Below the pieces are notes generated by a model that had not been told where the DNA came from, ran no database searches, and saw only the letters and a program-made list of their open reading frames with translations. Both the position numbers and the translations under genes were made by a program. A DNA stretch of 32,605 nucleotides from Amoeboaphelidium occidentale (taxonomy: Eukaryota). The stretch covers positions 186,001 through 218,605 of the forward strand of contig JALGPX010000008.1 of the NCBI GenBank assembly GCA_023515795.1, given 5' to 3'. This document shows, one piece after another, positions 1 to 32,605 of the stretch. Positions within the stretch are counted from its first letter, which is position 1. The number at the start of each line of letters is the position of its first letter.

Positions 1-2007
1 AATTCTGAACAAGAGTACAAATACTTTCTCGTAGACCTCAACTGTTGTGTCATTCAAAAACACTTTAATAAGATCATCTTCCCTGCTATTTGATGAAGAC
101 TCTGAACTTGTAGTTTTATAATCGATCATAAGATTGCTCCAAGGAGAATCGGCGTCATTACCCAATAATCGCACATCAAGTCGCTGCTTAACACTGACAT
201 CATCAAATTTCGCAACAGACTTATCCACACAATCATCTAAAGCATTGACCAGCAAATGTCTGTAGACTGCAACGCCGCCGTCCCAACCAGATTGACTGGA
301 TGTCGTGAAAAGTGAATCGAACTCTTTTAGAATATTGAGATAGAAGTCTCCCTTTCCCATAAGATAATAATCTTTCATGGCCTTTAAATGCAACACAAGA
401 TTTGATCTTCCCAGATAATCGATCATACATTTGTTCACGTGATGATACTTGCTATTTATCAGTTCGACTGTAATTTTGTCGCCCATCGGTAAAGTGTATT
501 GAGGAGCTTTATCAACATACTTAAGGTAATTCAGCGTTTTCCCAATGACATATACTCTTCTTAGTAATTCAGGAGTCAGAGAAAAGCTAACGTCAATCTT
601 CTTGAGAAAGTAAGTATCCCACATGTTGATATTAACTCCAGTAGATTTACTTATAATGAACTCGTCATACGGATCTTCAAGCGAGCCACGTTCCATCCAT
701 GCTTTTAAAAACTCATAAAAAGGCTTCACACACATTTCCCAAAGCCTTGGAAGGACATCAGAGTCTTCATCGGATTTGCAACTATAAATACGGTTTAGAA
801 GTTCGATACCATTTAAATCTTTAGAGGCGGCTATGGTTAAGACTTTCTTAACACACAATATCCGTTTGAGCTGTTGCCGTGTTAAATGCAAGACTCTAAT
901 CATTGAGATGTGCTGATCTGACGACACCATTTGAGACAAAGAGTCAATAAAGCGCAGATACTCCATATCCTCACTCTTTGCAGCGTCAAATAAACACTTT
1001 CTTACTAAAGAGCTAGAGTTATCCGTTTCCAATAAACGTTTGAATTCCATGTATTCATTCGGTAATCTGATCATCTCTTTGAGTAAATTGATAATACTTA
1101 AAGACAAGGAAGTATTTGCATAATTCACTTCATAAGAACCATCTTTCTTTCTGGCCAGAATAGGTTGCGAATTCTGATCCTTTATAACATTAGCAGAGGA
1201 GGATGAAACGTCTAGCGATTGACAACTATAAACAAACTCCCTCACAATGCGCCGATTCAAATCTTTACGGACGTGGCCCAAAACATTGTTGTTACCACCG
1301 GAAGAATTCTTTCGCTCTTTCTCGTCGACCACAAAGTCGCCACTGGGTGCGTTAGACAGCGGCTTTTGAAACAGCGCAGAGGAAGACGATGAAACGCTAT
1401 TAATCCCAGCCAAAAGTAACAAACTGCCGCCAGCGCTAGCACCGCCCATATCATCTGCGTTCGACCCTTTACCAATAGAATCCATCAAAGCCAATAGAAA
1501 CCGCAACACATTTGCGTACAAATCCGTCGAGCTTTTAGAGCAAATTTGTAGCTTCTTCAAAAGATACCCAAACAGCACAGCCTTCTTCGTACCTTCTTCC
1601 TCTGTTGTATTCCTGGACTGCACCAGCTTCTTTTTGATCATCTCTGTAACAGAATATTCATCCAAAGCAACGCTGTTTACAGTATAAATGCGACTATTAA
1701 GAATTCTGTTCAAATAAGAGCTTAGAAGAACTATTTGCTTTCGCTTATCCTCGGAACCAGATGGGACAGAATGTCTTATCAACTGAATCAGCAAGGCATT
1801 CTGTGTGTAGCCAACGGTCGCTGTAGTGCGCACAGATGTGTTTAGCGATTCTGTTTCAGCGAACAGGGAAGGAACTCCAGAGCTAAAGTTCGAAGCGCCC
1901 TGCTTTACATTCGGCAAAATGCCGCTGCTGCTGTTCGCATTAAAAGTATTTTCCTTGAACGATGTCGAAAGCATTCTGCTATAGTTTTTGTTGTCTCCGT
2001 CGGCCAT
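1..2007 (-). CDS. TUBGCP3: Gamma-tubulin complex component 3 (Spc98/Alp6/GCP3), 3' end beyond the window edge
   Basis: Not in the ORF track because it has no stop in the window. My translation is open from ATG 2007 to position 1 (669 codons). Motifs: KPFYEFLKAWMERGSLEDPYDEFII, VIGKTLNYLK, HLKAMKDYYLMGKGDF, VYRHLL and RLDVRLL...PW..L.IDY, matching the Spc97/Spc98 GRIP family and closest to GCP3. Confidence 0.88.
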   Translation of the reverse strand, partial: MADGDNKNYSRMLSTSFKENTFNANSSSGILPNVKQGASNFSSGVPSLFAETESLNTSVRTTATVGYTQNALLIQLIRHSVPSGSEDKRKQIVLLSSYLNRILNSRIYTVNSVALDEYSVTEMIKKKLVQSRNTTEEEGTKKAVLFGYLLKKLQICSKSSTDLYANVLRFLLALMDSIGKGSNADDMGGASAGGSLLLLAGINSVSSSSSALFQKPLSNAPSGDFVVDEKERKNSSGGNNNVLGHVRKDLNRRIVREFVYSCQSLDVSSSSANVIKDQNSQPILARKKDGSYEVNYANTSLSLSIINLLKEMIRLPNEYMEFKRLLETDNSSSLVRKCLFDAAKSEDMEYLRFIDSLSQMVSSDQHISMIRVLHLTRQQLKRILCVKKVLTIAASKDLNGIELLNRIYSCKSDEDSDVLPRLWEMCVKPFYEFLKAWMERGSLEDPYDEFIISKSTGVNINMWDTYFLKKIDVSFSLTPELLRRVYVIGKTLNYLKYVDKAPQYTLPMGDKITVELINSKYHHVNKCMIDYLGRSNLVLHLKAMKDYYLMGKGDFYLNILKEFDSLFTTSSQSGWDGGVAVYRHLLVNALDDCVDKSVAKFDDVSVKQRLDVRLLGNDADSPWSNLMIDYKTTSSESSSNSREDDLIKVFLNDTTVEVYEKVFVLLFRI

Positions 2008-2130
2008 GCGGAGGTGAAACAAATTTGTAAATAAAGAAGGAGAAGTTTATTGCGCAGAGCTTCAGCGTCTACATGCTGCGAGCTGGAGAGTATCGCGAAG
2101 ATTTGAACCCTGCTCAGCCTAGATCGTCTT

Positions 2131-3630
2131 TCATCGTCGAAAGTGATCCTTCTTGAACCGAAACTGTAAATACAAAACACCATTAGGATAGAATCTACAC
2201 AGAAACCCTCTCCAATGCGCACACTCCCACTCTTGATTCTTTATCCTGAAACATACATCCAAGTAAGGATGGCCAGCAGTGAATTTTAATAGTACAGTCT
2301 CATCTTGACCATCAGTGCTTTTCGGGCTTTCAGGATCTTTAATAAGTTTATAGCTCGGAGTCACAGTGCTTCCAATTAACTCAGGATAGAATGCAATAAA
2401 TCTGTAACCCTGTACCTTCTTTGGAGGAGGATTATCAGCAGAATAATGAGTTTGATTGTATTTGTTCCATTCAAAGCCCATCATTACCCTATTGAGGAAT
2501 CTAGGCTTCTTCCATCCTTGTAAATCTTTGACATCAACAGGCAGTTGGACTTCCTCAACAGGATGGAATACTGTTACCTTGTCGCCTTCCGCAGCCTCAT
2601 GAATAGCCTCAAGACGTCTAGCTTCTTTTAAATACAGAGCCGCGGCTGCAGCAGAGTCATCAAAAGGTACAAATGGTATTGAATGTGATTTGGTTGCTTC
2701 TGATACTTCTTGTACTTGTAGCAATGCGTTCAACTGTTTCTCTTTGTAACTTAATGCTTTCTTGCGTTTCACTTGTGGTGTTTCTTCAGCCTGCAATAAA
2801 TACTCTTCAGAATGAGACCGCTTTAGTGTCACAGAGACATCGTTGTCCTCTTGTATTGTTTGCTCCTGTACAATGTGTGGGGCCTCTGTTGTAGCATAAT
2901 CATATAAACTTTCTTCTTTCCTCTTATCAAGTATACTCAGTAATTCTTCAGCAGCATCAGATTCTCCCAGGGCTTTCAATTGTTCTATGCGCTTATTACA
3001 AAAACTCCGATAAATCTGAATTAATCGCGAGCGATCCTTAAAAACTTTCAGTGCTGCCAACATCGTTTCCCAATAATCGACATCGACAATGCCCTGCGTC
3101 GTTCCAGCGTTCTTCAATTTTGTATTGACTCGCTTTTCTAATTTCAAAAGTTCTTCCAAGCTCTTCTTTGATAAACTTTCATGAATGTCCCTTAGCACTT
3201 GAGCATTTATAGATGCCGGGTTCAATGCAGCAACAGAAGTAAACAAAAGACGTTCCTTAGTGGACCATTCAGAGTTAAGATCATTCGATAGCTTCTTCAG
3301 TTCATCATCGACAAGCCTTTGCAATATCATCCAATACTCCGATTCTTCGTGCTCAGCTTCCACAATGAATGCGACTTCATCTTTCAATTGTAATAACTCA
3401 TTATTGTCCAGATCATTCAGAATAACAAAAGGCTCAACGGGAAGAATATCACAATCCTCGAATATGCGCGCATTCTTTACAGCCTCTGAACAAATATTAA
3501 CAAAACAAAGCAGAAGGTCCACTGCACAAGGTCGACTGCTTTTGATCCTCTGAGCAGCCTTTTGCTTCATTTGCGTTAGGTGAAAAGCATCCTCTTTGCT
3601 CAGCTCAGAAGTCTTTGCTACGGAAGACAT
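2131..3630 (-). CDS. CACTIN: Cactin (spliceosome-associated), N-terminally short
   Basis: C-terminal signature KPRFLNRVMMGFEWNKYNQTHYSADNPPPKKVQGYRF...FTAGHPYLDVCFRI...WE; mid-domain FHLTQ...RIK...VDLL and DVDYWETML. First ATG in frame is 3630; the track start at 3669 is TTG. Confidence 0.92.
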   Translation of the reverse strand: MSSVAKTSELSKEDAFHLTQMKQKAAQRIKSSRPCAVDLLLCFVNICSEAVKNARIFEDCDILPVEPFVILNDLDNNELLQLKDEVAFIVEAEHEESEYWMILQRLVDDELKKLSNDLNSEWSTKERLLFTSVAALNPASINAQVLRDIHESLSKKSLEELLKLEKRVNTKLKNAGTTQGIVDVDYWETMLAALKVFKDRSRLIQIYRSFCNKRIEQLKALGESDAAEELLSILDKRKEESLYDYATTEAPHIVQEQTIQEDNDVSVTLKRSHSEEYLLQAEETPQVKRKKALSYKEKQLNALLQVQEVSEATKSHSIPFVPFDDSAAAAALYLKEARRLEAIHEAAEGDKVTVFHPVEEVQLPVDVKDLQGWKKPRFLNRVMMGFEWNKYNQTHYSADNPPPKKVQGYRFIAFYPELIGSTVTPSYKLIKDPESPKSTDGQDETVLLKFTAGHPYLDVCFRIKNQEWECAHWRGFLCRFYPNGVLYLQFRFKKDHFRR

Positions 3631-3707
3631 GATCGGCTCAAAAAGCTTGTCGAGAAACCTTTCTGTCAAGCGACTTCAGCGCAAATAGAATCCTTCGGAA
3701 CAACAAA

Positions 3708-6544
3708 ATGCCAACAGAGAATGATCATATCAAACCAGGCACTTTTATGGCTGAATACTCTAAAGTGATTTACTTCATCATTATGTTTCATAACTCATTC
3801 CGTAGAGTGACCGCAGTTCATGCAAAAGATGTAACAAGGGAATCAAGAATGAGGCAGTCCGTATTATGCTGTTCCAAGCTTCGAACTTTCACGATGGCCT
3901 GCAGAAGACTAATTATCATCCGGAATGTTGTTTTGAGTATTTTTCTGGTATTCTACTGCACTGCGTTGATGATATCCTGCAATTTGACGCATTACGGAAT
4001 GATGATCAAATGAAACTGAGAAAGTTATGGGAAGAGTACGCGGACGAGAATGATGAACAAGATGGAGTTAAGAAGGGCTACATGATAGAAAAGTCGAAAA
4101 GTGGCAAGAGCAAATGCAGGTCATGTTTGGAGTTCATTGAGAAGAATCACATCAGGATGGGCTTCAAAGTTCTTGGTGCTTTTGGTTTGCAGATGGCATG
4201 GTATCATGTAGATTGTTTTATGGAACAGTGTAATGATATGGCTTCCTCTGTTAAGCAGTTTGGTAATTGGGATACATTGGAACAGGAAGAGATCGATCGC
4301 ATAGAAAGCTTGTTTGCCAAAGTTGCTGTGCCCGTTGCTGATAAACAAGGCACTTCTAAGGTTGATAAGGATTCTAATGATAAGGAAAATTTGATCAAAA
4401 AGCAGAATGACGAATTATGGAAACTGAAAGATGATCTGAACAAGAAATGCTTGCAACACTTGACGCTGAAAGACAGGAAAGCATTACTTATCGAGATTCT
4501 TCATAATAATAATGTCCAACTGGAGAGCAAGTCACACACAGATCCTCTCGATGTTGTTCTTGATTGCACACTTTACGGGTTGCCAAAAGAATGTCCAGAA
4601 TGTGGCAAATCAAGATTAATGTGGAGTTCTATCGATAACTTTTATAAGTGCCCAACATTCTTGGAATGGGGAAAATGTATAGGAAAACTAGATTCTGAAC
4701 AAGGTGTAGATCCTAATGCAGACTTGCAGTTAAATCTTTCTGAAGAATGGTATGCTGTAGATGAAAATGTACAAGGTGTAAAAAAGTATGTAGAAGCGTT
4801 GCTTAAAAGCTTAAAGAGCTCAAAGAAGAGAAAACGAGCTATGAAGACAAAAGCAGGTATTCCAAAGAGTGAAGTGGTGACTACAGATGACCTTGCAAAG
4901 AAGAGAAAGAGAAAGCCAGAGGAAGAGACAAATAATGTCAGCAAAGTGTATGTGAAGAATGGATATGAAATTGACGCCGAAACAGAACTGCAGGAAACAC
5001 ATCATATTTACGTCGAAGGAGACACTGCATACACTGCAACACTGTCGTCTACAGATGTTCATTCTGGTAGAAATGCTTTCTATAAATTGCAACTACTTGA
5101 ACCAGATAGTTTCAAAGGATCTTATTACTTGTTCAGATCATGGGGAAGAGTTGCCAGTAGTGCTGGAGGAACGAAGTTGCAAAGATTTATGAATGTTGAA
5201 TACGCCAAGGAAGAATTTTGCAATCAATTTCTTGAAAAGACAGGTAATGAATTTGAAGCAAAGGAGTTTGTCAAGAAACCAAAGAAATTCTATCCACTAG
5301 CTGTTGAGGCAAAGGCTTTAGCAAAGACGGTAGATTTGAGCAAGGAGAAAGCATCATCTTCACTTGCTCAAGAAGTTCAAGATTTGCTAATGTTGATTTT
5401 TGACCAGAATTTAATGAAGAAAGCTTTGAAGGAAATGGATCTTGACTTGCAGAAAATGCCTTTAGGTAACATATCAGAAACACAAGTGAAGAAAGGATAC
5501 TCAGTTTTGTCGGAGATAGAACAAATATTATCGGAAAGCAAGACTATCAAGAAGTCTGAAATCCAGGCTTTGTCAAGCAAGTTCTTTACCATCATTCCAC
5601 ATAACTTTGCTCGTGGAATACAAATGCCTTTGTTAGACAATCATGATTTTGTCAAGGAAAAGATTAAGATGCTAGACAATATGAGGGAAATATCTGCTGG
5701 TTTTGAAATGTTAAAAGTAGATGTTGAAGACAGTGGTAAGAATCTATTGGATAGTCATTATGAGGCACTTAGCACCGAAATTACAGTGCTTCCACAAAAG
5801 GCAACTGAATTTGCTTTGATAGAAAAATATGTCAATTCAACACATGCTCCAACTCATAAAGACTATAATTTGGATATAACTGCTGTTTTTAAAGTCGCTC
5901 GCTCTAATGAAATGGACATTTACAAAGAGCATCTAAAACAGAATCCGCGCTTGGCTGAAAACAGGTTAATGTTATGGCACGGAAGTAGAGTTACAAATTT
6001 TGCTGGTATTTTGCATCAAGGTCTTCGTATTGCTCCGGCTGAAGCTCCAGTTACTGGATACATGTTTGGAAAAGGTATTTACTTTGCTGATATGGTCACC
6101 AAGTCGGCAAATTATTGTTGCGCTACACCTGAGGACCCTACTGGGTTGCTTATACTATGTGAAACTGCCTTAGGCGATATGCACGAATTGACAGAGTCTG
6201 AGTTTATCGAGGAACTTCCAGACGGTAAATTTTCCACAAAGGGTTTGGGTAAATCAATTCCATCTGGATTTGAGAACTTTCCGACTGAGGTTAAAGGCAA
6301 AACTAGCGAAAATACAGATTCAGGCTATTTAAAGAAAGCGAGATCAATGAGAAGTTCATCAAGGAAAAAGCCTGTTGATAGTACTGTGGTTATGCCAATG
6401 GGGCCTCCAACAAAAAATTCAAGTTTAAAGAAAAGCGAGCTCCTATACAATGAATACGTTGTTTACAACCCAAAGCAAGTTTGTATTAGATATTTGGTTC
6501 AAGTTAAGTTTCAGTTCAAAGGTCGAAAGTCTGGGCGAAGATAA
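3708..6544 (+). CDS. PARP1: Poly(ADP-ribose) polymerase, PARP1-like; exons 3708-3764 and 3806-6544 (~931 aa)
   Basis: Splicing a 41-nt GT..AG intron (3765-3805) restores zinc finger 1 (AEYSK|SDRSSCKRC...YHPEC). Then zinc finger 2 (IEKSKSGKSKCRSC...WYHVDC), Zn3/PADR1 (CPECG...YKC...EWGKC), WGR (FRSWGRV), regulatory domain (KMPLG, FFTIIPH) and the catalytic H-Y-E motifs (LWHGSR, GYMFGKGIYFAD, LLYNEYVVY). Confidence 0.96.
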
Positions 6545-6545
6545 C
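6538..6545 (+). repeat. Target-site duplication, left copy (AAGATAAC), containing the PARP1 TAA stop
   Basis: Identical to 10795-10802 and directly abuts the left TIR; the match does not extend beyond 8 bp on either side. Confidence 0.82.
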
Positions 6546-6560
6546 TAAGGATGCCGCAAG
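6546..6560 (+). repeat. Terminal inverted repeat at the omegaRNA end
   Basis: TAAGGATGCCGCAAG versus the reverse complement of the other end, TATGGTTGCCGCAAG: mismatches only at positions 3 and 6. Confidence 0.8.
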
Positions 6561-6593
6561 CTGGCTTGTCAAGCCGACGCGCAGCAATCAGAA

Positions 6594-8783
6594 TTAGCTA
6601 GTCACAAAATAAAAATTACCTGCTACTTTAACCTGATAATCCCAAGAGTACCGGTTCTGCGGTCTTGCGACTGGTAGTAGCCTACAGGCCCGAAGGCTCA
6701 CGAGCTTGTATCCACTTGATTCCAAATTCTTGATCATAATATTCCGAGCAGCATTCATATCTCGATCGAACTTGAAACCGCAGTGTGTACAATTGAACTT
6801 TTTGTTTCCTCCAAGTTTGTGGTTGAGTCTCCCACAAACTCCACATGCTTTTGAGGTGTATTCCTCGGTGACAACATGGACTGCACAGTTTGGATTTTCC
6901 TCTGCTTTTTGAAGAAGTTTTTGTTTGAACCTGTAATTGAGACCAATTAAGCATATTTCTTGCAGTTTTCGAATTGATCTTGCGATTTGTCTTGATTACC
7001 ATCTTGCTAACATCAAAGGTAGGAATCAAGATGACATTGTAACGGCTTATGAGATCGTGCGCAAGTTTGCCGTGAAAATCAGATACCAAATTCTTGATGC
7101 GCTGCCGAGCCCTCTGAATTGCCGCGTTCATTCTTCTTCGTTTGTACCGATTCTTCCGACCGGTCTTGACCTCAGCTGCTTNACATCAAAGGTAGGAATC
7201 AAGATGACATTGTAACGACTTGTAAGATCATGAGCAAGTTTTCCATGAAAGTTTGAAATCAAATTCTTGATGCGCTGCCGAGCCCTCTGAATTGCCGCGT
7301 TCATTCTTCTTCGTTTGTACCGATTCTTCCGACCGGTCTTGACCTCAGCTGCTTTAGAAATTAAGCGATCCAAATTAAGACACAGCCTTTCAACTCTTCT
7401 GATATCGCCCTTTCCAGCCTCAAAGAAGTTCCCGAAGCTGTCGTACACGGTTTGAAACGTGCGAAGTCCAGGGTCTAGAGCAGCAGCCTTTGGATGATTT
7501 TCTTTAGTTTTTTCTTGATTGGTCTTGTTGTAAGGAAAGCACACGTAGAAGTGATCTGGCTTCTCCCAAACAACTTCAACTAGCCTCTTGTATTCCTTAG
7601 ATCCTTGTTTGTTCATTTCATTCTCTATGATTGATTTGGCCCGCTGAAATTCAGACTCTGATATGAGCTTAAGAGGCTTTCTGAGTGCATCAAGAGGAAG
7701 TTTCAGGCCAAAGTTTTTTCTTTCGGTGCATTTTCTGGCGCTGGTGGACTCAACACATCGAATCGCGTAAGCGCCCCCTGGGTAGAAGCTGAAGCTTTGC
7801 CGTACATCTTTCTTCTTTTTTCTTGACATTTTGTATTTGAANCTTTCTGAGTGCATCAAGAGGAAGTTTCAGGCCAAAGTTTTTCTTTCGGTGCATTTTC
7901 TGGCGCTGGTGGACTCAACACATCGAATCGCGTAAGCGCCCCCTGGGTAGAAGCTGAAGCTTTGCCGTACATCTTTCTTCTTTTTTCTTGACATTTTGTA
8001 TTTGAATGCTTTGTTTTGTTCTCTAAATGATTCCTCGGTGGCTTTGATAGAGGAGACCAGTTTGTGAATAGTTTCTTCTTTAATTTTGCTTGAACAAATG
8101 TTTCCATCGTACAGCCATGGACGGCTTGCTCGATCTTCCTCTGGAACATTGGAGGTAGTCACAATCTTGTTGCGAAGGGACTGCCAGTTCTTTGGGTGGC
8201 CACGGACGAACATTTCATCCAGCCCTTGATTCCACACCACGCGAACAATTCCAAAGATCTGTTTGAGTGCAGCTTTTTGTATGGCGTCAGGATGAACACG
8301 AATCTTGACGGATCGCATTGTTTCATCTGCTGCAGGCCCAGATTTCATTCTGCTGCAGATCTGTTTCTCATTAAATGACATGCCAGATTGCAGCGGTTTT
8401 GTTTTCTTTCTCTTTTTACTTTCAGGGCTCTGCCTGTTTAAATGGTATGCTTCCGGTGGATTTTTATGAACGGTAATTTTGTTGTTCAGTTGTGCAAGCG
8501 GTGCATAGTAATTGGCAGTGCACCAAGAAATAGTCCCCTTTGATGCTTTGAACTGAGTTACGGCGCTTGGACTAGATCGTGTTCCAGTATACTGAATTGC
8601 TAGTCTTTGAGACATTACTTTGGATTTATCAGTCCATCATGGCGCATATTTCAATGGTTGGGCTTGGTTTAATTGAGGAGTTGAAACAGGTGCTTGCGGA
8701 GCTGCTGCAGCTCTAGGAGTTCTATTAAGAGTCTGATATGGTTGGTGCTTTGGTTTCTTCTGCAATCTTGTTACGACAGGCAT
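6594..8783 (-). pseudogene. Fanzor2 (eukaryotic TnpB/IS607-derived RNA-guided endonuclease), ~616 aa reconstructed, disrupted as assembled
   Basis: Joined from track ORFs 7869-8615, 7128-7859 and 6682-7131 plus my translation. Start MPVVTRLQKK (ATG 8783); P*WTDKSKVMSQRL; NLS-like KKRKK; OrfB helix RSVKIRVHP...QKAALKQIFGIVRVVWN; RuvC-I ALDPGLRTF; RuvC-II region VILIPTF (Pro in place of the canonical Glu); NWSHYRFKQKLLQKA; relocated Glu VTEEYTSK; zinc finger CGVC...CTHC; RuvC-III DRDMNAARNI; stop TAA 6596-6594. Lesions: in-frame TGA at 8639-8637, one extra base at 6937/6938, and a 1-nt homopolymer deletion in one of two duplicate copies (~7870). Confidence 0.93.
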
Positions 8784-8844
8784 TGCTTAATGAAGAAAAT
8801 AGAAAGTCTACTGTTGAAACGATTTGATCATAGGGGCATTGATC

Positions 8845-9560
8845 TTGCCGAATAGGGTGGTAATTGATGTTACAACCCGCATGATCAAAAATCACTTTAT
8901 AAGGAAATAAAAGTGTCATTAAATTGACAAATCAATGCAATTCTTCTGTCAGAGGATGTACAATTACTTTGGCGGATGTTGGAATCATTTGAGTGGCAAA
9001 GTGCAAGAACTGCAGTCCTGACGACGTTCCCGTCATGTGAGATACATAAAAGTTGCTCACTTGCGATGTTAAATAAGCCATGACTTAAATATTGACTTGA
9101 AACGAGAAGAGTTCTAAATGTTTCGATAGTCTTTGATTTCTGTGATTGAAACAGCGCAATCGCGAAAAGAACCTGAGGCCATATGATGTTTCCGACAAAC
9201 GTATTCCAAATCTGTTGGAAGATTCTGAAAGGGCACTATGTGAAGTTTTATTTGGGCTGAATTCAAGCTCCCAGCTTGAGTCTTGAGAATGCCATCTCAA
9301 CTAGTTCCTTTAATTTTGAACTTTCACACGCTTAGAGAGAGTTTAGCACCGAGATAGCAAATAAATGTTTCCTCTGTCACAAATAAACGACGATATTGAT
9401 AGATACTACACGAAAACAGTGTTCAAGATGCCATTATTGGAGTCTTTGCATGAGATCAAACATCAGTCTGAAACAACAACACCAACACGCTACCATGTTT
9501 CACGCTTCAAGCGTCATTTGACAGAATAGTAAGCAAAGACTCAGAACTGAGAGTTTCATG
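8845..9560 (+). pseudogene. Heavily decayed hAT-like transposase remnant (C-terminal half)
   Basis: Fragments in hAT order across frameshifts: LPNRVVIDVTTR (8845-8880, compare L..DV.TRWNS), LLWRMLESFE / KVQELQS / DDVPV (8964-9034, compare L.PFE.AT.ELQ....PT), DDIDRYY (9389-9409) and KQRLRTESF (9531-9557, compare the dimerisation domain ELDRYL...R.RL..E). Recognised by eye only; many stops. Confidence 0.4.
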
Positions 9561-10757
9561 GGTACCGACTTAGAGCTGGGTAAGATATCTCGTTGAAACT
9601 ACTTTTGGCGCATAAACGATGCGCTAATGCTGTTAAGCTGAAACTCTGCAATTAAGTTTTTTAAGAGATTCTATTGTGATATTCGTGCTTGTTATGTCAT
9701 TGTTCGCCTTAATTGTCGTTCATTCAGAACCTTTTTATCATGGACTGAAACTCAAAAGAAATGCCTAATCAGCTTGTTTCAACGTCTTTCAGCGCATTGA
9801 ATGCATCACCAGAGGAGCAACATACTGCTACGCGATGTGATCTTTGTGCGCCATAAGTAAGAACTTGCTCAATTTAGAATAATTCTCAATGGGAACTCTT
9901 TCGCATTCATCTAATCTTGAGTCTTTCGACACGATCTGCAGTGGTAGTATCCAAATCTTTCCTAGTCAAAGTTCTAAATACAATAAAGTCGTGCAATATT
10001 CTCCAAACTATCGCGACCATGTAGCAATTTCAGCAGCAGCAACAGAACTGAAAGTATGGTCTCTGTGAGATATTTTCATCTAAATCGCCAGCAGGTTTTC
10101 GTGAATATCTTCTTTCCATGTTGCTCATTGTTCTTAACAGTAAATTTACTTTTAGTATCGATTAAGCTTTGCAAACTGANCTCAATGGGAACTCTTTCGC
10201 ATTCATCTAATCTTGAGTCTTTCGACACGATCTGCAGTGGTAGTATCCAAATCTTTCCTAGTCAAAGTTCTGAACATAATTATGGAGTGCAACATTCTCC
10301 AAAGTATCGCGACCATGTAGCAATTTCAGCAGAAGCAACAGAACTGAAAGTATGGTCTCTGTGAGATATTTTCATCTAAATCGCCAGCAAGTTTTCTTGA
10401 ATATCTTCTTTCCATGTTGCTCATTGTTCTTAACAGTAAATTTACTTTTAGTATCGATTAAGCTTTGCAAACTGATAGTAAGATGCGCAAATAAGTGCGT
10501 GACAAAAGTAAAGGAGTGCGCACAAAGTAAAACTATACATAGTATGAAAGCAAAAGAGTATGAGAGTGTAACAGTAACAGTTCTAAAGACAGTCACTGCA
10601 AAAAAACGGTGCAAGCATGGCAGATGTTTTAAGGAGAAAGAGCTGCAGCCCAAAAGAGTAATGATAATCTGTAGAACATCTCAGCAGAAGGATAGATTAC
10701 GGAACAGAGCGATTTTTAGCAATATCAAGATCCAGGATTAACTGTTGGAAAAAGCTT

Positions 10758-10794
10758 GTCTTGTTTTGTCTTGATTCGTCTTGCGGCAACCATA
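10758..10794 (-). repeat. Terminal inverted repeat (10780-10794) plus three GTCTTG subterminal repeats at 10-bp spacing
   Basis: GTCTTG starts at 10758, 10768 and 10778 and runs into CTTGCGGCAACCATA. Confidence 0.75.
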
Positions 10795-10802
10795 AAGATA
10801 AC
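10795..10802 (+). repeat. Target-site duplication, right copy (AAGATAAC)
   Basis: Identical to 6538-6545 and directly abuts the right TIR. Confidence 0.82.
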
Positions 10803-10909
10803 GAATCTGATTGGGCGAATAGATGTTTCAGAATTTTGCAGGGCCCAATACGGTTGGCGGACCTTGTAACAGCGTGCAACTCTTCACGATCCTGCCTATT
10901 TTTCTTGAA

Positions 10910-11989
10910 ATGATTCTCAAAAACTTAATCTACGCCGCTTCATTAGCTTTATCAGCATTCTCAGCTCCTACTGAGTACAAAGACGTTGCTGAAACAAGCG
11001 TATCTGTCGACGAGATGGCCATTCCATCAAACAATCATCACAGTGTATATTTGGTCACCGTCTTGCACAAGGAAAACCTCTTGGAAGATGGCAAAGTTGT
11101 CGCGAAACGCTTGTCAAACGTCAGACTCGTCTTTGATGTTGAAGATGGTCAATTGATGTGCAACGGTGAAATGGTTCCTGCTGGAGTCTCGAACAAAAGA
11201 GTTGCTGCTGAAATCTTAACCGGAATCTCTCAGGATAAACGTGATCAAGCAGATTTAATCAAGCAAAAGTTTGACAAGGGCATCGTTGATATCACGTTTG
11301 AAGTCAAGGTCGCTCAAGTTTCATTAGGAATTGTAACTGTTCGTCGTTTATACATCAGCGAACACATCAGACAAGTTAATGGAAATTCAGTTCTTCAAAA
11401 GGACTATGTTCAACACGTTATGGATATTTATCCATCAGGTGAATTCAAGCTTCAACAAGTTCACGGCCATCACGAAGACAAGCATCATGAACATCACGAA
11501 AACAAGCATCACGGACACGGACATAAGCACCATGGTCATCATGAAAGTAAGCACAAGAATGCTGCTCACGCCTTGCCTGCAAATGTTCACCCTGCTGTCG
11601 CTCCTATCGATGTAGCAGTTCGTCCTCATTTGAACCATGCTGCTCTTATTCCAAAGTTTGTTTCACAATCTTCTCGCAATGGTGATAAGGGTAACTGGAT
11701 TCTCTCAGATTACATGACCATGATTTTGACCAACCTTGCTATGTGGGTTTGCGAATTGAATCCTATTATGCGTGGATTCCTCTTTGGTCTATCTGCCACT
11801 GTTGTCACATTGACAATCTTTGCATTTGTTCAACTTGTTTCTGGCGCAATGAGCAGAAAGAAGTATGAACCTGTTCAGGTTGATTTTGAACAACAAATGT
11901 GGAAGCCAACAGCGGATAAGGACAAGTTTTACAAGCGTGGAAACGAGTCTGCTGTTTCATCCGTTAATTTGCTAACTCAACAGGAATAA
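10910..11989 (+). CDS. Signal-peptide membrane protein with a His-rich tract, function unknown
   Basis: MILKNLIYAASLALSAFSA signal-like start at 10910 (an upstream in-frame ATG is at 10823), HGHHEDKHHEHHENKHHGHGHKHHGHH tract, C-terminal hydrophobic segment and short tail; AATAAA overlaps the stop. Confidence 0.75.
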   Translation: MILKNLIYAASLALSAFSAPTEYKDVAETSVSVDEMAIPSNNHHSVYLVTVLHKENLLEDGKVVAKRLSNVRLVFDVEDGQLMCNGEMVPAGVSNKRVAAEILTGISQDKRDQADLIKQKFDKGIVDITFEVKVAQVSLGIVTVRRLYISEHIRQVNGNSVLQKDYVQHVMDIYPSGEFKLQQVHGHHEDKHHEHHENKHHGHGHKHHGHHESKHKNAAHALPANVHPAVAPIDVAVRPHLNHAALIPKFVSQSSRNGDKGNWILSDYMTMILTNLAMWVCELNPIMRGFLFGLSATVVTLTIFAFVQLVSGAMSRKKYEPVQVDFEQQMWKPTADKDKFYKRGNESAVSSVNLLTQQE

Positions 11990-12022
11990 ATAATTAATCT
12001 CGATATGTTCTTTATTGAGCTT

Positions 12023-13492
12023 TCACCCTCTTCGCGCAGCTCCGTCGCCAACATCGGGTGTCATTCTTCGCATTTCGTTAATAGCTCTCATTCGAGTTGT
12101 TTCAATATTGCGCGCTAAAGCAATCCACAAACCAGTATCTTCAGCGAAAAACGTCCAGGTTGGCGTTGTGAATAAATGCGGTACAAACATTTCGGTGCTA
12201 TGGTTTCCGTTCTCATCCTTAATAGATTTCCTTATTAAACCAGTCACATCATAAGTCTTTGGATACATCCAATATGAAATAAAACTGTAAACCATAATAT
12301 TGAACATTTCTATAAACAGCACATGAAACCATGATTCTGTTGTGTATAAATACGGCCGAATGAATAGCAGCAGTGTTGGTAATATAATTGTGATGGGGAC
12401 GATATTTCTGACATTCACTAGAACATTATAACGATGATATAGACATATAGAGTTCAATGCGCCAACCTTGTCTATATCACCTTCTTGCATCGCAGTTCTT
12501 TGCCGAAGCCTAACTGTTGTAGCATAAGCAGCGATATTCAGTACAAACGAAATAATTATTCGAAAGAACTCCATTCCAAGCTGTAACATAGTCTGCGCAA
12601 AGAGGTCACCAAAAAAGAATTGTTGTATAAAACCCAACAAGAAGTACAAAGTGATCACGCCAAACAAAGATCCCTGTTCTCTAAGTGCAATAGATCTTTC
12701 GGTTATAGTCCATCCCAAACCAAAGGCGCAACCAACATAGTAGAATATACACTGTGCACTCAGCCCGAAAATGTTCGCAACTTGGTAAAGAGCAGTAGTG
12801 TCCGAGCCCAGTTGTTCTCTGACCCAATAATACGCATAGTAAAATCCATAAGACAAGAAATTCAAGAGAATAAGAGCAAACATCATCCATGGAATAGGAA
12901 ACCTTTTCATTAACGGATTATTCATTATCATGGAGTAACTGACAAGTAACAGCCCATAAGCTCCAAACAGATACATGTTGATGATGTACAAGTTTGCATC
13001 CTCCAAGGTAAAAGACTGAGCTATGAACTGCTCGTAGAATACTTTACCAACATAAGTAACATCATTCTTGTCTCCTGTTGGAGGAACCCACATATAGAAG
13101 TAATAGAACCCTGTAAAATCAATAGCTGTTTCCACGAATATAGACTTCTTGAACTCATATCTCCTGTAAGAAGGCCAATTGTATCTTGCTTGAGCACTTG
13201 CGCTTGTTATCGCAGCGTACTGAGCTCTTGTGTATATCGTCAAATACTTTACATCATCAGTATTCAAATCCAAGGAGAAGTTCAAATAAGTGTTTCCAAT
13301 TATGGATATAGCTGGTGTAAGTTGAACCGGGACAAAAGCTAGAGCTGTTTGAGGTGGTTGACCTTGCTGATCTTTCATACTCCTGGAGTATTTTCCATTG
13401 ATCTCAACTGTTGGAGCAACACATACATTGGCAAGTACCAAAAGAAATACTAATAGAACACTTAACTTCGCTGATATCCCCTCTGTATACAT
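12023..13492 (-). CDS. Signal peptide, luminal domain and about 7 TM helices; GPR180/TMEM87 (GOST)-like
   Basis: 489-aa ORF with an N-terminal signal, a ~150-aa luminal part, then repeated hydrophobic segments including AFGLGWTITE. The family call is architectural only. Confidence 0.55.
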   Translation of the reverse strand: MYTEGISAKLSVLLVFLLVLANVCVAPTVEINGKYSRSMKDQQGQPPQTALAFVPVQLTPAISIIGNTYLNFSLDLNTDDVKYLTIYTRAQYAAITSASAQARYNWPSYRRYEFKKSIFVETAIDFTGFYYFYMWVPPTGDKNDVTYVGKVFYEQFIAQSFTLEDANLYIINMYLFGAYGLLLVSYSMIMNNPLMKRFPIPWMMFALILLNFLSYGFYYAYYWVREQLGSDTTALYQVANIFGLSAQCIFYYVGCAFGLGWTITERSIALREQGSLFGVITLYFLLGFIQQFFFGDLFAQTMLQLGMEFFRIIISFVLNIAAYATTVRLRQRTAMQEGDIDKVGALNSICLYHRYNVLVNVRNIVPITIILPTLLLFIRPYLYTTESWFHVLFIEMFNIMVYSFISYWMYPKTYDVTGLIRKSIKDENGNHSTEMFVPHLFTTPTWTFFAEDTGLWIALARNIETTRMRAINEMRRMTPDVGDGAARRG

Positions 13493-13649
13493 AATTTATT
13501 CGATATATCACACACTTTCAGTTTGCACAACACCTGAATTCGAAGTGTTTGCGTCANNNNNNNNNNNNNNNNNNNNNTACCAAAAGAAATACTAATAGAA
13601 CACTTAACTTCGCTGATATCCTCTCTGTATACATAATTTATTCGATATA

Positions 13650-14120
13650 TCACACACTTTCAGTTTGCACAACACCTGAATTCGAAGTGTTTGCGTCACT
13701 TTGCTCGACGGCAACCATGCCATTCGATGATACGCTCTGCTCTGCTTCAGCTTCCTTATTTTCTACAACCTGCTGCTGTTGTAAATCTTCTTCTTCATCT
13801 TCCCTCAATTGGTCAGCATAGTATTCGGGATAAGTCTGAAAGCACTTTTGCATGGCCTGGAACTGTGATATACAGTCAGACCCTTTATGCTCAGCCTCAG
13901 AGAACACAAAACACGAAAAAGCGGTCTTAAATTCCTCACCGCACGGTCCTTTAGCCATACCACCAAGGCACGGGCAATCCCAATTGATTTCGCCAGTTTC
14001 CGCATTGTAAGCTGCGCTTTGATCATTATTATCCTGAGACTGTGCCGCATTATCGACATCCTCCTTCGTTAAAAAGTAAACCTCGTCTTTGTCTCCCTCG
14101 TCCCTTCGACCGTAACTCAT
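13650..14120 (-). CDS. MIA40: Mitochondrial intermembrane-space oxidoreductase Mia40/CHCHD4
   Basis: AYNAETGEINWDCPCLGGMAKGPCGEEFKTAFSCFVFS...KGSDCISQFQAMQKCF: CPC plus twin CX9C. Confidence 0.95.
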   Translation of the reverse strand: MSYGRRDEGDKDEVYFLTKEDVDNAAQSQDNNDQSAAYNAETGEINWDCPCLGGMAKGPCGEEFKTAFSCFVFSEAEHKGSDCISQFQAMQKCFQTYPEYYADQLREDEEEDLQQQQVVENKEAEAEQSVSSNGMVAVEQSDANTSNSGVVQTESV

Positions 14121-14326
14121 TGTGCTTCCGTGATCAAGTCAAAAAAATCAATAAGACTTTGTTGCTTTGAGCTTAAAACAGATTACGACGATGATGTCAT
14201 CCATAGGTTCAGATTTATTATACGTTGAGCATTCCTTGACGTGCTTCAAAGGCTGGACACGATGCTATTTCTGGTTGATACGCAATCTTCTTTTTGAAGT
14301 GAAACCAGGGCTCATATCGTTTTGTG

Positions 14327-15252
14327 ATGGAAGTAACTTTAACGGAAGCATTTAAAGTGATTAACTCTTTAGATAACTCGAACAGATGCAAATGGTCAGC
14401 CTATTGATCCTTACAAGGCTCCAAAAGAGTATGCGGCTATAGCAGAGTATCTCAGAGGCAAAGCTAGCAAACTTCCCACGAAAGAAGCTGCGTACGATGG
14501 AAAGCGCACGGAATACTTTAAGGGAAAAAGGGCTGTAGATGCGCTATGGAAGCACTCACAGAGTGGAAAGTCTAAATTGGTTCCGTTAGAGAGCAGAGAT
14601 GAAGCAAGATTGTACATCAAAAAGCTGATGGAGAATTACAACTTCTTCTATCGGGTTAAGAAGCAGGAGCGTAGGACATTGGGGCTTGATAGTGACCAGA
14701 CTTTTACGGAGGATGCGTATTTTATTTGGCAATGGGAATCTCCTTATAAGCGAATGCAAGCGACCTTGTACTCTGTCGGCTTGATCATTTTGGTTCTTGC
14801 TGGTGTCATGTTCCCACTGTGGCCTTCATTTATGAAACAGGGTTTGTCTGTAGACTTCTGTGTAAAGTGTCTTACATGTAGGTGTGTGGTATCTGTCACT
14901 TCTTGGTATGGGATTCATTGGGTTCTTGATGGTGCTCGCTGTGGTTAGGTTCATTGGTTACATTATCACTAGCATGTTGCCTTTTACTAAGCCTGGTGTA
15001 TGGCTGTTCCCTAATCTGTTTGCAGATGTTGGTTTCATAGACAGTTTCATTCCTGTGTGGGGTTGGCACGGTGTAGATTATGAGAAAATGCATATAGAAA
15101 AGTATCGCAAGCAGAATGCAGCAAAGAGGAAGAAGAAGACGAAAGGAGATCGATCATTGTCACCAGAACGTTCTCTGGATGGGAATACGGCAAACGATTC
15201 AAATACCGCGAATGATTCTCCAGTTGACGCAGAGGAGAAGAAAGAGAAATGA
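14327..15252 (+). CDS. SEC62: Translocation protein Sec62; exons 14327-14332, 14373-14841, 14882-15252
   Basis: AIAEYLR...KRTEYFKGKRAVDAL, QTFTEDAYFIWQWE, LAGVMFPLWP, GVWYLS, PGVWLFPNLFADVGFIDSFIPVWGW. Two 40-nt GT-AG introns (14333-14372, 14842-14881) join the frames; the first micro-exon is less certain. Confidence 0.92.
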
Positions 15253-15336
15253 AAATAAAACTATTGGAAGTGTTCGAAGAATAATGATTTAATTCAAATC
15301 AAAATGTGTGACAATTATTGATTAGTTGAACAAAAT

Positions 15337-17854
15337 TTAAGTCAGCTTTTGCTTTTCCTTCTCTATCAGTAGCTGGAATAGTTTGTAATTTGGAAGACTT
15401 AGACCAGAATGCCCACTCGCCTTTGAATTTTCTGCTTTCTTCGTAATAGTCTTGAAAGCCAAAGGCCCGTCAGAGTTCACTGGACACAAGAATAAGCTTT
15501 CAAATTTATCACCAATAACTTTCCAGGCAGAGATAAGGAAATCAAAAACTGATTTTCTTGTAAGCACGTTCGAACTAGAGAGATACTTTTTAATCTGACC
15601 ACTTTGAAATAAAGGAGTTAATAGCTGTGTCTCCAGCTGGCCTTGATTCTGCTCGGCTGAGAAACGACGGTCAGCTAAAGTTGCTAAACTTCTGAAATAG
15701 ACACCAGCTTCCGCATCTCCAGGGGTTCCGGATTCAATTCTTTTAAGCAGCAAAGTTACAACAGAATCCATATCAAAATAAGCGATACATTCAACTAAGC
15801 ATTCTTTGGCGGCAGTGACTATTCCGATATCTTCACCAATATTTGTTTCACCATGACTCTCTAGCTTAAACAGCAAATCAAATAACTTTTCATAATGCGT
15901 ATTCTTGTCGAATAACTGAGGATGGAACTCTATGGAATGCTTCAAAACGAGTAAACAGTTTTCTTTTTGTGATATTGGCGCACCATCGCTCAGCAGATTT
16001 AAGTAGCAATTAAGTAGAGAATCAAAATATTGCTTGTAACATATTGCCATTTGTATAGAATACTTCAAGTTAACATCAAACGGTTTCTGAGTTTCTTCCC
16101 AAGGAGTTTCAGAAAAATTGCGAGCATATCTGTAAATTCGTCTGAATAGTTTCTCCGATAACTTTTTGTTCTGAAGACACTTGATCACTTCTTGCATCCG
16201 TAACAAACCATTCTTAGGCTCTTGTCCTTGCACGACAGCCGCTGGAGCCGGAGAGCTAAAATCAGCCAGCGTTTCATGAACAACACCTATCTGCGTTACA
16301 GTGCTTGTGTTATACTTTTGATTTCTTTTCATTGCTGGAGTGTGCTTATTAGTAACACTAGGAACAACAAAGTGCTCTTCAGTTATCATGGAAGGCTGAT
16401 ACTTGCTTTCTTGATACTTTGGCGTAGTTTTCAAAGCTGATTTCAGTGGTGTTGAAGTGAGACCTCCTAAACTGGACCTACCAGACTTTGATTCCAAGAA
16501 CGAATTGTGAGGAGAAGCAGCATTATTTGGAGTAGTTCTTCCGTCCCGAGAAGCACGATGAGAACCATCTGTATTGGAAATAAATGAAATATTCTGAGCA
16601 AAAGAAGGGGAATCAACCATATTTACAAAAGATTGATCATTGTTGTAATTTGAGAAGGATACGTCCGGTGACAGGATTTTAGGTTCAGCTACAACCTCTC
16701 CCGGTTTTACTGGAGCATCTTGCAGTCTCTTATCGTTATTGGCTGAACCGCTATCGGCAATGATGACAATTTCCGACACACTTTTTCTCTTTTCATTTGT
16801 AACTGGAGGAGCAGGAGGAGCAAAAANNNNNNNNNNNNNNNNNNNNAACCTCTCCCGGTTTTACTGGAGCATCTTGCAGTCTCTTATCGTTATTGGCTGA
16901 ACCACTATCGGCAATGATGACAATTTCCGACACACTTTTTCTCTTTTCATTTGTAACTGGAGGAGCAGGAGGAGCAAAAATTTCAATTTCCATTTCTTGA
17001 GTCGCGCTATCTTGAAATTTTGGAAACTTCTTAACATTGGCGCTGATCGCATTTCTTATGGATGGTTTTGTGTTTGCTTGAGCAGAAGCAGCGGACGACA
17101 AAGCCCTTTCGATAATCTTCTTTGTAGATATATCAAGAGAGTCAAAGAATACTTTCTCTTTCGTAGGCCACAGGTCTTTGTAGAGTTTATACAATTTCTT
17201 ACAATTATCGCGCGCTTGAGCATTCGCATCTTGTAACCCAGCCTTGACGACCTTCTCTAACAGCGCGACGTCAACATAAGACAGAAGATCATCACTAGAC
17301 GAAGCGACCTTCAGCTGAATAGACAAAAACTCAATACAACTTCCTCTAAGGACTGCACTCTTCTCTGTAAGAACCAACTCACAAAACATTTGAAACGATT
17401 TGAAGTTAAACGATGTGCTTTCCAGAAGAGTGGTCATTGTGGAGCACCCCAACTGCGATATGATCTTTTTACTCTGTTGCACCAATTTGATTATTCCTTG
17501 ACTTAGGGAGAAGGATACGAAATCCAAACGGCGCCCCAATTTGTGACACATTTCCACGATAACTTGGCATGAATTAGAAACCAAAGCAGAACGAAGGCTA
17601 TTCAGCTACAAAAGAAATGTAAAAAATCTTCTCTTTGCCTTAATAGGAAAAGGTACTGTTCTAATGAGCGCATCCTGAAATGATCGCAGGAATTGCATGA
17701 AGCTTTCGGATTCTAAACAGAAATCGGTGTTCTTGTTAACGATTTCCCGCAGCTTTGAAAGCGCCTTGTCCCTATCCGCCCAATTCTCCTCAGTTTCCTT
17801 TTCGTCTTTGAAAGTTTCCAAAATCTGTTCCAATTGTTTTGCCTCGCTCGCCAT
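15337..17854 (-). CDS. STU1: CLASP/Stu1 TOG-domain microtubule-associated protein; intron 17606-17656; split by an assembly duplication at about 16693-16980
   Basis: KETEENWADRDKAL, spliced DALIRT|LNSLRSALVSNSC, SKKIISQ, AGLQDANAQARDN...WP (CLASP_N), a Ser/Pro-rich linker, and a C-terminal HEAT region (SSSNVLTRKSVFD). Confidence 0.8.
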
Positions 17855-18032
17855 ATGATTCGCACTTTACGAAAGAAAACGGGAATGTGACGGTAATGGG
17901 AAGTTCGATAAGGATATTGGCTTCCGATTATACAATTTTGAAGTTGATCTTTAGGCGAAGGTCTGTAGATGTTGCGCATAGTTCATTTGATACCGCAACT
18001 TGGTGGCATGGCTTGTTTCATGCAGTTTTCTT

Positions 18033-18551
18033 ATGTTTGATCCTGCTGTTGTTTACTCTTCAAGGCTTGAGACACTCTATGAAAAGTACCAAAACGACTC
18101 GAAACAAGTCGCAGGGGAATATGAAACCCTGAGGCAGAGATTCCGTGAAGATAATGTGGAGTTTTACGATGGGAAAACTGTTCCGGCAATATTGGCTACA
18201 CTGAACACCTTCAACAACTTGGACAGTCTTGATCATGATGTATTACTTGACGAACTTGACAGGTATCAGAGTGACACTTATATTCATGTTAAGAAGGAAG
18301 AACAGAAAGATTTCATCAAGGCATTTGATCACATTCTTGAATTAACAAAAGGCTGCGATGGTTTCTACAGGAATCTGGTCTGGTCAAAGAAGAATTCTGA
18401 GTATCTGAAACGTAGCGGGGAAGGTAAAGAATTGATCGATTCTGCTATGGCCTCGGTTCTTAAGCACCAAGAGAATATCGCAGAGCTTGCGCGCAATCTG
18501 AAACAATATGAAAGCACGCTTGGTAGAGATTCTCTTCCAGACAAATCTTAA
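18033..18551 (+). CDS. Hypothetical helical protein (~170 aa)
   Basis: Open frame with protein-like composition and AATAAA at the stop. Start uncertain (first ATG 18033); no family recognised. Confidence 0.55.
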   Translation: MFDPAVVYSSRLETLYEKYQNDSKQVAGEYETLRQRFREDNVEFYDGKTVPAILATLNTFNNLDSLDHDVLLDELDRYQSDTYIHVKKEEQKDFIKAFDHILELTKGCDGFYRNLVWSKKNSEYLKRSGEGKELIDSAMASVLKHQENIAELARNLKQYESTLGRDSLPDKS

Positions 18552-18780
18552 TAAAGTATTTCTTTTAGAGCATGTCTAATTCCTCCGAAAGTTTACTAAA
18601 TTTGGAACGGCGCTTATGCTCGCCATTCCAACTGCCACGAGATTTGGCTGAGAAGGAGTTGAAGTNTCTTAAGCACCAAGAGAATATCGCAGAGCTTGCG
18701 CGTAATCTGAAACAATATGAAAGCACGCTTGGTAGAGATTCTCTTCCAGACAAATCTTAATAAATATTCTTGTCTCGATC

Positions 18781-21700
18781 ATGTCTAATTCCTCCGAAAG
18801 TTTACTAAATTTGGAACGGCGCTTATGCTCGCCATTCCAACTGCCACGAGATTTGGCTGAGAAGGAGTTGAAGTTAAAGAATTCTGCGTCAGATATGTGC
18901 CTATTGCTGCAGTCGGGAAAGATATCAAGCAAAGTTAAATGCGGATTGTTGCGCATTCTTTTGGATATTGAGCTGAATGCCAACGATGCTAAAGAGCTTT
19001 TACGTAAAATGCTGCATGAGCCTTCTTTAACTGACACGTATCTGGTCAAGTCTGTGCTTTATCTATGCACCAAGCTGAAAAAGATGGAAGGTTTGAATTA
19101 TTCTTCTGCAACTACAAGTGTGTACACGCTTTTGCCTCTATTGACAATTTACGAGAAGAATGATGGAAGGCTGAGCATTGATGATATTGTCGTTGGTAGT
19201 GTTGATGCGCTGTTGGAGGGCTACGCTGATTTCGGTGTTGTTTCTGCGCTGGTGAAGTACTTCTGGGTCGATTCGAAAGGGCAGGAATTTCTAGTCAAAT
19301 TCATCGATTACTTTGAATATTCCGCAGATGAAACAGAAAATTATGCTCAATTGAGTTCTAGTATGCGCGAATTGATTGTTTCTTTGGAGAAATCTGTTGC
19401 TTTGCATTTGAATGGAATGTCGAGACATCGCGTGCTTCAATTTCTGTTNTGTTTCTGCGCTGGTGAAGTACTTCTGGGTCGATTCGAAAGGGCAGGAATT
19501 TCTAGTCAAATTCATCGATTACTTTGAATATTCTGCAGACGAAACAGACAATTATGCTCAATTGAGTTCTAGTATGCGCGAACTGATTGTTTCTTTGGAG
19601 AAATCTGTTGCTTTGCATTTGAATGGAATGTCGAGACATCGCGTGCTTCAATTTCTGTTTGAAGATTTACCTAAAGGAAGTATTTTAATTCTGCTCGAGA
19701 ATTCAATGAATGATGATTTCTCTATTCCTGTAATATTGTCCCATGTTCCTTTTCTTTTGGCTGAGAAGTTATTGACTGAAGTCGAGCTCTTATTGCTGTA
19801 CATGCTGTTTGGATATATGATTTTAGATTGGAAAGTACAATCAGAAGAAGCTATTGGAGATATGTTACAGATTATGATTTTAATTTATTCTTTACTTGAG
19901 TCTGGAGAGTTTGCGACGGTATGCAAGTGTGCTAGAATTTCCTTACTGCATGTGTTGTACAAGAAAAAGTTATTGGAGATTTCGAGTACAGATGATGAGT
20001 TTGATGTTTACAAAAGCGCAGAAAAGCTTGCCAGAGATATTTCTAGTCTCGGCTTTATTAAATCTGGAGCGGAAGTCGCTGATAAAGTCGAAAAGTATTT
20101 GAATGAAACAAACCTTAATGGAAGCATTTATCATGCCTTCGTTTCAGCTTTCGCAAGTGAAGGAATGTGTATTGACTCTATTGTAGGTCTCCTTGTATTA
20201 CCTTGCTTTGATAGCCAGGATTTAAAAAGTGTGATAAAGAGCTGCGATAAAGAGCACCTTGTCCATCTTATGTGTTATCTTTTATTTCTTTTGGAAAAAG
20301 GAGAGGAACCAGTTTGCCAACGAATATTATTAGAGGATTTCCCACAATTAATCAAAGAAAGTAATAATGACTCCTTCCTAATGAGCAGAATCATGACATT
20401 CTGTTCCGAGTTTGATATATACCCAGAACTCCTTTACAAGATCATTCACTGTAATTCAAGGGTTATATTTGGCCAGTTATTTAAAAAGTTGAAACAAACT
20501 ATCTTGAAGATAAGCGATAATAGCATTGAGCCATCGCGAGAGCTTCTTTCAGCTTGTGGGATACTTTTAAAGATTTCCGAAGAAGAGAGGGACTTTCTAT
20601 ATACAAAAGAAATCATATTTCTAGCCAAAGAGCTGATTACGAAAGCTACAAACACTAACAGATCTGCGGAAAGTGTTTACGAGTTTGTCTTTTACGTTGG
20701 CGCTCGTGTCACGCTAAACTTTTGCAATAACTCCTTGATATCTTTTGAAGAGGCACAAGCCATACTGAAGCCTTGTTATTCTAAATGGCAATTCAAGATT
20801 GCGCTTAATGTGAAAGAGGAAATACGTTATTATGGTCTAATTGGAAAGTTCGTCCATATCTCTCAGCATGAGGAAACAAACCTGAAACGGATTGAAGCAG
20901 TGAAGACTCTTTGTTCCAAAGACTTTCTAAACTACGAAGAAGATATTGTGGAATCGCTGTGCATGTTTGAAACATACGANATGGTCTAATAGGAAAGTTC
21001 GTCCATGTCTCTCAGCATGAGGAAACAAACCTGAAACGGATTGAAGCAGTAAAGACTCTTTGTTCCAAAGACTTTCTAAACTACGAAGAAGATATTGTGG
21101 AATCGCTGTGCATGTTTGAAACATACGAGTTGATAAACTTTTTCAGCGAGTGCTTGAAGCCTAAAGAAGAAGATCAGGTTGAAGCACCGGAAATTACTAC
21201 AGAGAGCATAATTCTTTGCCTAAAAACACAGTTCTCCAAAAGTTATCACAAGTTGTTGTCTAAGTTTATTGATGAGGAAATCTCTCAAATTGGAAGAGCT
21301 GCGTTCAAAGGACATACACAAACTTTAGACATCAATCGGAAAAGACACAATAATCCTTTCGCAAACTTTCCTCCCTCCTTTAAAGGCGTCATCTCTTTTG
21401 ATTCCCTAGTTAATGGAGGTGGGCAGAACTTAGAAGTTGAGCTTGATACTGCTCTGCTGGATTTAGAAAATGTCAGAGATTTGGCTTTTTTGACAGAGTC
21501 AAGTCAGTATGATCTTATTTTACAGCACGATATGGTAAATATTGAAGGATTCAAGAGGTTTTTCTTGAATAACTTAAATGAATCTAATTATATTGTGTTC
21601 CTACATAAGCTGCTAGTGTTAGAGGTCAATGTTAATTATTCTTATGCATTAGNNNNNNNNNNNNNNNNNNNNNTTCAAGAGGTTTTTCTTGAATAACTTG

Positions 21701-24056
21701 AATGAATCTAATTATATTGTGTTCCTACATAAGCTGCTAGTGTTAGAGGTCAATGTTAATTATTCTTATGCATTAGCTGGATTTGTGTTGGCTCTATCTG
21801 ATATGAAAATGTTCTCTATGGTTGAATCCCAAGTCTTCGAGTATTATCATGTGTCTGTAACTCAAAAATTGTCACAACTGAACTCGTTTCAAGTTTTTGC
21901 TTTGATATTATCGATAACTACAGTCTTCCCTCATTGCAGCTCTTCGAACACTGTGACTAATAGTATTCGAGACGCTATTCACAAATTATACAAGGAGTCA
22001 TCTGACAGCATTGCAAGGTACATCACATCATACTTCATTGGAGCGAACTGCAGTTATATGAATGTGGATCATCTTGTTAGTGAATTGAAGAAGGCCTTCA
22101 TGCTAAATCTTACCAACAAAAGAACTGTTGTTGAAGACACTTTGGTTATAGATGCTGAGACTATTCTTGGATTTGGAGGAGGCCTCGCCCATGCTGCACT
22201 CACTTGTTCAGATGATAACGTCGTTTCGATTCTGAGAGATTTTAATGTTGAAATATTTATTATGGATTCCACGCCAGCGAACATACTCGTGTCTAATCAG
22301 AGACTGTCATTGCTAAAAGTTGGCATGTTATTCTGTCAGATTCTTCATGAAAATGGGTTTAGCCCTGCTTTAACCGCGAAATTTTCTGAGATATCTGAAA
22401 TGGAACAGTTGGATTTCTACTCCTCTTTTTATGATTATAAATTTGGAAAAGGGACTGTTTTTAAAACGCCTGGAGCATCTCTTGCTTTGCTCTCTACGCT
22501 CCGTTACGTATTAATTCGGGATTTAGATGGATTGGAAAAAGATTTGAAGAAAATGGTAAAGATGCAGAGCGGTAACAAGTACGCATACTTGTTGTATTCC
22601 TTGCTGGTTTCTAATAGCTCAAATGCTGCATCTGGTTCTGTGTTCAATGAGCCTCCAAATTACGACAGNNNNNNNNNNNNNNNNNNNNNAGATTCTTCAT
22701 GAAAATGGGTGTAGCCCTGCTTTAACCGCGAAATTTTCTGAGATATCTGAAATGGAACAGTTGGATTTCTACTCCTCTTTTTATGATTATAAATTTGGGA
22801 AAGGGACTGTTTTTAAGACGCCTGGAGCATCTCTTGCTTTGCTCTCTGCGCTCCGTTACGGATTACTTCGGGATTTAGATGGATTGGAAAGAGATTTGAA
22901 GAAAATGGTAAAGATGCAGAGCGGTAACAAGTACGCATACTTGCTGTATTCCTTGCTGGTTTCTAATAGCTCAAATGCTGCATCTGGTTCTGTGTTCAAT
23001 GAGCCTCCAAATTACGACAGGTTTCAATCATCATCGTATATCAAGACTGTCTTTGATTTAATTACAAAAGGGCACCAACTGGACTTGCTGCAATCTTTCA
23101 TTATTCACAAGCCTCTTCCTTTAGTCAATTGGACTTTCATACTGCAGAATGTCACTGATCAGTCATTGTTGGAGAGTTTCTGTTCGGCTCATGTCTATCA
23201 TTCAGTTTCGGTTCAAATTTACGTCTTTAACAATTTCACCAAGTTTAACTACGAAACTTTAATTACTGCGGCATCATGTCTATTGAAAGAGAATAATCAT
23301 ATGGTGAGTTCTTTGGCATTGAAAGCTGCATTATCTCATATCATCCAAACAAAAAACGGAGAAGAAGTTAATCATATCCTTAGACTCCTTCACTCCAGTA
23401 TTTTGGCCAATGTTACAAATTTGGATAACAATCTAATTGAAGTGTTTGCGGATATGGCCAAAAATATTGTGGAACAGAATCTCTCTAATCTTTCAGAAGT
23501 TGATGATGTTTCCCTAGATACGATACACTTCGTAGCTAAAACAATTTGCGTTGTTGATGTACATCAAGAAATGAAGAAGAATCAAGTAGGCATGTTACTT
23601 CAACTGAATATTATGCTGCAATTGAAGGAATACAATCAAGCCATAGATTTGCTTCGTAAAGCAGATCTCGCAGGAAGAGCTTCATTTTTCAAGTACATAG
23701 AATTGAGCAGGTTGGATGCTAAAGAGATCTACACTGTCGTGATGCGAGTTGTTGATTACATTTTGCTTTATAATGCTACTGATCTGTTTGATGTTCTCGG
23801 AGTGTTGATGATCAAATCATCTAAACCTGAAGTCGATACGGTGCAGCTTAAAATTAGCGAAGACCTTTACCCACGAATTTTGCAAGATTATATGGAGTTC
23901 ATGAAAAGCAAGAGTTTTAACAGTGAAGATTTCAAAATCAAGATTGCTACTTTAGTTTCGACTCAAATGAAGCATTTAGTGTACAAGTTTGACAGCATTT
24001 TGCAATGCGACGCTTTAAAACAGGCTGAAATCAACTTGTTGGCCTCTATTCATTAA
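18781..24056 (+). CDS. Large ARM/HEAT-like protein, focadhesin/RST1-like; one gene fragmented by four assembly duplications
   Basis: Track ORFs 18781-19527, 19412-20989, 21097-21696, 21689-22702 and 22623-24056 overlap through duplicated peptides around N gaps. C-terminal EPPNYDRFQSSSYIKTVFD and PLPLVNWTFIL resemble focadhesin motifs. Confidence 0.6.
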
Positions 24057-24147
24057 TAGATTTATTTCGCTGTGTGAAGTTTTCAAGCTGTTGCCCAATC
24101 TCGAGCATCACTTCAAACATGGCGCAGAACAAGTTTTCTGACTGAAC

Positions 24148-25356
24148 ATGCAGCGCTCCACAAGACGGCCATTGAAGACAAACAATTTTGAAGATTTTCC
24201 GCTGTCACCGCTGAACTCGATCTCCTCTAAGCGGTACAATACACGAAACAAAATGCAAAAGAAGTGTTCAGCAACGCCTCTGCTTCAACTTTGTCTTCAG
24301 AACCAGAAGGTCATAAATACTTTGTTCCTTGATCATTTGGAATTACGGGACATTTTGACATTGATGTCTGTTAATACGGGAATCTGTAGAATTATTAAAC
24401 AATGGCTTCGCGATAGCATTTCTTCTTCAGGTTTGGTAATCAGTGGTAAAGACAAGGGCCATGGTTCTGTGCGATTCAAATTGAAGGAAATTATGGCTGG
24501 TGGAGAGGTCATATTCGAAGTTGCTTCCTCTCAAGACGCAGTTTCTAATCGCTTGACATTTGATGGCACAGATACGGAAGCATTTTATGGGGGCGTTGGC
24601 ATTCCAGTTCATTTCAGTACAGAAAGTGAAGATCCGATACAATTAGAGGTTCTCAGTGTGTTTAAAGGGACAGAATTGGCGTATTCTGACTACATGGCGG
24701 TGTATTACTCAATTACGGAGCGTTGTTTGGACTCCAAGAAGCGAAAAACTGTGACGATGCTTCATACCCCGCCAAAATATTCTCTGAAGAAGCGGAAAAC
24801 AAGAACTTCTGACCGTGAGAGTATTGTTGATGAAATTGACAAACTGCTTGGAATATCTCCTCAACGAGACGGTCTTCAACTGGAAACCAGCGAGTCAACT
24901 GAAAGAGATGCCTCAGCTGTTATAGAAATATGTCCATCGCTTGTTCGATGTTCAATAAGCTTTCTCCTACCTTTGTTGTTTAAATGTAAGCACGAAGATA
25001 CTTTGAAACAGGGGAACACCACAGTCGATTATAATGCTGATTTTGACAGCTTTGATTTTGATGACAAGGAGAACATGCTTCCGTCTGATCTTGACAATTT
25101 TCCAAATACTCCACCGGATGTTGAAGTTTTATTTTATAAGCGGATAAATTGCACACCTTCGAAGAAACCTTTGAAGTTGGTTCCATTCTATCAACGGCGG
25201 TTAGAAAGGATATTGAAGCTTGCTCGAAAAATCAAAGCGAATGCGAAGGACATGGATTTAATCAATATTGCCACAGAGCAATTCAAGTCACTTCTGTTAT
25301 CGAAAGACGATCCCACAGATAAGATGATCGTGAAGACTTTGAGAAACAAATTTTAA
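24148..25356 (+). CDS. Hypothetical protein with a possible F-box-like motif
   Basis: 402-aa ORF; LFLDHLELRDILTLMSVNTGICRII resembles an F-box; basic NLS-like stretches (KKRK twice). Confidence 0.6.
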   Translation: MQRSTRRPLKTNNFEDFPLSPLNSISSKRYNTRNKMQKKCSATPLLQLCLQNQKVINTLFLDHLELRDILTLMSVNTGICRIIKQWLRDSISSSGLVISGKDKGHGSVRFKLKEIMAGGEVIFEVASSQDAVSNRLTFDGTDTEAFYGGVGIPVHFSTESEDPIQLEVLSVFKGTELAYSDYMAVYYSITERCLDSKKRKTVTMLHTPPKYSLKKRKTRTSDRESIVDEIDKLLGISPQRDGLQLETSESTERDASAVIEICPSLVRCSISFLLPLLFKCKHEDTLKQGNTTVDYNADFDSFDFDDKENMLPSDLDNFPNTPPDVEVLFYKRINCTPSKKPLKLVPFYQRRLERILKLARKIKANAKDMDLINIATEQFKSLLLSKDDPTDKMIVKTLRNKF

Positions 25357-25372
25357 ATACGTATTGATAAAC

Positions 25373-26242
25373 TTATGATATTTCTTTTAACAGTATAACA
25401 AGACACTTCATTGCGTCTTTGTATTGTTCCTCTTCGATTTCATGTTGAGAGAATCTTGCCAAACGGTAAACATCCGCAAAGAACTTTAAAACTCGCGGAT
25501 CAACTTGAAGGATATTACCAACATGTTCTACATATTCTGAATAGTGCATAGTTCTAGGACGAGCACCTTTCGAAGCAGTAAGTATCGGATCCTGTAAAAG
25601 CATTTGATTTGTTTCAATCGCGCTAATTACTGCAGTTTCCAGTAGATTAAAGCTAGCCAAGATGGACTTCTTAAAATGAATAGGACCTTTAGTGTTCATA
25701 TTTTCAAATGAACTTGACTGTTTCTTGCCTTGAAAATTGTCTTCCGCCTGATCATTCGTTGAACCCCAACCTTTTAAGCCTCGCTCTTCAGGAATCGGAC
25801 CCAGATCAATACTCTTTACTCTAACAAGTTCTTGATGTATCAATGCAATTAACCAGTCCCCAAGCGTGCCAGACTTGAAAGGTAGATATATCCTTGGTAT
25901 GGCACCGAGTGCACTTTGAGTGAACATATAACGCCTTATCGCAAATAGAATCATTGTCACAAGTATGAATATACAACATGCTGCAATAGTGTAGGTCAAA
26001 GGACCAGGAAGAGGTATCCCATTTTGATAAATCATTGTCTGGCTCAACATATCTAGTAACACAACGAATAGTGAAGATATGAATATTAAAGCTGTGACGA
26101 TGAATGCAGAGTATTCCAGTCTCCTTGTAGGTCTTCGGATTGCTGTAGTTTGCTGATCATTTGTAAAATGTCTTTTGAGTTTCGGGCTCTTTTGCACTGA
26201 TACTGGCCTCTGTGGTTGCTGATCTGTTACAGTTTGGCTCAT
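25373..26242 (-). CDS. DLT1: DLT1-like (defect at low temperature 1) two-TM protein
   Basis: Two N-terminal TM segments, then ALGAIPRIYLP...IHQELVR, GW, and YRLARFS...IEEEQY, resembling the fungal Dlt1 family. Confidence 0.6.
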   Translation of the reverse strand: MSQTVTDQQPQRPVSVQKSPKLKRHFTNDQQTTAIRRPTRRLEYSAFIVTALIFISSLFVVLLDMLSQTMIYQNGIPLPGPLTYTIAACCIFILVTMILFAIRRYMFTQSALGAIPRIYLPFKSGTLGDWLIALIHQELVRVKSIDLGPIPEERGLKGWGSTNDQAEDNFQGKKQSSSFENMNTKGPIHFKKSILASFNLLETAVISAIETNQMLLQDPILTASKGARPRTMHYSEYVEHVGNILQVDPRVLKFFADVYRLARFSQHEIEEEQYKDAMKCLVILLKEIS

Positions 26243-27307
26243 TTCGATCTATATCTGTTGGAAAACAAGAAGTTTAAAGAGTTTTGGTTGATTCTTCTGA
26301 TACTTTCTGTCTTTCAAGCGATCTCAAACAGCAAAGACGCCACAGATCTCGTGTGAACGGATTTGGATTTGAATTAAACTTTAAAACGCTCGCTAATGGT
26401 CATCAGTACAGCAAAATCATTGCCCAAAACGAAACTGCTGGTCAGGGCGCTGGTGCTCGTTGGTTGCTTTGTGCTACTCTCTGTAATTTACCTCTCATTT
26501 ACATCCAAGACATCATCAGAGGTTCAGAATGATTACGATACAGCCCTAAAACAACTTAATGATAAAGCGGATAAGATTTACAGCAAAATAAGAGAATTTG
26601 ACGCTTCTAATTACGGAAAGCACTCAATACCTCAAAGCAATGTTGTTCCAGTGGCGGAATCAGGAAAGTTTAATACTTACGGGTCAAACGACGTGATACC
26701 CATCCTACTATTTGCTTGTGAGCGGCCTGAGATGTCAAGGACTCTGGATTCTCTGCTTAAGTACCGGCCTAATGGAAATTTTCCGATCATCATCAGTCAG
26801 GACTTAAATCATCAGGATGTGACCGAAGTTATCAGAAAGTATTCTGACAGAGGCCTGGCTATTCATCTGAGGCAACCTGTTATGGAAAAACCAGCTGTTG
26901 AGAAAGGTCATGAATATTTANAGAGGTATCCCATTTTGATAAATCATTGTCTGGCTCAACATATCTAGTAACACAACGAATAGTGAAGATATGAATATTA
27001 AAGCTGTGACGATGAATGCAGAGTATTCCAGTCTCCTTGTAGGTCTTCGGATTGCTGTAGTTTGATGATCATTTGTAACATGTCTTTTGAGTTTCGGACT
27101 CTTTTGCACTGATATTGGCCTCTGTGGTTGCTGATCTGTTACAGCTTGGCTCATTTCGATCTATATCTGTTGGAAAACAAGAAGTTTTAAGAGTTTTGGT
27201 TGATTCTTCTGATACTTTCTGTCTTTCAAGCGATCTCAAACAGCAAAGACGCCACATATCTCGTGTGAACGGATTTGGATTTGACTTAAACTTTAACACG
27301 CTCGCTA

Positions 27308-28939
27308 ATGGTCATCAGTACAGCAAAATCATTGCCCAAAACGAAACTGCTGGTCAGGGCGCTGGTGCTCGTTGGTTGCTTTGTGCTACTCTCTGTAATT
27401 TACCTCTCATTTACATCCAAGACATCATCAGAGGTTCAGAATGATTACGATACAGCCCTAAAACAACTTAATGATAAAGCGGATAAGATTTACAGCAAAA
27501 TAAGAGAATTTGACGCTTCTAATTACGGAAAGCACTCAATACCTCAAAGCAATGTTGTTCCAGTGGCGGAATCAGGAAAGTTTAATACTTACGGGTCAAA
27601 CGACGTGATACCCATCCTACTATTCGCTTGTGAGCGGCCTGAGATGTCAAGGACTCTGGCTTCTCTGCTTAAGTACCGGCCTAATGGAAATTTTCCGATC
27701 ATAATCAGTCAGGACTTAAATCATCAGGATGTGACCGAAGTTATCAGAAAGTATTCTGACAGAGGCCTGGCTATTCATCTGAGGCAACCTGTTATGGAAA
27801 AACCAGCTGTTGAGAAAGGTCATGAATATTTAAGGGTTTACTATGCGATCGCGCGACATTATCGCTGGGCTTTTACGCAAGTGTTTGATAGTTTGGGATA
27901 TGACCAAGTGATTATCGTTGAAGATGATATGGAATTTTCTCCGGACTTTTTTGATTATTTCTCTTCTTTTTTGCCTTTGCTCAGGGAAGATGAAACATTA
28001 CTCTGTGTGTCTTCGTGGAATGATAATGGAAAGTTTGGAAATGCATCAGATGTATTTTACAGATCGGATTTCTTTCCCGGATTAGGATGGATGATGACAA
28101 AGAAATTATGGTTAGAATTAAAGCCCAAATGGCCTGCTGCTTTCTGGGATGACTGGTTGAGAATTGACGAACAGAGAAAGGGAAGAGCATGTATTCGGCC
28201 AGAGGTGTCTAGAACTTCGAATTTTGGAGGTGAAGGTGCCAGCAAAGGACAGTTCTTCGAGGATCATATTGCTTCTGTACAGAAAAACTCTGAGATGACA
28301 GAATACACTGGTTTAGATGCAAATCGCAAAGAATTACTGCCTTTTACAAAATCGCAAAGAGAAGATCAGATGGTAGGCAAAAACATTTGGAATTCTTTTA
28401 AAAACACACAGGTAGATGTTAGAAAGTACAAAAAATCAGAGTATGATCGTGTTTTCTTAGATCAAGTTTACCGATACTCGACTATTATTGATGCCCTGCA
28501 ACTGCTTACACTGTTGAATTCTCCAGACCCTCATACGAGCAAACTTTTCGTAGATTCTCCTAATGCTGTTGTTCCAGATGATCTAAAGAAGCCATTGAAG
28601 TTAGAACTACATCCTGCGCTATATCCAAACACTGCGTACTATTGCGGGGAGTATTGCTTGAGACGATTTACTGTTATTTACCAAAAGGCTGGTGTTCAAG
28701 GTTGGGATGATTTCGTGAAACTAGCAAAAGAGTTTAAATTAATGGAGGATATCAGAGCAGGTCAGGCTCGCACTGCGTATCTTGGCATAGTCTGTTTTAA
28801 ACTACCAATTAAGAACCCGAAGGATATGGTTTTCATAAGTGGTAAAGGCGCTGCTGAAACTTATACATTGAACGGAAGACCAGAGTCTGTGGTACAAGTC
28901 TGTGTAGCACCGCCTGAGAATAAATCAGAAAAGCCTTAA
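27308..28939 (+). CDS. MGAT1: N-acetylglucosaminyltransferase I (GT13); a partial duplicate at 26396-26920 is an assembly bubble
   Basis: Type II TM anchor; ACERP, FPIIISQD, YYAIARHYRWA, IIVEDDMEFSPDFFDYF, CVSSWNDNG, YRSDFFPGLGWM, WPAAFWDDWLR, RACIRPEVSRT. Confidence 0.93.
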   Translation: MVISTAKSLPKTKLLVRALVLVGCFVLLSVIYLSFTSKTSSEVQNDYDTALKQLNDKADKIYSKIREFDASNYGKHSIPQSNVVPVAESGKFNTYGSNDVIPILLFACERPEMSRTLASLLKYRPNGNFPIIISQDLNHQDVTEVIRKYSDRGLAIHLRQPVMEKPAVEKGHEYLRVYYAIARHYRWAFTQVFDSLGYDQVIIVEDDMEFSPDFFDYFSSFLPLLREDETLLCVSSWNDNGKFGNASDVFYRSDFFPGLGWMMTKKLWLELKPKWPAAFWDDWLRIDEQRKGRACIRPEVSRTSNFGGEGASKGQFFEDHIASVQKNSEMTEYTGLDANRKELLPFTKSQREDQMVGKNIWNSFKNTQVDVRKYKKSEYDRVFLDQVYRYSTIIDALQLLTLLNSPDPHTSKLFVDSPNAVVPDDLKKPLKLELHPALYPNTAYYCGEYCLRRFTVIYQKAGVQGWDDFVKLAKEFKLMEDIRAGQARTAYLGIVCFKLPIKNPKDMVFISGKGAAETYTLNGRPESVVQVCVAPPENKSEKP

Positions 28940-28953
28940 AGATAACACAAGCT

Positions 28954-30412
28954 CTATTCAAGCGTGGATAGGTCAATTTCATGATCTCCAGAATTATCTA
29001 CTCTGTTGAGAATTGTTTCTTCAACTGTTGATAGTCTCTCTTCCATAATAAGCATTGTTTGCGTCAATATGTCAATTTGTGTTACAAGTTGCTGCAAAGT
29101 TTTTGTAAGTTGAGTAGTCTCTAAATAAGGAGTAGCAGCGGCAGGTCCTGTTGCCACATTCCGAACTTTCTTTGGCGAAATACTTGTCTTTGCTGCATTT
29201 TGAGATGGTTCCCTATTAACAATGAGTTCGCCAATATCATTAACTACTTTCTTTTCTGGAGATGATTTAATTGGAGCATTTCCTTTGATTTTGTCTACAA
29301 ATTCTTCCTGAGCTGCGCTTTGTTCAGTTCCCGGAAGATTTTCGTTATTATAAATATTATTGAAACTTGCATTCCATAACAATATCTGTGCATCCTCTCC
29401 AGCTGAAGCAAAGAGCTTTCCACCACAATCGTCTGCAGAAAATACAGCAGATGTAGTTGCTCCATTTTTATGACCGTAAAGCGTATAAAACAAATGTCCC
29501 TCCTGAATATCCCATACTTTAACAAGACCATCTCCTCCAGTAGTTATCATCCACTCTCCTGACTTGCCACCAAAGTCAAGACTATTTACTGTTCCGGCTG
29601 CTCCTTCCTTATTACCATGAGCATTCGGATAGTTCTGAAGCAATCGCTTATACCGCAAGTCCCATATCTTGACTGATCTATCGCTTGAGGTGGAACCAAT
29701 TAAATTCCCAGAAGGATGGAATGCAACACATGTGATCAGACTAATAATTAATTAAAAAATTCGGCAAAAATACCCTGTGTGTTCAAGGAAAGTTTCAACA
29801 CATTCTTTCGACCTGGTATCCCATAGTTTCACAACTTTATCATCGCTACCAGACACCACTAGTCTACTATCAGGACTAAACTTTGCGCATCGAACCCAAT
29901 TAACATGTCCCGTCAGGGAATATAAGAAGCGAGTCTTTTGTGCATTCCATAATTTTATGGACTTATCATCAGAGCTAGAAAGTATCGTTTCACCATCGTG
30001 GGAGAATGTGACTGATCTGACAGTATTTACATGAGCCTTAAAAGTTGTAACATCGCCTCTTCTACAGAAAATATTAAAAAAAGTTGCTCCATGTCGCTTA
30101 CACACTTGTGGTCCAGAGTTTTATGGTATTATCTGATGAACCTGAGGCTAAAAGCGGATCAGTCGGATGAAAGTCTACACTGTGAACAGCTGCCTAAGAT
30201 TATGAGCACCGTCAATTCCAAAAATTTCAAAGCATTACTTGATGTCCAGCGAACCGCAGGGCTCTCATACCAGGCTTCGTATAATAACAAATAACATCAT
30301 GATCCTTGCTTCCACTTGCAATATATTTTCCACCAGGATGGAATGCAACAGAAGTAACAGTCTTCTTATGCCCCTTCAGAGATCTTTCCAGCGTTGGATC
30401 AGGAGAAGTCAT
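28954..30412 (-). CDS. POC1: Centriolar WD40 protein POC1, with three short introns
   Basis: DPTLERSLKGHK, RALRFAGH, FKAHVNTVRSVTFS, SLTGHVNWVRCAKFSPD, YTLYGH, and the C-terminal POC1 coiled coil TLQQLVTQIDILTQTMLIMEERLSTVEE. GT-AG introns near 30238-30194, 30098-30063 and 29773-29741. Confidence 0.9.
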
Positions 30413-30494
30413 TTGGCAATGTGCACTAACAAAATAACAAGACAGAAATCTTCAAACAAATTTTCTTTTCAATTGCGTTCTTGAACTCCACAAA

Positions 30495-30937
30495 ATGTTT
30501 TACAATCGCATTTTACTCGCTGCCAAAGTAGATTTCACGTCATTTAAATCCTTCTAATTATCCGCCCTGTGGCTTTTCATCTTGTGTAGACCACCGGAAT
30601 CTCTGGGCTTCCTGTCCATCCTGCGCCCCGATCTGCGCTAATCGGTCTATTCAATGATACACTAAAAGCTCTCGATAAAATTCCACAGGACGCAGTCTAC
30701 AGACAGTCAGTTACCGCATTGACAAACCACAGACTCAAAATCGTTGAAAGTACGGAGAATGTTAAGGAAATTGAGGAGAAATTGGCGGCTGGTCGGATTG
30801 AACAGGTTATTATACAAGCACAGGATGAACTGAAATTGGTGCACAAAATGGCAGAGTGGAAGCCATGGGAGAAATTGGAAGTAAAGCCAGAGCCTGGCCA
30901 GTGGGAATATTTTCAGCAAAAGAGCGAGTCTAAATAG
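30495..30937 (+). CDS. NDUFA5: NADH dehydrogenase subunit NDUFA5; exons 30495-30527 and 30590-30937
   Basis: Spliced product MFYNRILLAAK|TTGISGLPVHPAPR...IPQDAVYRQSVTALTNHRL...GRIEQVIIQAQDEL...WKPWEKL...PGQWEY. Confidence 0.93.
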
Positions 30938-30962
30938 ATTTTGATCGTGCTCTTGTTTCGTC

Positions 30963-32227
30963 ATGCTGAAGTTACACAGAGTTTTCACTGCTAAGCTTTC
31001 CTCAGCTTTCACAAGGAGCTACAGCCATAGTTCTAAAAGGCATTACATTGAAAAGTCTGGCTTTAGCGCAGATAAACTGATCACCTCGTTGAAAGATATC
31101 CAAGTTAGAGATCATATTGATGAGTTCCATGTTGGCGNNNNNNNNNNNNNNNNNNNNAAGGAGCTACAGCCATAGTTCTAAAAGGCATTACATTGAAAAA
31201 TCTGGGTTTAGCGCAGATAAACTGATCACCTCGTTGAAAGATATCCAAGTTAGAGATCATATTGATGAGTTCCATGTTGGCGGAGAGGAAGCAACAGATA
31301 GACTTGCTAAATTACTTGATATAAAGCCTAGCTCAAAGATACTTGATTTAGGTTGTGGTCTTGGTGGAGCAGCAAGGTTCATATCTCGACAGTATCGTTG
31401 TCAAGTTCTTGGTATCGACCCTTTTAATGAGTTTATTGATGCTGCCAGACATATTTCATTGAAATCAGATGCAAAAGTACTTAATTTCTGTGCTAAAGGA
31501 TCTAAGATCGAAGGTCCTTGTGTTTGGTACGAAGTTGGTGATGGACGTAACATCAAAGGTTTGTTAGACTCAATTGATCACATTAAATGGGACATCATTC
31601 TATTCCAGCATGTCCTTATGCNNNNNNNNNNNNNNNNNNNNNATTGATGCTGCCAGACATATTTCATCGAAATCAGATGCAAAAGTACTTAATTTCTGTG
31701 CTACAGGATCTAAGATCGAAGGTCCTTGTGTTTGGTACGAAGTTGGTGATGGTCGTAACATCAAAGGTTTGTTAGACTCAATTGATCACATTAAATGGGA
31801 CATCATTCTATTCCAGCATGTCCTTATGCATTTCAACTCTCAAGAATTGAAGGACATGATTAGAAGTTTGAACGATCATCTATCGCCAGGAGCAAAGATT
31901 GGTGTCTATGACTTGTTCTCAGGGAATAATTATCAGAAAGAAAAACTACACTTGCCTGTGCCGTTCGCGTCAGAAAAAGATCAGTTTTATTTATCAGATG
32001 CTTTTGATTTCATAAGATTGCTAGAAGAACAAGGTTACAGAGCGGAAGCGTGGCACAGTGTAACTGATGATTCCCTGAACGGTTTCAAAAGAACTAGCAA
32101 CGAGACAAAGGTTGTTATGAAGCAGATACTTGGCGGTGATGCAGCGGTAAAGAGTAAGAATATGTTGCGCAATCTACAAGAAGGTCTCTTGGAGATCTAC
32201 TTAGGATCGTTTGCAAGGCAGCAATGA
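30963..32227 (+). CDS. Class I SAM-dependent methyltransferase with a mitochondrial-type presequence; split by two assembly duplications
   Basis: DEFHVGGEEATDRL, motif I KILDLGCGLGGAAR, VLGID, QHVLMH, LSPGAKIGVYD; the N-terminus is Arg/Ser-rich and acid-poor. Confidence 0.82.
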
Positions 32228-32495
32228 TCCGACATCATCAGTAAATAACATTCTAACTGCGCAACAACGTACTGATAGAAACACATGCACATTTTATGGC
32301 GTGGTATTTTCAAAACTAATTAATTAACCCCAAGAGTGAAGGATACCAAGGCGAAATTTTGCAATGGTCCAAAGCAATTATAATTATTTTATTCTGTATT
32401 ACCTCGCATTGTTATAACAGTGTTAACACCGAATGTTTAAGTCAATTTATAAATGGAATTTTTAAAGAACTATCTACTACTTTAAACCATAGAAA

Positions 32496-32605
32496 TCAAA
32501 CTGTGACTTCATCCCAATTGACCGTGCGCTTCCATTCACCTAACTGGATTTCACCATCATCGTCCGAGTCTTCGAATTCAGAATCTTCATATTCCGCATT
32601 TGCGA
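32496..32605 (-). CDS. Possible acidic C-terminus of a gene entering from the right edge
   Basis: Frame reads ANAEYEDSEFEDSDDDGEIQLGEWKRTVNWDEVTV* and is followed by AT-rich UTR-like sequence; too short to identify. Confidence 0.4.
   Translation of the reverse strand, partial: ANAEYEDSEFEDSDDDGEIQLGEWKRTVNWDEVTV

Follow-up and report, generated by a model that had tools for sequence, protein, structure and literature searches.

Fanzor2 genes lying in cut-and-paste elements with terminal inverted repeats (TIRs) as well as duplications of the target site (TSDs) have been described as Fanzor2* from Chloropicon primus and molluscs; the parts of the defining paper drawn on here place Fanzor2* in this alga and in molluscs alone (PMC10711439). 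Capture of Fanzor2 by TIR/TSD elements is also published in PMC10530073, where the portions used here name hAT among the associates. Fanzor2 in cut-and-paste elements is a proposed step from bacterial IS607 TnpB to Fanzor1. The analysed stretch of Amoeboaphelidium occidentale DNA (32,605 nucleotides, hereafter the window) contains the combination that defines Fanzor2*, i.e. TIRs enclosing a Fanzor2, a TSD, and no TnpA. The element spans 6546-10794, about 3.6 kb after subtraction of three assembly duplications, and is delimited by the following features.

6538..6545, no strand: TSD copy 1, AAGATAAC; the single 8-mer of empty alleles
6546..6560, plus strand: TIR at the Fanzor 3' end, TAAGGATGCCGCAAG; fits YARNG
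10758..10783, plus strand: three GTCTTG repeats spaced 10 bp apart; the third shares bases with the TIR
10780..10794, minus strand: TIR at the 5' end, TATGGTTGCCGCAAG at this locus, TCAGG... in other copies
10795..10802, no strand: TSD copy 2, AAGATAAC

A preliminary description made from the sequence alone had claimed 8-bp direct repeats with TIRs just inside them, and both coordinates and matches hold: TAAGGATGCCGCAAG and TATGGTTGCCGCAAG are identical at 13 of 15 positions. An 8-bp repeat directly flanking an inverted repeat of at least 13/15 occurs once in the window, as this element, and in none of 30 shuffles; weaker pairs (11-12/15 with an 8-bp repeat) are common, with five more in the window and 42 across the shuffles. 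The 10-bp-periodic GTCTTG repeats, also reported earlier, begin at 10758, 10768 and 10778 and are restricted to the 10794 end. Their chance figure (2 of 100 shuffles) is optimistic, as the motif was chosen from the same sequence; judged by sequence, they are likely transposase binding sites. The PARP stop codon TAA (6542-6544) sits within TSD copy 1.

The element occupies this locus in one strain and is missing from related strains. Contigs of three other studies contain the predicted empty site with a single 8-mer. A 20,148-nt contig of run X5 places window positions 6538 and 10795 on one base (10003), and a 2,947-nt contig of X3 places both on base 130, the left-side and right-side matches having been paired by equal size and depth in both runs. 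In X2, AAGATGAC is followed by GAATGTGATTGGGCG, the loose end behind 6542 being the right flank, and a contig of X7 also ceases to fit at 10795. Because a single 8-mer stands in the empty site and the flanks of other copies differ, AAGATAAC is a true, variable TSD.

The element is real and multicopy. In X5 another copy has its start at 6546 beside other flanking sequence, and depth rises abruptly at this position. Loose ends behind 10791 are found in X1, X3 and X7, starting with TGA in X3 and X7; the consensuses of X1 and X7 blend several flanks (agreement 0.63-0.64) and were excluded as TSDs. Summed depth in X1 is 103-109 in the flanks versus 338-3408 inside, with steps at both TIRs, which is evidence of a repeat and gives no copy count; this run may be the source of the window, and so lends no independent support. 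The expectation that other copies share the termini and differ in their flanks is borne out with one flank per copy, the paired TSD copies of one insertion being present at this locus only. The interior is divided as follows.

6594..8783, minus strand: Fanzor2 pseudogene, 616 positions read through with X
7010..7354, no strand: assembly duplication around N7182, two versions with 12 differences (in the Fanzor frame 9 are synonymous)
7677..8006, no strand: assembly duplication around N7842, versions differing by a 1-base indel
8784..10757, no strand: 5' interior of about 1.7 kb in which no gene is recognisable; a repeat in the examined part 10181-10757
9885-10475, no strand: assembly duplication in the 5' interior

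By its HTH, DPG, shifted glutamate and zinc finger the gene is a Fanzor2. Pfam domains HTH_OrfB_IS605 (PF12323), OrfB_IS605 and Cas12f1-like_TNB confirm the TnpB-like gene of the preliminary description, on the minus strand and directed at the TIR at 6546. The RuvC-I motif ALDPG occupies residues 380-384 (DPG at 382; D at 7473-7475), EEYTSKAC residues 527-534 with its E (6861-6863) six residues ahead of the first zinc-finger C, and RuvC-III has DRDMN at residue 560 with the final D562 (6759-6761). For the middle part of the protein, ApmFz2 (9B0L) is the sole significant PDB match of the two listed. That the element carries a Fanzor2 nuclease thus stands as to motifs; missed earlier was that this copy is a pseudogene, with a premature stop at codon 49 (8637-8639) and a one-base frameshift near 6937-6940, beyond which two catalytic residues, the shifted E and the final D, are lost. 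These breaks persist after removal of the assembly duplications. A published relative terminates at the codon equivalent to 6642-6644, and near-identical published sequences carry the family5 label; together with the TnpB-like HTH and the compact size, this label places the protein among Fanzor2 and pro-Fanzors. Our protein tree was built without a Fanzor1 or canonical TnpB outgroup and without the Chloropicon and mollusc Fanzor2*, and adds little. A metagenome protein scan gave 127 pattern matches and no relatives, and viral scans by single proteins 0 and 1 loci.

Copies with the frame open exist, as contigs of all four runs possess a one-base deletion at 6935-6940. No full-length intact copy in a single piece was seen among the run contigs. 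At 6940, 102 of 508 in X1 depth has the deletion; since the majority is without it, the broken form may be common to several copies and intact ones perhaps a minority. Synonymous changes predominate both between the two versions at 7010-7354 and among the listed variants in the Fanzor frame (6/9), a bias that we count as probable selection between copies.

No hAT transposase or remnant was found inside the element by Pfam and protein searches. Pfam on 12 read-through frames of the 5' interior gave no transposase family at E<=5; protein searches with 7,993 and 175 candidates, in limited length ranges and minus frames only, gave no match, comparison with phages nothing, and the Atlas a best value of 0.77 with no usable match. 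Coding on the minus strand of 10181-10607 was considered and rejected: 9 of 19 variants are synonymous, a hint unrepeated by the C1/C2 comparison (3/12), and a codon model was uninformative. A metagenome scan with the TIRs returned 41 loci, all chance matches and none related to the element.

We are fairly confident in the following account: the element is multicopy, has TIRs and a true 8-bp TSD, and carries a broken Fanzor2 without a recognisable transposase; a DDE transposase of the cut-and-paste kind, probably hAT, likely mobilises it in trans. The hAT assignment itself, drawn from the element ends, is somewhat better than even. Of the earlier designation as a hAT-type transposon, the 8-bp TSD, seen in filled versus empty site, and the short TIRs (15 bp, 13 matching) stand; no transposase or remnant was found inside the element, and the 5' end departs from YARNG. 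A tentative alternative is that the element is moved by a non-hAT superfamily whose duplications are likewise 8 bp long (IS4-like, for which ESvi-1B is an example; Mutator, Merlin, P or Zisupton/KDZ). 8-bp TSDs can arise from Mutator, Merlin, P and Zisupton. At 10794 the 5' terminus does not fit YARNG, being TATGG here and, with the same boundary assumed, TCAGG in other copies. An IS4-type element with a Fanzor1, TIRs of 18 bp and 8-bp TSDs has also been described (PMC3627910). However, TAAGG at the 3' end does fit YARNG, the 15-bp TIR falls inside the 11-16 bp range of the hAT table, and T stands at target position 2 (Fanzor orientation) in three of three known or presumed targets, i.e. half of the NTNNNNAN pattern of the hAT table; A at position 7 occurs in only one of the three.

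For the origin and function of the probably hAT-moved element the following steps are proposed. An IS607-derived Fanzor2 would have lost its serine recombinase and then been framed by TIRs. Intact copies would encode a nuclease whose guide RNA crosses the element boundary at 6546 and continues into flanking sequence; alleles lacking the element would be cut by this nuclease, and repair would copy the element back. With a 3-nt TAM, for which ApmFz2 (9B0L, PMC11832414) served as model, geometry suggests that the scaffold may take at most two of the eight duplicated bases, as otherwise the filled site would be self-targeted; hence the likely start of the guide is the element end or a point close to it, with the TSD as seed. 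This copy could provide no active nuclease, yet may supply guide RNA in trans. Two regions are assigned to this RNA.

6522..6545, minus strand: guide region as predicted, made up of the TSD and adjoining flank; antisense to the final codons of PARP
6546..6760, minus strand: candidate omegaRNA scaffold by position, overlapping the ORF end

The guide role of 6522..6545 is predicted from PMC13565253 and the parts of PMC10711439 drawn on here. The guide had been called readable from this one locus; its start cannot be read. Nor is the region between gene and TIR hairpin-rich beyond chance, as had been described: in eight windows whose end lies at the TIR or the TSD the minus strand folds with z -0.04 to -1.75, each better than the plus strand, a separate fold test of the omegaRNA region gave z -0.97, and an Rfam search of this region 0 matches at E<=10. 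A terminal hairpin is present at about 6552-6586. Pairings of the end or the TSD with 6598-6621 as a pseudoknot were no better than chance, with no convincing partner, and the non-coding ends show no similarity to 160 related loci. The candidate RNA region differs between copies.

Rather unlikely, in our estimate, is that the Fanzor has become a passenger in a family propagated by its ends alone, because with a long variable TSD the TAM and the guide are no longer coupled and few insertions are cuttable. The broken state of this copy, retained by most X1 depth at the frameshift, would agree with this, as would the weak folding and variability of the RNA region and the argument that OMEGA systems are of little benefit to DDE elements (PMC13565253); against it stand the synonymous bias between copies, which favours our main account, the intact catalytic triad and the frame-open copies in four of four runs. 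Doubtful is a still active hAT capture of Fanzor2, made independently in an aphelid-like lineage. The variable 8-bp TSD would then be the guide seed instead of joining the scaffold, which is the published case for other Fanzors; the TIR-end TTA would protect the filled site, a nuclease with a relaxed or target-matched TAM would drive homing into empty alleles, and broken copies would donate guides.

It is very improbable that the element is of IS607 type and owes its movement to a serine recombinase, with the 8-mer a crossover core or chance. Relatives mostly sit behind IS607 TnpA (of 122 related loci from viruses and bacteria that keep a whole ORF, a TnpA-like ORF lies upstream in 81, and four of four checked are Pfam Resolvase), and IS607 ends bear short direct repeats (PMC9956272). 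IS607 elements, however, are without TIRs and TSD and have mostly GG ends (PMC13565253), the empty site has one 8-mer versus two in the filled site, the flanking 8-mers of other copies differ, and a profile of 74 TnpA ORFs run on six frames found nothing (best E 0.27), in agreement with the first impression that no serine recombinase is visible. That a repeat was mis-scaffolded into the PARP end is hardly credible: duplicated blocks border every one of the 13 N gaps of the window, including three within the element, but single X1 contigs cross both junctions at single-copy depth (5200-6639 with 3 differences, 10655-11200 with 0) and the TSD is identical to the empty site. The element interior may be a mosaic of copies.

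The long variable TSD conflicts with a published model that puts the duplication in the RNA scaffold, because the element would then cut itself. Both ends are available in this case, the TSD is proven, alleles occur in filled and in empty form and copies are many; it is therefore suited to testing how a short-TAM nuclease distinguishes empty from filled sites after eight arbitrary duplicated bases. A copy with its gene intact would add one more compact nuclease, possibly with an unusual TAM.

Two 2023 datasets (PMC10530073, PMC10711439) already list the protein family: it includes Fanzor50_0689 and Fanzor50_2250 (family5, PMC10530073 Data S1) and KAI3657634.1 of Amoeboaphelidium occidentale (PMC10711439 Tables S2/S3/S5). 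Identity to catalogued relatives is about 93% by eye across 250 C-terminal residues, and 76-87% for NCBI fragments. In these supplementary files all three entries are proteins only, and the transposon column of KAI3657634.1 is blank. ESvi-1B likewise combines a Fanzor with TIRs and 8-bp TSDs, but contains a Fanzor1 and an IS4-type transposase, and is virus-borne and single copy (PMC3627910). ApmFz2 of the eukaryotic IS607 elements (9B0L, PMC11832414) is alike in protein architecture and catalytic layout; those elements have a serine recombinase, GG ends and no TSD, whereas the element here has no recombinase and a different insertion mode. Non-autonomous hAT-Fanzor cases (PMC10530073, as far as its portions used here extend, and Repbase cases cited in PMC13565253) also have ends without transposase; they were called by automated classification of 10 kb context and Repbase similarity, whereas here ends, TSD and empty site are observed directly and the hAT label is taken from the ends. 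Fanzor2*, as given in the parts of PMC10711439 drawn on here, is alike in DPG, shifted E, TIRs with TSD and the lack of IS607 TnpA; the host lineage differs, and the TSD here is 8 bp and variable.

The transposon at 6546-10794 is an insertion of cut-and-paste type with an 8 bp duplication, carried by one strain and lacking in others. The features concerned are the following:

6538-6545 and 10795-10802: direct 8-mer, AAGATAAC
6546-10794: element, with terminal inverted repeats (TIRs, 13/15 matching) immediately inside the 8-mers
10794 end: GTCTTG repeats at 10 bp spacing
Minus strand of the element: TnpB-family (Fanzor2) gene fragments, gene start at 8783, 3' end facing 6546
Inside the element: three duplications of 172, 165 and 295 bp, each at a single N
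27290-28939: GnT-I (MGAT1) gene (Pfam)
28954-30120: WD40 gene, presumably resembling the centriole protein POC1

Direct repeat and TIRs are present as the preliminary description had them, and no other inverted pair bordered by an 8 bp repeat reaches 13/15 in the window, nor does any in 30 shuffles; the periodic GTCTTG motif, described as subterminal, is restricted to the 10794 end. A tandem duplication of 100-900 bp flanks each of the window's 13 N gaps (e.g. 18666, 19449, 20980, 26921); the copies are 93-99% identical and in one case differ by a 1-base indel. The three duplications inside the element are therefore assembly artefacts, and once they are taken out the element measures about 3,615 bp. 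All through this assembly, such duplications will make genes look split or duplicated. The GnT-I and POC1-like genes fit an early-diverging, fungus-related host.

Public sequencing runs comprise 16 rows from 8 studies, of which five (X1, X2, X3, X5 and X7) were compared with the window; X1 may be the window's own source. Single X1 contigs span each of the two element junctions at flank depth. Three other studies supplied X2, X3 and X5; these runs lack the insertion at this site in the 3' end of a PARP gene, in which they are ~97% identical to the window (38-40 differences per 1,343 bases). The predicted empty site is found: beyond 6542, X2 continues directly into the right flank, leaving one AAGATGAC, and in X5 and X3 one contig base (10003 and 130, respectively) corresponds to both 6538 and 10795 of the window. 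X7 agrees with this pattern on the one side compared. The 8 bp target-site duplication (TSD) is real. It contains the PARP stop codon (TAA at 6542-6544 in the window, TGA in X2), so the PARP protein stays intact despite the insertion. Where the element is missing, the first ATG of the next gene comes within ~25-110 bases (10803-10910 region), and the insertion thus parts PARP from the region 3' of it. The predicted guide runs antisense to the final PARP codons.

The element is a multicopy family, found in all five runs; summed X1 contig depth steps at both TIRs, from ~105 in the flanks to 338-3408 inside. Other copies share the termini with different flanks, as anticipated: an X5 copy begins at 6546, preceded by ...TCTGAGAG, and an X3 copy terminates at the other TIR, with TTCCGAAC beyond it, provided the boundary is the same. 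The 8-mer hence differs from site to site and is not part of the element. In Fanzor orientation, two target sites read C/GTT at the TSD start (slash), namely ATTC/GTTATCTT (10795-10806) and AAGC/GTTCGGAA (X3 loose end), and a third starts CTC; C/GTT is a possible target or TAM preference, from very few sites. A 706-nt X1 contig, at ~10× the depth of the flanks, has 50 differences from the window in 483 bases and points to a homogeneous subfamily separate from the window copy. Contigs with internal skips at 10306-10466 (X1), 10347-10427 (X3) and 6621-6695 (X5) suggest deletion derivatives, one inside the candidate omegaRNA.

Read through with X, the gene has 616 positions and retains DPG, the last D and an E six residues ahead of the zinc finger; PMC10711439 gives such a DPG, shifted E and last D as Fanzor fingerprints. 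Codon 49 of the window copy is a stop that initiation at a later ATG could avoid, and a one-base frameshift near 6940 puts E, zinc finger and last D out of frame; by its reading frame this copy is dead. Contigs one base shorter at the frameshift occur in 4/4 runs, in X1 at just 102/508 of depth. Differences between copies are mainly synonymous (9/12), and the family was hence under selection for its protein. Among named proteins, those of A. occidentale are the closest. Five further proteins of the comparison set (P0005, P0008, P0009, P0010, P0154) represent more distant Fanzor2 subfamilies (40-48% identity), and an A. occidentale record is the source of one of them; the elements around them may be the same kind of capture.

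Of 159 related loci retrieved from viruses and from genomes that are mostly cyanobacterial, 122 contain a whole ORF, and 81 of the 122 have a TnpA-like ORF upstream. A profile built from these ORFs detects no TnpA remnant in the element, in line with the reported absence of a visible serine recombinase. With FastTree, run on as many as 215 core regions, the protein clusters with two others, P0010 and P0134 (support 0.975), a group without any TnpA-linked locus, in a tree without outgroup and with weak deeper nodes.

Membership in the hAT superfamily, proposed from sequence, is probable, not established. Since the 1.7 kb 5' interior has no match in Pfam, in protein searches of the minus frames over limited length ranges, or in phage and Atlas searches, the label depends on the 8 bp TSD, the 15 bp TIR and the one end that fits the hAT terminal motif YARNG (PMC3014272). 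A Fanzor1 element of IS4 type likewise has 8 bp TSDs (PMC3627910).

The region between gene and TIR, described as hairpin-rich, is predicted to fold no more strongly than shuffled sequence, and no Rfam family matches it. Fold predictions of this sort can miss a key pseudoknot (PMC11832414), and the weak fold is therefore no refutation of an omegaRNA. The element would be mobilised in trans, and intact Fanzor copies would drive restorative homing as modelled in PMC13565253. The published model (PMC10711439, PMC13565253) assigns the 3' TSD to the RNA scaffold and the 5' TSD to the TAM; the TAM of ApmFz2 is 3 nt (PMC11832414). With an 8 bp TSD, a 3-nt TAM and the TSD in the scaffold, the filled 3' junction would read as an empty site and be cut, so that, for an active enzyme with a TAM no longer than this, the scaffold should include no more than 2 of the TSD bases. 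A guide starting at the TIR would begin GUUAUCUUCGCCCAG, the TAM then being TTC at the empty and TTA at the filled site.

No paper pairing 'Fanzor' with 'Amoeboaphelidium' and no description of the element were found in the literature searched, subscription journals and Repbase being outside its scope. PMC10530073 reports associations of Fanzor2s with hAT, Helitron and IS607, and its Data S1 contains two proteins nearly identical to the present one, of its class family5. PMC10711439 lists the A. occidentale protein (KAI3657634.1) but names no transposon for it, and its supplement mentions A. occidentale 84 times across Fanzor tables, many entries Fanzor1-like by eye; on these tables the lineage seems unusually rich in Fanzors. 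The paper also defines Fanzor2* (Fanzor2 in non-IS607 cut-and-paste TIR/TSD elements) from an alga and molluscs. The present element makes the TSD-versus-guide question testable; it is genuine, has well-defined ends and, as a Fanzor2* element, adds a new member to a kind already known.
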